DNA from: Phycisphaeraceae bacterium
Lineage (GTDB): Bacteria; Planctomycetota; Phycisphaerae; Phycisphaerales; Phycisphaeraceae
NCBI GenBank assembly: GCA_963674705.1
Contig: OY771506.1
Coordinates: 3,168,001-3,232,000, forward strand
Direction of reading: 5' to 3'
DNA: 64,000 nucleotides
The notes beneath the pieces are model-generated. The model was not told where the DNA came from and ran no database searches. It worked only from the letters and a program-made list of their open reading frames with translations. The position numbers were made by a program, and so were the translations under genes. Position 1 is the stretch's first letter. Each line of letters starts with the position of its first letter. This document shows positions 1 to 64,000 of the stretch, in pieces.

Positions 1-1632
1 GCCGGGCGCTTCCTGGGCTAAACGTTGCAGCAACGGGTGCGACGCGTCGTTGAGTTCCTTGAGCGTCATGGCGGTGGTGACGCGGAATGCTTTTTCGATC
101 GCGGGCAGCGCCCACTGGACGAAGCCGACGGCGAGCACGCCGGTTGCCACCATATAGCCAGAGCCCCAGAAGATGCGCCACATTTCGTTAGGCACATTCA
201 GGGGCCTGCTGATGACCGAGACAAGGAACGAGGTGACAGCCATGGCGAGTCCCGCCCACAAGCCGACGGTGACCAGTTTGGATCGGCTGCGAACCTCGTG
301 AAGCAGGCCGACGGCGACACCGACACCGGTCATCATGACCAGGATGTATTCAACACCGAGGTCAAGGCTGAGTAGGATGAGCAGGCCGACGAATCCACCC
401 ATCGCAAGCGCGAATCGCTGGTCGTAGACAATGACCAGAACAGTAGCTGCCATCAGCACCGGGAGTGTGGAAATCGCGAGCATGAGTTGCGGGTAGCCCC
501 GGCCGAAGAAGACCGCCAGGAACTGGCAAAGCAGCAACAGTGTCGTCAACGCGAGGCCGCGCATCGGATTGCGTACGATCCGTTCGTTGCAGAAGAAGAT
601 ATACGACCAGATGGCGATACCGACGAGCAGCAAGATGCCGATCCGTCCTATATAGAAAAGAGCGAGTTTGTTGTTACCAAGACTGGCGCGATAAGCAGAG
701 TGTTCTGCATGGATCAGTGCGATATCGTCGCGTGTCAGTTCGGTGCCGGTCGGTAAGAGGACGGTATTGGGCTGGTATGTAATGATCTGCTGTTCAACAG
801 CCGCTTCGGCCTCATCGCCACGGAGGCTGGTGATTTGAGCGTCATAATGATACGTCGCCTGCGGGTGCTGCATGACTAATGCGACGATCGACTTGCGCAG
901 GTTTTCCCCTTTGAAGAAGCGTGTGGCAAACTCGACTTCTCTTTCCAGCCGTTCGGTATCGTTCAGAGGCATGATGCGCCGAGCGAACAGGCGCTGCTCT
1001 TTGGTTTTACCGGCAACGGGCGATGGGTGGACGATCGTGATCTGTGTGGCCCCGCCGATAAGGTCATCCGTGGGATGATCATCGGCAGGATCGAGTATGG
1101 CCAGGTCGAACAATTCTTGAAGGAAACGGTGCGTGTCGGCTTTCCACTGTGGGGTGGGCTCGCCATTGGCGACGTAGCGTTTGAGTTCGTTGAGGACCTG
1201 CTGATTGAGATTGATCTGCTCGCGGTAATCCTCCGGGGTGTTATCGATGGAATCCGACTCGGCGAGCGTGAGCAGGTCGTTGAGCCTGTTTTGCAGTGAT
1301 TCAAAATAGACCTGGTCGGGCAAGTAGGTCGGGGGCAGGTTTTGCCGGGCTTCTTTGCGCATTTCCAGGGTGCGCTGGAAGTCTTCGCGCTTGAACTCGA
1401 CCCGCGAGATGATGGGCCTGGTCAGGACCTGCCCGGGGTAGTAGTGGATATGCCCACCAAGCCAGAGGGAGATCGGGCCGGCAATCGCAGTGAGCATGGC
1501 GATAAACGCGCAGGCCCAGAGGACCTCGCGGCGGCGCAGCGTCTGTAACCACCACGGACCCGGCCGAGGGACGTTCTTACGGACCTCACGCCGTCGCGCT
1601 GTGGTTGAGGATTTGCTTTTGCCGTTTGCCAT
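1..1632 (-). CDS. 7TM-HD (HDIG) phosphohydrolase, PgpH/YqfF-like; partial, runs off the left edge
   Basis: Manual translation from ATG 1632 (MANGKSKSS...), then a TM segment. The window-edge end reads LPAIEKAFRVTTAMTLKELNDASHPLLQRLAQEAPG, the motif that precedes the HD domain in 7TM-HD proteins. Lies downstream of phoH, the usual synteny. Confidence 0.85.
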   Translation of the reverse strand, partial: MANGKSKSSTTARRREVRKNVPRPGPWWLQTLRRREVLWACAFIAMLTAIAGPISLWLGGHIHYYPGQVLTRPIISRVEFKREDFQRTLEMRKEARQNLPPTYLPDQVYFESLQNRLNDLLTLAESDSIDNTPEDYREQINLNQQVLNELKRYVANGEPTPQWKADTHRFLQELFDLAILDPADDHPTDDLIGGATQITIVHPSPVAGKTKEQRLFARRIMPLNDTERLEREVEFATRFFKGENLRKSIVALVMQHPQATYHYDAQITSLRGDEAEAAVEQQIITYQPNTVLLPTGTELTRDDIALIHAEHSAYRASLGNNKLALFYIGRIGILLLVGIAIWSYIFFCNERIVRNPMRGLALTTLLLLCQFLAVFFGRGYPQLMLAISTLPVLMAATVLVIVYDQRFALAMGGFVGLLILLSLDLGVEYILVMMTGVGVAVGLLHEVRSRSKLVTVGLWAGLAMAVTSFLVSVISRPLNVPNEMWRIFWGSGYMVATGVLAVGFVQWALPAIEKAFRVTTAMTLKELNDASHPLLQRLAQEAPG

Positions 1633-1746
1633 GCACACTCGCTTGGGGTGTTGGTAGATAACCGGGGTACGTCCGCAGTCCCCTGCACGGTCATCGACCA
1701 GTCATACGGGCCACTTCGCTCGGGGAGCGGGCTCGTGTGCAAGACG

Positions 1747-2820
1747 TTATGGGGCCTTCCCATCCGCCTCGGTGTCCAAGATTTTATCAGACGAGTCAGC
1801 CTCTGTGGCAAATCTTTTTTCAGAGGGTCCCAAAAGGCGGTTTTTACCCTCGCCATAGGCCTCGACAATCCGCTGTACGAGGCTGTGACGCACGATATCA
1901 GCCCCATCCAGTGTCACCATGCCCACACCGCGGACATGGCGTAATCGGCGTACGGCGTCGATCAGACCCGATTCCCTGGGGTCCTCCAGATCGATCTGAG
2001 AGGCGTCGCCGGTGACGATCATTTTGCCGCCCATGCCCAGGCGGGTGAGGAACATGAGCATCTGGCCCTTTGTCGTGTTCTGCGCCTCGTCGAGGATGAT
2101 CAACGCATCGTTGAGCGTTCGGCCGCGCATGAACGCCAGCGGGACGATCTCGATCAGGTCGCAGGCCATGAAGCGTTGGATCTGATCGAACTCCATCATG
2201 TCGTGCAGCGCATCGAGCAGGGGGCGCAGGTAGGGGTTGACTTTCTCTTGAAGATCGCCGGGCAGGAAGCCGAGTTTTTCACCGGCCTCGACAGCGGGGC
2301 GGACAAGCACGAGCTTGCGCATCTGACCGCGTTTGAGCATCGCGACCGCGGCGGCGACGGCGAGGTAAGTCTTACCCGTGCCGGCCGGGCCGGAGCAGAA
2401 GGTGAGGTCGTTTTTAAAGATGGCGTGCAGGTAAGCGCGTTGGCCACCGGTCAGCGCTTTGACACGTTTGCCGGGCAGGTAGACATCCATGCCAAGCGCC
2501 ATATCTTCAACAGCGGGTGTGATCCCGCCGGAGCCAGGCGCGATAGCGGAAGTCGTTTGCGGCAGGCTGGTGACGGTGGCGATGACGTCGATGACCTGCT
2601 TACGGCTCAACGGTTCGTCACGACGTGCGGCGTCCATGAGTCGTTCAATGACGCGCGTTGCGGTGCTGACCATGTTGTCATCGCCACTGATGCGCAGGTG
2701 CCCGTTGCGCGCGATCATACGCACGCCGAGGGCCTCCCGGATAATCTTAAGATTCCGCTCCGCCGGCCCGGTGACAGAGATAGCCTGTTCGTCTTGTGGT
2801 AGTTCGAGGGTGATGTCCAT
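1747..2820 (-). CDS. phoH: PhoH family ATPase
   Basis: GPAGTGKT Walker A, RPAVEAGEKLGFLPGDL, RGRTL, DEAQN and GDASQIDL motifs. Confidence 0.95.
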   Translation of the reverse strand: MDITLELPQDEQAISVTGPAERNLKIIREALGVRMIARNGHLRISGDDNMVSTATRVIERLMDAARRDEPLSRKQVIDVIATVTSLPQTTSAIAPGSGGITPAVEDMALGMDVYLPGKRVKALTGGQRAYLHAIFKNDLTFCSGPAGTGKTYLAVAAAVAMLKRGQMRKLVLVRPAVEAGEKLGFLPGDLQEKVNPYLRPLLDALHDMMEFDQIQRFMACDLIEIVPLAFMRGRTLNDALIILDEAQNTTKGQMLMFLTRLGMGGKMIVTGDASQIDLEDPRESGLIDAVRRLRHVRGVGMVTLDGADIVRHSLVQRIVEAYGEGKNRLLGPSEKRFATEADSSDKILDTEADGKAP

Positions 2821-2879
2821 TGGGTTCTATGATACCCGGCCAAACCGCAAGCGTTGTTGGGGACGCAAGCGTGTTGGGA

Positions 2880-4208
2880 TTACAGCCCACCCCAGATGCG
2901 TCTTAGTTCCTGGGGGGTGGTGGCGAGGTAGGTGCGGCCGTCGGTCATGCGGCGTTCAATGAGGCGGCCGGTGGGGCTGAAGGTGGCGACCTGTTCGGTG
3001 CGGTCGGGGGTGGGGCGGTCGAAGACGCGGTAGGAGCCGCCGGGCAAGGGTTCGATGCGCAGGGTTCGCAGGGACAGCTTGTGCGAGGTCTGGTGGAAGC
3101 TGTAGAACGCCAGTTCGGTGGGTTTGTCGTGGGGCAGCAGGGCGGGGAGGATGTACATGTTGACCTGCGACATATACGGGTAAGGCGGGATTTTCCAGGG
3201 TAGCTTCTTGATGCTGGTGGGTGTTTCCTGCTGGACTTCCATGCCGTCGGCGTTGCGCAGGCCGGTTTGTCGCCAGTTCTGCGTGACTGTTTCGGGCGTT
3301 GTATTGGTGCCGTGGATGACGCGTTGCGGGATGCGCATGGTGGTGGTGATGGTCCAGAACTCAACGACACGGTCGTCGGATTCGAAGAACGAGGCTTCGG
3401 TGTCGTAGGTATTGGGACCATCCACGATGTGAGATCGCACAGCAACGCTCGTACCGGGCGGGACGTGTTCGGCTTCATCGTGCTGGCGGATGCGCATGTA
3501 GCCGACGTCCTTGCCGTTTTGCGTGATGCGCAACCACTGCTCGGCGATCAGGGCGCCTTTGATCTTGTCTTTGTTGATCGAGTCCAGCCAGGTTTTGGCG
3601 TTGTTGATACGTTCGGTCCTCTCGCGGTCAAGTTCAGCGGGGTCGGCGAACGTGACAGAATTCAGCATGGTCTGAAAAGTCTTGAAAGATGAATCGAACA
3701 CGTCGGCGTTGCATTCGAGTTGATAGACGGCGATGGTTTTCGGATCGATCTGCACGTAAACCTGGCCGAAGACCCAGTTGCCTTGTTTCTCATCGGGTAC
3801 GAGCAGGAACAGGCCGAGGCTCTTTCGTTCGGCAACGGTGATCGGCTGCTGGTCCTGGACCATGGTTACCGCGGAGGGGTAAGCGAAACTGAATTCGTTA
3901 GTGGCTTTGGTTTTGACGGCGTCCAGTATCAGTTCGTTTTGAGATTGGCGAATAAAAACACTGATGGTGGCACGCTCTTGGGTGATGAATTTGATGCTGG
4001 CTCCATCATCAACCTGCTCGATCCATGCCGCGTCGGGTGGGGCGGTGAGTGACATGCCGTAGGCGTGTTCCTGCCAGCGTGAGCGACCTTGTTCCCCGCT
4101 ATCGATCTGCGCAAGTGCGGGCTGTGTGATGAAGATGCAGGCGATGAGCCAACAGACAGTCCAGCAACATAATAACCTTGGCATGAATGACTCCCGCCGG
4201 GTGAACAC
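2880..4208 (-). CDS. exported hypothetical protein (start may be 4184)
   Basis: 442-aa ORF with a signal-peptide-like N-terminus (WLIACIFITQPALAQ); no family recognised. Confidence 0.7.
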   Translation of the reverse strand: MFTRRESFMPRLLCCWTVCWLIACIFITQPALAQIDSGEQGRSRWQEHAYGMSLTAPPDAAWIEQVDDGASIKFITQERATISVFIRQSQNELILDAVKTKATNEFSFAYPSAVTMVQDQQPITVAERKSLGLFLLVPDEKQGNWVFGQVYVQIDPKTIAVYQLECNADVFDSSFKTFQTMLNSVTFADPAELDRERTERINNAKTWLDSINKDKIKGALIAEQWLRITQNGKDVGYMRIRQHDEAEHVPPGTSVAVRSHIVDGPNTYDTEASFFESDDRVVEFWTITTTMRIPQRVIHGTNTTPETVTQNWRQTGLRNADGMEVQQETPTSIKKLPWKIPPYPYMSQVNMYILPALLPHDKPTELAFYSFHQTSHKLSLRTLRIEPLPGGSYRVFDRPTPDRTEQVATFSPTGRLIERRMTDGRTYLATTPQELRRIWGGL

Positions 4209-4849
4209 TATTTTTTGACAATTTTGGCAGACATATACATATACTGCAGGTGATTAATATTCACGCTCAGCAGGTCGTCCTGGTTTTCGCCGGGCTCCAC
4301 GGTATCGGTGAGGTAGACCCACCAGAACAGCTTTCCGTCGAGGGTAAGACAAGCGAGCATGTGCAGGCGTTTTTCGCTTTCTGTTCCGTTACTGGTGCCG
4401 ATGAACTGGATACCTTTCAAGCCGGTGTCGGCAACGGTGATGCTCATCGGGTCGCTGATCAGCTTGAAGCTTTGCAGTTCAGCTTCATCAATATGTTTTG
4501 CCAGGAACTGCTTGGCGGCCTGGATCGGGTCGTTCTGCTCGCCGGCTTTGAGTGTGGCGAGTGTGATTTGCCTGTTGGGTTTCGATGGATCGGCGGTGAC
4601 CAGGAGGCCGTCCTCGCTGTGGATGGTTTGCCAGTCGCTGGGTGTCTGGATGGTGATCGCCGGGCTGTGTTCAGTGCGGTCCACCTCGGGCATGGCCTGC
4701 CTTCGGTTCATCGGGGTGTTCAGATAGGCGGGTCGGTCACCGGCCTGTAGTTTTGCCAAGCCGGTCACGCCCAGCAAGAGAGTGCCGGCGATCACCGCGA
4801 CAGCAGCAAACTGAACACGTTCCGATTTAAACAGGGGTTGCGGAGGCAT
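4208..4849 (-). CDS. membrane-anchored hypothetical protein
   Basis: 213 aa, N-terminal TM helix, adjacent to the downstream ORF; TACTAT box 6 nt before the ATG. Confidence 0.7.
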   Translation of the reverse strand: MPPQPLFKSERVQFAAVAVIAGTLLLGVTGLAKLQAGDRPAYLNTPMNRRQAMPEVDRTEHSPAITIQTPSDWQTIHSEDGLLVTADPSKPNRQITLATLKAGEQNDPIQAAKQFLAKHIDEAELQSFKLISDPMSITVADTGLKGIQFIGTSNGTESEKRLHMLACLTLDGKLFWWVYLTDTVEPGENQDDLLSVNINHLQYMYMSAKIVKK

Positions 4850-4909
4850 ATATCGATAGTAGACCGGCCAGGTCGCCTTCGCAATTGTGAGCTTGAGATT
4901 CGCTGATCG

Positions 4910-5584
4910 TCAGGCCGCGTGTTTGAGCGTGGTAGGCTTGACGTGCAGGACCGTGGGGGTGGGGGCTTCCACGGGGATTTGAGCGCCCGCGAAGAGCAAT
5001 GACCATGCCTTGGACACGGTCTCATCCGGCAGGATGAAGACCTTGCCGCCGGCGCCGGTCAACGCTTTTGCCTGCTGGGGTGTGGCGACCAGCGCCCGAT
5101 CACATGCGGCGATGATCTGCGCTCTCCTGGTGGCAGTCAGTTCGACCTGTTTTCGTGGCCAGAGGCGCTGATACAAGCTGGTAATGGTTGCTTGTGAATC
5201 GGTCTTGTCAAAGGTGAAGTCGCAGATCGCCGTGCTGATCCTGCCGGGGAAGACGGCCGGCCATGCTTGCGGATTGGTTGCGAGCAAGGCGTCGAAGTTC
5301 TGGGTGTTGGTCCAGGTGATAACGTCGCCGGAAAACGGCGAGGTATCTTTCCATGGCCGCTTCGGTGCGGCGATCTGTACCCGGTCAACCCGCTTGGCGA
5401 CGCGGCGCCAGAGGCTGAGGTTGACGGGTTTGTCAGCAACGGCCGACAGGTAGACCCGGTGAGTTACCGATGCACAGCAAAGCAGACGCCAGGCCCGGGT
5501 AGCGCGCTGGTCGCCATCCGGGTCGGGGAATCGATCGCTAAGCATCAGCAGCGTCGGTTTTTGTTGTGTGGTTTCAAGACGCAT
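4910..5584 (-). CDS. glycosyltransferase-like protein, N-terminal GT-B domain only
   Basis: LLMLSDRFPDPDGDQRATRAWRLL resembles the N-terminus of PEP-CTERM/EpsH-associated GT4 sugar transferases; only 224 aa. Confidence 0.55.
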   Translation of the reverse strand: MRLETTQQKPTLLMLSDRFPDPDGDQRATRAWRLLCCASVTHRVYLSAVADKPVNLSLWRRVAKRVDRVQIAAPKRPWKDTSPFSGDVITWTNTQNFDALLATNPQAWPAVFPGRISTAICDFTFDKTDSQATITSLYQRLWPRKQVELTATRRAQIIAACDRALVATPQQAKALTGAGGKVFILPDETVSKAWSLLFAGAQIPVEAPTPTVLHVKPTTLKHAA

Positions 5585-5786
5585 TGTTTTGATTCCACCG
5601 GGTCATCCTGCCGGTCTTCTCTCCCGTCCGCCCCGTCTGGCGTTTACATCCTGCAAGTCATCCGTGCTGTCCATCCTTGTTGCTTTCTCCCACTCCGCCC
5701 CGTCGTCGCAACTATGACGTTACCCGACATAGTGCAGATCTTCATGGGTCAATCCTTACTCAAGAGCGTGTGTTACTAATCAATCC

Positions 5787-6866
5787 TTATGCGGCACGTT
5801 TAGCGTAGTATCGGTACCGGTATCGGTAGCCGTATCGGTAGTAGTGGTAGCGGTTGCGACCGCGTTCCTGGTCGGTGGCGATGACGCCTGCGACAGGCGC
5901 GTTGTAACTGCGTAACGCACGCAGGGCCTGTTCGATGAGCGGCTTGGGTGTTCTGCTGATGCGTGCGATGAGCATGACCTCGTCGCTGAGCCCGCCGATG
6001 ATGCCGGCGTCTGCCAGCTCGATGACCGGCGGCGTATCGATGATGATGTGGTCATACTTCGTACGCAGCTTTTCGAGCAGCTTTGTCATGCGGTTGTTGC
6101 TGAGCAACTGCACGGCGTCGTTGCTGGCGCGGCTGCCTGCCTTGATGATGTGCAGGGCCGTGCCTTCAAGCTTGGTGATCACCTCGTTGAGGGAGACCTG
6201 GCCTCGCAAGTACTCGATCATCCCCTTGGATTCATGCAGGTGCAGTAACTTGTTGAATGTGGGCAGTCGTAGGTCAGCTTCGATCACGATGGTTTTACGG
6301 TTGCGCAGCTCTGCCAGGCTCAGTCCCAGGTTCAGGCTGGTGATGGTTTTGCCTTCTTGCGGTGTGGCGCTGGTGATGGTGTGTACCAGGTGGCGTCGGT
6401 GTTCCCAGCGTGCGAGCAGGGTGGTGCGGATGCCGCGGTATTCCTCGGCCAACTGTGAAGACGGTTCGGTCAGTGAGACGAGTCGATCGTCGATGCTCTG
6501 CAGCCATTCCGACGACAGACGCAGTCGGGGTCGTATGGAAACACCGGCAGTGACATCGCCCTGTTGCTCTGTGGTGTAGCTATCGGAAGTCGAGATCGTG
6601 GATTCCTGTTCGGCGCGTGCAGCGCTAAAGTTATAGACCGGTGCGTCTTCTTCCTCGGGTTCAGGTTGCCATGATGTATCCGACGCCTCGACATGCGGCG
6701 TCTGCTCGACGGGTTCGGTGGGTGGGGTGGCGTCTTCGGCGCGTGGTCCCACCTGCGGCACCTCGACCGGTTCGTTGGGGGTCTGCGATTTGTTCGATAC
6801 CACGTCCTTTTCGGGGCGCGGATCGTCATCGCTTCGGTTCATGGCGTCAAATACATATCCCATCAC
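5787..6866 (-). CDS. CpsD/CapB family BY tyrosine kinase
   Basis: SATPQEGKT Walker A, IEADLRLP, IIIDTPP and a C-terminal Tyr cluster RYHYYRYGYRYRYRYY. Confidence 0.92.
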   Translation of the reverse strand: MMGYVFDAMNRSDDDPRPEKDVVSNKSQTPNEPVEVPQVGPRAEDATPPTEPVEQTPHVEASDTSWQPEPEEEDAPVYNFSAARAEQESTISTSDSYTTEQQGDVTAGVSIRPRLRLSSEWLQSIDDRLVSLTEPSSQLAEEYRGIRTTLLARWEHRRHLVHTITSATPQEGKTITSLNLGLSLAELRNRKTIVIEADLRLPTFNKLLHLHESKGMIEYLRGQVSLNEVITKLEGTALHIIKAGSRASNDAVQLLSNNRMTKLLEKLRTKYDHIIIDTPPVIELADAGIIGGLSDEVMLIARISRTPKPLIEQALRALRSYNAPVAGVIATDQERGRNRYHYYRYGYRYRYRYYAKRAA

Positions 6867-6874
6867 TATTTCCC

Positions 6875-7747
6875 TCAGGCCGCGAGACTCAGCCTCGGTT
6901 GGTTGGTTCGCGCATCGGTGTCCTCACCGAAGCTTGGCACCATGTCATCCAGGACTTGCCGCACCATCAGCGGCGTAACACGACGTACTTCCTTGACGAA
7001 TCCGAGCAGCAGGCAGTTGTCGCAGACAACATTGACGAGGCGCGGGATGCCCCGGGTTGCTTCGTACATTGCCGAGATCGAATCACCGCTGAAACTGACT
7101 GCCACATTACGCGGGTCTTTGCTTGCCGCTTTGAGGCGGTGGGCGATGTACCCGGCAGTGTCGTGCAGGCTCAATGGTTTGAGCTGTTTGGCCATGACGA
7201 TCCGCTGACGCAGTGCGCTGAGCCTGGGCGACGCGATGTGATCGCGCAGTTCGGGTTGCCCAACGAGCACGAGTTGCAGGAGCTTGGTCGTGTTGGTGTC
7301 GAAGTTGCTGATGAGGCGAAGTTCTTCCAAAGCTTCGGTTGAGAGCGTTTGGGCTTCGTCGATGAACAGCACGACCGGGCGGTTGGCGTCGGCCTGGGTG
7401 TTCAGGTAGAGCTCGAGCCTTTCAAGCAACCGAGCATGGTCGTCACGGTCACGGGTTCGCACGTTCAGCGCCCGCAGCACGTGGCGGATCAGCTCGCTGG
7501 ATTCACGGTGGCCGTGCACGAGACGGACGATCGTCGCGTCCTGGCCGCAGCGTTGGAGCATGGTGCGGCCGACGGTCGTTTTGCCGGAGCCGATGTTGCC
7601 GGTGACAAGGACGATACCTTTGCGCATGCGGATCGTGTACTCGATCGCTGCCAGCGCCTCACGGTGTTGTTCACTGGCGTAGAAGAAACGCGGATCGGGC
7701 GTGTTCTCGAACGGCATCGTGCTGAAGTTGTAGTACTTGTCGTACAT
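6875..7747 (-). CDS. ExeA-family AAA ATPase (EPS/exosortase-system-associated type)
   Basis: PFENTPDPRFFY, GNIGSGKT, FIDEAQ, LVGQPEL and GIPRLVN motifs. Confidence 0.92.
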   Translation of the reverse strand: MYDKYYNFSTMPFENTPDPRFFYASEQHREALAAIEYTIRMRKGIVLVTGNIGSGKTTVGRTMLQRCGQDATIVRLVHGHRESSELIRHVLRALNVRTRDRDDHARLLERLELYLNTQADANRPVVLFIDEAQTLSTEALEELRLISNFDTNTTKLLQLVLVGQPELRDHIASPRLSALRQRIVMAKQLKPLSLHDTAGYIAHRLKAASKDPRNVAVSFSGDSISAMYEATRGIPRLVNVVCDNCLLLGFVKEVRRVTPLMVRQVLDDMVPSFGEDTDARTNQPRLSLAA

Positions 7748-7774
7748 GTTGGCTCATCCGTGTCCGTTAAGCGG

Positions 7775-9445
7775 TTATTCCTTGGGTTCAATCGCTTCCA
7801 GGTTGGGTGTCTCAGAGGCTTCGGCGGAAGGCATCTGGAAGACCCACGAGGCTTTGGCTTTGAGGTTGTCCAGGACGTCCGGTTTTTCCAGGTCCAGGTA
7901 AAGGATCGTGACCATCCCGATGAGTGCGGCGGCCATCACGGTTGCGTTGGTCGGGTACAGGATCAGGTTCCGCATGCGTCGGACCTTGCGTTGCTGACGG
8001 CTGATCAGTTCGCTGACCGAACCGAGCAGGGGCAGGTCGAAGGCACGTGCCAGTTCATCACCTGAGGCGAATGTTTCGTCGGTACGGTGAGCAAAGAAGA
8101 CGCTGAGCGAACCGGCCATCAAGCCCAGGCCGATCGCGGCCATCAGGACCTGTGCCAGATTCGGTGAAACGGGTTTGACATTGACGGTGCCGGGACGGAC
8201 GAAGTCAAGTTCGATGCCACGGTTACCCGATTCGGCCGCGAGTGTCATCTCGACACGGCGAAGGTTTTCTTCCCAGAAAGTCAGTTGACGCTGAGCCTGG
8301 TCAACCTGGCGGGACAGCTTGCGGTATTCACTGCGGACCGGGAACATGTCGTCGGTCTGTGCCGCCATCTGTTCGACCTGGCCGGTGACGACCTCGATCT
8401 GACTGGTCAAGGCTTCTTCTTCTGTGATCGCCTGGGTGTATTGCAGCTCAAGTTCGGCGAGTTTCGGATTGGCCTTGTGTTGCTCCTGGGCAACGATGAT
8501 TTTGTCTGTGTTGTCAATAGTGATTTGAAGGTCTGCGATGCGCTGCTTAAGCGTGATGACTTCGGGGTGGGCCGGCTTCATCTTTAAGACATCGGTGTAG
8601 TTGGTAAGCTGGTCGGACAGCGACCGCATCTTGTCTTCAAGGCGTGTCAGCTCGGGATTGGGGGCCGTGATCTGTTCGGGGATCGTTGCGGGCGTGTTTT
8701 CGATCGCGGTTTTCAGGTTGCGGGCACGTACGATGGCGGCGTCGCGTTCCGCGATAATGTTCTGCAGTTCGGTCTCCCGATTACCGAGCCGGTCCTGCAT
8801 GCCGTTGGCACTTTCCGGCAGCAGATCGCCGTTGTTGATTTCAAACTGAAGCAACCGGGTTTCCAGGTCTTCAATATGATTGCGGCTATTAGAGACTTCC
8901 TGTTCGAAGAATTCGGCAGATTCGTTGAGCCGCTGCTCCATAGCATCCTTGGTGCGGCGGATGTAGTTCTTCACCAGGCCGTTGACGACCAGCTTGGAGA
9001 CTTCGGGATCCGGACACGTGTATCCGACACGCACACGGTCCAGGGAGCCGGAGGAAACGTCCCAGTGAACGATCGTGCCGCGCAGGATATTGTTGCGCAG
9101 GACCTGTCGATCGAGGGTGGTGCGGATCGTACCACGGGCGATCAGTTCCGGTTCGATCTGTTCTAACAGTTCATCGACGGCGCGATGGCCGGTGATTTCT
9201 TCGACCAGTGAGTTGCGGGGCTCCTGGAAGTTACGTGTTGCACCCTTAGCGGTCATCTCGGTGAGGACCATATCGGTGCGCCGTTCGAACATCGCCTCGG
9301 AGCTGTACTTTCGGGGAAGCATCATGCTCATCCCGAGTACGCCCAGTGTGATCGCGAACGCTGGGAGGATAAACCGCCACCGGTAGCGAAGCAGCAGCTC
9401 CCAGAGTTCAAGAACGGCATTTTGTTGAGTGTTTTTTTGACTCAT
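7775..9445 (-). CDS. polysaccharide co-polymerase / chain-length determinant (Wzz/GumC-like)
   Basis: N-terminal TM then PRKYSS, long coiled coil with HPEV, PVSPN before the second TM, and DLPLLGSV. Confidence 0.88.
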   Translation of the reverse strand: MSQKNTQQNAVLELWELLLRYRWRFILPAFAITLGVLGMSMMLPRKYSSEAMFERRTDMVLTEMTAKGATRNFQEPRNSLVEEITGHRAVDELLEQIEPELIARGTIRTTLDRQVLRNNILRGTIVHWDVSSGSLDRVRVGYTCPDPEVSKLVVNGLVKNYIRRTKDAMEQRLNESAEFFEQEVSNSRNHIEDLETRLLQFEINNGDLLPESANGMQDRLGNRETELQNIIAERDAAIVRARNLKTAIENTPATIPEQITAPNPELTRLEDKMRSLSDQLTNYTDVLKMKPAHPEVITLKQRIADLQITIDNTDKIIVAQEQHKANPKLAELELQYTQAITEEEALTSQIEVVTGQVEQMAAQTDDMFPVRSEYRKLSRQVDQAQRQLTFWEENLRRVEMTLAAESGNRGIELDFVRPGTVNVKPVSPNLAQVLMAAIGLGLMAGSLSVFFAHRTDETFASGDELARAFDLPLLGSVSELISRQQRKVRRMRNLILYPTNATVMAAALIGMVTILYLDLEKPDVLDNLKAKASWVFQMPSAEASETPNLEAIEPKE

Positions 9446-9470
9446 ATCACGCTACTTTCAACACGACGGA

Positions 9471-10241
9471 CTACTCTTCTGCACGTGGGCCGTAAGTCGA
9501 ATAGCCTCTGGCTTCGTACTGGATATCCCCAGGCCCTGCGATCGTCGAGGCGATCGGCTGGAAGGGCAGCAAAAGCTGCTGGAAACCCAGCGCGACGGAC
9601 GCCAAAGGTGTCGGCGGGACATAGATGATGTCACCTTCCTCCATCACCGCGTTGAGGAGTGTGTCGCCTTCCTTGACCATCTTGTCCAAGTCGACTGTCA
9701 TCTTGCGGATCATCTCACCGTCCGCATTAGGGCGCATAACCTGGATCTTCGTGGGGTCGGCCAGCCGCGTAGGCTGGGCTTTCGCCATGGTGCCTAAGAT
9801 GGTGTTTGCACCGTTATAGGCGTAGGGTCCGGGGCGTGTGACTTCACCGAACACGAAGATCTTCTTGCTGGAGTATTCAACAACGCGCACCGAAACGTCG
9901 GCGTCCTCGTAGTATTCCTGTGCCAGAAGCGTGAGTTCGGCCTCAACTTCCTCACTGGTCATACCCGCGACGTAGACGCGGCCCAGCAACGGCAGATTGA
10001 TCTTGCCGTCCGGGCTGATGGTTTCGGTGTGGCGGTGGATCTCCCGCACACGCTTGGAGTAAATCTGTACCGTGTCGGGCGGCGCCATGCGGTATTCGGT
10101 GGCCGTCACCACGGGGCGTGGCTCATTGATGAATGAGCTGTAGTCCGTGTAGGTTTTGGCACAACCGCTGAGCATGAACGCGCAGACCAACAGCAGCAAA
10201 CCGGCAATCGGGCCATGATTTTGGGCCATGCTATTTCGCAT
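9471..10241 (-). CDS. Wza-like polysaccharide export lipoprotein (Poly_export + SLBB)
   Basis: Lipobox LSGC; ISPDGKINLPLLG, FVFGEVTRPG and GDIIYVP motifs; AGGAG upstream of ATG 10241. Confidence 0.9.
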   Translation of the reverse strand: MRNSMAQNHGPIAGLLLLVCAFMLSGCAKTYTDYSSFINEPRPVVTATEYRMAPPDTVQIYSKRVREIHRHTETISPDGKINLPLLGRVYVAGMTSEEVEAELTLLAQEYYEDADVSVRVVEYSSKKIFVFGEVTRPGPYAYNGANTILGTMAKAQPTRLADPTKIQVMRPNADGEMIRKMTVDLDKMVKEGDTLLNAVMEEGDIIYVPPTPLASVALGFQQLLLPFQPIASTIAGPGDIQYEARGYSTYGPRAEE

Positions 10242-10276
10242 CGGCAGGCTCCTAACGGTCTGTCGGGACACCGACG

Positions 10277-10942
10277 TCAACACGCCGTGGGGTCCCAGAC
10301 CCTCGGTAACGTTTCGAGGATCAGCTTTACGTCTTTTAACAGGCTCCGATTACGCAGGTAGCGCAGGTCGTAAGCCAATTTTCGTCTCATTCCCTCAACA
10401 TCATTGCTGTAGCCATTGCGGACCTGTGCCAGCCCGGTCAACCCCGGGGCGGCGGCGAGACGTCGCTCGATGCCCGGCAGGTCCTGGCGTAGTTCTTCGA
10501 TGATCTCCGGCCGTTCCGGTCGTGGACCCACCAGGCTCATATGACCGAGCAGGATGTTGACCAGTTGCGGCAACTCATCGACGTGGCTCTTGCGGATCCA
10601 CTGGCATCCGGGCAGAACCCTGGGGTCGCCGCTGGTTGCACACTGTGCGCCGTTGACTTCGGCGTTCAGGGACATCGTGCGGAACTTATAAAGCCGGAAC
10701 AGCCAGCCGTTGCGACCGACACGCCATTGCCGGTACAGCACGGGGCCGCCGTCCACGAGTTTGATCCACAGCCCACAGGCGACCATGATCGGCAACAGGG
10801 CGATCAACCCGATCGACGATGCGACGATATCAAGGACCCGTTTCTCGGCCTCGAATCGCCACCCGGGGTCGCGCAGTGAAAATGCCTTGGGGGCGTTCTC
10901 ATTGGCTTGGCTGGTTTTTAACTCGTGACTTTCCATACGCAT
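10277..10942 (-). CDS. priming sugar transferase (Bac_transf)
   Basis: KRVLDI, FRLYKFRTM, DELPQLVNIL, MSLVGPRPERP and PGLTGLAQV motifs. Confidence 0.95.
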   Translation of the reverse strand: MRMESHELKTSQANENAPKAFSLRDPGWRFEAEKRVLDIVASSIGLIALLPIMVACGLWIKLVDGGPVLYRQWRVGRNGWLFRLYKFRTMSLNAEVNGAQCATSGDPRVLPGCQWIRKSHVDELPQLVNILLGHMSLVGPRPERPEIIEELRQDLPGIERRLAAAPGLTGLAQVRNGYSNDVEGMRRKLAYDLRYLRNRSLLKDVKLILETLPRVWDPTAC

Positions 10943-11259
10943 TCACAATCTTCCGTAAACAGACTATGAGAGCCTGTCCTGAACGCTATCGGTGTGTCGG
11001 TGGCGCTACTTAATCAAGCTGGGCGATTGGTGAGGGATATAACGCCGGTACGGACCGGAACGGGTGAAACGGGCGAGCCTATCGGACGGACATTGCCGGT
11101 CAAAACAGATAAGAGCAGTTAAACGTTCAGTTAAAACAGGTACCCACACGTTTGGTCGATGAATAGCCAGCGGTTAGACTTATCTTTTCGACAATGGTCG
11201 AACCGATTCGGGGCTGAAGGGTGCGATGTATTCAACCATCCGGATCTAGAGGGCAATAA

Positions 11260-13068
11260 ATGACTTGGGAAGCTTGGGTGACGCTGGGGACCGTGCTCCT
11301 GATTGCGCTGGCGATGCTGCGCGGTTTGGCTGGGCCTGACACGGTTCTGCTGGCAGGTCTGGCGCTACTCATGGTTTTCGGACTATTCTCGGACGCGTTT
11401 CCCAGCGAGGCACAGGCCGTGGCGGGTTTCGGCAATGAAGCGGTTATTACAATCGCTGTTCTTTTTGTCATTGCCGAGGGATTGAATCAGACCGGCGCGA
11501 TGGGATTGGTCGTGCATCCTTTATTAGGGCGGCCCAAATCCATCACGTCCACGATAATGCGTCTGACGATTCCCGTTGCCGGGCTCAGCGCGTTCATGAA
11601 TAACACGCCGATCGTCGCGATGTATTTGCCGGTGGTTAATGACTGGTCCAAGAAAATCGGGCTCTCTCCGTCGAAGTTGTTTATCCCCCTCAGTTATGCG
11701 GCGATTCTGGGCGGGTCGTGCACGCTGATCGGCACGGCGACCAATCTGTTTGTAGCCGGCCAGGTCGAGAACGCACAGCAGCAGCGCGGTGAATTGATGG
11801 ACATCACGATTAATATGTTCACAAACACCAAGCTGGGTTTGCCATGCGCTTTGGTGGGATTGGCTTATCTCTTTTTTATCGCCCCGCGTATGTTGCCTGA
11901 CCGCCGTACGCCCGTGCAGGCAGGTGGGGATAGCCGGCGTTACACCGTGGAAATGCTGGTCGAATCGAAGAGCCCGATCGCCGGCAAAACAATTGAGCAG
12001 GCGGGCCTGCGATCGTTACCCGGCGCGTACATCGTCGAGATTGATCGTAACGGCGAACGTATCGCCGCTGTCGGTCCGGAGCAGGTTTTACATGCAGGCG
12101 ACCGTTTGATTTTCGCCGGCATCGTTGATTCTGTCGTGGACCTGCAACGCACCCGAGGCCTGGTGCCCGCTACGGACCAGGTCTTCAAGCTATCGGACCC
12201 GCGGCCGGACAGACGCCTGGTCGAGGCGGTGGTCAGTGATACGTGCCCTCTGGTGCGCAAGTCGATTCGTGAAGGTCAATTCCGTACCGTCTACAGCGCC
12301 GCCGTCATCGCGGTGCACCGTGCCGGGCAGCACCTGGGTAATCAGAAGATCGGCGACATCGTGCTCCAGCCCGGCGACACCCTTTTGCTGGAGACGCACC
12401 CACGTTTCGTTGACACTCAGCGCAACCGCCGGGACTTCTTTCTTGTGTCTGCGGTTGAAGGGTCCAAGCCTATCCGATACGAGCGGGCATGGGTCGCGCT
12501 ACTGTTGCTGCTATCGATGGTGATGGTGGCTACACTCACGCCGATGAGTCTGGTCGCTGCCGCGTTGGTCGCCTCGGGCCTGATGGTTGTGACCGGCTGT
12601 TGCACTCCAGGTGAAGCAAGGCAAAGCATCAACTGGCGCGTCATCTTGACAATGGGTGCGGCGATCGGCGTGGGCGAATCTCTGGATTCCACCGGCGCCG
12701 CCCGACATGTCGCCGAGTGGATTGTCAGTATCTGTCAGTCACTGGGGCCGCGTGGCATTCTCCTGGGTATCTACATCATCGGCATGTGCCTGACCTCCCT
12801 GATCGGGCCGATCGGCACGGTCGGGCTTCTGTTCCCCATTGCCAAGGCGACCGCGTTGGCGCAAGACCTCAGTTTCATGCCTTTTGCCATGTCGCTCATG
12901 GCGACCGCCACCGCAAGTTTCGCTTCACCGACCGCCTACCAGACCAACCTGATGGTTTACTCCGCCGGTGGGTACAAGTTCACCGATTATGTCCGAGTCG
13001 GCCTGCCGTTGAACATGATCATTATGGTCATCACCATTATCCTTGCGCCGATTATCTGGCCGTTTTAG
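11260..13068 (+). CDS. SLC13 family permease with TrkA-C domains (copy 1)
   Basis: SAFMNNTPIVA, TLIGTATN, two TrkA-C-like segments, ASFASPTAYQTN. Confidence 0.92.
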   Translation: MTWEAWVTLGTVLLIALAMLRGLAGPDTVLLAGLALLMVFGLFSDAFPSEAQAVAGFGNEAVITIAVLFVIAEGLNQTGAMGLVVHPLLGRPKSITSTIMRLTIPVAGLSAFMNNTPIVAMYLPVVNDWSKKIGLSPSKLFIPLSYAAILGGSCTLIGTATNLFVAGQVENAQQQRGELMDITINMFTNTKLGLPCALVGLAYLFFIAPRMLPDRRTPVQAGGDSRRYTVEMLVESKSPIAGKTIEQAGLRSLPGAYIVEIDRNGERIAAVGPEQVLHAGDRLIFAGIVDSVVDLQRTRGLVPATDQVFKLSDPRPDRRLVEAVVSDTCPLVRKSIREGQFRTVYSAAVIAVHRAGQHLGNQKIGDIVLQPGDTLLLETHPRFVDTQRNRRDFFLVSAVEGSKPIRYERAWVALLLLLSMVMVATLTPMSLVAAALVASGLMVVTGCCTPGEARQSINWRVILTMGAAIGVGESLDSTGAARHVAEWIVSICQSLGPRGILLGIYIIGMCLTSLIGPIGTVGLLFPIAKATALAQDLSFMPFAMSLMATATASFASPTAYQTNLMVYSAGGYKFTDYVRVGLPLNMIIMVITIILAPIIWPF

Positions 13069-13105
13069 AGCAATTTGCATGCTTTATGACCGTCATTCCC
13101 GCGCA

Positions 13106-14086
13106 CGGGCTTTATGCGCCATTTGCTTTAAGTGCTGGCGCTTTCGTACGTTTGCGCCCATACTGGTGAGAGCCTTACTCGACCTTACTCGACAAGGAGT
13201 CACCAGCATGGAACGCGAACTGTGGCACATCTTAGCAACACACCTCACTCACTTGGCAACCTGCACTCGGCGTGGCCGATTCACGCACCCGGTTACACGC
13301 ATCGTCCGTGTCTATCTCTGGGCGGTGCTGCATGATCGGCCGGTGTACTGGGCGTGTGATCGTCGCAACTGGGTCGGCGTCAAGCCGCCGGCGGTGTTGC
13401 CGGATCAATCGACGATGAGCCGACGACTCGCCCGGCACGAGACACGCAAGGTGTTGGACGTGTTGATGGATCGACTCGAACCACAAACCCAACAAGCGCT
13501 GACCCTGCGCATCGATGGCAAGCCGTTGCCCGTTGCCAAGCACAGCGCCGACCGTCGGGCGACGATCGGCCGCGGGGCCGGCGGGTTCCAGAAAGGCTAC
13601 AAATATCACGCGATTTATGCGGATAATAACCGTCCCGTCGCCTACCGCGTCACGCCGATGAACGTCGACGAACGCGTCGCCGCCAAGCAGATGATCGGCC
13701 AGCAGCCGCACGGCGAAGGCTACCTGCTGGCCGACGCCAACTACGAAACCAACCCGCTTTATGACCAGGCCGCCGAAGCCGGCCGCGTCCTGGTGACGCC
13801 GCGCCGCTTCCGACGCGCCAAAGGCCTGGGCCAGTCACGCCAACACAGCGAGCACCGTGTGGCGATGATCCAACGCATGCGTTCGCCTTCACCGTTCATC
13901 CGCCGACTGCTCGCCACACGCCGCCAGGTCGAGACACGCCTGGCCAACCTGTGCAACTTCGGCGGCGGCCTGACGCACCTGCCGCCATGGGTGCGAGGCC
14001 GACGTGTTGAACCTTACGTGACCGCCAAAATCCTGATCCGCCTCGCACGTGACCATGTGATCCGACAACGTAGTGCATAAAGCCCG
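13106..14086 (+). mobile_element. 981-bp insertion sequence
   Basis: Perfect 12-bp TIR CGGGCTTTATGC (13106-13117) / GCATAAAGCCCG (14075-14086), CA on both flanks, single transposase ORF. Confidence 0.88.
13208..14080 (+). CDS. DDE transposase (DDE_Tnp_1-like; IS5/IS982 neighbourhood, family uncertain)
   Basis: RIDGKPL, GYKYH, LLADANY and RRQVETRL acidic-triad motifs; AAGGAG SD before ATG 13208. Confidence 0.88.
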   Translation: MERELWHILATHLTHLATCTRRGRFTHPVTRIVRVYLWAVLHDRPVYWACDRRNWVGVKPPAVLPDQSTMSRRLARHETRKVLDVLMDRLEPQTQQALTLRIDGKPLPVAKHSADRRATIGRGAGGFQKGYKYHAIYADNNRPVAYRVTPMNVDERVAAKQMIGQQPHGEGYLLADANYETNPLYDQAAEAGRVLVTPRRFRRAKGLGQSRQHSEHRVAMIQRMRSPSPFIRRLLATRRQVETRLANLCNFGGGLTHLPPWVRGRRVEPYVTAKILIRLARDHVIRQRSA

Positions 14087-14258
14087 CAGGCGGGAATCCA
14101 CGCGCCCAGTGAAATCCTGGAGCATTCTTAGTGCAACTGTTTTGGGTGCCACACTTTGACCTGAAAGGCAAAGTGTGTTGTGTTAACGCACACTTTGCTG
14201 CTGCGCAGTCAAGGTGTGGCACCCCGAAACACGACGCCTGGATTATGAATGACCTGGA

Positions 14259-14286
14259 CGTGGACCCCGCGTGCGCGGGGATGACA
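14259..14286 (-). repeat. REP-like palindrome, inverted partner of the IS-split REP at 13091-13105 + 14089-14102
   Basis: Reverse complement TGTCATCCCCGCGCACGCGGGGTCCACG versus reconstructed CGTCATTCCCGCGCAGGCGGGAATCCACG. Confidence 0.75.
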
Positions 14287-14467
14287 GCAAATGGAGCGGA
14301 CTCAAACGATGCAAATCGCTCTAAGCCAACCGCAGCGAACGATTCTCTCTCTCGCTTAGGGAACAGAGCCTGTTTGTGTGTAAAATGTGCGATCCTGTAA
14401 GGATGGATGGTAGGCCGTCCGAGATATAAGTGGTGAAAGTTGACGTAAGAGATTTAAAGGATAACGG

Positions 14468-16270
14468 ATGACGTGGGAAGCCTGGTTCACGATAGTGGTG
14501 GTGGTGTTGGTGCTTGTGGCGCTGGCGCGGAACTGGTCGGGGCCAGACATCATCCTGTTAGGAGGTCTGAGTCTGCTGGTGACGGCGGGCTTGTTCTCCA
14601 CCGATGGCAAGCTGCCCACCGCTGGCAAAGCGTTTTTGGGTTTTGGTAACAGTGGGCCGATTACGGTTGGTGTTTTATATGTCGTTGTAGCCGGGCTGGT
14701 AAAAACCGGTGCGATGACACTTATTACCCAGCCGCTGCTTGGGATGCCCAAGACCGCGCTAGGCGCCCAACTCCGCCTGCTGTTGCCGGTCGGGACGCTG
14801 AGCGCTTTCCTTAATAACACGCCGGTGGTGGCGATGTTTATCCCGGTGGTGCAGGACTGGTGTAAGAAGACGGGGATCAGCCCGTCCAAGTTGCTTTTGC
14901 CGTTGAGTTACGTCTCGATCTGCGGGGGGATGTGCACACTTGTTGGCACGAGCACGAACCTGGTTGTCAACGGCCTGCTGGTCTCGGACGCAGACATGAA
15001 GATGCCGCAGGGGCTGGGCATGTTTCAGATCGCCTGGCTGGGTTTACCGGTAGGGGCGGTATGCGTGACGTATCTGTTATTAGTGTCCAGCAAGTTGTTG
15101 CCCAGCAGGCAGGCTGCGCTCAGTGCATCGGACGATCCCAGGCAATACACGGTAGAGATGACGGTCGCGGCTAACGGACCGCTGGTTGGCAAGACGATTC
15201 AGGAAGGTGGATTGAGACATCTGCCCGGCCTGTTTTTGGCGGAAATCGATCGCCAGGGGCATGCGTTACCGGCGGTGGGTCCTAACGAAAAGCTTCAGGC
15301 CGACGACCGTCTGATCTTCGTGGGGATCATTGACTCCGTCGTCGATCTGCGAAAAATCCGGGGTCTGGTACCGGCCGAAGACCATGTATTCAAACTCAAC
15401 GAATCGCAAACCTACCGCACGATGATCGAAGCGGTGGTGTCGGATAGTTGTCCGCTGGTGGGCAAGACGATCCGCGAAGGGCGATTCCGATCGGTCTACA
15501 GCGCGGCCGTGTTGGCTGTTGCGCGTAACGGCAGCCGGATCCGTAACCAGAAGATCGGCGACATCGTGCTGCGTGCCGGTGATACGCTGCTGCTTGAGGC
15601 CGGGCCGGGCTTCATCGACCAGCAGCGCAACAGCCGGGACTTTTACCTGGTCAGCCGGATCGAGGATTCTGCGCCGATCCGTCACAACCGTGCATGGATC
15701 GCGCTGGGAACGCTTGCCGCGATGATCGTGACGGTCGCGTTTGGCTGGCTGAGCATGCTGCACGCCGCGATGCTGGCGGCCGGCGTCATGATCATCTCAC
15801 GCTGTTGCACAGGCACCGAGGCTCGTAAGAGTGTGGACTGGCAGGTGCTGCTGGTGATCGGCGCGGCGCTGGGCGTCGGTAGCGCCATTGAATCCAGCGG
15901 CGCTGCATCCTTCATCGCGGGGAAACTGATCGGCCTGGCCGGCGGGCATCCGTGGTTCGTCCTGTTGATGGTGTACCTGGTGACGACGCTGTTCACCGAG
16001 GTGATCACGAACAACGCCGCCGCGGTGATGGTGTATCCGATCGCCAAGGCCAGTGCGATTGGGATGGATGTGAGTTTCCTGCCCTTTATTTTTGTGATCA
16101 TGATCGGTGCATCCGCGAGCTTCGCCACGCCTCTGGGTTACCAGACGAACACCATGGTCTACGGCGTCGGTGGCTATCGCTTCGGGGACTACATCAAAGT
16201 CGGTCTGCCTATGAACCTGCTGGTGATGACGGTGGCGGTGATCATCGCACCGATGATCTGGCCTTTCTGA
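14468..16270 (+). CDS. SLC13 family permease with TrkA-C domains (copy 2)
   Basis: Same MTWEAW start and WPF end as copy 1; SAFLNNTPVVA, TEVITNNAAA, ASFATPLGYQTN. Confidence 0.92.
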   Translation: MTWEAWFTIVVVVLVLVALARNWSGPDIILLGGLSLLVTAGLFSTDGKLPTAGKAFLGFGNSGPITVGVLYVVVAGLVKTGAMTLITQPLLGMPKTALGAQLRLLLPVGTLSAFLNNTPVVAMFIPVVQDWCKKTGISPSKLLLPLSYVSICGGMCTLVGTSTNLVVNGLLVSDADMKMPQGLGMFQIAWLGLPVGAVCVTYLLLVSSKLLPSRQAALSASDDPRQYTVEMTVAANGPLVGKTIQEGGLRHLPGLFLAEIDRQGHALPAVGPNEKLQADDRLIFVGIIDSVVDLRKIRGLVPAEDHVFKLNESQTYRTMIEAVVSDSCPLVGKTIREGRFRSVYSAAVLAVARNGSRIRNQKIGDIVLRAGDTLLLEAGPGFIDQQRNSRDFYLVSRIEDSAPIRHNRAWIALGTLAAMIVTVAFGWLSMLHAAMLAAGVMIISRCCTGTEARKSVDWQVLLVIGAALGVGSAIESSGAASFIAGKLIGLAGGHPWFVLLMVYLVTTLFTEVITNNAAAVMVYPIAKASAIGMDVSFLPFIFVIMIGASASFATPLGYQTNTMVYGVGGYRFGDYIKVGLPMNLLVMTVAVIIAPMIWPF

Positions 16271-16362
16271 CGCAGATTCTTGGCCTGAAGAATTAAGCTG
16301 CTACCATTATCCGACCGTCAATACGGGCGTTGGTTTCATTTTTACTCATACAAGGCAGCACC

Positions 16363-18021
16363 ATGCTTCCCAAAATCGATACACGTTACTTGGCGCGTTA
16401 CCGCGATATCACCCGGCTGCTGATGCGGCACGGTGGACGAGAACTTCTGCGTCTGACCGGTTTGGATTCATTGCTGAAACCGGAAGACGAGGAGGCTTTA
16501 AAGGCTGACGCGGCTGAACTGGCGACCGACCTGGAGCAGATGGGGCCCACGTTCGTGAAACTCGGGCAACTGCTTGCGGGGCGTTCGGATGTTCTGCCCG
16601 AGGCGCACCTCGAGGCGCTGCGTCGTTTGCACGGCCGGGTTAAGCCGTTCTCTTTTGAAGAAGTGCAGAAGATCATCCGTGAGGAACTGGGTCGCGACAT
16701 CGACGATGTGTACGCCAGTTTCGACTCTGAGCCATTAGCAGCGGCGTCGATCGGGCAGGTGCATGCCGCCACGCTCAAGAGCGGCGAGAAGGTGGTCGTG
16801 AAGGTGCAGCGACCCAAGGCACGTGAAACGATCGAGCTGGACCTGCGTGCGATGGATCAGATCGCATCGCTACTGGATGAACACACCGACCTTGGGCGTA
16901 GGTATCACTTCCAGGCAGTGCTTCGGAACCTGGAGCGTTCGCTTAGAAGTGAATTGGATTACACCAACGAAGCCGACAATCTGAGGGTGATGCGGGAGAA
17001 TCTGGAAAGTTATGACAAACTGCTCGTGCCCAAGGCGTATGATGAGTTAACCACCCCGCGCGTGTTGACGATGCAGTTTATTCACGGGCAGACACTGGAT
17101 TCACTCAGAGATCAACCGAGTGGGTCACATGATCGAGATGAACTGGCGGATCAGTTCCTCAGCGCTTACCTGCAGCAAATCATCGAAGATGGTGTCTTCC
17201 ACGCGGACCCGCATCCGGGCAACCTGATTCTTGCAGAAGATGGCAAACTCGCGCTGATCGACCTGGGGCTGGTCGGGCGGGTATCCACCGGCATGCAGGA
17301 GCACATCCTTCAGTTACTGGTTGCGCTTTCAGAGGGGCGGACCGAGGATGCGGCCTCGGCCTGCGAAGCCTTGGGCGATCGTTTGGAAGATTTTGACGGT
17401 TCGGCGTATCGCAGCAGCGTGCGTGAAGTTATCACGCAGGAGTACGGCCGAAGCGTCAGCCGAATGCAGTTAGGCCAACTCGTGTTGCGTATGACACGGA
17501 TCGCGGGCGAATCAGGCTTGCGTATCGCACCGGAAGTCATGGTGCTGGGCAAGATGCTCGTGTTGCTGGATGAGTCCGGTCACCTGCTCGCGCCGGACTT
17601 TGATACGAATGCCGCAATGCGCCGCCAGGTTTCCAAGCTGCTGAAGCGCAAGTTAGCGGGTAGCGTTAGCCTGGGGCAGACGATGGTGACGGCTCTACAG
17701 ACCAAGCAGTTCATGAGCGCATTACCGAACCGTATCAGCAAGGCGTTGGACATCATTGCGGACAACGCGTTTCGTGTGCGCGTCGATGCGCTGGATGAGA
17801 ACCGGTTGATCGCGGTGATCGAGAAGATCGCCAACCGTGTGACGATCGGGCTGGTTGTCTCGGCGATGATCCTGGCGGGGGCGCTGCTGATGAACGGCGA
17901 TGCACCACACACGATCTGGGGCTACCCGGCGTTTGGAATGATCCTGCTCCTGATCGGGCTGGTGATCGGCACGTTTGTATTGGTGCGTGTGATATGGAAC
18001 GACTTTATCAAGGGGAGCTGA
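16363..18021 (+). CDS. ABC1/AarF/UbiB family atypical kinase
   Basis: MGPTFVKLGQ, AAASIGQVH, VVVKVQRP, ELDY, FHADPHPGN, C-terminal TMs. Confidence 0.92.
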   Translation: MLPKIDTRYLARYRDITRLLMRHGGRELLRLTGLDSLLKPEDEEALKADAAELATDLEQMGPTFVKLGQLLAGRSDVLPEAHLEALRRLHGRVKPFSFEEVQKIIREELGRDIDDVYASFDSEPLAAASIGQVHAATLKSGEKVVVKVQRPKARETIELDLRAMDQIASLLDEHTDLGRRYHFQAVLRNLERSLRSELDYTNEADNLRVMRENLESYDKLLVPKAYDELTTPRVLTMQFIHGQTLDSLRDQPSGSHDRDELADQFLSAYLQQIIEDGVFHADPHPGNLILAEDGKLALIDLGLVGRVSTGMQEHILQLLVALSEGRTEDAASACEALGDRLEDFDGSAYRSSVREVITQEYGRSVSRMQLGQLVLRMTRIAGESGLRIAPEVMVLGKMLVLLDESGHLLAPDFDTNAAMRRQVSKLLKRKLAGSVSLGQTMVTALQTKQFMSALPNRISKALDIIADNAFRVRVDALDENRLIAVIEKIANRVTIGLVVSAMILAGALLMNGDAPHTIWGYPAFGMILLLIGLVIGTFVLVRVIWNDFIKGS

Positions 18022-18036
18022 GCGGGGTCGCGTGGA

Positions 18037-18402
18037 TCAACGTTTGTCATCTGATGTGCTGATTTTCAAATCGACACGACGCAGTGCTTTACCTTTGTGT
18101 TGCGTGATGAGTTGATCAAACACGCCGCTGCGCAATAGTCGGTCCAGTTCGTAGAGTCTGCCGCTGGAGTCGACCGAGACATGCAGGACGCCGCGGTTCA
18201 GGCTTTCCAGTTGGGTGTGCGCTGCCAGCTCTTGCGGGATCAGCTCCATCCAGATGGCGGATAGATCACCGAGCTGCTCGAACGGTTTTTGCACCTCGCG
18301 TTTGAACTGGTTGCGCAGAAACCCCAGCGACAGGTCCGGGTCCTTGCGGTTGCGGTGCTCTCGCAAATTATCGAGGTGTGTCTGGTAGGGGTCTTTGGCC
18401 AT
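18037..18402 (-). CDS. DUF721/DciA-like protein
   Basis: WMELIPQELAAHTQLESLNRGVLHVSVDSS pattern. Confidence 0.7.
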   Translation of the reverse strand: MAKDPYQTHLDNLREHRNRKDPDLSLGFLRNQFKREVQKPFEQLGDLSAIWMELIPQELAAHTQLESLNRGVLHVSVDSSGRLYELDRLLRSGVFDQLITQHKGKALRRVDLKISTSDDKR

Positions 18403-18457
18403 ATTTATCTATGATACACATCCCACACCCGAGCCCCAATCCATTACAATCCCGCCC

Positions 18458-18982
18458 ATGAATCTAATCCTCTTCGGTTATCGTGGCTGCGGTAAGACGA
18501 CCCTCGGCAAGAAACTGGCTAACCAGCTCTGGAAAGAGTTCGTGGACGGCGACGACGCCGTGCGTAAGCGTTTTGACGGCCGGACCATCGCGGATGTCTG
18601 GGCCAACGAAGGCGAAGCCGAGTTCCGCCGGGTCGAGGCGGAGGTGACGCAGGGATTCTGCAAGCTGGAAAACCACGTCATCGCGCTGGGCGGCGGGGCG
18701 ATCATCAACGATCAGACAAGAAAAGTGATCAAGGCCGCACCCGATACCGTCAGGTTGTACCTGTACTGCGAACCGGCGGAACTGTGCAGACGCATCCACG
18801 GCGACGCGACAACCACCACCGAACGCCCCAGCCTGACCAACCTGGGCGGCGGCGTGGAAGAAATCAAAAAAGTGTTAGCCGAGCGCGACCCGATCTATCG
18901 CGATGGAGCCGATCACGTCTTTGATGTGACCCACACGGGCATCGACGAAGCGGTACGGCATATCGTGGCGAAGTTTTTGTGA
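18458..18982 (+). CDS. aroK: shikimate kinase
   Basis: GYRGCGKTT, EGEAEFRRVE, ALGGG, RPSL and ERDPIY motifs. Confidence 0.93.
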   Translation: MNLILFGYRGCGKTTLGKKLANQLWKEFVDGDDAVRKRFDGRTIADVWANEGEAEFRRVEAEVTQGFCKLENHVIALGGGAIINDQTRKVIKAAPDTVRLYLYCEPAELCRRIHGDATTTTERPSLTNLGGGVEEIKKVLAERDPIYRDGADHVFDVTHTGIDEAVRHIVAKFL

Positions 18983-18991
18983 TTGGGAAGT

Positions 18992-19060
18992 AGCCGCGAA
19001 TGAACGCGGATGCACGCAAATATGAGTTGCTGTTTGATTCGCGTTGATTGGCGTTTATTT
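18992..19060. repeat. degenerate hairpin repeat (CCGCGAATGAACGCGGATGCACGC...ATTCGCGTTGATTGGCGTT type)
   Basis: Imperfect 10-mer repeats facing their complements, immediately after the aroK stop. Confidence 0.5.
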
Positions 19061-19097
19061 GAATTGTTGGCAGCATGAGAATGGGGCATTCGCAGCG

Positions 19098-19694
19098 ATG
19101 ATTCAAGTGCGGGAAGCGTCTGCAACCGAACAATCCGAAGCCGCCTCGGTTTCGTACCAGGCTTTTGCGACCACCCGAAACATCTACAAGATCAAGCCAG
19201 ATGTTGTTGCTGCCACTAATGCAAATCATGATACGTTGACACGGCTGGTTGCTGTGGATGACGGCAACATCGTCGGGACGGTTAAATACCGAATCAACCG
19301 GAGACGCCTGCACATTATTGGATTGGGTGTATTGCCTGATAAGCGGCGGCAAGGCGTCGCCAGATGTCTGATTGATGAGTTATTCCGCTTAGCCGCGTCA
19401 CACGATTGTTCTGTGATGTCTTTGTTCACCATCAAGCAGACTGGGAATGTGGCTGTGTTTGAGCGGTTGGGTTTTAGTGCAGTGCGGGAAGAATTCGACA
19501 CACTGGCGGTGAGTTGGACGGGCGGACCATTGATCGATGTGTATATGGAACGGCCTATCGTGGCGAAGTTTTTGTGTGTGAGATCGCTATTGTTCAGTCT
19601 GACAATCTTCAAAATATCAACGTTTAATAACGAGAGACACTTCAATGGCTACTTCACGGAGACGGTACTCCGATCTGATAAGAGGATATTGTGA
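19098..19694 (+). CDS. GNAT N-acetyltransferase
   Basis: LGVLPDKRRQGVARCLI acetyl-CoA motif, NVAVFERLGF; the C-terminus runs into a copy of the aroK tail. Confidence 0.85.
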   Translation: MIQVREASATEQSEAASVSYQAFATTRNIYKIKPDVVAATNANHDTLTRLVAVDDGNIVGTVKYRINRRRLHIIGLGVLPDKRRQGVARCLIDELFRLAASHDCSVMSLFTIKQTGNVAVFERLGFSAVREEFDTLAVSWTGGPLIDVYMERPIVAKFLCVRSLLFSLTIFKISTFNNERHFNGYFTETVLRSDKRIL

Positions 19695-19938
19695 AGCGAG
19701 AAGCATTCAGATTCCGATCGGCTTCAAAGGGAAGTCTGCAAGCCGGTACGCCATCATTTACCTGGAAGATCCTCCGAGGCTGGTGGCAAGAACATGGACT
19801 GTTCAAGCGGACGTTGTTTATTACCTGAACAATCTCGCCAAGGATGTGCCTATGCAAATACTCGACTTCAAGGAAGGTGTTGAGATGATCTATAAGGGGG
19901 GCAATCACTTACATCGTGATAAGCCGTTTATGGATTAA
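19645..19938 (+). CDS. hypothetical protein
   Basis: 97-aa ORF in AT-richer DNA, protein-like composition. Confidence 0.55.
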   Translation: MATSRRRYSDLIRGYCEARSIQIPIGFKGKSASRYAIIYLEDPPRLVARTWTVQADVVYYLNNLAKDVPMQILDFKEGVEMIYKGGNHLHRDKPFMD

Positions 19939-19967
19939 TACGATACGGTGTCCAAGAATACCGCGCA

Positions 19968-20104
19968 TAAAAAAAGCCGAGTGAGCTGGGATAATGGATG
20001 AAAATAACGATAAGTACTGATCGATCGGTTTGCCTCACTCGGCGTCTCGAAGTTCAAGATGTGTTATCACGTGGCTGACGGCCTCCTTTCGTTTCTCTGT
20101 CCAT
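19968..20104 (-). ncRNA. candidate small RNA or small-peptide transcript
   Basis: Minus-strand TTGACT-N16-GACAAT (20136-20109), then a 10-bp stem GCCGAGTGAG/CTCACTCGGC followed by U7. Confidence 0.45.
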
Positions 20105-20151
20105 CTATATTGTCGCCTGATTCGGGGTGAAGTCAAGAAAAATCCTCGTTA

Positions 20152-20245
20152 TTTAGCCCCGGGCTTGCCCGGGATGGCCGTACATTGCTCTAAAGCCGCA
20201 CGTTTTTCTGCAACTGCGTAATCACCCCCGGCAAGCCGAGATTAA
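20152..20245. repeat. inverted REP-like pair (GGCTTGCC / GGCAAGCC cores)
   Basis: TTTAGCCCCGGGCTTGCCCGGG ... CCCCCGGCAAGCCGAGATTAA; the right arm overlaps the stop of the next gene. Confidence 0.55.
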
Positions 20246-22359
20246 CGGGGCAGGACGTACAGCGTCGCGGTTTGGCCGACGGTATCTACGGGTTGCCAGC
20301 CGGTGGCGATGAGTTGGTTGAGGGTGGCGTGGGTGACGTCGGGGTCGTGGCCGTAGGTGTTGTGCAGGCGGTCGAGTTCTGCCCAGTGGACCCAGATGTG
20401 GGTGATGCCTTGGCCGCGCAGCAGTTTGTTGACTACTTGCGGGTCGCCATCCGCTTCACGGATGAATTTACCCAAGGGTGCTTCGTCGAACGCAGATGCG
20501 TAGACGATAGTGGGTTTGAGATAGAGCAGGCCGGAGTTGTCGGCGACCAGCAGGACTTTGCTGTTTTCGGGCAGGCGGTTGATCGGGTGGTCGGCTGAAT
20601 CCAGCGGCGCATCGACCGCCATCCATATCGGTGTTTGCAGCGGTTCGCCGGTGGCGGGATCGGGGATGGTTCGTGTCTGGGAGGCGAAGGTAGTGTAACT
20701 CACCGCGATGAGTGCGATCAGAACGGCCGAACCGATCACGGGTGCGATGGTGGGAGCCTTGGCTTTAGTCAGCGTGGTTAAGCGGTCGTAACCGAGACCC
20801 GCCAAGAGGCAGGCGGGCAGTAGCGTGGGGATGAGGAATCGGCTTTGCATGTGCGTGGCAAACAGCCAGAAGCCGACCTGGATAGTAAGCATAAACAATA
20901 GTGCAGCGGCCAATCGGCGTGTGCTTTTATTGATAAAGCAAAGTATGGCAGCAACCGCTACCACGATCCAAAGGATGGGGACGCCGCCTTCGCGATCAAA
21001 GCGTGCGATGTTTTGCGTTTCGCGTGGTGTTATCCGCCCGCCGACCGCGCCGTAGCCGGTATTAAGAAGCCACTGACGGGTAAGGGCGGTGGGTTTGCCT
21101 TCGTGTTTGGGCGATAGGCCGTGCGCGGTGTCCCAGCGCTGGACAAGCTGTTCATCCCAGTGCCCGGCCCCGAGCGTTTCAGCAGCGAAGGGGAAGATGG
21201 GATTGCCGGTCTGAGAGTAGTTGCGGATGAAGTAGGGGCTAAGCGTAAGCGAGCCGACGATCGCGGCGATGAGGGCGAGTTGAACGGCATGAATACGCTT
21301 GGCGTCTTGCTGTTCCGCTGTAGTTGATTGGGAGCGATTTAGGTTGAACAGCAGGATCAGACCGATGGGGATTGCGAACATGGCGCCTGCGGTGAGTTTG
21401 CATAGGGTGGCAGCGCCGACGAGCAGGCCGATGAGCACAGCGCCGCTGCGTGTATTGCCGTGATTGCTGAAGAGTATCAGCATGGCTGCGGCGGCGAAAG
21501 CGAGCACGCCCATTTCGTTGTAGGCCATCGAGGCGGTGATGAGGATCCACGGCACGGCAAGGAACATCGCGGCCGCACCAACGCCGGCTGTTGTGTTGCT
21601 GCGATTGGCGACCGTCTTCCCGATCGTGGCTGCTGCGAGTAATCCGAGTGAAACGTGGAACAACTGGCAGGTGTAAACCGCACTGACGACGGAGCCGCTG
21701 AGCACGCCGATCAGCAGGTAACCGCCTTCGATCAGGCTGGGCAGGAAGCTGTAGACGTTGTGTTCAAGTCCGAGCATCTTGCTAGAGGCGAGCCATTCGC
21801 GCGGCAGTTGCAGGTGGTAGCTGGTGACGTCATACCCAAAGGCTTCGACACGCCAGAGCGTGCCCGGCGGACAACACGCGGCGACAAGCAGCATGGCCAA
21901 GCCCGGCATCAGAAGTACCACGCTCCACGGGATAGTGAACGTCTGTCTTTCAACGCTTTTCCCGGTTTTACTCGGCAGGAACTTCAGCAGGTTGAGCAAC
22001 GCACCAGCCCCGAACACCGCAATCGCACCCGTCTGCGACAACCAGCCGCCCCAGGCGACGATCCAGTTAACCAGCAGCAGGCAAACCATCCCGATCGCCA
22101 GTTCTTCGATGAAGTACCGTCCGGGTTTATGTATACAGAGGCGGCGCAGGGCGTAGCCGTAGCCTGCGGCGCCGATCCACAACGCTGCAAGAACCGGCAA
22201 CGCGCCTGCGATCACTTTAAAGACCGACATGACAGATTCGGGATGCTCAGGTGGTAAGCCGTTTTGTGTGGTGAACCACAACACGAGCAGGAATGTGATC
22301 GTGGACGCGATGATGCGCTGCAACACGGTGGAGCCGGATTTTCGCTCAGGATTACTCAC
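20242..22359 (-). CDS. polytopic membrane protein, GT-C (ArnT/PMT-like) glycosyltransferase candidate
   Basis: Many TMs; YDVTSYHLQLP, LCKLT, RNYSQTGNPIFPF and QSRFLIP motifs. Confidence 0.65.
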   Translation of the reverse strand: MSNPERKSGSTVLQRIIASTITFLLVLWFTTQNGLPPEHPESVMSVFKVIAGALPVLAALWIGAAGYGYALRRLCIHKPGRYFIEELAIGMVCLLLVNWIVAWGGWLSQTGAIAVFGAGALLNLLKFLPSKTGKSVERQTFTIPWSVVLLMPGLAMLLVAACCPPGTLWRVEAFGYDVTSYHLQLPREWLASSKMLGLEHNVYSFLPSLIEGGYLLIGVLSGSVVSAVYTCQLFHVSLGLLAAATIGKTVANRSNTTAGVGAAAMFLAVPWILITASMAYNEMGVLAFAAAAMLILFSNHGNTRSGAVLIGLLVGAATLCKLTAGAMFAIPIGLILLFNLNRSQSTTAEQQDAKRIHAVQLALIAAIVGSLTLSPYFIRNYSQTGNPIFPFAAETLGAGHWDEQLVQRWDTAHGLSPKHEGKPTALTRQWLLNTGYGAVGGRITPRETQNIARFDREGGVPILWIVVAVAAILCFINKSTRRLAAALLFMLTIQVGFWLFATHMQSRFLIPTLLPACLLAGLGYDRLTTLTKAKAPTIAPVIGSAVLIALIAVSYTTFASQTRTIPDPATGEPLQTPIWMAVDAPLDSADHPINRLPENSKVLLVADNSGLLYLKPTIVYASAFDEAPLGKFIREADGDPQVVNKLLRGQGITHIWVHWAELDRLHNTYGHDPDVTHATLNQLIATGWQPVDTVGQTATLYVLPR

Positions 22360-23725
22360 GCGAAGAGTTTACATCAGTCGCATAGTTTTGGTTAGCTGCG
22401 GTGCTTGATTGATGACTTGATGAGCCATCGGCATCCTGTTGCTCGACGAGGTCGAACAACCGCCTGATGGCGGCGGCGTAAAAGCCCAGCGGGGCATCCG
22501 GCTTATGACGATCAAGCTGTTCCAGCGGCAGGTGAAGGAATTTATTGATCAGCCGGCGGGTGTGTTCGTTGAGTGCTTCCTCGACCTCGCCTGGATCACT
22601 GTTCTGCGCCAGCTTTCGCAGTGTACGTTGGCTTTCGATGTCACCCATATCGTGGAGCTTGGTTCGCAGCCTGCGGATGAGCTGGCCAAGGTCGGCGTGG
22701 CGGACCTGGTTCATGCACACAGCGGCCGCATGGGTGATCAGTTGCTCACAGGCTTCGGCTTCACGATTGCGTTGGCCAAAGCCATGCTCGATCTGCTCCT
22801 TCAGATCATCGAGGTTGTACAGGTAAACATTGGACATAGACCCCAGCGCCGGATCGATGTCACGCGGCACCGCCAGGTCGATAAAAACAATCGGCCGACC
22901 ACGACGGTGTTTATGGATATGTGTAAAACGCCTGGTAGTGAGGATCGGTTCGGTAGCGCTAGTGCTGCATATCACGACGTCGGCTTCTGCGAGCAGAGCG
23001 TCGAGTTGATTCCACGGCCGAACGCCGCCGACCGATTCGTGCAGGTTGATGCTTTGTGATAATTTGCCAGCTATTTCTCCCGTCCGGTTAACGAGCCAGA
23101 GTCGGTGTGGCTTGAGGGCAAGGATGTGCTGTAGCGTCAGCTCGGCGATCTCACCCGCGCCGATGCCGACGATTGTTTTGCTGTTCAAATCAGGGATGAC
23201 CTGTTTAGTAAGGTCTGCCGCAACGGAACCGATGGAGACGCGGCCGGCATCGATCCCGGTCGTCGTTCGCGCCTGCTTGGCGGTAGCGATCGCTTGCTGG
23301 AAGATACGATGCAGGACGGGGCCGACGTAGCCTTGGCTCGCCGCTGATTCATAGGCACGTTTGACCTGCCCGAGGACCTGCGCCTCACCGAGCACCATCG
23401 AATCCAGGCCACAGCAGACGCGGAACAGATGTGCCACCGCCTGCTCCTGTTCCCTGATAATGCAGGCCGAGGCGAGTTTATCGAACGGCAAGTCGAAGTA
23501 TTCAGCGATGAATGCTCTTAATGATTCAGGTTTGGGTGGGCTGTAGATCGGGCGTGCGATGTAGAGTTCGTAGCGGTTACACGTAGATATTGCGGCGGCT
23601 TCAATCCCGGGATAGCGATCCCTTGCAGCTTGCAGAAAAAGGCTTGTGTCGCCGGCTTCAGCGAACCGTTCGCGCAATTCAAGCGGGGCGTGGTGGTGGT
23701 TTATACTGATGAGTATCACACGCAT
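22352..23725 (-). CDS. hemA: glutamyl-tRNA reductase
   Basis: ISTCNRYE, GLDSMVLGEAQVLGQVK, GAGEIA and IDLAVPRDI motifs. Confidence 0.95.
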   Translation of the reverse strand: MRVILISINHHHAPLELRERFAEAGDTSLFLQAARDRYPGIEAAAISTCNRYELYIARPIYSPPKPESLRAFIAEYFDLPFDKLASACIIREQEQAVAHLFRVCCGLDSMVLGEAQVLGQVKRAYESAASQGYVGPVLHRIFQQAIATAKQARTTTGIDAGRVSIGSVAADLTKQVIPDLNSKTIVGIGAGEIAELTLQHILALKPHRLWLVNRTGEIAGKLSQSINLHESVGGVRPWNQLDALLAEADVVICSTSATEPILTTRRFTHIHKHRRGRPIVFIDLAVPRDIDPALGSMSNVYLYNLDDLKEQIEHGFGQRNREAEACEQLITHAAAVCMNQVRHADLGQLIRRLRTKLHDMGDIESQRTLRKLAQNSDPGEVEEALNEHTRRLINKFLHLPLEQLDRHKPDAPLGFYAAAIRRLFDLVEQQDADGSSSHQSSTAANQNYATDVNSSRE

Positions 23726-23809
23726 CGCTGAGGCTTTCCGCGGTCGACTTCCCGAATACTATCGTTGTGTTACTGAGAAACTGCCCGTTTTGTCCGTAAT
23801 CGCCTTACG

Positions 23810-24421
23810 CTAGAGCGTTTCATAATACGCGCGTAACGCGTCCTCGCCCGAGCCTTTCAGGATAGCCAGGGCTTTGTCATCAGACAAACATCTGAGCTTT
23901 TTTTGCCTGAGATCGGCGTCCTGTACCTGCTGCTGGATTTTAGCGCGGTAGGGCTGGGCACAAGCCAGCAAACGCAACCAGTCCTCGTCCAGATGCGATA
24001 GCACTTGGTCCCGGATCGTGGCGGATGCAGCGGCGGAGATGCCATCGGTACTGACAGCGAGCATGATCGGACCGCGGTAAGAGTGGGCCGGGATGATGAA
24101 GTCGCCTGATTCGGGTGCGTCGACACGGTTGACCAACGCGCTATCTGCACGGGCGTCATTTGCGACGGTTTCATTCACTTGCGGGTTGTCTGTGGCGGCG
24201 ATGACAAGGAATGCGCCTTTGGTGTCACCATGTTTGTAAGTACGTTGATGAAGTTCAATGGGTAATGTCTGGAAGTCGGGCTCGCAATCTTCTGCGACAA
24301 CAGCCACAGCAGCGCCGGCTTCAAGCAATGCACGGGTTCGACGTAGCGCGACCGGCCCGCCGCCGACAATCAGGCAGCGTTTATCCCGGATGTTCAAACA
24401 AAGCGGCAGGTTCGGCATCAC
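23810..24421 (-). CDS. precorrin-2 dehydrogenase/sirohydrochlorin ferrochelatase (CysG N-terminal/SirC-like)
   Basis: LIVGGGPVALRR, AATDN, VNRVDAP..DFIIP, AVSTDG. Confidence 0.9.
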   Translation of the reverse strand: MMPNLPLCLNIRDKRCLIVGGGPVALRRTRALLEAGAAVAVVAEDCEPDFQTLPIELHQRTYKHGDTKGAFLVIAATDNPQVNETVANDARADSALVNRVDAPESGDFIIPAHSYRGPIMLAVSTDGISAAASATIRDQVLSHLDEDWLRLLACAQPYRAKIQQQVQDADLRQKKLRCLSDDKALAILKGSGEDALRAYYETL

Positions 24422-24491
24422 TCACCAGTCTAGCGACTGATAGAGAAGTTATCGCCAATCGCTGACCGCTTACTACATTTGGGCCTGTTCC

Positions 24492-25184
24492 CTACGCTCC
24501 AGTTCTTTTGTGATGTTGGTTCGGCGGTTCCGCAAGCCGGGGGGTAGGCCAACATCGCGCTGGCGTCGGTCCGTAACCCTGAACTTGAACTTCTCGGCCG
24601 TGCTCGCCGGCGCGGGTGGCCTCGATGGCGGCATTGAGCGCCAGCAGGTTCGTCTGATCCGCGATATCGTTGATCACATTGATGATCTGGCCGATCTGTT
24701 CGCCACGCTTACCGAGTTCAGAAACGCTGGCGGCACTGGCGTCCACCACCTCGGCGATCGATTGCATGCCTAGGATCGTGTCTTTAATCACCTCGCCACC
24801 TTCCGAGGCAACACGCCCTGAGTCCTCAGCGGACCTGCTGCCTCGGTGCTCTTGCCTCCAACTTCGACGACACTGGCGGACATCTGCTCCACCGCGGAAC
24901 TGATCTGCAACTTCTGGTTTGCCTGCGTCAAGTGTCTGCTTCAAGTCAGCCAGCAGAGCCTGTGTGTCAAAAGTACCCTCGTTATTCAGTCGTGAGGTGT
25001 GGTTTTTGGCTTCATCGGCGACGGCGGTGAAGGACGCGGCTTTCTCGACCAGGCCGGCTTCCGGGGTGTGGTAGTACATATTCGCTATCACAGCGTAGTT
25101 CACCGCAACGAGGGAAAGGATCGCAAGCACGACGATCGCAATGATTCTGGTCCGTAGTGTGATTGAATGAAGGAAGTGACTCAT
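24492..25184 (-). pseudogene. internally deleted methyl-accepting chemotaxis protein
   Basis: N-terminal TM and start of a sensor domain joined directly to IADQTNLLALNAAIEATRAGEHGR, then an abrupt end before GFAVVA; no second TM or HAMP. Confidence 0.8.
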
Positions 25185-25440
25185 ACTCAAACTCACCTTT
25201 GCTGTTAAAGGCTTACCCCGCCCAGGAGTACTTCGCATCTGCAACGCTAACGCGCGAACAAGTGATCCCGCAGACAGGGTTTGGATCGGGTCTGGATATG
25301 AAAGACTTAATGCTATATTTGTTGATGTGGCGTGAGGTTATCTCGGGTATTGAGATCGGCAAATCTGTACTAACCTGTGGGTCACTCAGGTGAATCCACC
25401 TGCACTTCACGCTTGCAAATACAGTGCTATCATGATCTTT

Positions 25441-26820
25441 ATGCCCGACCTGTGGGAGCAAACCCGTCAAAAGCATCTCGTCGCCGCCCAGCCGTTGGCG
25501 GTTCGGATGCGTCCGCGCAGTTTAAAAGAATTTTCCGGCCAGCAACATTTTCTGGGTGAGGGCAAATTGTTGCGACGGATGCTTCAGGCCGACAGACTAA
25601 CCAGTGTCATCTTTTACGGCCCGCCGGGGACGGGCAAAACCACGCTCGCGGAATTGATCGCCGCTTATACCAAACGCCACTTCGATCGTGCGAACGCGGC
25701 CGCGATCGGCGTCAAGGACGTACGCGAGGTTCTGAATCACGCCAGACGCCGGCTGGAAGCGGACGGCAAACGCACGATCTTTTTCCTGGATGAAATCCAC
25801 CGGTTTAACCGTGCACAACAGGATGTTCTTCTGGGGGACGTCGAACGCGGCATCATTACCTTGATCGGAGCGACGACGGAGAACCCTTTCTTCGCGATCA
25901 ACTCGCCGCTGGTAAGCCGGTCCCAGGTTTTTCAGTTTAAGCCGCTGGATGAGGAGGCGGTAGGGGAGTTGGTCCGTAACGCGCTGAATGATGAAGAGCG
26001 AGGTTACGGCAAGTTGAACATCACGATCGACGACGACGCCATCGCGCATTGGGCGATCGCCTGCGATGGGGATGCCCGTCGTGCGCTGACGGCGCTGGAG
26101 ATCGCGGTGTTGTCGTCTGCCCCCCAAACTGATGGGCCCGACCAGCAGGCGGCCATCCATATCGATCTGGAAGTGGCCGAGCAATCGATCCAGCAGAAGG
26201 CCCCGGTCTATGATGGCACGGGGGACGAGCATTACGACGCGATCTCGGCGTTTATCAAGTCGATGCGAGGCAGCGACCCGGATGCGGCGCTGTACTGGCT
26301 GGCGAAGATGCTGCATGCGGGGGAAGACCCCATGTTCATCGCCCGGCGGATCGCGATCCTGGCAAGCGAAGATGTGGGCAACGCCGATCCGCAAGCGATT
26401 CAGGTAGCCGCCGCGGCGTACGAGATCACCCACCGGGTGGGATTGCCTGAGTGCCAACTCACCCTGGCTCAGGCGGTTACCTATCTGGCGACCGCCCCGA
26501 AGAGCAACGCAGTGACCCTGGCGATTGGGGCAGCCATGGAGGATGTGCGTAACAACCGGACCGTCCCCGTACCTATGGCCCTGCGCGACGGGCATTACAA
26601 GGGCGCCAAGCAGCTCGGGCACGGCCAAGGCTACCAGTATGCCCACAACAGCGAGACCGGCTTTGTGGACCAGGACTACCTCGGCGTTGAGAAGTCCTAC
26701 TACCAGCCGCGGGAGCGGGGGTATGAGCGGACGATCCTGAAGTACATGCAGTGGATCGACTCACAGCGTGTCAAGCCACGGCTGCCCGGCAAGAACGACC
26801 AGCAGCCGTCCGAGGATTGA
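25441..26820 (+). CDS. rarA: replication-associated recombination protein A (RarA/MgsA)
   Basis: PLAVRMRP, GPPGTGKT, DEIHRFN, GATTENP, SAFIKSMRGSDPDA, ASEDVGNADP. Confidence 0.95.
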   Translation: MPDLWEQTRQKHLVAAQPLAVRMRPRSLKEFSGQQHFLGEGKLLRRMLQADRLTSVIFYGPPGTGKTTLAELIAAYTKRHFDRANAAAIGVKDVREVLNHARRRLEADGKRTIFFLDEIHRFNRAQQDVLLGDVERGIITLIGATTENPFFAINSPLVSRSQVFQFKPLDEEAVGELVRNALNDEERGYGKLNITIDDDAIAHWAIACDGDARRALTALEIAVLSSAPQTDGPDQQAAIHIDLEVAEQSIQQKAPVYDGTGDEHYDAISAFIKSMRGSDPDAALYWLAKMLHAGEDPMFIARRIAILASEDVGNADPQAIQVAAAAYEITHRVGLPECQLTLAQAVTYLATAPKSNAVTLAIGAAMEDVRNNRTVPVPMALRDGHYKGAKQLGHGQGYQYAHNSETGFVDQDYLGVEKSYYQPRERGYERTILKYMQWIDSQRVKPRLPGKNDQQPSED

Positions 26821-26980
26821 TACGCATATCGCCTGCTCGCCTGTTCCCCTGCTCTACCAACTCACACCTGCCAGTTTGGCGTAACAAAGCCTATCCTGCC
26901 GATGTAGATAGGGGGGATTGCGCCCTCAAAGCTGTATGCTGGCCTGAAACAGGCCTATAGTCGACAAGGAGGTCACTCTT

Positions 26981-28198
26981 ATGGTGCTCAGTTCACAAAC
27001 ACCCCGCGCAGGCATGTCCAGGATGTACATGTCCTCCAGGCGGAAGTCCGGTGCAAAGTGGGGCTGGTTGTTTTTGATCGGTGTGGCATTGGTGTCATTG
27101 TGGATGTTTGGCGTCTTCTCGGGCGGTGATTCCGGGGCAGGCACGGAACAAGGGGGGATAAGCCCGGCCAGTGCCAACGCCGATCCGGGCGCGTCAGGTG
27201 GGATGGCTCTGGATCCAGCCGAAGCCGACTCGCGCCGCCCCCAATCCGTAAATGAACTACCGCCTGCCAGCAGCAATCCGACGCAAGCCTCAGAGCCAGT
27301 CACGTTGACTATCGGTGTGGGAGAAACCCGCAACGCCACGACCACAACTTCTCAACCGCCAAGACAGTCGGTTGCTTCCCCGAACACGTCGGATCAATCC
27401 AACCGGTCGACGACACGCACTTCAAGCAACGCCGGCACCGAACTGAATCGCGGCATGAACCTGATCCGTGAAGGCCGGCTCGTTCAAGGCCGGCGCGTTC
27501 TAAGCCAACTGCTGACCGCTGATAGCGGGAGCCTCTCGGCGCTCGATGCCCAGACGGTTCGCGACACGTTAGCCAGCGTCAACAAGCAACTGGTCTTTTC
27601 CGATGAAGTGCTGCCCGGCGATCCGCTGGCCGAGTCCTACGTCGTGCAACGCGGTGACTACCTTTCGCGGATCGCGCCGAAGTATGGCGTTCCTTATCAG
27701 TTCATCGAGTTGATCAACAACACCCCGGCCGAACGGCTTCAGGCCGGCAAGGCGATCAAGCTGATCAATGGGCCTTTTAATTTACGTATCAGTAAACGTG
27801 ACTTCCGGATGGATGTTTATGTCAATGATAAAGACGGCACGCCGTTGTATATCCGAAGCTTCACTGTAGGTCTTGGTGAAGCGGATTCCACACCGATGGG
27901 ATCATTCGTTATTGCACCCGGTTCGAAGGTGGAAAATCCTTCTTGGCGCAACCCACGCACGGGTGAATTTTTCGGGCGTGACGATCCGAAGAATCCGATC
28001 GGTGAATACTGGCTTGCATTAAAAGGAACCGACCCGCAGTCTGAATCGCTTAGTGGTTACGGCATTCACGGCACGATCGATCCGGACTCCATCGGACGCG
28101 AAGCCTCGATGGGATGTGTCCGTATGAGCGACAAGGATATTAAACTTATTTACAATATGCTTGAGCCCGGCAAGAGCACCGTGCAGATCACCTGGTGA
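26981..28198 (+). CDS. LysM + L,D-transpeptidase (YkuD) protein
   Basis: N-terminal TM; LysM YVVQRGDYLSRIA; catalytic GIHGT...SMGCVRM. Confidence 0.92.
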   Translation: MVLSSQTPRAGMSRMYMSSRRKSGAKWGWLFLIGVALVSLWMFGVFSGGDSGAGTEQGGISPASANADPGASGGMALDPAEADSRRPQSVNELPPASSNPTQASEPVTLTIGVGETRNATTTTSQPPRQSVASPNTSDQSNRSTTRTSSNAGTELNRGMNLIREGRLVQGRRVLSQLLTADSGSLSALDAQTVRDTLASVNKQLVFSDEVLPGDPLAESYVVQRGDYLSRIAPKYGVPYQFIELINNTPAERLQAGKAIKLINGPFNLRISKRDFRMDVYVNDKDGTPLYIRSFTVGLGEADSTPMGSFVIAPGSKVENPSWRNPRTGEFFGRDDPKNPIGEYWLALKGTDPQSESLSGYGIHGTIDPDSIGREASMGCVRMSDKDIKLIYNMLEPGKSTVQITW

Positions 28199-28389
28199 TG
28201 AGGTTGTCGCCGACATTAGATCAAGAGCTATGGTGATTATAAAAATGTCAGGCTGGTTAAACTGGGTTATTTAAGGCCGTTAATCCTGATTACTCAGTAG
28301 TTTCCGGTCGGCGAAAAGAGGCTAAAAACAGCAAGAAATTGCCCGCAAACGGTTGCTTTACGGCACCGCAGGTTATATATTAATAATGC

Positions 28390-28672
28390 AGATCGCGGAG
28401 GGTGAACGGAGGAGGAGAAACCACCGCCCACCTTAGCCGAGAGTGTCGTGTCTGAAAAGACACGTTTATTTTCGTGCTATCGCTGACTGCTGCACCACTG
28501 CTTGGAGGGGAATCCGTATGGTAGTGGTGTATTCACACGGCCCAAAACCGTGTGCAACAGGATTCCGTGATACAAGAGCCTGGGTATCTAAGCCCGAGGT
28601 TCGTATCCCGAAATAAGCTTTCTCCCCTCCGTGGTGACCGGGCGCGATGCATCGCCCCGGCCGCCTTTTTTT
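28390..28672 (+). ncRNA. candidate large structured RNA, family unrecognised
   Basis: Promoter TTGCTT(28353)-N17-TATATT; end-to-end pairing 28406-28420/28619-28632; four internal hairpins; GC hairpin plus U7 terminator; lies between convergent genes. Confidence 0.65.
28633..28672 (+). terminator. intrinsic terminator
   Basis: GGTGACCGGGCGCGATGCATCGCCCCGGCCGCC followed by TTTTTTT. Confidence 0.85.
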
Positions 28673-28785
28673 ATGCGCCGACCACACTCATTCCCGAAGC
28701 GCTTTGTTGATGTAGGTATATACCCTTAGGTGCGCAATAGGTGCATATTTGGATTTGTGGAAATAACAACAATTCAACGGCAAGC

Positions 28786-29535
28786 TTAATCGCCCATCAG
28801 CACAAGTTCGTTTCGGATCGCCCGCAGCACCTGCAGCTGCTCAGACGACCACGCGGTTGGGGATGGCGTTGGGGATGGCTCATCATCATACCTGTCGTCA
28901 CCTAAGCCGGCGGATTTGGTCGCTTTGAGTTTGACCATGATCCGGTCACGCAACGCCCAGGCGTCGGCGACGCCCTCGACACGTCCCTGATTGAGCGCGG
29001 CTTGTGATTGGTCCTGGCCGCCACCCGAGCCGGCGGTTTCTACGATCAGGTCAGCGATACCGAAGTGGCGTTGGAGCGGGCCCTGGACGACCTTGACGTT
29101 CTGAACGTTTTCAAACGTGAAAGTCATTTCGTGGATGATCCAGATGCCCCGGCGGATACGCAGGCTGCGGTCACTCATCACGTACCACGTCGTGTCGTAC
29201 TTCAGATGAACCGCGACATAGGCGACGATGTCCGGCAAGACAGCCAAGGCCAACGCCGGTATCGCCAGCAGTATGCCCGCCACTGGCACCGCTATGGTTA
29301 ACACCAGCCAGCCGATGAAGATCGCGATGTCAATAATGAGTAGCCCGATCCAGAACCAGAGCTTCAGATACTTCAAAAAACCTATTGCGGGTTTGAACGC
29401 GTCCGGTTCTTCCCCGGGCTCGGTCGGCAGGGTGGGGGGCGTTTGAGGCACACGGAACCAGTTGGACAGAATCTGCCAGGTCCCGGTGTACAAAAACTCC
29501 GCCGCACGTTCGGTCTGTTTTTCAAGCGCTGCCAT
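28786..29535 (-). CDS. bacterial PH (bPH_2) domain membrane protein
   Basis: Two TMs then LRIRRGIW, NVQNVKVVQGPLQRHFGIADLIVETAG. Confidence 0.88.
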   Translation of the reverse strand: MAALEKQTERAAEFLYTGTWQILSNWFRVPQTPPTLPTEPGEEPDAFKPAIGFLKYLKLWFWIGLLIIDIAIFIGWLVLTIAVPVAGILLAIPALALAVLPDIVAYVAVHLKYDTTWYVMSDRSLRIRRGIWIIHEMTFTFENVQNVKVVQGPLQRHFGIADLIVETAGSGGGQDQSQAALNQGRVEGVADAWALRDRIMVKLKATKSAGLGDDRYDDEPSPTPSPTAWSSEQLQVLRAIRNELVLMGD

Positions 29536-30088
29536 CGGTCACCTCCCCACTTTGACGTTGTGACCGCATGGCTTTGACCTGCACCAGGATTTCACGCAAC
29601 AGTTCAAGTGCTTCATCCCGGCCGGATTCGGCATGTTGTTCGGTTGTGGTTTCAGATTCAGCGGATTGTTCTGCGGTGGTTACCCCTCGGCTGCCGCGCA
29701 TTTTTGCATAGAGGTAATCCCGCAGGCCCTGCGGGTCGCCGATGCCTTCGATCGCCATCTGTGCGCCGGATGAACCCGATGCGGTCTGCACCGAAACCGT
29801 CGCCAGGCCAAGCTGGCGTTGTATAATGCCGCGGGAAACATGGATGTCCTGGATACGCCGATATGTCAGGAATATCTCCCGTCTGAACAGCACGCCCCAC
29901 GACATGGTGATGCCATCATCATCGAACTTGTATCGCAGTGTGTGGTATCTGAAGATCAACGGCAGGATGAAAAAGGGAAAACCAACGACCGTTAACAGCG
30001 AGACAATGATGTAGTAATTCAACAATGCCCGGACCGGTCGGGTGGTTGTCTTTGGATCGAATGGTTGGGTGGGTGTATCCCTGGACAT
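29522..30088 (-). CDS. bacterial PH (bPH_2) domain membrane protein
   Basis: YRRIQDIHVSRGIIQRQLGLATVSVQTASG; GGAGG SD before ATG 30088; overlaps its partner gene. Confidence 0.88.
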   Translation of the reverse strand: MSRDTPTQPFDPKTTTRPVRALLNYYIIVSLLTVVGFPFFILPLIFRYHTLRYKFDDDGITMSWGVLFRREIFLTYRRIQDIHVSRGIIQRQLGLATVSVQTASGSSGAQMAIEGIGDPQGLRDYLYAKMRGSRGVTTAEQSAESETTTEQHAESGRDEALELLREILVQVKAMRSQRQSGEVTDGSA

Positions 30089-30220
30089 GATGGTAGACCT
30101 CCAGCGGGATGAGCCTGTCAAAAGGGCCCATTGTATGGATAGTCGCCCCATGCGGGAAAAGATCGCACGTGGGATCATTATTTTCGAGCAATCAAGAGCT
30201 GATCCGACTGAATCGGCGCC

Positions 30221-31033
30221 TTATTCGATCGCCCTTTTGCGGTTCTGTGTCGGTAGCATCTTGGGGATGCCAAGGACGTCGGGCCAATAGGTCAGTTCGA
30301 CCGCTTCGAGGACTTCTGGATCGAGTCGGCCTCTCTGCGGCTGAGCACCGATCTCGGCGACTTTCGGCACAACGGCAAGCGATCGGACGCCGGTGAGTTT
30401 TTCAAGCCAGATGCGGTTGCCTGCGATCGAAGGGTCGTCCGCCTTGGCAGGATCGGGGATATACCCATTAATCACCAGGCCCGCCACTTTGCAGCCGGCC
30501 TGTTTGAGCAGTGCTACCGTCATCGCGGTATGGTTGAGCGTGCCCAATCCCGCACGGGCAACCACCACCACCGGGTAACCGATCGCCACGATCAGGTTCA
30601 GGACCGTGACTCTCGGGCGTAGAGGATCCAGCGGCACCATCAGCCCGCCGACGCCTTCCATCAGCACGGCATCGGAAGTCTGCTCCAGGAGATTGATACT
30701 GCGGGATAGTGTTTGCCAATCGATTGCTTCACCCGCTTCCTCGGCCGCCATCGACGGGGCAAGGGGCGCTGTGAAGCGGATCGGATTGATAACGTTTAAC
30801 GGTTGCTTGCAGTTAGCGAAGTGTGCCAGTGCTTCGGCATCCTCACTGACCAAACCTTCCCGGTCTTTGCGGCAGCCCGAGGCGAAGGGTTTACTGATAC
30901 CCAGGTTGATCCCGGGCAGTTGCCGGCGCAATGCCGCGGCAATCGCGCAACTGACCACTGTTTTGCCGACTTCCGTGTCGGTACCTGTGATGAACAGCCC
31001 CGGTGTCGATCTGTTTTCGGTTAATACCAGCAT
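30221..31033 (-). CDS. bioD: dethiobiotin synthase
   Basis: FITGTDTEVGKT, KPFASG, EGVGGLMVP, LGTLNHT. Confidence 0.95.
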   Translation of the reverse strand: MLVLTENRSTPGLFITGTDTEVGKTVVSCAIAAALRRQLPGINLGISKPFASGCRKDREGLVSEDAEALAHFANCKQPLNVINPIRFTAPLAPSMAAEEAGEAIDWQTLSRSINLLEQTSDAVLMEGVGGLMVPLDPLRPRVTVLNLIVAIGYPVVVVARAGLGTLNHTAMTVALLKQAGCKVAGLVINGYIPDPAKADDPSIAGNRIWLEKLTGVRSLAVVPKVAEIGAQPQRGRLDPEVLEAVELTYWPDVLGIPKMLPTQNRKRAIE

Positions 31034-31079
31034 CCAAGCATGATAGCTCAGAGCCGGTAGATAATCTCAGTTGATACGT

Positions 31080-31334
31080 TCACAGTTCGCCAAGCTGTTC
31101 TTTCAAGAGGCCCAGTTTGCCTTGCTGGCGACGGTTTGACCAAAGCGATTCGACCAGCGTGTAGATGACATCGAGTGTCTTCTCGTAGGAGGTGTTTTCC
31201 GCCCGCTCCATCAGTTCGGCGGTCCTGCGTACTAGCCGCCAGGCGATGTCCTCGCTGAGACGATCCGCCAGGAAAAGAGTGCGTGCGCGTTCCAGGCGGG
31301 TTTGCAGTGCCAGTATGTCGGATTCATGTATCAC
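31080..31334 (-). CDS. small helical hypothetical protein, paralog of 31638-31880
   Basis: 84 aa; 24/75 identities to the divergent neighbour by hand alignment. Confidence 0.7.
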   Translation of the reverse strand: MIHESDILALQTRLERARTLFLADRLSEDIAWRLVRRTAELMERAENTSYEKTLDVIYTLVESLWSNRRQQGKLGLLKEQLGEL

Positions 31335-31637
31335 TGGTTACCCTGATATCGATTGGCAATGTTGATGACTATATCCGTCCTGTAATTGGACGATCCACAT
31401 TGTCCGTCCGCCATGATAAACCCAAATGCTGAATGATGTGATTGAGGTTTGTGTGGATCAGGATGAATAAACGGATCGTAACGTTTGTAGCGGTTGTAAC
31501 GATTAGTGATTCGTAAGGCCGATAACGCTCGGGCTTATCGCACCGTGTCTGATGCTTGTCTTCCGATCAGGCATATTGCCGATCTTCTTGAGGATGCATG
31601 AACCCCCACGGGAGTCCCTTAAACAAGGAACCGCAAG

Positions 31638-31880
31638 ATGATTGAACAACGCGATGTCGATGAACTGCTGGCTGAACTGGAAGCAATGCGGGTCTCCCTG
31701 ATCCGTGACCGTGAAGCGATCAAGCCGAAGCTTGAAGAGTTGGTCAACAAGGCCGGCATGATGCGTGAGAGGGCCGCTGGCGGCAAATACGAGGCCTCGG
31801 TCAACAGCGTACACGGCCTGCTCGAATCGCTGAGCGCCGGCGTCCGCGCCCAGGAGAAGCTCAACCGGGCCGCTGCCTGA
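31638..31880 (+). CDS. small helical hypothetical protein, paralog of 31080-31334
   Basis: 80 aa, AAGGA SD, followed by a terminator. Confidence 0.75.
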   Translation: MIEQRDVDELLAELEAMRVSLIRDREAIKPKLEELVNKAGMMRERAAGGKYEASVNSVHGLLESLSAGVRAQEKLNRAAA

Positions 31881-31929
31881 TTACCGATTGATCCAAACGC
31901 GGGTAAACACCCCGTAGATCCCACAAGTG

Positions 31930-31966
31930 AAACCACACGGCGTCGAGGGATCGCTGCGTGGTTTTT
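31930..31966 (+). terminator. probable intrinsic terminator
   Basis: AAACCACACGGCG...CGCTGCGTGGTTTTT. Confidence 0.6.
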
Positions 31967-32057
31967 CCATGCGCTGGGCGGGTATTGTTGAGAGTGTCTG
32001 CTCTTGAGAGTAGCAATAGATTGGTCATAGCGGAGTGATGCGCTAGTATTAGGCCTT

Positions 32058-34448
32058 ATGCCTGGCACTTATAACCACGTTATGCATCCTCACGCGGATG
32101 AACTGATTAATCCTGACGGCTCCTGGAAGTACACGAACAGCCTGACGGATCAGACCAGCCCGTATCTGTTGCAGCATGCGCATAATCCCGTGGATTGGCA
32201 TGCATGGGGGCCGAGGGCTTTTGAGTTGGCAAGAGAGCGTGACGTGCCGATCTTTCTGAGCATCGGTTACTCGACCTGTTACTGGTGCCACGTCATGGAA
32301 CGGCAGGTCTTTGAGAACCCGCAGATCGCACAGCAGATGAATCAACAGTTTGTCTGTATCAAAGTCGATCGCGAGGAGCGGCCGGATGTTGATGATATCT
32401 ACATGACGGCAACTCAGATCATGACGCGCTCGGGCGGCTGGCCGATGAGTGTGTTCCTGACGCCACCCGGTGTTCATGGCAAAGATGATCCGGGGCTCAA
32501 ACCTTTCTGGGCGGGGACGTATCTCCCACCGATGCCGCAACTCGGTCGGCCCAGTTTCCCGCAGGTATTGCAGGCATTATCCGATGCATGGAAAGATCAA
32601 CGGCCTGACGTGATCCAGCAGGCGGAGCAACTGGTTGCCGCGGTCACACAGGCGCTATCGCAGAAGAGCGAGCCGGCAACGGTCAATCCCGAATCGATCC
32701 GCGAAAGCACCGATCAACTGCTGCGCATGTACGATCATGAGCACGGCGGATTCGGCTCGGCGCCGAAGTTCCCACAGCCGACTTATCTCGACTTCCTGTT
32801 GCGTGTGTATCATAACAACCGCAGCGATTCACTCTGGCAACTCATCGGCCACACGCTTCAGCAGATGGCCTACGGCGGGATGTACGATCAGATCGGCGGC
32901 GGATTCCACCGTTACTCCACCGATGAACGCTGGCTTGTCCCGCACTTTGAGAAGATGCTCTACGACAACGGGCAACTTATCGAGATGTATGCACGTGCAC
33001 TGTCGTTGAAGCCTGACGATGCGAGCGCAGCGTTGTATGAGCGGGTCATCCGTGAGACATGTGATTACGTACGGCGGGAGATGACCGACGCCACCGGCGC
33101 GTTCTGGTCGGCTCAGGATGCGGAGGTGAACGCACGCGAGGGCGGCAGCTACATCTGGACCGAACAGCAGGTGCGCGAAGCGATCGGTGATCCTGAACTG
33201 GCGGAGCTTGCACTGCATATGTACGGCCTGACACTTGGTGCCAACTTCCAGGACCCGCACGATCCATCCGCCGAGCAGGCGAATGTGCTTTATTTGCCGA
33301 AACCGCTCGCCGCTTTGGCTACCGAGACCGGGATTGATGTTGAGTCGCTTTTAACCAAACGCATCGAGATCAACCGAGCGTTGAAAGCGGCGCGTGATAA
33401 GCGGGAGCAGCCCGGCACGGATGACAAAGTGCTGGTCAGTTGGAACGGCATGATGATCGCGGCGTTTGCCGAGGCGGGGCGGGTGCTGGGTGAGTCTGCG
33501 TATGTCGATGCGGCAGTCAAGGCTGCCAAAGCAATTCTCAAATACATGGTTGATGACAGCGGCGGGCTTTGCCGCACCATGCGGGGCAGAGAGGCCAGGA
33601 TATCGGCCTACCTTGAAGATTACGCATGGTTCGTCCACGGCCTGATCGCTCTGTACCGCGCTCAACCGGGCGAATCGAAGTGGATCAAGCTGGCAGCACA
33701 ATTTACGGATATCGCGGCCGACCGCTTCGCTGCCGAGCACGGCGGGTACTACGACACATTGGCGGACCAGAAAGACTTGTTCGTACGCGTACGTGGCACA
33801 TACGACGGTGCGGTCCCCAGCGCGAACGGGCGGATGATCCACAATCTCGTCTCGCTCTACGAACTCACCGACGAATCAGCCTGGCTCGATCGGGCGCACC
33901 GTGACCTTGCAAGTTTTGCCGACGCTTTGAGTAATAACGGTGCAGCGATGGTGCAGATGCAAGGCGCAATGCTGCGTGCTATCGAGATCGATCCCGCTCG
34001 CTTTACCGATGCGTCGACGGGGCCGCAACGACCGGCAACGGACAAGCCGGTTACCGCATCAGTTAGCCCTGCGATCCGCATCAATGATGGGACAGGCGAA
34101 TTTACCGTGACGCTTCAGATACAGCATGGATATCACATCAACTCGCATGAACCGAGTGACCCGAGCCTGATACCGACGTCAATTGAGTTAAAGTGGGCGG
34201 CGGGTTATACGCTTAGCGTGACATTTCCGCAGCCGCAGATGCAACGATTCGGTTATGCCGACCAACCGCTTTCGGTGTTCACCGGCGATATCACGATCAA
34301 CGCCAGGCTGGAACCGTTGCCGGATAGCGATGCGCGATTGCCTGCCGATGCTGAACTGCTGTTGCGTTTCCAGGCATGTACCGATCAAGCGTGTATGGCA
34401 CCGGTCACGGAAAGGCTGCCTCTGGTTATCAAAGATGAGGCAAGCTAA
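32058..34448 (+). CDS. YyaL/SSP411 (DUF255) thioredoxin-domain protein with C-terminal DsbD-N-like domain
   Basis: [42 protein letters not shown]-terminal GYHIN...FQACTDQAC. Confidence 0.92.
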
Positions 34449-34469
34449 GCAAGCCGCTATGATCGTGAC

Positions 34470-35270
34470 ATGATTGATACCCACTGCCATCTGACGTATG
34501 ACGGACTGCACGAGCGGGTCGATAAGGTAATCAGCGACGCGGTAGCGGCCGGCGTCGACCGGATGATCACCGTTGGCACGTCACCCGCCGACGCCCGTAA
34601 AGCCATCGCACTGACTAAGCGCTACAACAACATCTACGCCACCGCCGGCCTGCACCCGCACTACGCCGCCGACTGGCCCAGCCCGACCATGCTCAAAGAT
34701 GCCTTGCGTGATTTGATAAACGAGCCGAAGGTTGTCGCCCTGGGCGAGATGGGACTGGATCGTCACTATCCTGATCCGCCCATGGATACCCAACGAGCCG
34801 CGTTCGCCGCCCAACTTGAATTGGTGCATGATCTCTCAAGCCTCTCTCCTCAAGCCTCAAACCTCCCCATCATCATCCACAACCGCGAAGCAACGGACGA
34901 CACGCTTGCTATGATCGCCGACAGCGGGATTGCAGGTCAGCGTTTTGTTTTCCATTGCTTCACCGGCACGCCTGATGAAGTCGAGAAGATCCTCGCCATC
35001 GGCGCGATGGTCAGCTTCACCGGCATCGTCACCTTCAAGAACGCCAAAGCGATCGCGGAAGCCAGCGACCTGGTGCCGTTGGATAAATTGATGATCGAGA
35101 CGGATTCGCCGTACCTCGCGCCCGAACCGTACAGGAAAGTAAGACCCAACGAGCCGAAGTACGTGGTGCACGTCGCGGAGTTTCTGGCCAAGCGACGAGA
35201 CATGATTTTCAACGACTTCACCACCGCAATGGATGCGAACGCGGAGCGGTTTTTTGGGTTGAATCGCTGA
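34470..35270 (+). CDS. tatD: TatD family hydrolase
   Basis: IDTHCH, GLHPH, GEMGLD, HNREA, HCFTG and ETDSPYLAP motifs. Confidence 0.95.
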   Translation: MIDTHCHLTYDGLHERVDKVISDAVAAGVDRMITVGTSPADARKAIALTKRYNNIYATAGLHPHYAADWPSPTMLKDALRDLINEPKVVALGEMGLDRHYPDPPMDTQRAAFAAQLELVHDLSSLSPQASNLPIIIHNREATDDTLAMIADSGIAGQRFVFHCFTGTPDEVEKILAIGAMVSFTGIVTFKNAKAIAEASDLVPLDKLMIETDSPYLAPEPYRKVRPNEPKYVVHVAEFLAKRRDMIFNDFTTAMDANAERFFGLNR

Positions 35271-35306
35271 TCGTAAAACAGGCGGTTCTCGCGGGCGCTA
35301 CGATAA

Positions 35307-35348
35307 ATGCTCTTTATTAGCTGCATTGCGACGCACTGCAGGCCCGCG
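35307..35348 (+). repeat. hairpin direct repeat, copy 1 (copy 2 at 37000-37041)
   Basis: ATGCTCTTTATTAGCTGCATTGCGACGCACTGCAGGCCCGCG, 35/42 identical to copy 2. Confidence 0.75.
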
Positions 35349-35414
35349 AAGCGTCGCTTCGCAGCTAGTAAAGAAGTGTAAAGGTTGATGCCAACGCGGA
35401 GCGGTTTTGTGGGC

Positions 35415-36548
35415 TTAGTTTTTCTTAAGTCCAGCGGTCACATTGTCAATGATGTTCACCATGTTATCCGGCAGAGGTATGTTGATGGTGCTTTCATCAC
35501 CGGCACTTACTTTAAATGTAACTTGCTGGTTTCCATCTGTGGGGTATTTGCCAACAATCCTGGAATAAGGGCTTTGCGTATCAGTACCGGTATCTTGATG
35601 CCTGACGCGCGCCTCAATCATTCTGTATTCACCAACCGGTAGAAGCAGGATGTTCCCGGTTGGGACATCGATACTGCTATATATATCTGTTATTGGATCT
35701 CTTAACTCAGCTGAAGTAATCGCGCCATCTACTACTGCTATGGTCCATTCCGACTGATACCACTCCGTTTCGGACTTTTCGGGCTGCATGGGTTCAAAGC
35801 GATACATGATCCGCATTGTTTGGTCGGGCGGGATATCGGGCCATATCAAGTCAAATATGGTTGGAACCGTCTCCGGTTTGACGGGATTGTGAATAGTGAG
35901 AACTTTGGATTCACCCGGTTCAAGGAAAATATCGTTAGCGAAGTAGTTCCACCCGTAATTGCCATCGGTAAAGATGTCATAGGCTGTGCCGGTTCGGATG
36001 GGATCGATGTTTAGTTGGCCGTTTTCATCGGTGCGCAGATCGCGCTTGATCCTGGCGTCAGTGCTGTACATATTGCCTGCTACGGTGACCGGCCAGTCCG
36101 CCATCGGCTCGCCGTCAGCGTCCAGCAACTCGATGGTCAGCGAGCCCCACTCCAAGTCGACCGGGCTAATCCGTGGTACTAGATTGGCCTGCGCAGCCTG
36201 CACATCACGAAGGTCCTTGATAATTGCGAACAGCATGAACAATGTAAATGTGCAGAACAGGATCAGTACAACGAATGCAGAAATTCCTAGACTCCAGAGT
36301 AAGCGTTTTTTCATGATTCGCTCCTTCATCGCGTCCCACCAGAGCTGGCGGGCGATGGTTTTCAGGTCCCCGAATCGGTCGAGAGCAGCGCGTTGTGCTT
36401 CGTCTTCATCCTTACCGCTCAGCATTTTCTGCCTCGCAGCACATTCCAAGTGATCGTTCAGTTCATCGATGATGTCTTGGCGCAAACTGGGCGGTTCGTC
36501 GTCACGCTGCGGCGGCAGGCTGTCGGCAATCCCGGCGTCGTCACTCAT
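35415..36548 (-). CDS. permease-prefix/HAAS-like domain membrane protein with periplasmic beta domain
   Basis: DIIDELNDHL...AQRAALDRFGD then a TM; overlaps the PadR gene. Confidence 0.75.
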   Translation of the reverse strand: MSDDAGIADSLPPQRDDEPPSLRQDIIDELNDHLECAARQKMLSGKDEDEAQRAALDRFGDLKTIARQLWWDAMKERIMKKRLLWSLGISAFVVLILFCTFTLFMLFAIIKDLRDVQAAQANLVPRISPVDLEWGSLTIELLDADGEPMADWPVTVAGNMYSTDARIKRDLRTDENGQLNIDPIRTGTAYDIFTDGNYGWNYFANDIFLEPGESKVLTIHNPVKPETVPTIFDLIWPDIPPDQTMRIMYRFEPMQPEKSETEWYQSEWTIAVVDGAITSAELRDPITDIYSSIDVPTGNILLLPVGEYRMIEARVRHQDTGTDTQSPYSRIVGKYPTDGNQQVTFKVSAGDESTINIPLPDNMVNIIDNVTAGLKKN

Positions 36549-36871
36549 GACTCTACCCCCAGCACGCTATTCACGCTCTTGGAGAATCGCGACCACTCCT
36601 CACGCTTCTGCTCCAGCGTGCGTTCGCCGGCCGGTGTGAGTTTGTAGTACTTGCGACGTCGACCCTCGTCCGATTCGCTCCACGTAGCCTTGAGCAGCTT
36701 CTGCCGCTCCATGCGGTGCAGCGCGGGATACAGGCTGCCTTCCTTGAGCTCGAAGTACCCGTCTGATCGGGTCAATACCGCCTGGGCGATCAGGTAGCCA
36801 TACGTAGGCCCTTCCGACACGACGTCGAGGATCAGCATTTCCACCGTCCCCCAAAGTAACCTTGAATCCAT
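36545..36871 (-). CDS. PadR family transcriptional regulator
   Basis: GPTYGYLI, EGSLYPALHRME, RRKYYKLTPAG. Confidence 0.95.
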   Translation of the reverse strand: MDSRLLWGTVEMLILDVVSEGPTYGYLIAQAVLTRSDGYFELKEGSLYPALHRMERQKLLKATWSESDEGRRRKYYKLTPAGERTLEQKREEWSRFSKSVNSVLGVES

Positions 36872-36882
36872 GGGCTTGCTCC

Positions 36883-36933
36883 ATACCTTGTGCGTCTAGG
36901 TATAAGGATAGAGCGTCTAGGTATGTGTGTCAA
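36883..36933 (-). promoter_or_regulatory. sigma70-type promoter with probable PadR operator
   Basis: TTGACA(36933-36928)-N17-TATCCT; palindrome ATACCTTG-N5-CTAGGTAT (36883-36903) and a second CTAGGTAT half-site (36917-36924). Confidence 0.7.
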
Positions 36934-36999
36934 GGGGAAGTAGCTGGTTGGTTGCATATTGTGTGATTGCATGCGGATTTGATTCGGGGCATTTTGCGG

Positions 37000-37041
37000 A
37001 TGTTCTTTGCTAGCTGCAGTGCAACGCACTGCAGGCCTGTG
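37000..37041 (+). repeat. hairpin direct repeat, copy 2
   Basis: ATGTTCTTTGCTAGCTGCAGTGCAACGCACTGCAGGCCTGTG; perfect CTGCAGTGC/GCACTGCAG stem. Confidence 0.75.
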
Positions 37042-37135
37042 GCACGGCGGATCGCGGGTCTGCGAGGTGCGATCAGGGGGAACGGCGATCTTCGATCGCC
37101 CGCTAAACGGTGCGTCAAGATTATGAGGCGCAATT

Positions 37136-37168
37136 AAAAAACCCCACCGCGATTGGGTGGGGCCTTTT
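37136..37168 (-). terminator. intrinsic terminator downstream of the PilZ gene
   Basis: AAAAAACCCCACC...GGTGGGGCCTTTT. Confidence 0.7.
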
Positions 37169-37193
37169 CCAAGTGTCTTGATTATTGTTCCGC

Positions 37194-37574
37194 TTACGCT
37201 GCCCGCATCCCGCTGTGGTTGAGGTAGATGTTCAGGCGTTGGCGGTCGATGTCGTGGTTGAAGCGGGTGAAGGTCATGCCCATCCGGCAGGGGCCCATTT
37301 CTTCTTCGTCGTGCATACGGACGATCCGGCCGGTGGCGTGGAAGGTTACCTGGTGGCTGCCGGGCAGCATGCCGCGGACCTCGACCTCCGTGCCTGCGGG
37401 CAGGGGGGCGTCCAGTTCGAATCGCATACCGCTTTGGCTGATGTCGTAGATGTGTCCTGTCCACCGGTAGCGTTGATCGCCGGTCTGTCTGACCCGTAAG
37501 AGCGTGTACATTGCCGGAAGTTTGAGTCGCGGATTGGAGCGGGCTTCGGCGTTGGATTCGACGTGCTCGGGCAT
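37194..37574 (-). CDS. PilZ domain protein
   Basis: RSNPR (RxxxR) and DISQSG (DxSxxG); AGGAGG SD before ATG 37574. Confidence 0.88.
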   Translation of the reverse strand: MPEHVESNAEARSNPRLKLPAMYTLLRVRQTGDQRYRWTGHIYDISQSGMRFELDAPLPAGTEVEVRGMLPGSHQVTFHATGRIVRMHDEEEMGPCRMGMTFTRFNHDIDRQRLNIYLNHSGMRAA

Positions 37575-37718
37575 TACTGCCTCCTGGGTCTTAAGATGTC
37601 CGGTTGTAGGGATGACATCGGCCGGTCGGAGGGGGTGGTTTAGGTCGGATAGGTCGAGAAAGCGTTCCTTTTTGCATTGTTTGCAGCGCATTGTCCGCAC
37701 TGGCCGATAACACAGTTC

Positions 37719-39284
37719 ATGCCACCGGTTAGACCTGCTGCGCCCGTTTCGATTGACCTTTCTCACCAGAGCCCGGCTGCGTCGCATGAGCGTGCGCCGT
37801 TGGAAGGGCCGGTCCTGTTGATCGGAACCCGACGCAGTGTCGCGCAGATCGAACAGGCGCTTCAGGGGCTCTCGCTTCGACCGAATCTGATCGGTTGTGT
37901 CCTGCTTGATCCGGATGCAAATGCACGGCCTACCCAGAGTCCGGTATTGGGTGGCTTTGACCAATTGGCCACGATATGCCAGACGCGCAAGGTGGGATTG
38001 GCCTTGGTTAGCCTGCCACAGTCCATGCCCAAGCGAACGGCGGTCATCGTGGATGTGCTGGAGCAGATGGGGATCGCGTGGCGTTTCATGCCGACGCTGG
38101 CGGATCAGTTGGCGGGCTTGACGCCGCCTGCCGGGGTTGCCGTTCAGGCGGAGCCGGTGGCGAGCGGTGACCACGCCTGCCACATCGACCTGGCCCGGCT
38201 GATCGATCGCCAGCCGCATCCATTGGATGAGGGGCCGATCCGCAATTACCTGCACAACAAGATTGTCCTGATCACCGGCGCGGGCGGGTCGATCGGCTCG
38301 GAACTGGCGCAGATCGTCTGCCGATTCCATCCTGAGAAGCTGATTATGGTCGAGCGGTCCGAGAATGCGCTCTTCCAGATAGACCGCGAGATCGCACGAC
38401 GTTATCCCGACCAGCCGCGCCATGCAGAATTACATGATGTGACCAACGCGCCGCGTACGCTGGACCTGGTCGACAGGCATCAGCCGGATGTGATCTTCCA
38501 CGCCGCGGCGCACAAGCACGTGCCGATGATGGAGGATCATCCGTCCGCTGCCTTGGAGAACAACTTCTACGGCACGCGTTCGATCGCCGACGCGGCACAC
38601 ACCTGCGGCGTCAGCCGATTCGTGATGATCTCGACGGATAAGGCGGTCAATCCCTCGTCTGTGATGGGGGCAAGCAAACGGCTGGCAGAACTGTACATCC
38701 AACATCAGAACCGCTTGAGCCCGACGATCTACTCGATGGTGCGATTCGGGAACGTGCTTGGTTCGGCGTGCAGCGTGCTGCCGATCTGGAGCAGGCAGAT
38801 CGCGCAGGGTGGGCCTGTCACGGTGACGCATCCGGATATGACGCGGTACTTCATGACGATCCCCGAAGCGGCGTCGCTGGTCCTGCAGGCCGGGGCGTAT
38901 GCACGCGGCGGCGAGGTGTTCCTGCTGGATATGGGTGAGCCTGTCAACATCCTGCAACTGGCCAAGCGCTATATCCGCCAGCATGGCCTTGAGCCGAACG
39001 AAGATATCCAGGTCGCCATCACAGGCGTTCGCCCGGGCGAGAAACTCTTTGAGGTGCTTGCTTACGATGGCGAGGATATGACGCCGACGCCACATCAGTC
39101 CATCCGCATCTGGGAATCGCAGCCCATCGACAGCGCCAGGTTGCAGCAGATCGTGCTCATGTTCGACCGCATGCGCGACGGCGGGGATGGCGATCAACAC
39201 GCATGGCGGGGTGTGGGTCGAGATTCGATCATGAACGCATTGCGCAACGCATTGCCGGAGATGATCGAATCGGCGGCGGGGTGA
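37719..39284 (+). CDS. CapD-like nucleotide-sugar 4,6-dehydratase (Polysacc_synt_2)
   Basis: TGAGGSIGSEL, HAAAHKHVP, ISTDKAVNP, VRFGNVLGS, RYFMTIPEA, GVRPGEKL. Confidence 0.93.
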   Translation: MPPVRPAAPVSIDLSHQSPAASHERAPLEGPVLLIGTRRSVAQIEQALQGLSLRPNLIGCVLLDPDANARPTQSPVLGGFDQLATICQTRKVGLALVSLPQSMPKRTAVIVDVLEQMGIAWRFMPTLADQLAGLTPPAGVAVQAEPVASGDHACHIDLARLIDRQPHPLDEGPIRNYLHNKIVLITGAGGSIGSELAQIVCRFHPEKLIMVERSENALFQIDREIARRYPDQPRHAELHDVTNAPRTLDLVDRHQPDVIFHAAAHKHVPMMEDHPSAALENNFYGTRSIADAAHTCGVSRFVMISTDKAVNPSSVMGASKRLAELYIQHQNRLSPTIYSMVRFGNVLGSACSVLPIWSRQIAQGGPVTVTHPDMTRYFMTIPEAASLVLQAGAYARGGEVFLLDMGEPVNILQLAKRYIRQHGLEPNEDIQVAITGVRPGEKLFEVLAYDGEDMTPTPHQSIRIWESQPIDSARLQQIVLMFDRMRDGGDGDQHAWRGVGRDSIMNALRNALPEMIESAAG

Positions 39285-39290
39285 GGGGGT

Positions 39291-39320
39291 GTTCGATGTT
39301 CGATGTTGGATGTTCAATGT
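39291..39320 (+). repeat. heptamer tandem repeat (GTTCGAT-like x4)
   Basis: GTTCGAT GTTCGAT GTTGGAT GTTCAAT just after the stop codon. Confidence 0.7.
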
Positions 39321-39861
39321 GGGGTGTTTCTGTGCGCCGATGTTGTGGGCTGATTGATTTTCGGTGGGCGGTTTTGGGGTTGAGTTGAGTTGTTGTGCGG
39401 ATCGGGCGGGTGGCCGTGTCCGCCCCCCGGGGGGTGTATTTGTGCATAAATGCTTGTAAAGTGTTTGATTGCAATGGAATGTGCCCGTGTCCGGGAAAAG
39501 GGTGTAGGACGTCCGCCCCTTGTTTTTATGCGCCAGGGCCGGCTGTGCGGACAGAGACGGACAGCGGGCGGACAGGCTTGCAGTGGTGGCGGTCATGATC
39601 TGGTCGGGGGCGGTCAGGTTTTGGGCGTGGGTGGACATGGTGTCTGTAAAGGTCTTCCGTATGTAGTGCAGGGATGGGGCGAGCTCCTATATATGTGTGG
39701 AGCGACAGGCATGTGCGCGCATCACAAGTGTGCGTCGTGATTCGATCATGAACGCATTGATCAATGTACTGGTGGAGATGATCGATTCTGCGGCTGAATC
39801 AATCATGTGATACTTGTTCAACGTGGCAAATGCATCATATCTCGTTAGTATTGCTGCTTAA

Positions 39862-40224
39862 ATGGTATCCCGCCCTAAAGCATTTCTGATATGCGCGACC
39901 ACAGTTCTGACAAGCATTGTTGTTGCTGTCATTACGCCTTTTCTATTCGCGTTTGGTTGCTTGTTTGTACGAACGGCGCTTGGTTCTAGGGAAACGGATT
40001 CTCTTGCAGATGCTTTCTTTTTCTTGGTGGGGATACTTGCAGGTATATGTATTTTCGGCGCTGGTATTGGCCTGAGTTATCGTATCTGGTTACGGTTGCG
40101 GAGTGCTGCCGTTGGATGTTGCACTGTCTGTGGGTATGACCTTCGCGGCAATCCGGCTGCTCCGATCTGCCCGGAGTGTGGTGCGAAGCACAATCCCGGC
40201 GAAGCCGGAGCAGCGGATGAATAG
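39862..40224 (+). CDS. 2-TM protein with C-terminal zinc ribbon
   Basis: CTVCGYDLRGNPAAPICPECG. Confidence 0.8.
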   Translation: MVSRPKAFLICATTVLTSIVVAVITPFLFAFGCLFVRTALGSRETDSLADAFFFLVGILAGICIFGAGIGLSYRIWLRLRSAAVGCCTVCGYDLRGNPAAPICPECGAKHNPGEAGAADE

Positions 40225-40236
40225 GCATCTGTATGC

Positions 40237-40620
40237 ATGTCGAATAGATTCTGGGACATCTTGTAGATCTCATTATCCATACCACTTGGGTGTGCTGGTA
40301 TTCTCATTACATTCATCATTACCTTCGGGGTATGCGGTGTGTTGTTTGATGCAATCGGGCTGGGAAGTCTGGGCGGGATTTTTGCATTTCTACTTGCGAT
40401 CGTTGTCTGCTCCGGGATGGGGTTTGTGGAATATCATGTTCTGTTCAAGCAGTGGGTCCAGGATTCGAGACCTGAACCGGGGCATGGATACTGCATCCGT
40501 TGCGGCTACGACCTGCGGGGCTGCCGAGATGCGCATGCGTGTCCGGAGTGTGGGAAGTGGCAATACATTCCTCGCGAGCCTGAGGTAGGGCAGGGGCGGA
40601 AGAAGAATAAGACGGTTTAA
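40237..40620 (+). pseudogene. 2-TM zinc-ribbon paralog with an in-frame TAG at codon 10 (or a shorter CDS from 40339)
   Basis: ATG 40237 MSNRFWDIL*ISLSIPLGCAGILITF... is in frame with CIRCGYDLRGCRDAHACPECG. Confidence 0.6.
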
Positions 40621-40687
40621 TCTCGTGAAGTCTGCTGCCGATGATTTGTGATAAGTTTGTTATAGGATTTGTCGCGCACGGCAGAGG

Positions 40688-41386
40688 TTGTATGCTGGCG
40701 TGACGATCGGCCGCATAAGCAGCTTGTGTCGCGTGCGGCGGGCGGATCACAGAAAGGAAATAATCATCGACAGCGTCTTTCCCAAGCCGTTTTACCGTTG
40801 GCGTCCACACCCCTGGCACGGGCTCGAGCCCGGGTTGGAGCCGCCGTTACGGATGCAGGTGTATATCGAGATTACGCCGTTCAGCTCCGTGAAGTATGAG
40901 ATCTGCAAGACGACGGGCTATCTGCGAGTGGATCGGCCGCAGCGCAGCAGTGCCCAGCCGCCTGCGCTGTATGGGTTCATGCCACGGACCTATTGCGGCG
41001 ATCGGGTGGGGGCGCTATCTCCCAAGGCCAAGTGCGGTGACCACGACCCGTTGGATGCCTGCGTGATCAGCGAGCGGCCGATCAATCGCGGTGATGTATT
41101 GCTGAACACCCGCGTGATTGGTGGCTTGCAGTGCATCGACGGCGACGAAGCGGACGACAAGATCATCGCTGTACTCGAGAGCGACAACATGTACGGGGAT
41201 GTGCACGAGCTGGAAGACCTGCCCGAAATCCTGGTCGAGCGTTTACGCCATTACTTCAGCACGTACAAGATGGAACCCGGCGGGAAGTCCGCGATGTCCG
41301 TCGAAGAAATCTACGGCAGGGACAAAGCGGCGAAGGTTATTGAGGCATCGATGCGGGATTACGCGGAGTTCTTCGGCGGGCATTGA
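40688..41386 (+). CDS. ppa: inorganic pyrophosphatase, family I (start uncertain)
   Basis: [39 protein letters not shown]. Confidence 0.93.
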
Positions 41387-41503
41387 ACTTCAGTATAAAT
41401 GGTCAGCAACATAATTCATTGGCTACGATGTCGGTATCTTACGGCATTGCAGTTATTCATTTACACTATCTTCGTTTGATCATGCGCCGTAAGGGAGTTT
41501 ATC

Positions 41504-41758
41504 ATGGGGCCTAAAACAGAAGCGTTGATCCTTATCGTAGTTATCATGGTGGCATCGGTCATTGGTATGCCTGTTTCTGTATTTCTTTTCATGATGATCG
41601 GTGAGCTGATTCAAAGATTGCGGGGCGTGGAAGGTCCTCTGGATACTGACCCAATTCTCTGGTTAGGTATGTTGATTGGAGTGGTCGTTGGTATTCTCGT
41701 TCTCGGCCTGGGGATATTAATGTCAGTTAAAATCTGGAATAAAGCGATGAAATCGTAA
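41504..41758 (+). CDS. small 2-TM membrane protein
   Basis: 84 aa, AAGGGAG SD, AT-rich context. Confidence 0.65.
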   Translation: MGPKTEALILIVVIMVASVIGMPVSVFLFMMIGELIQRLRGVEGPLDTDPILWLGMLIGVVVGILVLGLGILMSVKIWNKAMKS

Positions 41759-41854
41759 AGCTATTTATTATAAGTTGGGTGTTTACTCTCTAAGCGAGCC
41801 TGTTTGCCATATTGCGTCGAACCTGTTACCAACTGGGTTATGCCAACTAAAACC

Positions 41855-42556
41855 ATGATACGAAAGCGTAACGACCTGCGGCCGACGACGATCAAGAAGT
41901 ATCCGACGGCGGCGGCGGGGTCGGTGATTATCGAGGTGGGTGGGACGCGGGTGCTTTGTACGGCCAGCATCTCGCAGGACCCGCCTAAGTGGCTGCCTAA
42001 AGATGATGAGGGGAACTACAAGAGCGGGTGGGTGACGGCAGAATACAGCATGCTGCCGGGTTCGACGCCTGACCGTAAGCGGCGTGGGCCTGATTCGCGC
42101 GGGACGGAGATTCAGCGGTTGATCGGGCGTGTGCTGCGGGCGTCGGTTGACCTGGACAAGATGCCGGGTGTGGCGATCACGTGCGACTGCGATGTGCTGG
42201 TCGCGGACGGCGGGACGCGGACAGCGTCGATCACCGGGGCGTGGGTAGCGTTATACCAAGCGATCGGGGAAGCGAAGAAGCAGGGGGCGATCAGGGATGA
42301 GCCGAGGCTTGGGCCTGTCGCGGCGGTGAGTGTGGGGATCGTGGATGGCAAGCCGGCGCTTGATCTGGATTACGAGCTGGATGTGCGGGCTGAGGTCGAC
42401 ATGAATGTCGCGATGAATCACAAGGGGGACTTCATCGAGGTGCAGGGGACGGGCGAGAAGGGGACGTTCAAGCGTGAAGAATTGGATGAGCTATTGGACC
42501 TTGCGTGCAAGGGGATACGTAAGCTGATCCGGATTCAGCGTGTGGCGGTGAAGTGA
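41855..42556 (+). CDS. rph: ribonuclease PH
   Basis: GWVTAEYSMLP, EIQRLIGRVLR, ADGGTRTASITG, DMNV, IEVQGTGE. Confidence 0.95.
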   Translation: MIRKRNDLRPTTIKKYPTAAAGSVIIEVGGTRVLCTASISQDPPKWLPKDDEGNYKSGWVTAEYSMLPGSTPDRKRRGPDSRGTEIQRLIGRVLRASVDLDKMPGVAITCDCDVLVADGGTRTASITGAWVALYQAIGEAKKQGAIRDEPRLGPVAAVSVGIVDGKPALDLDYELDVRAEVDMNVAMNHKGDFIEVQGTGEKGTFKREELDELLDLACKGIRKLIRIQRVAVK

Positions 42557-42564
42557 GTGAGCTG

Positions 42565-43680
42565 TTACGGTTGCTGGTTGGGGACGGGATCGATTTGGTT
42601 GGGTTTGGGGACACCAGAACCGAGCAGCAGCAGGATAGCGCCGGGGGTTGAAGAAATTACCAGGCAGACGCCGGCGAGCAGAGACATCGCCAGGACGGAT
42701 TCTTTCGGTGCGCCGTAGAGCGCGAGCAGGCTGACAAACATGGTTTCGCGAACGCCCCACCCTGAGACGGAGATCGGGATGAGCATGACGAAGATGACGG
42801 TGGGGACGACCACGAACAGGGCGCTGACTGGCAGTTCGAGCCCGATCGCCCGGGAAGCGGCCCAATAAACCGAAATCCTCAGCACATTGAATAACAGCGA
42901 CTGGAGCATGCCCCAGGCGAGCAGGCCCGGGCGTCCGCGGTAAGCGTCAAGGCTCTGGTAGACCTTGTTCTGTTTGTCGCGGATCATGCTGAAGATCTTC
43001 AGCAAGGTTTTTGAGAATAGATGCCATACTTTGGCAGGGATAGTTTTGCATGCATTGGAATCTGATGTGTCGTTCTGTCCTGCGCCAGAAATTGATGCGG
43101 CGTATGCTTCGAGTTTGGCGAGGATCCAATCCGTCAGCGATCGGAACTTTGGGTTCATGATCGCGAACCACATAGCGAGCATGAAAATCAGCGCGCCACC
43201 GGCAACTATTTCGATACCGGGCAGGATGCCGCGCGTTTCCATGAGCAGACCCAGGAGGATCATCAGCGCGAGGCCTGTGAGTCCCAGCAACCTGTCCATG
43301 AGGATGGAGGTGAAGGACATAGCCAGGTCACTGGTGTAGCGCGCCAGGCCGTACATACGGACGAGTTCGATGCCGACGGCGCCGAGGCCGACATTGCCGA
43401 TGAAGGCGCTGAGGTATCGGATGCGAAGCAGTGCCAGGAAGGGGGTTTTGCTGTTGGTGTGGTTGAGCAGGATCATCCACTTGTAGGTGCCATGCAGGTG
43501 CTCAAGGAACATGATGCCGAAGATGGCGAGGACCATGAGCGGATCGGCATGGATGATAGCGTTGAAGATGTTGGCCGGGCCGACCTTGTAGAGCAGGAAT
43601 GCGAGCAGACCGACACTGACCACGATGCGGATGATGCTGGCGAGGGGGCTGTTTTTTTTAGTTGAAGGCTGACTCGTCAA
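42565..43680 (-). CDS. UPF0104 / lysylphosphatidylglycerol-synthase-TM (flippase-like) protein
   Basis: SILMDRLLGL, LIPISVSGWGVRE. Confidence 0.85.
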   Translation of the reverse strand: MTSQPSTKKNSPLASIIRIVVSVGLLAFLLYKVGPANIFNAIIHADPLMVLAIFGIMFLEHLHGTYKWMILLNHTNSKTPFLALLRIRYLSAFIGNVGLGAVGIELVRMYGLARYTSDLAMSFTSILMDRLLGLTGLALMILLGLLMETRGILPGIEIVAGGALIFMLAMWFAIMNPKFRSLTDWILAKLEAYAASISGAGQNDTSDSNACKTIPAKVWHLFSKTLLKIFSMIRDKQNKVYQSLDAYRGRPGLLAWGMLQSLLFNVLRISVYWAASRAIGLELPVSALFVVVPTVIFVMLIPISVSGWGVRETMFVSLLALYGAPKESVLAMSLLAGVCLVISSTPGAILLLLGSGVPKPNQIDPVPNQQP

Positions 43681-43855
43681 ACGTCACATCCTGCGTGGGG
43701 AGGCTGAGAGTATATGCATGGAACGACCTTCCCGCATTTTGGCGGGTTGATTATTTGATCGACCGGTTGGGTATCTTTGCTTTGAGGATAAAGGGGGGTG
43801 TTGTCATGTCAGATAAAATCTTACATTCCAGAGAGTTACAGCCTGTTTAGTCCGA

Positions 43856-44845
43856 TTATTCACTCGACCTGCCGGGGCCCATTCCTTTTATACAGAATAG
43901 TGCACCGGGCAATACGGAGATGGTTCCCAGAATACCCACCAGTATGGACATCGCGGCGACCTTCTCGCCATCGGCTCCGTAGGCAGTGAGGATCTGGACG
44001 AACATCAACTCTCGGACGCCCCAGCCGGCGATGGAGATCGGGATCAGCATGACGAAAATAATCACGGGAACAGCCACGATATAGCCGGCGACGGGGGCCT
44101 GGACACCGATCGCCAGTCCGGCTGTATAGCACACCGAAATACGGATGCCGTTGTAGAGCAATGATTGCAGCATCGCCCATGCCAGCAATCCGGGTCGGCT
44201 GCGGTACTCGTCCATACTGATGTAGACCTTGTTCTGTTTGTCACGCACGACTGCCAGGAGGTGGTGTGAGAGCATCCAGTCTGTCATGCGCCGGAACCAT
44301 GGATTCATGATGGCGATCCAACCGCAAGCGATCAGGACAAGTGCACCGGCAGCCCAGTATTCGATGTTGGGGATTGACTCTCTGCCGACAAGAAAGACGC
44401 CGATCAGAATTGTGAGGCACAAGCCTGTCAGCCCCAGGATGCGATCCATCAGGATGGATGTGAATGATGTCGCAAGGTCTGAGGTGTGTTTAGCCAAGCC
44501 GTACATGCGGACGAGTTCGATACCGACCGCCCCGGGCAGGAACATGCCAACGAAGCCGCTGATATAAGTCAGTTTGAACAAGGGCCAGAATCGAACGTTG
44601 TGATCGGTATGTTTAAGAAGTATCAGCCACTTGTATGTGCCGTGCAATCCTTCAACGAACATGAGAAGAAGTACGACCAGTACCCAGATTAGTCTGGTAT
44701 CACGTAGGGCATCAATCGTGTTTGCGAATCCAAGTTGCCGCAGTACCAGGGCGAGTAATCCAAGGCTGACCAGTGCGCGGGCAATTGCGAGGCCTTTTTT
44801 GAGAAGAATGCGTTTTCGGGATGTTGGGGAGGAGACCTCGTTCAT
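43856..44845 (-). CDS. UPF0104 / lysylphosphatidylglycerol-synthase-TM protein (paralog)
   Basis: FLPGAVG, SILMDRILGL, LIPISIAGWGVRE. Confidence 0.85.
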   Translation of the reverse strand: MNEVSSPTSRKRILLKKGLAIARALVSLGLLALVLRQLGFANTIDALRDTRLIWVLVVLLLMFVEGLHGTYKWLILLKHTDHNVRFWPLFKLTYISGFVGMFLPGAVGIELVRMYGLAKHTSDLATSFTSILMDRILGLTGLCLTILIGVFLVGRESIPNIEYWAAGALVLIACGWIAIMNPWFRRMTDWMLSHHLLAVVRDKQNKVYISMDEYRSRPGLLAWAMLQSLLYNGIRISVCYTAGLAIGVQAPVAGYIVAVPVIIFVMLIPISIAGWGVRELMFVQILTAYGADGEKVAAMSILVGILGTISVLPGALFCIKGMGPGRSSE

Positions 44846-44887
44846 AGCCTGAACTTCTTATTGAGATGTGGCTTGGGTCTCCGCTGG

Positions 44888-46111
44888 TCAGCTGCAATCA
44901 TCTGCAACGGCCACATAAGCGCTTGGCCGGTTGACGCCAAAGTATAACCGCTGGACGATCGGGTTCTGATGGGCCCATGCCATGAATCCATGATACGCCA
45001 TGTGCAGGCTTGTTTTCAGGCAAGAACGCGAGACGCATATGCGTTGCAACGGCTGGATATCTTTGGCGATATGCCTTTTGTAAGATTCATCGCCCTGACC
45101 CAGATCGAAACTTTTCACTCTGGGGTCCATGTGTGCAGCTTCTATGCTTTTTAGCATGGCAAGAAAACCCGGGCTGAAACGCAAAACATCCGGGTTGTTG
45201 TCCATCCCGCCATTGTAGGCTGTGGCGATGTGATTGAAGTGGAATATCAGGTCTATGTTGAATGTCTTGCTGTTGACTTCCAATACATGTAACTGGAGTG
45301 TGCCTTCATCAAGCATTGCCTTGAATAACCGTGTGAAGACAGTAATACGCTCGGGTGTTCGGAACATCCCGCGTTGTCCGCGTTCGACCTGTCGCTGCTG
45401 GTGTAGACGAAACAGGTCCACAAGCAGGTTATCGATATTCTGAGAACTCGTGACTCGTCGGAATACGACGTCACCGCTATTGTTTAATCGCTGCCAGTAG
45501 CGTCGAAAATTTTTACGTGTGGGTTTGCTTAATTGCATGAGGTAGTTGTCGAAGCATATGCCGATTGAGATATGCCTGGATTGGTCATATGTCTGTACAT
45601 CTTTGCAGAATGACCCCAAGGTGTCCGGCAGCAGATCCCGATGATGCTCCCACAGATGTGAGTTTTGGGGTATTTTTAATAACTCAAGCATGTCCAGTCG
45701 GCACATGTTTTCACGAAACCACCTTGATAACAGACTGACCGCGTTTTGACGGTCAGCATCATCAGCAATCAATATGTCCTGGTAATCACTCAGACTTTGA
45801 CCGAGTAAACGCAAGACCCGTGCGCCCAGTTTCCCTAAACGTTGTTCGATTACGAACGGGGCGAGCGCATCGATCCTGCCCTCGGGGTTATAGACAGCAA
45901 GCAGGCATAGCCTGGCGTGGGGGGTGGATTCCAGTTGCCACAAGTGCGACAGCCACGTGTGTGTCTGGAATACGCCACACCGGCTGTCTCTTGCCTCCAG
46001 TGACTTCCAGTCCTTGTGCAGACTGTCAAAGGCTGATGTGTCGGTGAAGACAGCCAGACGGCCGTGCGGTTCTGAAAGTTTGCCGGAATAGACGGCATTC
46101 ATCGTTGTCAT
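44888..46111 (-). CDS. CelD/BcsL-like GNAT (Acetyltransf_6) protein
   Basis: FQTHTWL, SDYQDIL, FSPGFL, FDLGQGDESYK. Confidence 0.85.
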   Translation of the reverse strand: MTTMNAVYSGKLSEPHGRLAVFTDTSAFDSLHKDWKSLEARDSRCGVFQTHTWLSHLWQLESTPHARLCLLAVYNPEGRIDALAPFVIEQRLGKLGARVLRLLGQSLSDYQDILIADDADRQNAVSLLSRWFRENMCRLDMLELLKIPQNSHLWEHHRDLLPDTLGSFCKDVQTYDQSRHISIGICFDNYLMQLSKPTRKNFRRYWQRLNNSGDVVFRRVTSSQNIDNLLVDLFRLHQQRQVERGQRGMFRTPERITVFTRLFKAMLDEGTLQLHVLEVNSKTFNIDLIFHFNHIATAYNGGMDNNPDVLRFSPGFLAMLKSIEAAHMDPRVKSFDLGQGDESYKRHIAKDIQPLQRICVSRSCLKTSLHMAYHGFMAWAHQNPIVQRLYFGVNRPSAYVAVADDCS

Positions 46112-46162
46112 CTTGGTACCCCTCCAAGTGGATTCGACTATATGCCGATGAACTGGACATGA

Positions 46163-47071
46163 TTATAACCTATTACCGTATCTATTATGCATGATATTTG
46201 CCAATCCGATGCGCCCTTTACCGGGTAATCTTCGTACAAATTCTCCGCTGAGCCGGACGATCATGTCGGGAAAGGTGGAAGGGCGGTTGATCGGGCGGTG
46301 GGGCAGGACACCCCACCAGAAGCCGCGGTAACCGAGCTGCTTGGCGGTCTGTATGGCCAGGGGCGTGCCGTAATATTGCGGGAACGCCAGGTGCTGGGTG
46401 TTTTTGGATAGTGTTTGATCGAGGGTGGCCTTGGCTTGTTTAAGGTCCTCATCCAGCGGGACGGGTTCGGGCCTGCGCAGGTTGGCTACTTCGTTGTCCA
46501 CGCCGGATAACTGCAGGGGCTTGGGCCAGTCGGGCACGTAGCGGTGGCTGTTGGTGTGGGGCTGGAAGTCGATGTGGCCGCTGTCATGCATGTGACGGAT
46601 CTGCTGCCAGTCGCACAGGCCCCCGTGCGAGTCATGTCCGTTGGCGACATTGTTTTCATCCGGTTCGCGGTGCAGTGCGGGGCAGATGAAAGCGACGGCC
46701 TTGTGGTGGTATTCTTCGAGTAAAGGGAACGCCACGTCGTATAAAGTGCGCTGCCCGTCATCAAAACTCAGGACGACGCTGCGTGGCGGGGCGGGCACGA
46801 CGTCACGTTTTGGGCCGGGCGTATTATGTGGCAGGTGGTTGAGCAGTTGGTCAGCGGTCAGGGTTGTGTAACCGTTGTCCGAAAGGAACTCGAGGTCTGC
46901 CCGGAAGGTGGGTTCATCGATGACGTGGTAGCAGAAGACGGGCACTTCATTGGTCAGTGGTGCAGGGGAGCGTTTGAAAATAAAGCCCGGCAATCCACCT
47001 GTAAGTCCACAGTGGATCTCGGGCCAGTTTTTACGCCAACTGTCTCGTATCGCTGTAAACGGATGGCTCAA
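46163..47071 (-). CDS. polysaccharide deacetylase
   Basis: FCYH, LSFDDG, HTNSH, AFPQY. Confidence 0.85.
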   Translation of the reverse strand: MSHPFTAIRDSWRKNWPEIHCGLTGGLPGFIFKRSPAPLTNEVPVFCYHVIDEPTFRADLEFLSDNGYTTLTADQLLNHLPHNTPGPKRDVVPAPPRSVVLSFDDGQRTLYDVAFPLLEEYHHKAVAFICPALHREPDENNVANGHDSHGGLCDWQQIRHMHDSGHIDFQPHTNSHRYVPDWPKPLQLSGVDNEVANLRRPEPVPLDEDLKQAKATLDQTLSKNTQHLAFPQYYGTPLAIQTAKQLGYRGFWWGVLPHRPINRPSTFPDMIVRLSGEFVRRLPGKGRIGLANIMHNRYGNRL

Positions 47072-47110
47072 GGCTTATGACCAAAAAGATGGTGGGTTTG
47101 ACCAGGCGAC

Positions 47111-48352
47111 TTAAACGCGTTCCAGAGAACTTTTATCCGTCTGAAGCGTTTGGCTGGTCAATTGTTGGCTTTTATCCGACTCGTCAGAATGCAAGGCTTC
47201 AAGCGGCACGACAGTTTCACCTGCCGCTAATGCACGGTAGATCGAAGCAATCCGGTCGATGTGTCGCTCGATATCGTAGTGGCTGACAGTTTCGTGAGCC
47301 CCGTGCGTGATGATTTGAGTCAGTAACGGGTCGGACAGAACTGAGATCAATGCTTCGGAAAGAGCTTGGGCGTCGTTCGGCCTGAACAGGACGCCGTTGA
47401 CACAGTGATTGATTGTTTCCGCCAGACCACCTACCGCGGAGGCGACCACGGGCTTGTCCAACGCCATCGCTTCCAGCAGTGAATAAGGTAAGCCCTCTCG
47501 CAACGAAGGCATCGCGACCACATCGATCGCACGTAAGTAGGGGCAGACATCCTGGACCTGGCCGGTGAAAGTGACGTAGCCGTACAACCCCAGTTCGTGG
47601 ACACGTTGATTTAAGCGTTCGTGCTCTTCACCTTCACCGACGATCATGAGCCTTGCGTTGGGGAACTTAGCCAGCACACCGGGCATGGCTCGGAGCAACG
47701 TGTCGTGCCCTTTCACCGCAGCCAGTCTGCCCACGATGCCGATGACCTTGTTATCAGGGAATATGCCTAGCGACTCACGGCACTGCTTGCCCGCTTCCTG
47801 GGGGGTGCTTTGAAGCTCATCCAGCACAATACCGTTGTGCAGGACTTCGGAGCGAGAAGGATTGATACCGAGTTTGAACTTGCCGTGCTCCTCAACATCT
47901 TTCGAGACGGACAGGTTCCATGAGTTGAACCGGTTGGTCCATCGCAACATTCTCTGGACAGATCTGGACAATGGTTCGCAGTCGTGCAGGTGTGAGACAA
48001 CCGGGACACCAGCAAGCCAGCCCGCGATGCGTGACGCCAGGATACCTTTCATCCCCGCGCAGTGGATGACCTGGATCCTTTCACGGCGAACCAGTCGGTA
48101 TACATCTAACGCGGACAGGGGATTCCTTTTGGCACGGCCGAAGAAGACCGGCTGGATACCTTTACGTTTAATCTGTTCGGAGGCGGGGTGTTCACCACGC
48201 AGGAATGCGACATGCAGATCGACATCACGCTGAAGCAAGCGTGGCAGCACGGTCAGAAAATACCGTGTCGCGCCATGGATAACACCTCCGGCATGGCCAA
48301 AGTGGTCACTAACGAACAGCACGCGCAGCTTTTTGTTGGTATCAGTGTTCAC
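47111..48352 (-). CDS. GT4 glycosyltransferase
   Basis: VGRLAAVKGH, MPSLREGLPYSLLEAMA; GGAGG SD before GTG 48352. Confidence 0.92.
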   Translation of the reverse strand: MNTDTNKKLRVLFVSDHFGHAGGVIHGATRYFLTVLPRLLQRDVDLHVAFLRGEHPASEQIKRKGIQPVFFGRAKRNPLSALDVYRLVRRERIQVIHCAGMKGILASRIAGWLAGVPVVSHLHDCEPLSRSVQRMLRWTNRFNSWNLSVSKDVEEHGKFKLGINPSRSEVLHNGIVLDELQSTPQEAGKQCRESLGIFPDNKVIGIVGRLAAVKGHDTLLRAMPGVLAKFPNARLMIVGEGEEHERLNQRVHELGLYGYVTFTGQVQDVCPYLRAIDVVAMPSLREGLPYSLLEAMALDKPVVASAVGGLAETINHCVNGVLFRPNDAQALSEALISVLSDPLLTQIITHGAHETVSHYDIERHIDRIASIYRALAAGETVVPLEALHSDESDKSQQLTSQTLQTDKSSLERV

Positions 48353-48530
48353 GGGTGGTCCCCCACCTCCAAATGGGTGAGTTATTGATGCGTGCATACC
48401 ACATGGTGTGCCTTCCTGGCGTGGCCAATAACTCCAGATTGAGTGTAGCACGAACCAAGAGCTCTGCAATGGTTGCCGAGGTCAAATTTCACTTTTTACG
48501 TACCAATCTCATGAATATATGATTCGGCAT

Positions 48531-49706
48531 ATGAAAACACAGATATCACTACTGGTATATCTTTTACTTGGTTCTACACTGCAGGGTTGTATGGCTCAGG
48601 CAAAATCGACGGATCCGAGAACTGAGCAATTAACCGGGGTCGACGCCGTGGTCGAGGCGGCGATTGAGCGTGGCGAGGTGCCCGGGGCCGTGCTGATTGT
48701 GGGGGACGGCGACGGGGTGTTTTACCGCAAAGCCTACGGCAGTCGGGCGATTAAGCCCAAGGTCAGCCCCATGACCCCTGATACGGTTTTTGACATGGCC
48801 AGCCTTACCAAGCCCACCGCCACCGCGACAAGCATCATGCTCCTGATCGAACGGGGGCAGTTGAAACTGACTGACAAGATCGCCGACTACATCCCCGAAT
48901 TCGGGCAGAACGGGAAGGATAAGATCACCGTCGAGATGTTACTGCTGCACCGTGGCGGGCTTACGCCGGATAACTCGTTAAAGGACTATGTCGGCACCCG
49001 CGAAGAGATGATCGATCGGATCAATGCGTTGCCTACCTTGTGGGAACCGGGCACAACGTATAAATATACGGATGTCGGCTTCATCGTGCTCGCAGAACTG
49101 ATAGAAAAAATCACCGGCCGGAACGTCGACCAGTTCTCCCGGGAAGAGATTTTCGTTCCGCTGGGTATGAACGAAACCACATACAAACCGACCGGCGACC
49201 TGGCAGCCCGTTGTGCGCCGACGGAGTTCATCGATGGCGAATGGCGGCTGGCTGAGGTCCACGACCCCCGGGCCTACCGTCTTGGCGGCATCGCGGGACA
49301 CGCCGGCCTGTTCTCCACCGTGGACGACCTGTCACGTTACTGTCGGATGCTCATGAACGGCGGCGAACTCGACGGCGTACGCATCCTCAAACAAGAAACC
49401 GTCGACGAGATGACAACACCGCGCCCGCTGGAAGGTGATGACAACGGCTGGCGTACCTATGGCTTCAGCACCCACACCTCCGACCAATCCGCCCGCGGCG
49501 CGGTCTTCGACTACGAAACCTCCTTCGGCCACACCGGCTGGACCGGCACCTGCTACTGGATCGACCCGACCAACAACCTCTTCTACATCCTGCTGACCAG
49601 CCGCTGCCACCCCAACGGCGACGAAGGCTCCGCCGGCCCCATCCGCCGAGAAGTCGCGACGTATATCGGCGAGGTATTGATTGAAGGGAAGAACCAGGGT
49701 GAGTGA
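48531..49706 (+). CDS. serine hydrolase, class C beta-lactamase-like; probable lipoprotein
   Basis: FDMASLTK (SxxK), YTD, GHAGLFS, GHTGWTG; LQGC lipobox-like. Confidence 0.9.
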   Translation: MKTQISLLVYLLLGSTLQGCMAQAKSTDPRTEQLTGVDAVVEAAIERGEVPGAVLIVGDGDGVFYRKAYGSRAIKPKVSPMTPDTVFDMASLTKPTATATSIMLLIERGQLKLTDKIADYIPEFGQNGKDKITVEMLLLHRGGLTPDNSLKDYVGTREEMIDRINALPTLWEPGTTYKYTDVGFIVLAELIEKITGRNVDQFSREEIFVPLGMNETTYKPTGDLAARCAPTEFIDGEWRLAEVHDPRAYRLGGIAGHAGLFSTVDDLSRYCRMLMNGGELDGVRILKQETVDEMTTPRPLEGDDNGWRTYGFSTHTSDQSARGAVFDYETSFGHTGWTGTCYWIDPTNNLFYILLTSRCHPNGDEGSAGPIRREVATYIGEVLIEGKNQGE

Positions 49707-49745
49707 GGCGCATTGACCAGTCGAGTATGCGTATTGGGAGGCAAT

Positions 49746-50210
49746 ATGGATTCTCGTCTCCGGTACTGGCTACGTATTACTATCTGGTTGGGCACGGCGT
49801 TCGCCTGGTATCTGCTTTGGTTGCATCGTTCTTACGGTAGAACGGGGATGATGGGATATGGGATTCCATTCAACTTTTATGAACGGTATGGTTATCTTTG
49901 TTGGTTTGAGATTACTACACCGGTAACACGGACGAGGTCAGCCCAGGAGGTCTTTGTCCATGTCGGTACACCAGTCTATGGCATCCATACAACTGAACTA
50001 TATGTGACCATCCTCTTGTCGCTTGTGTTTACAGGGCTCGCCATCCTGATCATTAAGTGGTTACCCAGACCCGTGAATTATGCCGCTTGCCACGAGTGCG
50101 GTTACAACCTGACTGGCAATGTAACAGGCAAGTGCCCGGAGTGTGGTGCGGATGTTTTGATTGATGAGACATCATCGGATCGGTCCCCTCTCCCCCCGGG
50201 AGAGGGTTAG
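49746..50210 (+). CDS. 2-TM protein with C-terminal zinc ribbon
   Basis: GGAGG SD; CHECGYNLTGNVTGKCPECG; the stop lies inside a REP arm. Confidence 0.8.
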   Translation: MDSRLRYWLRITIWLGTAFAWYLLWLHRSYGRTGMMGYGIPFNFYERYGYLCWFEITTPVTRTRSAQEVFVHVGTPVYGIHTTELYVTILLSLVFTGLAILIIKWLPRPVNYAACHECGYNLTGNVTGKCPECGADVLIDETSSDRSPLPPGEG

Positions 50211-50425
50211 GGTGAGGGCCGGAGCAGGAAAGATGTTGTTACTCACCCAATAAGTCAACAAGACAGTAAACACACAGTGGGTGGTGTCCGTTAACCATGA
50301 TGCGATTCGATCGCACCAGAATCCATTCAATGGTGATGGGCATCGGATTGATTTCGTCAGCGAAAGCAATCAGTACCTATAAGGCAGCCGGCCCTCACCC
50401 CGGCCCTTTCCCGGGGGGAGAGGGG
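50185..50425. repeat. inverted REP pair (CCCTCTCCC-N-GGGAGAGGG type), REPIN-like
   Basis: 38-nt arms 50185-50222 and 50388-50425, 34/38 inverted identity. Confidence 0.85.
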
Positions 50426-50439
50426 GTAAGAGGATGCAG

Positions 50440-51816
50440 CTACACTGCGATAGGTTCTAGCAATGCTTGCGGTGTATCGCAGATCGGTGTGTTGCCGCCT
50501 TTGATGCGGTCCGGGTCCAGGGCGAGTTTTACTTCACCGCCCACGATGGTGGTGATCGCACGGCCGATGACGTTCCAGCCGTCGAAGGGGCAGTTGCGGC
50601 TCTTGGATGCGAACTTGTCTGCTTCGATGGTCCAGGCTTGCTTCGGATCGATCACGGTGACATCCGCATCGGCGCCGATGCTCAGCGATCCCTTGCCTGT
50701 CAGGCCGCAGAGGTTGGCGCCGTTGATGGTCATCATCTCGATGAGTTTGGGCCAGCCGATGGCTTCGGATTCGATCAGGGCTTTGATATAAAGCGGCAGG
50801 GCGCATTCGAGACCGAGGATGCCGTAGGCGGCGGCGGTGAATTCGACTTGCTTATCTTCGAGGGTATGCGGGGCGTGATCGGTGGCGAGGATGGTGATTG
50901 TGCCGTCCTTGATGCCTTCGATGATTGCTTCGATATCCCGTTTGGCACGCAGTGGCGGATTCATCTTGAAGTTGGGCTCGTAGGTAGCGCAATCTTCTTC
51001 GGTCAGCAGCAGGTGGTGCGGGGAGGCTTCTGCGGTGATGGTGGCCTGCCCGATGAGGTCGGCTCTTGCCCGGCGGACGAGTTCGACGCTGCCGCCGCTG
51101 GAGATGTGCTGGACGTGGTAGCGTGTCTTTGAGCCTTGGGCCTGGTTGAGCATGATGTCGCGCTGGATCATCAGCTCTTCAGCGACACGTGGCCAGCCGG
51201 AGAGGCCGAGTTTTGTGGCTAAGGCACCGGCGTTCATCGCGCCGCCACCGAGCTGCGGGTCTTCGCAGTGCTGCATCAGCACTTTGCCGGTCATGGCGAT
51301 GTAGGAGAGTGCCTTAGCCATGACCCCCGCGGAAGCGACGCCGACGCCGTCATCGCTGAACCCGACCGCACCGCTGGCGGCCATCTGGGCGATCTCGGCC
51401 AGTTCCTCGCCGGCTCTGCCTTTGGTGATGGCGCCGATCGGGAAGACATTGGCGAGGTTCGCCCGTTGGGCCTGGCGGTAAACGAATTCGATGCGGGAGT
51501 CGTCATCCAGGGTTGGCTGCGTGTTGGGCATACAGCAGACGCTGGTGAATCCGCCCGCCACCGCTGCGGCGGAGCCAGTCGCGATGGTTTCCTTTTCTTC
51601 CTGTCCCGGCTCCCGGAAGTGGACGTGTACATCGATCAGGCCCGGGCTGACGATGCAATCCGAGGCGTCGATGACGATATTGTCCGCTGAAGCGTCGGGA
51701 TTGGCTGTTTTGCCGATAGCGGCGATTTTGCCGTCGGCCAGCACGATATGGGTGATTTCGTCGATCCCGTTACCCGGGTCGATCACCCGGCCGTTGATGA
51801 GTGTGACGGTTGGCAT
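50440..51816 (-). CDS. pyrC: dihydroorotase
   Basis: PGLIDVHVHFREPG, CCMPNT, KMNPPLR, ATDHAPH, SKSRNCPF. Confidence 0.95.
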   Translation of the reverse strand: MPTVTLINGRVIDPGNGIDEITHIVLADGKIAAIGKTANPDASADNIVIDASDCIVSPGLIDVHVHFREPGQEEKETIATGSAAAVAGGFTSVCCMPNTQPTLDDDSRIEFVYRQAQRANLANVFPIGAITKGRAGEELAEIAQMAASGAVGFSDDGVGVASAGVMAKALSYIAMTGKVLMQHCEDPQLGGGAMNAGALATKLGLSGWPRVAEELMIQRDIMLNQAQGSKTRYHVQHISSGGSVELVRRARADLIGQATITAEASPHHLLLTEEDCATYEPNFKMNPPLRAKRDIEAIIEGIKDGTITILATDHAPHTLEDKQVEFTAAAYGILGLECALPLYIKALIESEAIGWPKLIEMMTINGANLCGLTGKGSLSIGADADVTVIDPKQAWTIEADKFASKSRNCPFDGWNVIGRAITTIVGGEVKLALDPDRIKGGNTPICDTPQALLEPIAV

Positions 51817-52017
51817 GGCCGGTAGTTTATACAGATTCCTAACTAAAATCTGGCTAAAACCTCAAAATTGTCTGATGAAAGACATCTTGCAATTTGAACG
51901 GGGCACATGGTACAATGCAGTCACTGCGCTGCTCGGCTGTCGAGCGGCAGACCTTGAATTGTGATGCCCGTCTCGGCCTCCAGCCTTGATTGTGCCTCAC
52001 CGACTGGAGACCGATTG

Positions 52018-52326
52018 ATGAAGATTTACGTAGGTAACCTCAGCTTCCGTACGACTCAGCAGGAGTTGGAAGACTTGTTCACGAACTACGGCAGCGTGCA
52101 GGAAGCCGCCGTCGTGACCGACCGCGAGACCGGCCGCAGCCGTGGCTTCGGTTTCGTGACCATGCCCGAAGACAGTGAAGCCAATGCCGCCATCGAAGCC
52201 CTCAACGGGACCGAGATTGAAGGCCGCACCCTCACCGTCAATGAAGCCCGTCCCAAGGCCGACCGTCCGCGTAGCGGCGGCTACGGTGGTGGCCGTGGCG
52301 GCGGCGGTGGCCGCGACCGCTGGTAA
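52018..52326 (+). CDS. RRM RNA-binding protein with Gly-rich tail
   Basis: [23 protein letters not shown]. Confidence 0.95.
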
Positions 52327-52368
52327 ATAATTCGTCGGCTCCGGCCGGCTTATAGCTGATAATCAATT

Positions 52369-52403
52369 AACACCCCGTCGATAAACCGGCGGGGTGTTTT
52401 TTT
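52369..52403 (+). terminator. intrinsic terminator
   Basis: AACACCCCGTCG...CGGCGGGGTGTTTTTTT. Confidence 0.85.
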
Positions 52404-52447
52404 CGTGTCAGAACACATCTCACGCGGCGGTCTGGTATCTTGAAACG

Positions 52448-53209
52448 ATGCAAGTTGTCCTTTGCCAGTTCGACATCGCGTGGGAAGACCGTGAACAGAA
52501 CCACGATCGGATTACTTCGCTGCTGGCACGCCAGTCGATCCGACCGGGTTCATTGATTGTCTTGCCGGAGATGTTTGATAGCGGTTTCACGAATCATGTG
52601 GATAAAGCGATTGATGCAGAGGGAAGGAGTCGTCGATTCATACGCGACCTCGCTCAGAAGTATTTGAGTGCTGTGGTGGCTGGGGTGGTGTGTAAACACA
52701 CGGATGGAAAAGGATTGAACCAGGCGTTGGTGGTCGGGCCGAATGGCAATGAACTGCTCCGGTACACCAAGATGCACCCGTTCAGCCCGGCAGGTGAATC
52801 CGAACACTATCTTGCAGGCGATAAGGTCGACACGTTTCAGCATGCAGGTTTCACGATCGCACCGTTTGTGTGTTACGACCTGAGGTTCCCCGAACGCTTC
52901 CGTGAAGCTGTCCGTCTGGGCGCCGAGGTCATGATTGTGATCGCCAACTGGCCCGGCACACGAGCGTCGCACTGGACCGCGCTGCTTGTTGCCCGTGCCA
53001 TCGAGAACCAGGCATACGTCATCGGTGTTAACCGCGTCGGGCAAGACCCGAAGTTAAGTTACCCGGGGCTTAGCATCGTGGTCGATCCTAAGGGACGCAT
53101 CATCGCTCAGGCCGACGATCGACCCGTCGCATTGCAGGCAGAGCTGGATCGCGTCTCATTGATGGAATATCGAAGACAATATCCGTTCCTGAAAGACATG
53201 CGGGAGTAA
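52448..53209 (+). CDS. carbon-nitrogen hydrolase (nitrilase superfamily, omega-amidase-like)
   Basis: LPEMF, YTKMH, VCYDLRFPE, ARAIENQ. Confidence 0.92.
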   Translation: MQVVLCQFDIAWEDREQNHDRITSLLARQSIRPGSLIVLPEMFDSGFTNHVDKAIDAEGRSRRFIRDLAQKYLSAVVAGVVCKHTDGKGLNQALVVGPNGNELLRYTKMHPFSPAGESEHYLAGDKVDTFQHAGFTIAPFVCYDLRFPERFREAVRLGAEVMIVIANWPGTRASHWTALLVARAIENQAYVIGVNRVGQDPKLSYPGLSIVVDPKGRIIAQADDRPVALQAELDRVSLMEYRRQYPFLKDMRE

Positions 53210-53245
53210 TACCGTTTGGTTTTTTTGATAAATCGATGCAAGCGA

Positions 53246-54322
53246 TCAGCTTTCTGGTAGATCAAATGTCTTTGCTGCATCGTTGATCAGGCCGGGCGGC
53301 GGTTCTTGTCCTGTAATAGACTGCGCAATCTTCGCAACGTGGGGATGGCAGTTTTCAATAAACAGGCGGAAGTTCTTCTGCGTTCCCGCAGCGGCGGTGC
53401 CGGCGATGTAGAGCCCGGGTATGTTGGTCATCATGGTTTGCGGATCGTACTTCGGCCCGCGGTTTTCGCCGACCAGTTCCACGCCGGCTTCTTCCAGCAG
53501 CGAGGTATCCATGCGGTAGCCGGTCATCAGCAACACGAAGTCGGCTTCGACATCAAACGGTTCGCCTTTGGAGGAGTCCGGCTCGCCGGCGCTGTCAGTC
53601 GGCATCAGTTGAACGTGTTGTTCAGTGATACGCTTGGGGAGGGTATTCGGATAAAACTTAATCTGTCCGGATTTGATTGATGACAACAGTTCGGGCAGAA
53701 GCCAGTACTTGACGTGTTTATCATCGAATTGCTCTTTGCGATAAGAAAGCGTGACATGAGCCCCTGCCCGCGCGCAGCGGATCGCCGCCTCGACCGCGGA
53801 GTTTCGGCCACCAACGATCAGCAGTTTTTGTGCAAAATACTGATGTGGTTCATCGAAGTAGTGGCTGACATGGCTGAGGTCTTCGCCGGGGACTTTCAGC
53901 ATCTGCGGGTGGTGCATGTCGCCGATGGCCATGACGACATGACGAACCTGGTAGGTGTGTTCGTCCTTTCCCCGGCGGGTTTTGACAATGAACTTCTCAT
54001 TGTTGGGGCAGATTCTGGTTACGCGCTCGAAGGTTCTAATGGATAACCCGAACTGCTGGACGATCCCGCGCAGGTAGGCCAGGTATTCCTCGCGCGTCGC
54101 TTTTTCCTGGTTGCTGGTCGCCAAAGGGACGCCCGCGATGGCGATACGTTCCGGGCCTGAGAAGAATTTGACCTGTTTGGGGTACCAGAAAATCGTCTGG
54201 CCGACCTGGCCCGCATCGACCTGGATGTAATCCACACCCATGTGTTTTAGAACAACCGCCAATTCCAGCCCGATCGGCCCGGCGCCGACGATCAGCACGT
54301 CTGTCTGAACTTCCTGATTCAT
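53246..54322 (-). CDS. YpdA-like FAD/NAD(P)H oxidoreductase
   Basis: GAGPIG, TREEYLAY, SHYFDEPH, GGRNSAVEAA, FIEN. Confidence 0.85.
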   Translation of the reverse strand: MNQEVQTDVLIVGAGPIGLELAVVLKHMGVDYIQVDAGQVGQTIFWYPKQVKFFSGPERIAIAGVPLATSNQEKATREEYLAYLRGIVQQFGLSIRTFERVTRICPNNEKFIVKTRRGKDEHTYQVRHVVMAIGDMHHPQMLKVPGEDLSHVSHYFDEPHQYFAQKLLIVGGRNSAVEAAIRCARAGAHVTLSYRKEQFDDKHVKYWLLPELLSSIKSGQIKFYPNTLPKRITEQHVQLMPTDSAGEPDSSKGEPFDVEADFVLLMTGYRMDTSLLEEAGVELVGENRGPKYDPQTMMTNIPGLYIAGTAAAGTQKNFRLFIENCHPHVAKIAQSITGQEPPPGLINDAAKTFDLPES

Positions 54323-54446
54323 ACAATCCATGCTACCGGTTGTTGAGGTTGGCGGACAAATCTGATGTTAAATTTAGTAAATCAGTACTTGCATTATCGG
54401 CCCGTGACGCTCATACTAGGGCATAGTTAGGTATTATTATTTTCAA

Positions 54447-56081
54447 ATGGGGGTCTATATGACATCTTTCTTCCGACATGTCGCATTCTCGGCATTGGCT
54501 ATCACTTTTTTGACTTCTAGTTATGGCATAGAGGCTGAGGCCGCTATTGTCGATGGAGTCATAATGGAAATTCCGCTGAATTATTCCATCAATCGTGTGA
54601 CCAGCAATAACGTCTCGGATCGAAACTACTATATCGATGGCACCACGATCTATTGGGAGCGGTTCGGTGGTGATGAGGGCGACTCCGAGGTATTCAGCTA
54701 TGACGTTGTGACCGGTGAAAAAAAGATGCTGACCCGGAACAACATGGAAGACACGCTCTATGGCCCGGGCTTGTGGATCAGTTCAACCATCCGGTCGGAA
54801 TACTCGGATTCACTTCGAAGTAAGCTCAGGATATTCCCCAAGCTCCAAAAACGATACCAGAAGAAGACGATACGCGAATATCGCAATCGAGAGGTTTATT
54901 GGAACGGCCAACAGATCACAGACGACGCCCGTTTTGAGAAGTCGGCATGTGCGGGTGATACGCCAAGTGACGGTATTGTCTGGCTAAGCAAGCGAATGCC
55001 GCTTGACAGCAATTCCGTTCCTTCCATGACCGAATACTTCGACGTCATGTGGTACAACCCGCAGACCGGTGAGACAAACCGTCTGACAAAGCGTCGCTAC
55101 AACGGTAAGCAATCAAAGATCCGCTTTTTCAGTACAGAGAATGCCAACACGCTTGTTTTTGACGGTGATTGGGCAGTCTGGACAAGTGGGCAGATTGTGA
55201 TGAATAATGTCAAGACCGGCGAATACCAGACGCTGGATACCAATTCTGCCGCCAGGCGGATCGAGGTCTCGGATGGTTATGTCAAGTACGAAGAACCGCA
55301 GCGGTGGGACTTCGATCGCCGCATTACCGAGCCTTTAGATGGGGGACTCACCCCTGTCGATAGTGGGCCAATAGTAATTGGGGACACACAGAGTAACAGT
55401 GCATTTATTAGTGTCCTTCCAACGGCGTCAGAGAACATCGGCGCTCGTGTGAAAGTGTACGACACCGCAACGCAAACACTGATGACGATGGGTGAAGGCG
55501 CGGGATTGGACTACTACTCGGATTCCAATGCCGTGTTAGATGGTCACTATGTTGCGTATGAGCGATCGTTCGTCTACCCAAGACTCGGCGGCGTTTGGTT
55601 GCCGTTCACAGATGATTATGAACCGCCGGTATATGATCCAAACCAATTACGCCTCTTCGACATCGAAACACAGGAAGACATCCTGATTACCGATGCGGGC
55701 TCGTTCGGCGGTCTTTGCATCGACGGCTATAAGCTTGTCTTCCACATGAGGGACCCCGCTGCAGGCGAGGGCACGGACGGGGATTACGAAATCTTTGAAT
55801 ACAATATCCTGACAGAAGAATTGCGCCAGGTCACCGACAACGACGTCAACGACATGTCGCCAAAGATCAGTGGCAATACGATTGTCTGGAGTTCATTCTC
55901 GGATGACTTCGAGAGAGATATCTTCTGCGAAACCAACGCCCTCAGTATGTTCCCACATATACCTCCTACGGGTGTAACAAATGGTCCCGCCGCAACTGTC
56001 GTTATGGTTCCGGAGCCAGCCTCAGCGATGTTACTGGGTCTATCAGGTCTGATGGTGATCCGTCGAGGCCGAAAGCACTAA
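54447..56081 (+). CDS. PEP-CTERM sorted surface protein with beta-propeller-like repeats
   Basis: Signal peptide; C-terminal VPEPASAMLLGLSGLMVIRRGRKH. Confidence 0.88.
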   Translation: MGVYMTSFFRHVAFSALAITFLTSSYGIEAEAAIVDGVIMEIPLNYSINRVTSNNVSDRNYYIDGTTIYWERFGGDEGDSEVFSYDVVTGEKKMLTRNNMEDTLYGPGLWISSTIRSEYSDSLRSKLRIFPKLQKRYQKKTIREYRNREVYWNGQQITDDARFEKSACAGDTPSDGIVWLSKRMPLDSNSVPSMTEYFDVMWYNPQTGETNRLTKRRYNGKQSKIRFFSTENANTLVFDGDWAVWTSGQIVMNNVKTGEYQTLDTNSAARRIEVSDGYVKYEEPQRWDFDRRITEPLDGGLTPVDSGPIVIGDTQSNSAFISVLPTASENIGARVKVYDTATQTLMTMGEGAGLDYYSDSNAVLDGHYVAYERSFVYPRLGGVWLPFTDDYEPPVYDPNQLRLFDIETQEDILITDAGSFGGLCIDGYKLVFHMRDPAAGEGTDGDYEIFEYNILTEELRQVTDNDVNDMSPKISGNTIVWSSFSDDFERDIFCETNALSMFPHIPPTGVTNGPAATVVMVPEPASAMLLGLSGLMVIRRGRKH

Positions 56082-56132
56082 TAGATAGACGAAGCGATAA
56101 CACAACAAACACATCCACGATTAGCGGTGTCA

Positions 56133-56528
56133 TTACGCTGCTAATCGTGGTTTTAATAGTGGCGCTTTGTGAGGTGCTTGCAGTTGCTCGATTTGCACTG
56201 CGAGCGTTCGATCGATCTTCGCGAGTCTTTTACGGAACCCTTTATACTTCAGGTAGGGGATGAAGCCCATCTTTCTGCAGATGATGACGTAGGTCTGCAT
56301 TTCACGGATGGTGCCGCGTATACCTGTCAAGGTTTGGCAGACCTTGTCCGCATCATCGACACCGTCGGCCTCGGCGATCTTGGCGGGGATGCCGGTCACC
56401 GTCCGGCGCATCGTCGCGGCAAGCCCCGACTTTTCATCCGCGGGAAAGTCGCGCGTCTGTTGGTAGACAAACTGCACCAGCTCCACCGAGTGCTGCCAGA
56501 CGACGAGTTTTTCGAAGTGTTCAGCCAT
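56133..56528 (-). CDS. four-helix-bundle protein (23S rRNA IVS/S23-like family), divergent
   Basis: FEKLVVWQ...FPADEKSGL...IPAKIAE. Confidence 0.8.
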   Translation of the reverse strand: MAEHFEKLVVWQHSVELVQFVYQQTRDFPADEKSGLAATMRRTVTGIPAKIAEADGVDDADKVCQTLTGIRGTIREMQTYVIICRKMGFIPYLKYKGFRKRLAKIDRTLAVQIEQLQAPHKAPLLKPRLAA

Positions 56529-56664
56529 CTCAGCCTTCATATCGGCTGAATCAACTGTGCGAATATTGGGTGTTGACGAGGGCCGTGATTACCGGCAACT
56601 GGCTTGGTTACCGGACGCGATAACGCTCATTCTGTGAGTGGGAGCATCAGTAACTGGTGTGTTC

Positions 56665-57687
56665 TTATTCTTCTTCCTCAGCCATCCCGGGCAACCATTC
56701 AGCCCAGATCAGTTGACGCTGGGGGTCCATGGTCAGTCGGAAGTTCTTCAGGAATGCGCCGCCGATCCGTCCGACCGGCCGTGCCTGGCGGTCGAACGCC
56801 TCGGGAGCCTGCTCGAACTGGACGGGCATGTCATTGAGCGTCAGACCGAATACTTCGAGTGTGTTTAACCATGTGTAGGTGCTGGCTACCGCGCCGCCGA
56901 CACCGGCGCTGTGGCCCGAGCCTGTGCCGGGTGTTGAGATAATACTCGGCCAAAGCGTCAGGCACTTACGTGGCAGCGTCAGCTCGTTGTCGGCGCCACT
57001 GTCCAGGATCAGCCAGATTTTCCGCCCCTTTCCCAGTTCCGCGTTAACTACCGGCAAGCCCGCAAAATCAAATCTGCCACGCACGGGCTTGACATCCTGC
57101 GGGGGCGCGAAGTCCTGCCTGCGGTAGACGGTCAGCGTGTCGTTGCTGTAATCCAATGTAAACGGCAAGCCACCCAACTCACGCACACCGATCAAACCGC
57201 TCACACTCGTGCCGATTCCCCGGCTCATCGGGTGCATACTGATCGCCGCGGCCCGTTGTCCTTTTACTTCCAATCCGCCAAATTCAAGCGAATCGTAGGT
57301 GCGGTACTTGAACGCTTGTGTACCACCGACGCCTACGGCTTTACTCGATCCTTCCGAGGCTAGTTCCAGCCTGCCCGCCAGACCGGTCGAGATCACCGTC
57401 AGATTGCTTCCTGTATCGAACATAAACATGCCTGCCGCTTGTCCATTTATTTTGGCGGGCGCAAGCAGGTAGCCGTTGTGGTTATGCAGCTTAATTGTCA
57501 ACGATGCCGGGAGGTTCGATGGATCGTTTACCGAGAATGTCCGTGCCGGGGCGGTAACCGTAGCCGCTACGACAGGTTCATGAGCGGTCTTTTGCCCGGC
57601 ACAACCCGCGACAACAACAATCAGAAAAGCCAGGCTAATCCGGCATAACCGCAGGGGCACACGTTGTGGGAGAGCTTGATAATCCAT
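56665..57687 (-). CDS. lipoprotein with tandem retropepsin-like aspartyl protease domains
   Basis: VAGC lipobox; FDTGS...GLIG and LDSGA...GRIG. Confidence 0.85.
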   Translation of the reverse strand: MDYQALPQRVPLRLCRISLAFLIVVVAGCAGQKTAHEPVVAATVTAPARTFSVNDPSNLPASLTIKLHNHNGYLLAPAKINGQAAGMFMFDTGSNLTVISTGLAGRLELASEGSSKAVGVGGTQAFKYRTYDSLEFGGLEVKGQRAAAISMHPMSRGIGTSVSGLIGVRELGGLPFTLDYSNDTLTVYRRQDFAPPQDVKPVRGRFDFAGLPVVNAELGKGRKIWLILDSGADNELTLPRKCLTLWPSIISTPGTGSGHSAGVGGAVASTYTWLNTLEVFGLTLNDMPVQFEQAPEAFDRQARPVGRIGGAFLKNFRLTMDPQRQLIWAEWLPGMAEEEE

Positions 57688-57899
57688 GGATAAGCGTTTC
57701 GAGTTCTAATTCACGAGATTTTAATATCGTTATGCGGTATTTTAGCTCAGGACGATCCCGTGTGCCTTGTATCTATTCCTATTCTTCTCGGACCCTTCTG
57801 GTTCGGATGTTTCACTGATTAAAGCACAATAATCCAGTTGCTGAAATTTGTCGAAAACAAAGGTGATAATCAACTTTCCATTCCGGTGAAGATAGATTT

Positions 57900-58352
57900 A
57901 TGGCAAACGAAGGCTCCAAAGAAGTAATCGACACATTGCACCTCACGGAGGCGCAGTGGAAGGCTTTGGCCGAACGTCTCAATGACACGGAGCCGTATCA
58001 GATGGGCAGACGCCGGCACGAGCGGCTCAGTTATCGCAAACTTATTCAGATCGCCGTGGCCATCCAGCTGCCTAACGGCCAATGGGCTGCGTACGCAGTC
58101 CGTTCACGTAATATCAGTGAAGGCGGGATCGGATTCATCCACGGTATGTTTGTGCATACCGGCACAGCCTGCCGCGTCATCCTCAAGACAAGTGATGGCG
58201 ATACCGTTTGTGTGGAAGGTGTCGTCAAATGTTGTGTGCTTCTCACAGGCAACGCGCATCACATCGGCGTACAGTTCAACCAGGAAATCGATATTGAGAA
58301 GTTCGTGATCGCACCCTCAGTTGCTTCAAATAAAACAGACGAAGCGACCTGA
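57900..58352 (+). CDS. PilZ domain protein
   Basis: RRHER and NISEGG motifs, IGVQF. Confidence 0.85.
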   Translation: MANEGSKEVIDTLHLTEAQWKALAERLNDTEPYQMGRRRHERLSYRKLIQIAVAIQLPNGQWAAYAVRSRNISEGGIGFIHGMFVHTGTACRVILKTSDGDTVCVEGVVKCCVLLTGNAHHIGVQFNQEIDIEKFVIAPSVASNKTDEAT

Positions 58353-58409
58353 TCATGAATATTGTGACATGCTTCCGACACGGCATGTTTACATCTGTAT
58401 TCGTCTGAA

Positions 58410-60008
58410 TCACTCCCACTCGATCGTTGCCGGTGGCTTGCTGGAAATGTCGTAGACCACCCGGTTCACGCCGCGGACCTCGTTGATGATTCGGTTGCTG
58501 ATCTCCGCCAGCACGTTGAACGGCAGACGTGCCCAGTCGGCGGTCATGAAGTCCTGGCTTTCTACGGCCCGAACCGCAATGACCTGCTCGTGCGTGCGGC
58601 CGTCGCCCATCACGCCAACTGCTTTGACTGGCAGCAGCACGGCGAAGACCTGGGCGGTCTTGCGGTAAAGGTTGTTTGCGACAATTTCTTCGAGCAGTAT
58701 TTCGTCGGCTTCACGCACCAGGTCGAGTTGCTCCTTAGTGACTTCACCAAGCACACGCACCGCTAATCCCGGGCCGGGGAACGGATGGCGCCAGACCATC
58801 TGATCAGGCAGGCCTAGTACAGAACCCAGTTTGCGCACCTCGTCTTTGAAGAGGTTGCGAAGTGGTTCGATCAGGTCGAATCCCAAGTCTTCCGGCAGAC
58901 CGCCGACGTTGTGGTGCAGTTTGATATTTGCCGCTGCGCCGGAATAGCCGTGGCCGGACTCGATGACATCCGGGTATAGCGTACCCTGAGCCAGGAAGCA
59001 GACACCCTCTATATCCGCCGACGCCTGCTTGAACACTTCAATAAAGCGGTGGCCGATACGTGTGCGTTTTTCCTGAGGCTCCTCAATTCCCTTCAGGTCA
59101 TCAAGAAAATCCTGTTCAGCATCGACGACGCGCAGGTCGACATCGAAGTGGCCCTTGAATGTCTGTTCGACAAGCTCACGTTCGCCTTTCCGCAAAAGGC
59201 CGTTGTCGACGAAGATACAGGTTAGTTGTTTGCCGATCGCCTTGGAAAGCATCGCAGCGACAACGGAGGAATCGACACCGCCGGAGAGCCCGCAGATCAC
59301 GCGTTTATCACCGACGACTTTGCGGATGCGGTCGACTTCGCTATCGAGAAAGTTACTCATCCGCCAGGAACCGTCGCACTTACAGGCATCGAACAGGAAG
59401 TTCGTGAGGATATCGGTGCCGTGGGGCGTGTGCGTGACTTCCGGGTGGAATTGCACGCCGTAGAAGGGTTTTTCCTTGTGGCGGACCGCTGCGTACGGGC
59501 ATGTGTTTGTTTCCGCCAGCGATTCAAAGCTGTCGGGCAGACTCTGGACCTGGTCGCCGTGACTCATCCATGCTGTCATGCTGGTGGGGATACCTTTGAG
59601 CAGATTGGCGTTATTGGTGATTTTGACGCGTACGCCACCGTATTCCCGTGCCTGAGCGTTACGGACCTCGGCCCCCAGCAGCATGCAGCCGATCTGCATG
59701 CCGTAGCATATACCCAGCACAGGGACGCCAAGCTCGAACAGGCGGGGATCGCATGTCGGGGCGCCTTCTTCATAGACGCTGCTGGGGCCACCGGAGAGGA
59801 TGATCCCGCGTGGTTTCAGAGCAGCCAGAGCTTCAAGGCTGATATCAGGGGAAACCAGCAGACTATAAACCCCGGCCTCACGGACGCGGCGAGCGATCAA
59901 TTGAACGTATTGCGAGCCGAAGTCCACGATCGGGATGACTTGCCCGGCAACACCTGCGGGCAATTCGATCGGTTCCGGGCCGGTTTTGGATTGGGTCGCA
60001 CTGGTCAT
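58410..60008 (-). CDS. guaA: GMP synthase (glutamine-hydrolysing)
   Basis: [42 protein letters not shown]. Confidence 0.97.
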
Positions 60009-60173
60009 GGTTTTCCGTCCGTGTCAAAGCTTGGCAAAACGGGATGATAGCGAAAATATGCCAGGTCGGTAGCACGGACAGCTCTGGCGATTACGGAATA
60101 ATCCGGCTTGATTTGGTCTACGATTCACCATTTTCGCCGAACCTATGCCAGCTAAACACTTACAATGCACCGC

Positions 60174-60938
60174 ATGTTCACGCATTTGCTGATTATGCTT
60201 TCTTTGGCTGCCGTGCCTCCTTTGACACCGCAGCAGCAGGCACAATTGGAAGCGGTCCATGACGATACAACGGAGTTGATTGAGCCGGGTCTGGATGCAC
60301 TTCTCACGAACATCCTTCAATGGGAGTCGGCAGATGAGGCCGGTGCACGCATCCCCGATTATGACGGGCTTCTTGACAATCCGGCTGACGCCAGGGGGGA
60401 TCTTTTTCTGGTTGAAGGGCGGTTTGCCGGCAGGTCCAGGCGATACAAGCTACGTGAGGCCAATCCCTGGATGGGGGACGCACTGACCGAGTGGGTGATC
60501 CTCGTCCGCGAAGAGCCCGAAGAGGTGGCGGTGGTGTACTTCCTCGACCCGGAAGGGCTCATGGAAGCTCCAGGCACGGGGGCGGATGTGCGATTGGTGG
60601 GTCGGTTTTACAAAGTCTGGGCGGATACCGACCAGCAAGGGCAGTCGACACGTTACCTGACATTTGTCGCCCGATCAGCCACCGTGGCGGGGCAACGCGT
60701 TTCCGGCGATGGATCGATCCTACCGCCCATATGGCTCATTGTGGTGGTCTTAGGTATGACGTTTTTTTTCTTGCGACAGCAAATCAAGCGTCGGACGCCA
60801 AACGCGCCAAGACGCGTTATGCTGTCCGGTCCGGCCGGTCAGGATCAAACCGATCAAGACCCGGCCGAGGCCCTGAAGCAGATGACCGAGCAACATAAAG
60901 ACATAGATAGAACAGGCGAGAATCATGGCGACCGTTGA
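60174..60938 (+). CDS. hypothetical exported/membrane protein
   Basis: Signal peptide and late TM; overlaps the aroB start. Confidence 0.65.
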   Translation: MFTHLLIMLSLAAVPPLTPQQQAQLEAVHDDTTELIEPGLDALLTNILQWESADEAGARIPDYDGLLDNPADARGDLFLVEGRFAGRSRRYKLREANPWMGDALTEWVILVREEPEEVAVVYFLDPEGLMEAPGTGADVRLVGRFYKVWADTDQQGQSTRYLTFVARSATVAGQRVSGDGSILPPIWLIVVVLGMTFFFLRQQIKRRTPNAPRRVMLSGPAGQDQTDQDPAEALKQMTEQHKDIDRTGENHGDR

Positions 60939-62004
60939 ACTCATCCTTCCGCATCACCGCTACGACGTCCGCATCGAGCCGGGCTTGTTATCTGAGCTTG
61001 GTAGGCTTGTCCATGACCTGGCTCCGCATCATCGGGCAGCGTTGATTGTGGACGACAAGATCACGGATACGCATGGCAAGAAGGCAAAGACGTCATTGAT
61101 CGTTGCCGGCTACAACCCGCTTTTCACGACCATGCACGCGGGGGAAGACCACAAGAATCTTGCTACGGTCGAGAAGCTGTATCACGAGCTTCTAAATGAA
61201 AGGCTCGAACGCAAGAGCCCGGTGATTACCGTCGGCGGGGGGATCGTCGGGGATACCGGCGGATTCGTCGCCGCCACTTATCTGCGTGGTGTTCCGTTCG
61301 TGCAATGCCCGACCACACTGCTTGCCATGGTCGATGCGTCTGTCGGCGGAAAAGTTGGTGTGAATATGCCGCAGGGTAAGAACCTCATCGGCGCGTTCCA
61401 CCAGCCGGTGCTTGTCATCATCGACACGGACACACTAAAAACGCTCAATAAACGCGACTTCATCTGTGGCCTTGCCGAGTGCGTGAAACACGGCGTAATC
61501 CGTGACCCAGTTCTCTTTGATTGGATCGATCAGAATGCGGAATTGATCCTTTCACTGGATTCCGATTGCCTGGTTGAGCTGGTCGAGCGGAACGTACGGA
61601 TCAAGGCGGCTGTCGTGATGGAAGATGAAAAGGAAGCGGGTGTACGCGCTCACCTGAACTTCGGCCACACCTTTGCCCATGCGATTGAAGCCGGGACGGA
61701 ATACGGTAAATACCTGCACGGTGAGGCTGTATCTCTAGGCATGGTCGCGGCCGCGAAGCTTGCCGCGGATACCGGTCGATGCGATATCGTAGAACCGCTG
61801 GTTACGCTGCTGGACAAACTCGGCCTGCCGACCAAAGCATCCGACCTGCCCGCAACAGACAAACTCATGTCCATCATGCGTAGCGACAAGAAGGTGGCGG
61901 ACGGGAAGGTACGGCTGGTCCTGCCGAATTCACTCGGTACGGTATCGATCGTTACTGATACACCCGATGAAGTGGTCACCGCAGCTTGGGAGTCTTTGCG
62001 CTGA
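60925..62004 (+). CDS. aroB: 3-dehydroquinate synthase
   Basis: GGGIVGD, PTTLLAMVDASVGGK, KNLIGAFHQP, LNFGHT, HGEAV. Confidence 0.97.
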   Translation: MATVELILPHHRYDVRIEPGLLSELGRLVHDLAPHHRAALIVDDKITDTHGKKAKTSLIVAGYNPLFTTMHAGEDHKNLATVEKLYHELLNERLERKSPVITVGGGIVGDTGGFVAATYLRGVPFVQCPTTLLAMVDASVGGKVGVNMPQGKNLIGAFHQPVLVIIDTDTLKTLNKRDFICGLAECVKHGVIRDPVLFDWIDQNAELILSLDSDCLVELVERNVRIKAAVVMEDEKEAGVRAHLNFGHTFAHAIEAGTEYGKYLHGEAVSLGMVAAAKLAADTGRCDIVEPLVTLLDKLGLPTKASDLPATDKLMSIMRSDKKVADGKVRLVLPNSLGTVSIVTDTPDEVVTAAWESLR

Positions 62005-62019
62005 GAGTGCATGGCACTG

Positions 62020-62051
62020 AAAAAGTCCACGAAGATATCTCCGTGGACTTT
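62020..62051. terminator. probable bidirectional terminator
   Basis: AAAAAGTCCACG...CGTGGACTTT between convergent genes. Confidence 0.75.
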
Positions 62052-62082
62052 CGCGCTGCATTACTCAGCGGACTAAGTTGGT

Positions 62083-62457
62083 TTATTTGATTAACCGCAG
62101 GGTTATTGGATAGCGGTATGTCTGGCCTTCATTTGCTTTCATGCAGGCCATGATCGACAGGATCAAAGCGCCGACCCATGCCGCCAGGGCAACGAAAATG
62201 GGGATCACAAAGCACGAAGTCGCAGCGCATACCACGTAAATGATCAATAACGTGATCTGGAAGTTCAATGCTTCTTTGCCTTGGTCATCTACGAATGGCT
62301 CTTCATCCTTTTTGATCAGCCATATGATCAGGGGCCCCAGGAATCCGAGTAGAATTCCGAGCAGATGAGCCAACATCGCCATGGTTTTGGCATCTTTGGA
62401 TAACGAACTGCTGTCAAAAGAGGTGGATGGTTCGTTTGGGGTTTGTTCTTCGTTCAT
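62083..62457 (-). CDS. DUF4870 membrane protein
   Basis: AMLAHL, GPLIIWL, QGKEALNFQI, YRYP. Confidence 0.9.
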   Translation of the reverse strand: MNEEQTPNEPSTSFDSSSLSKDAKTMAMLAHLLGILLGFLGPLIIWLIKKDEEPFVDDQGKEALNFQITLLIIYVVCAATSCFVIPIFVALAAWVGALILSIMACMKANEGQTYRYPITLRLIK

Positions 62458-62599
62458 GGGTAGTTCCTTAGAAGTCGGATGCTCAACAAGACTTGGTTAT
62501 CGGACAGTTTACCAGCTTAACTCCAGTATTGTGAAGCGCCTGCCGTGGCTGGGTATTGTATTTGTGGGCCGTACAGACTGCAGGCCCTATAATCTGCAT

Positions 62600-63067
62600 A
62601 TGCGAGCCGCCCGCCGACATGACCTGTCACCACGAGTCGAGATCATGCCCCTGATCGACGTGGTGTTTGTGTTGCTGACGTTCTACATCTATGCCATGGT
62701 CCTGATGGTACACGCCGAGATCCTGCCGGTGCAGTTACAGACGCTCTCGACCGGCCGATCCGCGGAGCCCGCCTCGATCCTGGCGATCACGGTCGACGTC
62801 CGCGGCGGGTTGTATCTCAACCGGGCGCCGGTGACGACGGATCAACTGGATGAGCGGTTAAACGAGATCGCGGAGCTTGAAAATCCGCCCAAGCTGTTCC
62901 TGGCTCTGGAAGACAATCCGCCGGTTGTGGACACATCATCTGAATCGGAGTCGGTTGCAGGTTCGCCGACAGTCGATCGCGGGCCGTTACTGATTTCGCT
63001 CATTGAACGTGTCAGACGTGCAGGGCTGGAAGACTTCAACATCGTCGGGGAGAAAGCAGGGCGGTAG
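62600..63067 (+). CDS. ExbD/TolR family protein
   Basis: IMPLIDVVFVLL motif; TATAAT 6 nt before the ATG. Confidence 0.88.
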   Translation: MRAARRHDLSPRVEIMPLIDVVFVLLTFYIYAMVLMVHAEILPVQLQTLSTGRSAEPASILAITVDVRGGLYLNRAPVTTDQLDERLNEIAELENPPKLFLALEDNPPVVDTSSESESVAGSPTVDRGPLLISLIERVRRAGLEDFNIVGEKAGR

Positions 63068-63116
63068 GGGGGAAAGCAGAAAATGCAGAAAACGCAGAAA
63101 AGCAGAAAATAAAATT

Positions 63117-63193
63117 CCTACACCCTACACCCTACACCCTACACCCTACACCCTACACCCTACACCCTACACCCTACACCCTACACCCTACAC
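63117..63193 (+). repeat. perfect heptamer tandem array (CCTACAC)x11
   Basis: Counted directly; preceded by four GCAGAAAA-like units (63075-63109). Confidence 0.95.
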
Positions 63194-63201
63194 CCTTTCC
63201 C

Positions 63202-64000
63202 ATGCTCGACCGTGAAACCATCCCGCCGCTGATTCTCGGGGCTGTGGTTGCGTTGTGCTTACATATTGCGATGGTACCGGTGTTGGGTTGGGGTATCACC
63301 AGCATCCCGAACCTGCCGGATTGGACGCCGCCGCTGGAAGAGAAGAACGTGGCTGAGCCGCAGGAGGCGGACGTCGGCAAGGCGCATGCATCGATAACCA
63401 ACATTGCCTGGATTTCTTACGACGATTACCAGGAGTTGTTAGCCAAGCACTCGATCGTTGAGCAGCCTGCGCTTCAGCGTCAGCAGGACCCTGTGCCGGA
63501 TGCACCGATCGAACTGGACCCGACGCCGCCTGCACCGGTCAGCCCTACGCCTTCGCAACCCGATGAAGATGAAACGCGGCCTGATGCGGTGACGGTTCCC
63601 GTCAGTCCGGTGGGGCCGGTGCCATTGCCTTCACCTGAAGAAGAGGGGCAGATCCCTCACGCCCCCGACGGGCTGATGCCACGCGATGCCGAGGTCGTCA
63701 TGCCGGACTCGGCTGAGCCGCAGCAGGCGGAGGATCGGCCCAAGGAAGACAAGACCGAACAACCGGGCCAACCCGGCAAGCCCGCCAAGCCGACGTCTGC
63801 GCCGCGTGATGCGGGTGAATCCCCGCCGGTTACCATCATCCCAGGCATCGTGGAGGTCAAACCCGGTACGGTGCTTACCGCTGACGGTATCGAGATCAAA
63901 ACAGTCATTCCACGCCCCTCGGTAATCGCCATATACAGCACCGTACCCAAGAATCCCGAGGCGGAGCTATGGTTCAACAAGGAGGGGCGTATCACGAAGG
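63202..64000 (+). CDS. TonB-like energy transducer; partial, runs off the right edge
   Basis: Manual translation MLDRETIPPLILGAVVALCLHIAMV (TM with His), long Pro/acidic linker, open to the window end; follows exbD. Confidence 0.65.
   Translation, partial: MLDRETIPPLILGAVVALCLHIAMVPVLGWGITSIPNLPDWTPPLEEKNVAEPQEADVGKAHASITNIAWISYDDYQELLAKHSIVEQPALQRQQDPVPDAPIELDPTPPAPVSPTPSQPDEDETRPDAVTVPVSPVGPVPLPSPEEEGQIPHAPDGLMPRDAEVVMPDSAEPQQAEDRPKEDKTEQPGQPGKPAKPTSAPRDAGESPPVTIIPGIVEVKPGTVLTADGIEIKTVIPRPSVIAIYSTVPKNPEAELWFNKEGRITK

Follow-up and report, generated by a model that had tools for sequence, protein, structure and literature searches.

A predicted structured RNA of one planctomycete clade carries the C-rich seed of a putative order-wide small RNA

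A folded RNA between convergent genes

Does the space between the convergent genes at positions 26981-28198 and 28786-29535 of the window encode an RNA of its own, and if so, what could this RNA do? The window is the whole stretch of DNA that was analysed, 64,000 nt from the genome of a Phycisphaeraceae bacterium (assembly GCA_963674705.1, contig OY771506.1, positions 3,168,001 to 3,232,000; G000 hereafter). The first gene (+ strand) encodes an L,D-transpeptidase with LysM and YkuD domains and the second (- strand) a bPH_2 membrane protein, and the original prediction had placed between them an independently transcribed, structured RNA. That location is correct, and all the sequence elements it named were found in their places when the sequence was re-read. 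Judging from conservation and predicted folding, positions 28388-28672 (+ strand, ~285 nt) are a real, conserved and folded non-coding RNA (ncRNA) confined to one planctomycete clade. As for the overall interpretation, independent transcription and a structural competition at the 5' end hold, and the hypotheses of a 6S-like RNA and of a locked mRNA do not.

The predicted promoter is of the sigma70 type (28353-28381, + strand), with a -35 element TTGCTT (28353-28358), a 17-nt spacer and a -10 element TATATT (28376-28381), and would place the start of transcription at G28388. The TTG of the -35 element, the -10 element and their spacing are retained in all 13 homologous sequences described below, as is the start motif (G/A)CAG. 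At the other end, a GC hairpin (28633-28665) followed by U7 (28633-28672 in total, + strand) makes up the terminator that had been proposed; it is retained together with its U-tract in 13/13 homologs, and all 13 of its pairs are invariant. A consensus scan for promoters and terminators had neither the 28353-28381 promoter nor the 28633-28672 terminator in its list. A second conserved non-coding stretch, common to the loci L020 and L030, lies ~130-60 nt upstream of the promoter, after the stop codon of the transpeptidase gene.

According to BLAST, the RNA is present as a single copy in nine of the ten other genomes of the genus; the tenth, which is 76% complete, lacks both the RNA and the gene upstream of it, and no second copy was found in G000. 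A covariance model applied with strict filters matched 11 of 144 genomes of the family, including one new genome of a second genus, and two of the 23 matches from a pattern scan of metagenomes were additional homologs, the other 21 being due to chance. The resulting alignment comprises 13 distinct sequences from two Phycisphaeraceae genera, with a mean column identity of 78%. All 13 lie downstream of the same L,D-transpeptidase gene, which we treat as context only, and bioD or other genes occupy the place of the bPH_2 gene in some of them. Searching with a 25-mer and three mismatches gave matches in 10 of 401 genomes of the order and no distant homologs; the RNA was absent from all 20 syntenic L,D-transpeptidase loci inspected in other genera, and from the viral contigs, plasmids and phages searched. 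Two separate features of this genome may be recorded here: a short ORF (window positions 24492-25244, - strand) that includes part of an MCP signalling domain and looks as if a chemoreceptor gene had been scrambled or had lost an internal piece, and a cluster of 30 tRNA genes (G000:C1:622407-634804, - strand; ARAGORN), all on a single strand over ~12 kb, which resembles mobile-element tRNA arrays.

Comparison with Rfam had been suggested as a check, and a search of the window against Rfam 15 at the gathering score gave no match here; at a lower threshold, the best match within 28200-28800 had E = 3. The statement that the RNA lacks the hallmarks of RNase P, tmRNA and SRP is borne out, the model of each family exceeding its cut-off elsewhere in G000 and not at this locus. 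Resemblances in motifs to a T-box, a cobalamin riboswitch, RNase P, domain V of a group II intron and Y RNA were considered and dropped because no model matched and the similar stretches are not conserved. With no fitting Rfam family, the hypothesis of a new, independently transcribed structured ncRNA stands.

Hints of expression come from eight RNA runs of four studies in which a small portion of the region is represented; one run from each study was compared with it. Three of these runs gave contigs of close relatives that were confined to 28410-28618, with starts at 28410, 28410 and 28414; the fourth (X2) yielded a single contig, 28566-28727, which runs past the terminator, and none confined to the RNA. 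Since neither the strand and ends of an RNA nor its level can be read from such contigs, and RNA libraries can contain DNA, we take them as a weak hint; that the flanking genes are uncovered in these runs proves nothing by itself.

Two competing folds

The 283-nt strand folds with a predicted energy of -127.4 kcal/mol (z = -7.2; 0/200 shuffles equally stable), and z ranges from -2.0 to -6.1 across all 13 homologs. Its 5' domain (28388-28490, + strand) is a three-way junction closed by GCAG (28388-28391) pairing with CUGC (28487-28490) and by a second closing helix; inside lie hairpin H1 (28400-28433) and a long variable hairpin (28434-28479, + strand), of which the structure is retained and the sequence free. 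In the minimum free energy structure of the first ~102 nt, the closing helices and the variable hairpin recur in 13/13 homologs and H1 takes the same form in 12/13. Compensatory changes are found at four of the nine closing pairs.

Three G-rich boxes that resemble RBSs are embedded in this RNA. Box 1 (GCGGAGGG(G)UGAA, 28395-28406, + strand) is complementary to the seed described below and is the predicted catch site for a short sRNA; it is degenerate in one homolog (L004). Box 2 (ACGGAGGAGGAGAAA, 28406-28420, + strand) has two alternative positions, in a duplex with the seed of the same RNA or within H1, whose loop displays AGGAGAAA; its CGGAGGAGGAG portion is invariant in 13/13. Box 3 (GGAGGGGAA, 28504-28512), also invariant, is apical in a hairpin (28492-28532, + strand) whose outer helix shows compensatory changes at three of four pairs. 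Then follow a hairpin CACACGG/CCGUGUG (28534-28554, + strand; 96.7% of cells paired), in which an A-U/G-U exchange favours the + strand, and a helix GAUAC/GUAUC capped by a variable hairpin (28566-28610, + strand), recovered in the homolog folds and in a pairing check. The terminator is directly preceded by the C-rich anti-SD seed CUUUCUCCCCUCCG (28618-28631, + strand), which is invariant and common to a family of short sRNAs and to hsp20 and htpX 3' ends. For the composite of 5' domain, three downstream hairpins and terminator, 97.1% of cells are paired and eight pairs have changed on both sides (0/500 shuffles), a comparison in which kin sequences can beat the shuffle control and the structure derives from these same sequences.

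The smaller helices of the original prediction fared unevenly. Two elements present here, the GNRA loop of the hairpin 28447-28464 and the helix of TTATTTTCG with CGAAATAA, are not conserved across the homologs, and at the site of the GAGCCT..AGGTTC hairpin a hairpin is retained while its sequence is free. The putative pseudoknot GGAATCC/GGATTCC has 93.6% of cells paired, one compensatory change and five unpaired cells. The long-range helix between 28406-28420 and 28619-28632 was found as proposed, with 98.9% paired and no covariation, because both of its strands are near-invariant. The competing 5' structure was also recovered, in the form of the covarying three-way junction, which excludes the long-range helix. 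When full-length sequences were folded, the 3' strand lay on box 2 in some of the homologs listed, while others had it on box 1, and the alternatives differed little in energy. In these models, the RNA has two mutually exclusive folds, the 5' three-way junction and the long-range helix of seed and box.

Type I toxin mRNAs such as hok and aapA1 sequester their SD sequentially, an early 5' fold yielding to a long-range 5'-3' anti-SD helix. The long RNA resembles them in opposing an early 5' fold to a long-range anti-SD helix, but differs from them in having no conserved ORF. A translationally locked mRNA for a 32-aa ORF had been among the first hypotheses; box 3 is SD-like and sits 9 nt 5' of an ATG in 6/13 homologs, and the closing helix of 5' and 3' ends and the metastable 5' fold would, by analogy, recall such mRNAs. 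Against this, the ATG is absent from 7/13 homologs, the products of 17-54 aa have no peptide in common, and Pfam gave no match. A type I toxin mRNA in particular, which needs a conserved small ORF behind its SD, was rejected, the start codon being missing in 7/13 and lengths and frames being variable. The other early hypothesis, a divergent 6S RNA, conflicts with the multi-branched fold and with the presence of a 6S-like rod elsewhere in the genome; the sole RF00013 match in G000 lies away from the long RNA and scores 36 bits, below the cut-off. We consider both identities highly improbable and for the most part already excluded. The sub-cut-off match itself (G000:C1:3994574-3994692, - strand; L012), a rod with a central bubble, is likely the 6S RNA of this genome.

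The RNA could also sequester CsrA/RsmA, given that CsrA-domain genes occur in 31/31 relatives, with three in G000, and that each RNA carries 7-10 GGA motifs, the AGGA in the H1 loop being one clear loop site. Most of these motifs, however, are in stems or paired with the seed, they seem sparse for 285 nt of GC-rich RNA, and the most conserved part of the molecule, its C-rich 3' end, would be superfluous to a CsrA sponge. We regard this role as quite unlikely.

The seed family and its candidate targets

A search for complements of the invariant 3' segment uncovered, beyond anything in the original prediction, three further exact copies of the 14-mer CTTTCTCCCCTCCG in G000, which follow hsp20, M48 peptidase (htpX-like) and ROK kinase genes in the sense of the nearby transcripts. 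All four exact 13-mers of this genome lie directly 5' of a terminator, and seven control patterns had no exact match. The 14-mer is present in 58 of 61 genomes of the family (reversed control, 0). Among 30 seed loci examined, 27 have the same terminator hairpin, 17 have a ROK kinase gene nearby (tblastn), and most have their own promoter of the TTG..N17..TAAAAA type followed by a short 5' segment. By these sequence features, the loci define a ~90-nt sRNA across the order, located after ROK-kinase/gatA genes and with 0 matches to Rfam at E <= 5.

An 18-mer with at most one mismatch was found in 48 of 71 genomes of the order (control, one match), with family counts of 14/15 (f1), 10/16 (f3), 10/11 (f4), 10/11 (f5), 1/1 (f6) and 2/16 (f2); a search of the 1.5 kb that follow gatA at 25 loci of f2 found no variant seed. 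In the phylum as a whole, the 14-mer occurs in 13 of 161 genomes, and one of eight matches examined outside the order has a terminator-like end. The short form is present in 10/10 examined genomes of the long RNA's clade, and the htpX copy in G000, G009 and G010. In G000, the short sRNA locus (C1, ~4073550-4073640, - strand; L148) comprises its own promoter, a 5' hairpin, an open seed and the conserved terminator. Seed and terminator also stand at the ends of hsp20- and htpX-like transcripts (G000:C1:5104651-5104664, + strand, L149; G000:C1:234308-234321, - strand, L138); such 3' ends are possible 3'-UTR-derived sibling sRNAs. Action in cis, with the 3'-UTR seed on the RBS of its own mRNA, is not supported, as duplexes with the hsp20, htpX and ROK RBSs reach only -6 to -11 kcal/mol. 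At two other loci, the seed is joined to a different terminator: L115 (G084), where the pair stands 3' of a PEP-CTERM gene, and L124 (G020), a very short unit that stands alone and has a promoter-like sequence to itself.

RsaE, LhrC and RNAIII are C-rich anti-SD sRNAs. The present seed is similar to those of RoxS and FsrA, in the available part of their description, in being a C-rich stretch complementary to G-rich ribosome-binding sites, and unlike all five in being a different 14-nt sequence, invariant across the order and always joined to a terminator. A full-text literature search with the seed in RNA and DNA letters, which leaves subscription journals outside its coverage, returned no paper. 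In the literature searched, no paper was found to describe an sRNA system acting by base pairing in Phycisphaerales, and nothing relevant appeared on planctomycete sRNAs or on PEP-CTERM together with sRNA; supplementary tables of large motif screens may list either RNA.

Targets of the seed were scanned in G000 on the basis of crude predictions of genes and their starts, which assigned a start to 3,853 genes. Predicted seed:RBS duplexes of -15 kcal/mol or stronger were obtained for 71/362 PEP-CTERM genes, 26/859 other genes with signal peptides and 53/2,632 remaining genes, counts in which start calls are surer for PEP-CTERM than for other genes and paralogs are not independent. The PEP-CTERM set comes from a local HMM (362, ~360), and at least 150 of its members are confirmed by Pfam (150 of 355 candidates were scored, and all match). 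When genes of similar SD strength are compared, the excess persists in four of the five bins; in the fifth, the weakest, neither group has strong sites. It also persists against a control with shuffled flanks of GGAG, at -12.6 versus -10.6 for the shuffles (sd 0.12) in PEP-CTERM genes, with no excess in non-PEP genes. The excess recurs in 1.2 Mb of G009, where strong sites occur in 8/40 PEP-CTERM genes (0/200 shuffles). G013 has 0/46 strong sites and no excess; these loci have 72% GC, and its lone exact 13-mer has no terminator after it. Strong PEP-CTERM sites number 0/26 in genus g17, though the seed is in 16/16 genomes, 0/7 in family f4 and 2/8 in G037, though no seed was detected there. Because g17, f4 and G037 break any general rule, PEP-CTERM mRNAs are a lead for the long RNA's genus only, where they are candidate targets of the seed.

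That no target common to several genera was found would agree with another role for the 14-mer and its terminator, namely a protein-binding or 3'-end-protecting element, with the long RNA as a scaffold or decoy for a protein, ribosomal components or RNA polymerase, for which Ms1 provides a model. The occurrence of the motif at the 3' ends of mRNAs and sRNAs alike and the unusual invariance of the terminator sequences in long and short forms point the same way. Nevertheless, such an element leaves the conservation of three complementary boxes in the same RNA unexplained, and the excess of RBS complementarity in two genomes of the genus suggests pairing; we judge it unlikely.

A proposed sponge or locked repressor

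The long RNA has the same 3' seed as the short sRNA and three sites matching it, and is therefore probably a sponge for, or a locked version of, that sRNA, two readings that are compatible and not exclusive of each other. We tentatively favour, with somewhat less than even confidence, a lineage-specific RosA-like sponge for the order-wide C-rich anti-SD sRNAs, in which a copy of the seed locks one of the boxes.

RosA of Bacillus subtilis is described, in the part of the source available, as an RNA of ~225 nt with its own sigmaA promoter and terminator and three G-rich regions that can pair with the C-rich seeds of the sRNAs RoxS and FsrA, two of these regions (GRR1 and GRR2) being single-stranded (PMC8216469). 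The long RNA is similar to RosA, as portrayed there, in its own promoter and terminator and in its three G-rich boxes facing a C-rich seed. In contrast, its boxes are part of a covarying fold, and, unlike RosA as described in that part (PMC8216469), it bears an exact copy of the seed. No sequence homology between the two was found (Rfam without match). CrfA of Caulobacter is a stand-alone RNA masking the target-pairing site of the sibling sRNAs SisA-D, and CrfA/SisA-D were found among Hfq-bound RNA pairs, according to the available part of the source (PMC12559287). The masking of sibling-sRNA seeds by one RNA that we propose is alike, as far as that account goes; unlike there, Hfq was not found in G000, and pairing would therefore be Hfq-independent. 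In the literature searched, no sponge was found that bears a copy of the seed and keeps that copy locked. We know of no sequence common to CrfA/SisA-D and the long RNA.

According to the proposed mechanism, the first ~100 nt would fold during transcription into the three-way junction, shielding boxes 1 and 2. After synthesis of the 3' end, the RNA's own seed would settle on one box, and the long RNA would therefore not repress mRNAs itself. The second box would stay free and capture the single-stranded seeds carried by the short sRNA and by its hsp20/htpX 3'-end siblings, and this capture would lift repression from mRNAs with purine-rich RBSs, PEP-CTERM mRNAs being the best candidates in the genus.

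Several observations are consistent with a sponge. The three complementary boxes are conserved, and the short sRNA co-occurs with them in the ten clade genomes examined. The predicted probability that the seed is unpaired is 0.49-1.0 in short forms (22 folded, 6 skipped) versus 0.08-0.31 in long forms (9/9); the single-stranded seed of an anti-SD sRNA is thus not predicted for the full-length long RNA, and refolding or cleavage could expose it. Predicted binding of long to short RNA amounts to -8.5 to -15.7 kcal/mol in 9/9 same-genome pairs, weakest with the degenerate box 1, and co-folding yields it because boxes outnumber seeds in the long RNA; in the three dimers listed, the model puts the long RNA's own seed on box 2 and the short sRNA on box 1. 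This is a modest gain over chance, as 1/60 shuffled long RNAs bound as strongly (mean -7.5, sd 2.2), and low-complexity G/C-rich strands pair readily. The strongest PEP-CTERM leaders have tighter predicted seed binding than the dimer, down to -20, and covariation lends no support to seed:box pairing because boxes and seed are near-invariant. A pure sponge has no need of its own seed and terminator module, which counts against this reading.

The module is invariant in 13/13 homologs, which fits a second reading of the long RNA as a locked sibling of the short sRNA. It would then be a repressor itself, with its boxes clamping its seed in the absence of a signal. The seed may be freed by refolding to the 5' junction, by heat, by a ligand or protein, or by a cut that yields a ~55-nt piece with seed and terminator. 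Folds with the seed on box 1 and on box 2 differ by at most ~5 kcal/mol in 12/13 of the homologs listed, the covarying fold of the 5' domain conceals both boxes, and sibling seeds stand at the ends of heat-shock transcripts. The starts of the RNA contigs at 28410-28414 in three studies, with none beyond 28618, would fit processing or a strong closing helix, but contigs show neither RNA ends nor strand. Three boxes exceed what a lock requires. We hold a locked sibling to be possible, though doubtful. Sponge and repressor could also be two states of one bistable RNA with a seed and three decoy sites, acting as a sponge when the seed is locked and as a repressor when the 5' junction is folded and the seed free; this we think rather unlikely.

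The sponge and its alternatives all concern two new RNA families, a clade-confined long RNA and a ~90-nt RNA of most families of the order, which have a 14-nt seed in common, defined promoters and testable partners. Together they offer a first lead on how PEP-CTERM proteins may be regulated post-transcriptionally in a genome in which Hfq was not detected. Were the bistable reading true, the long RNA would be a single-molecule switch governing an sRNA network of planctomycetes and tying heat-shock 3' ends to the translation of this genome's large set of PEP-CTERM surface proteins.
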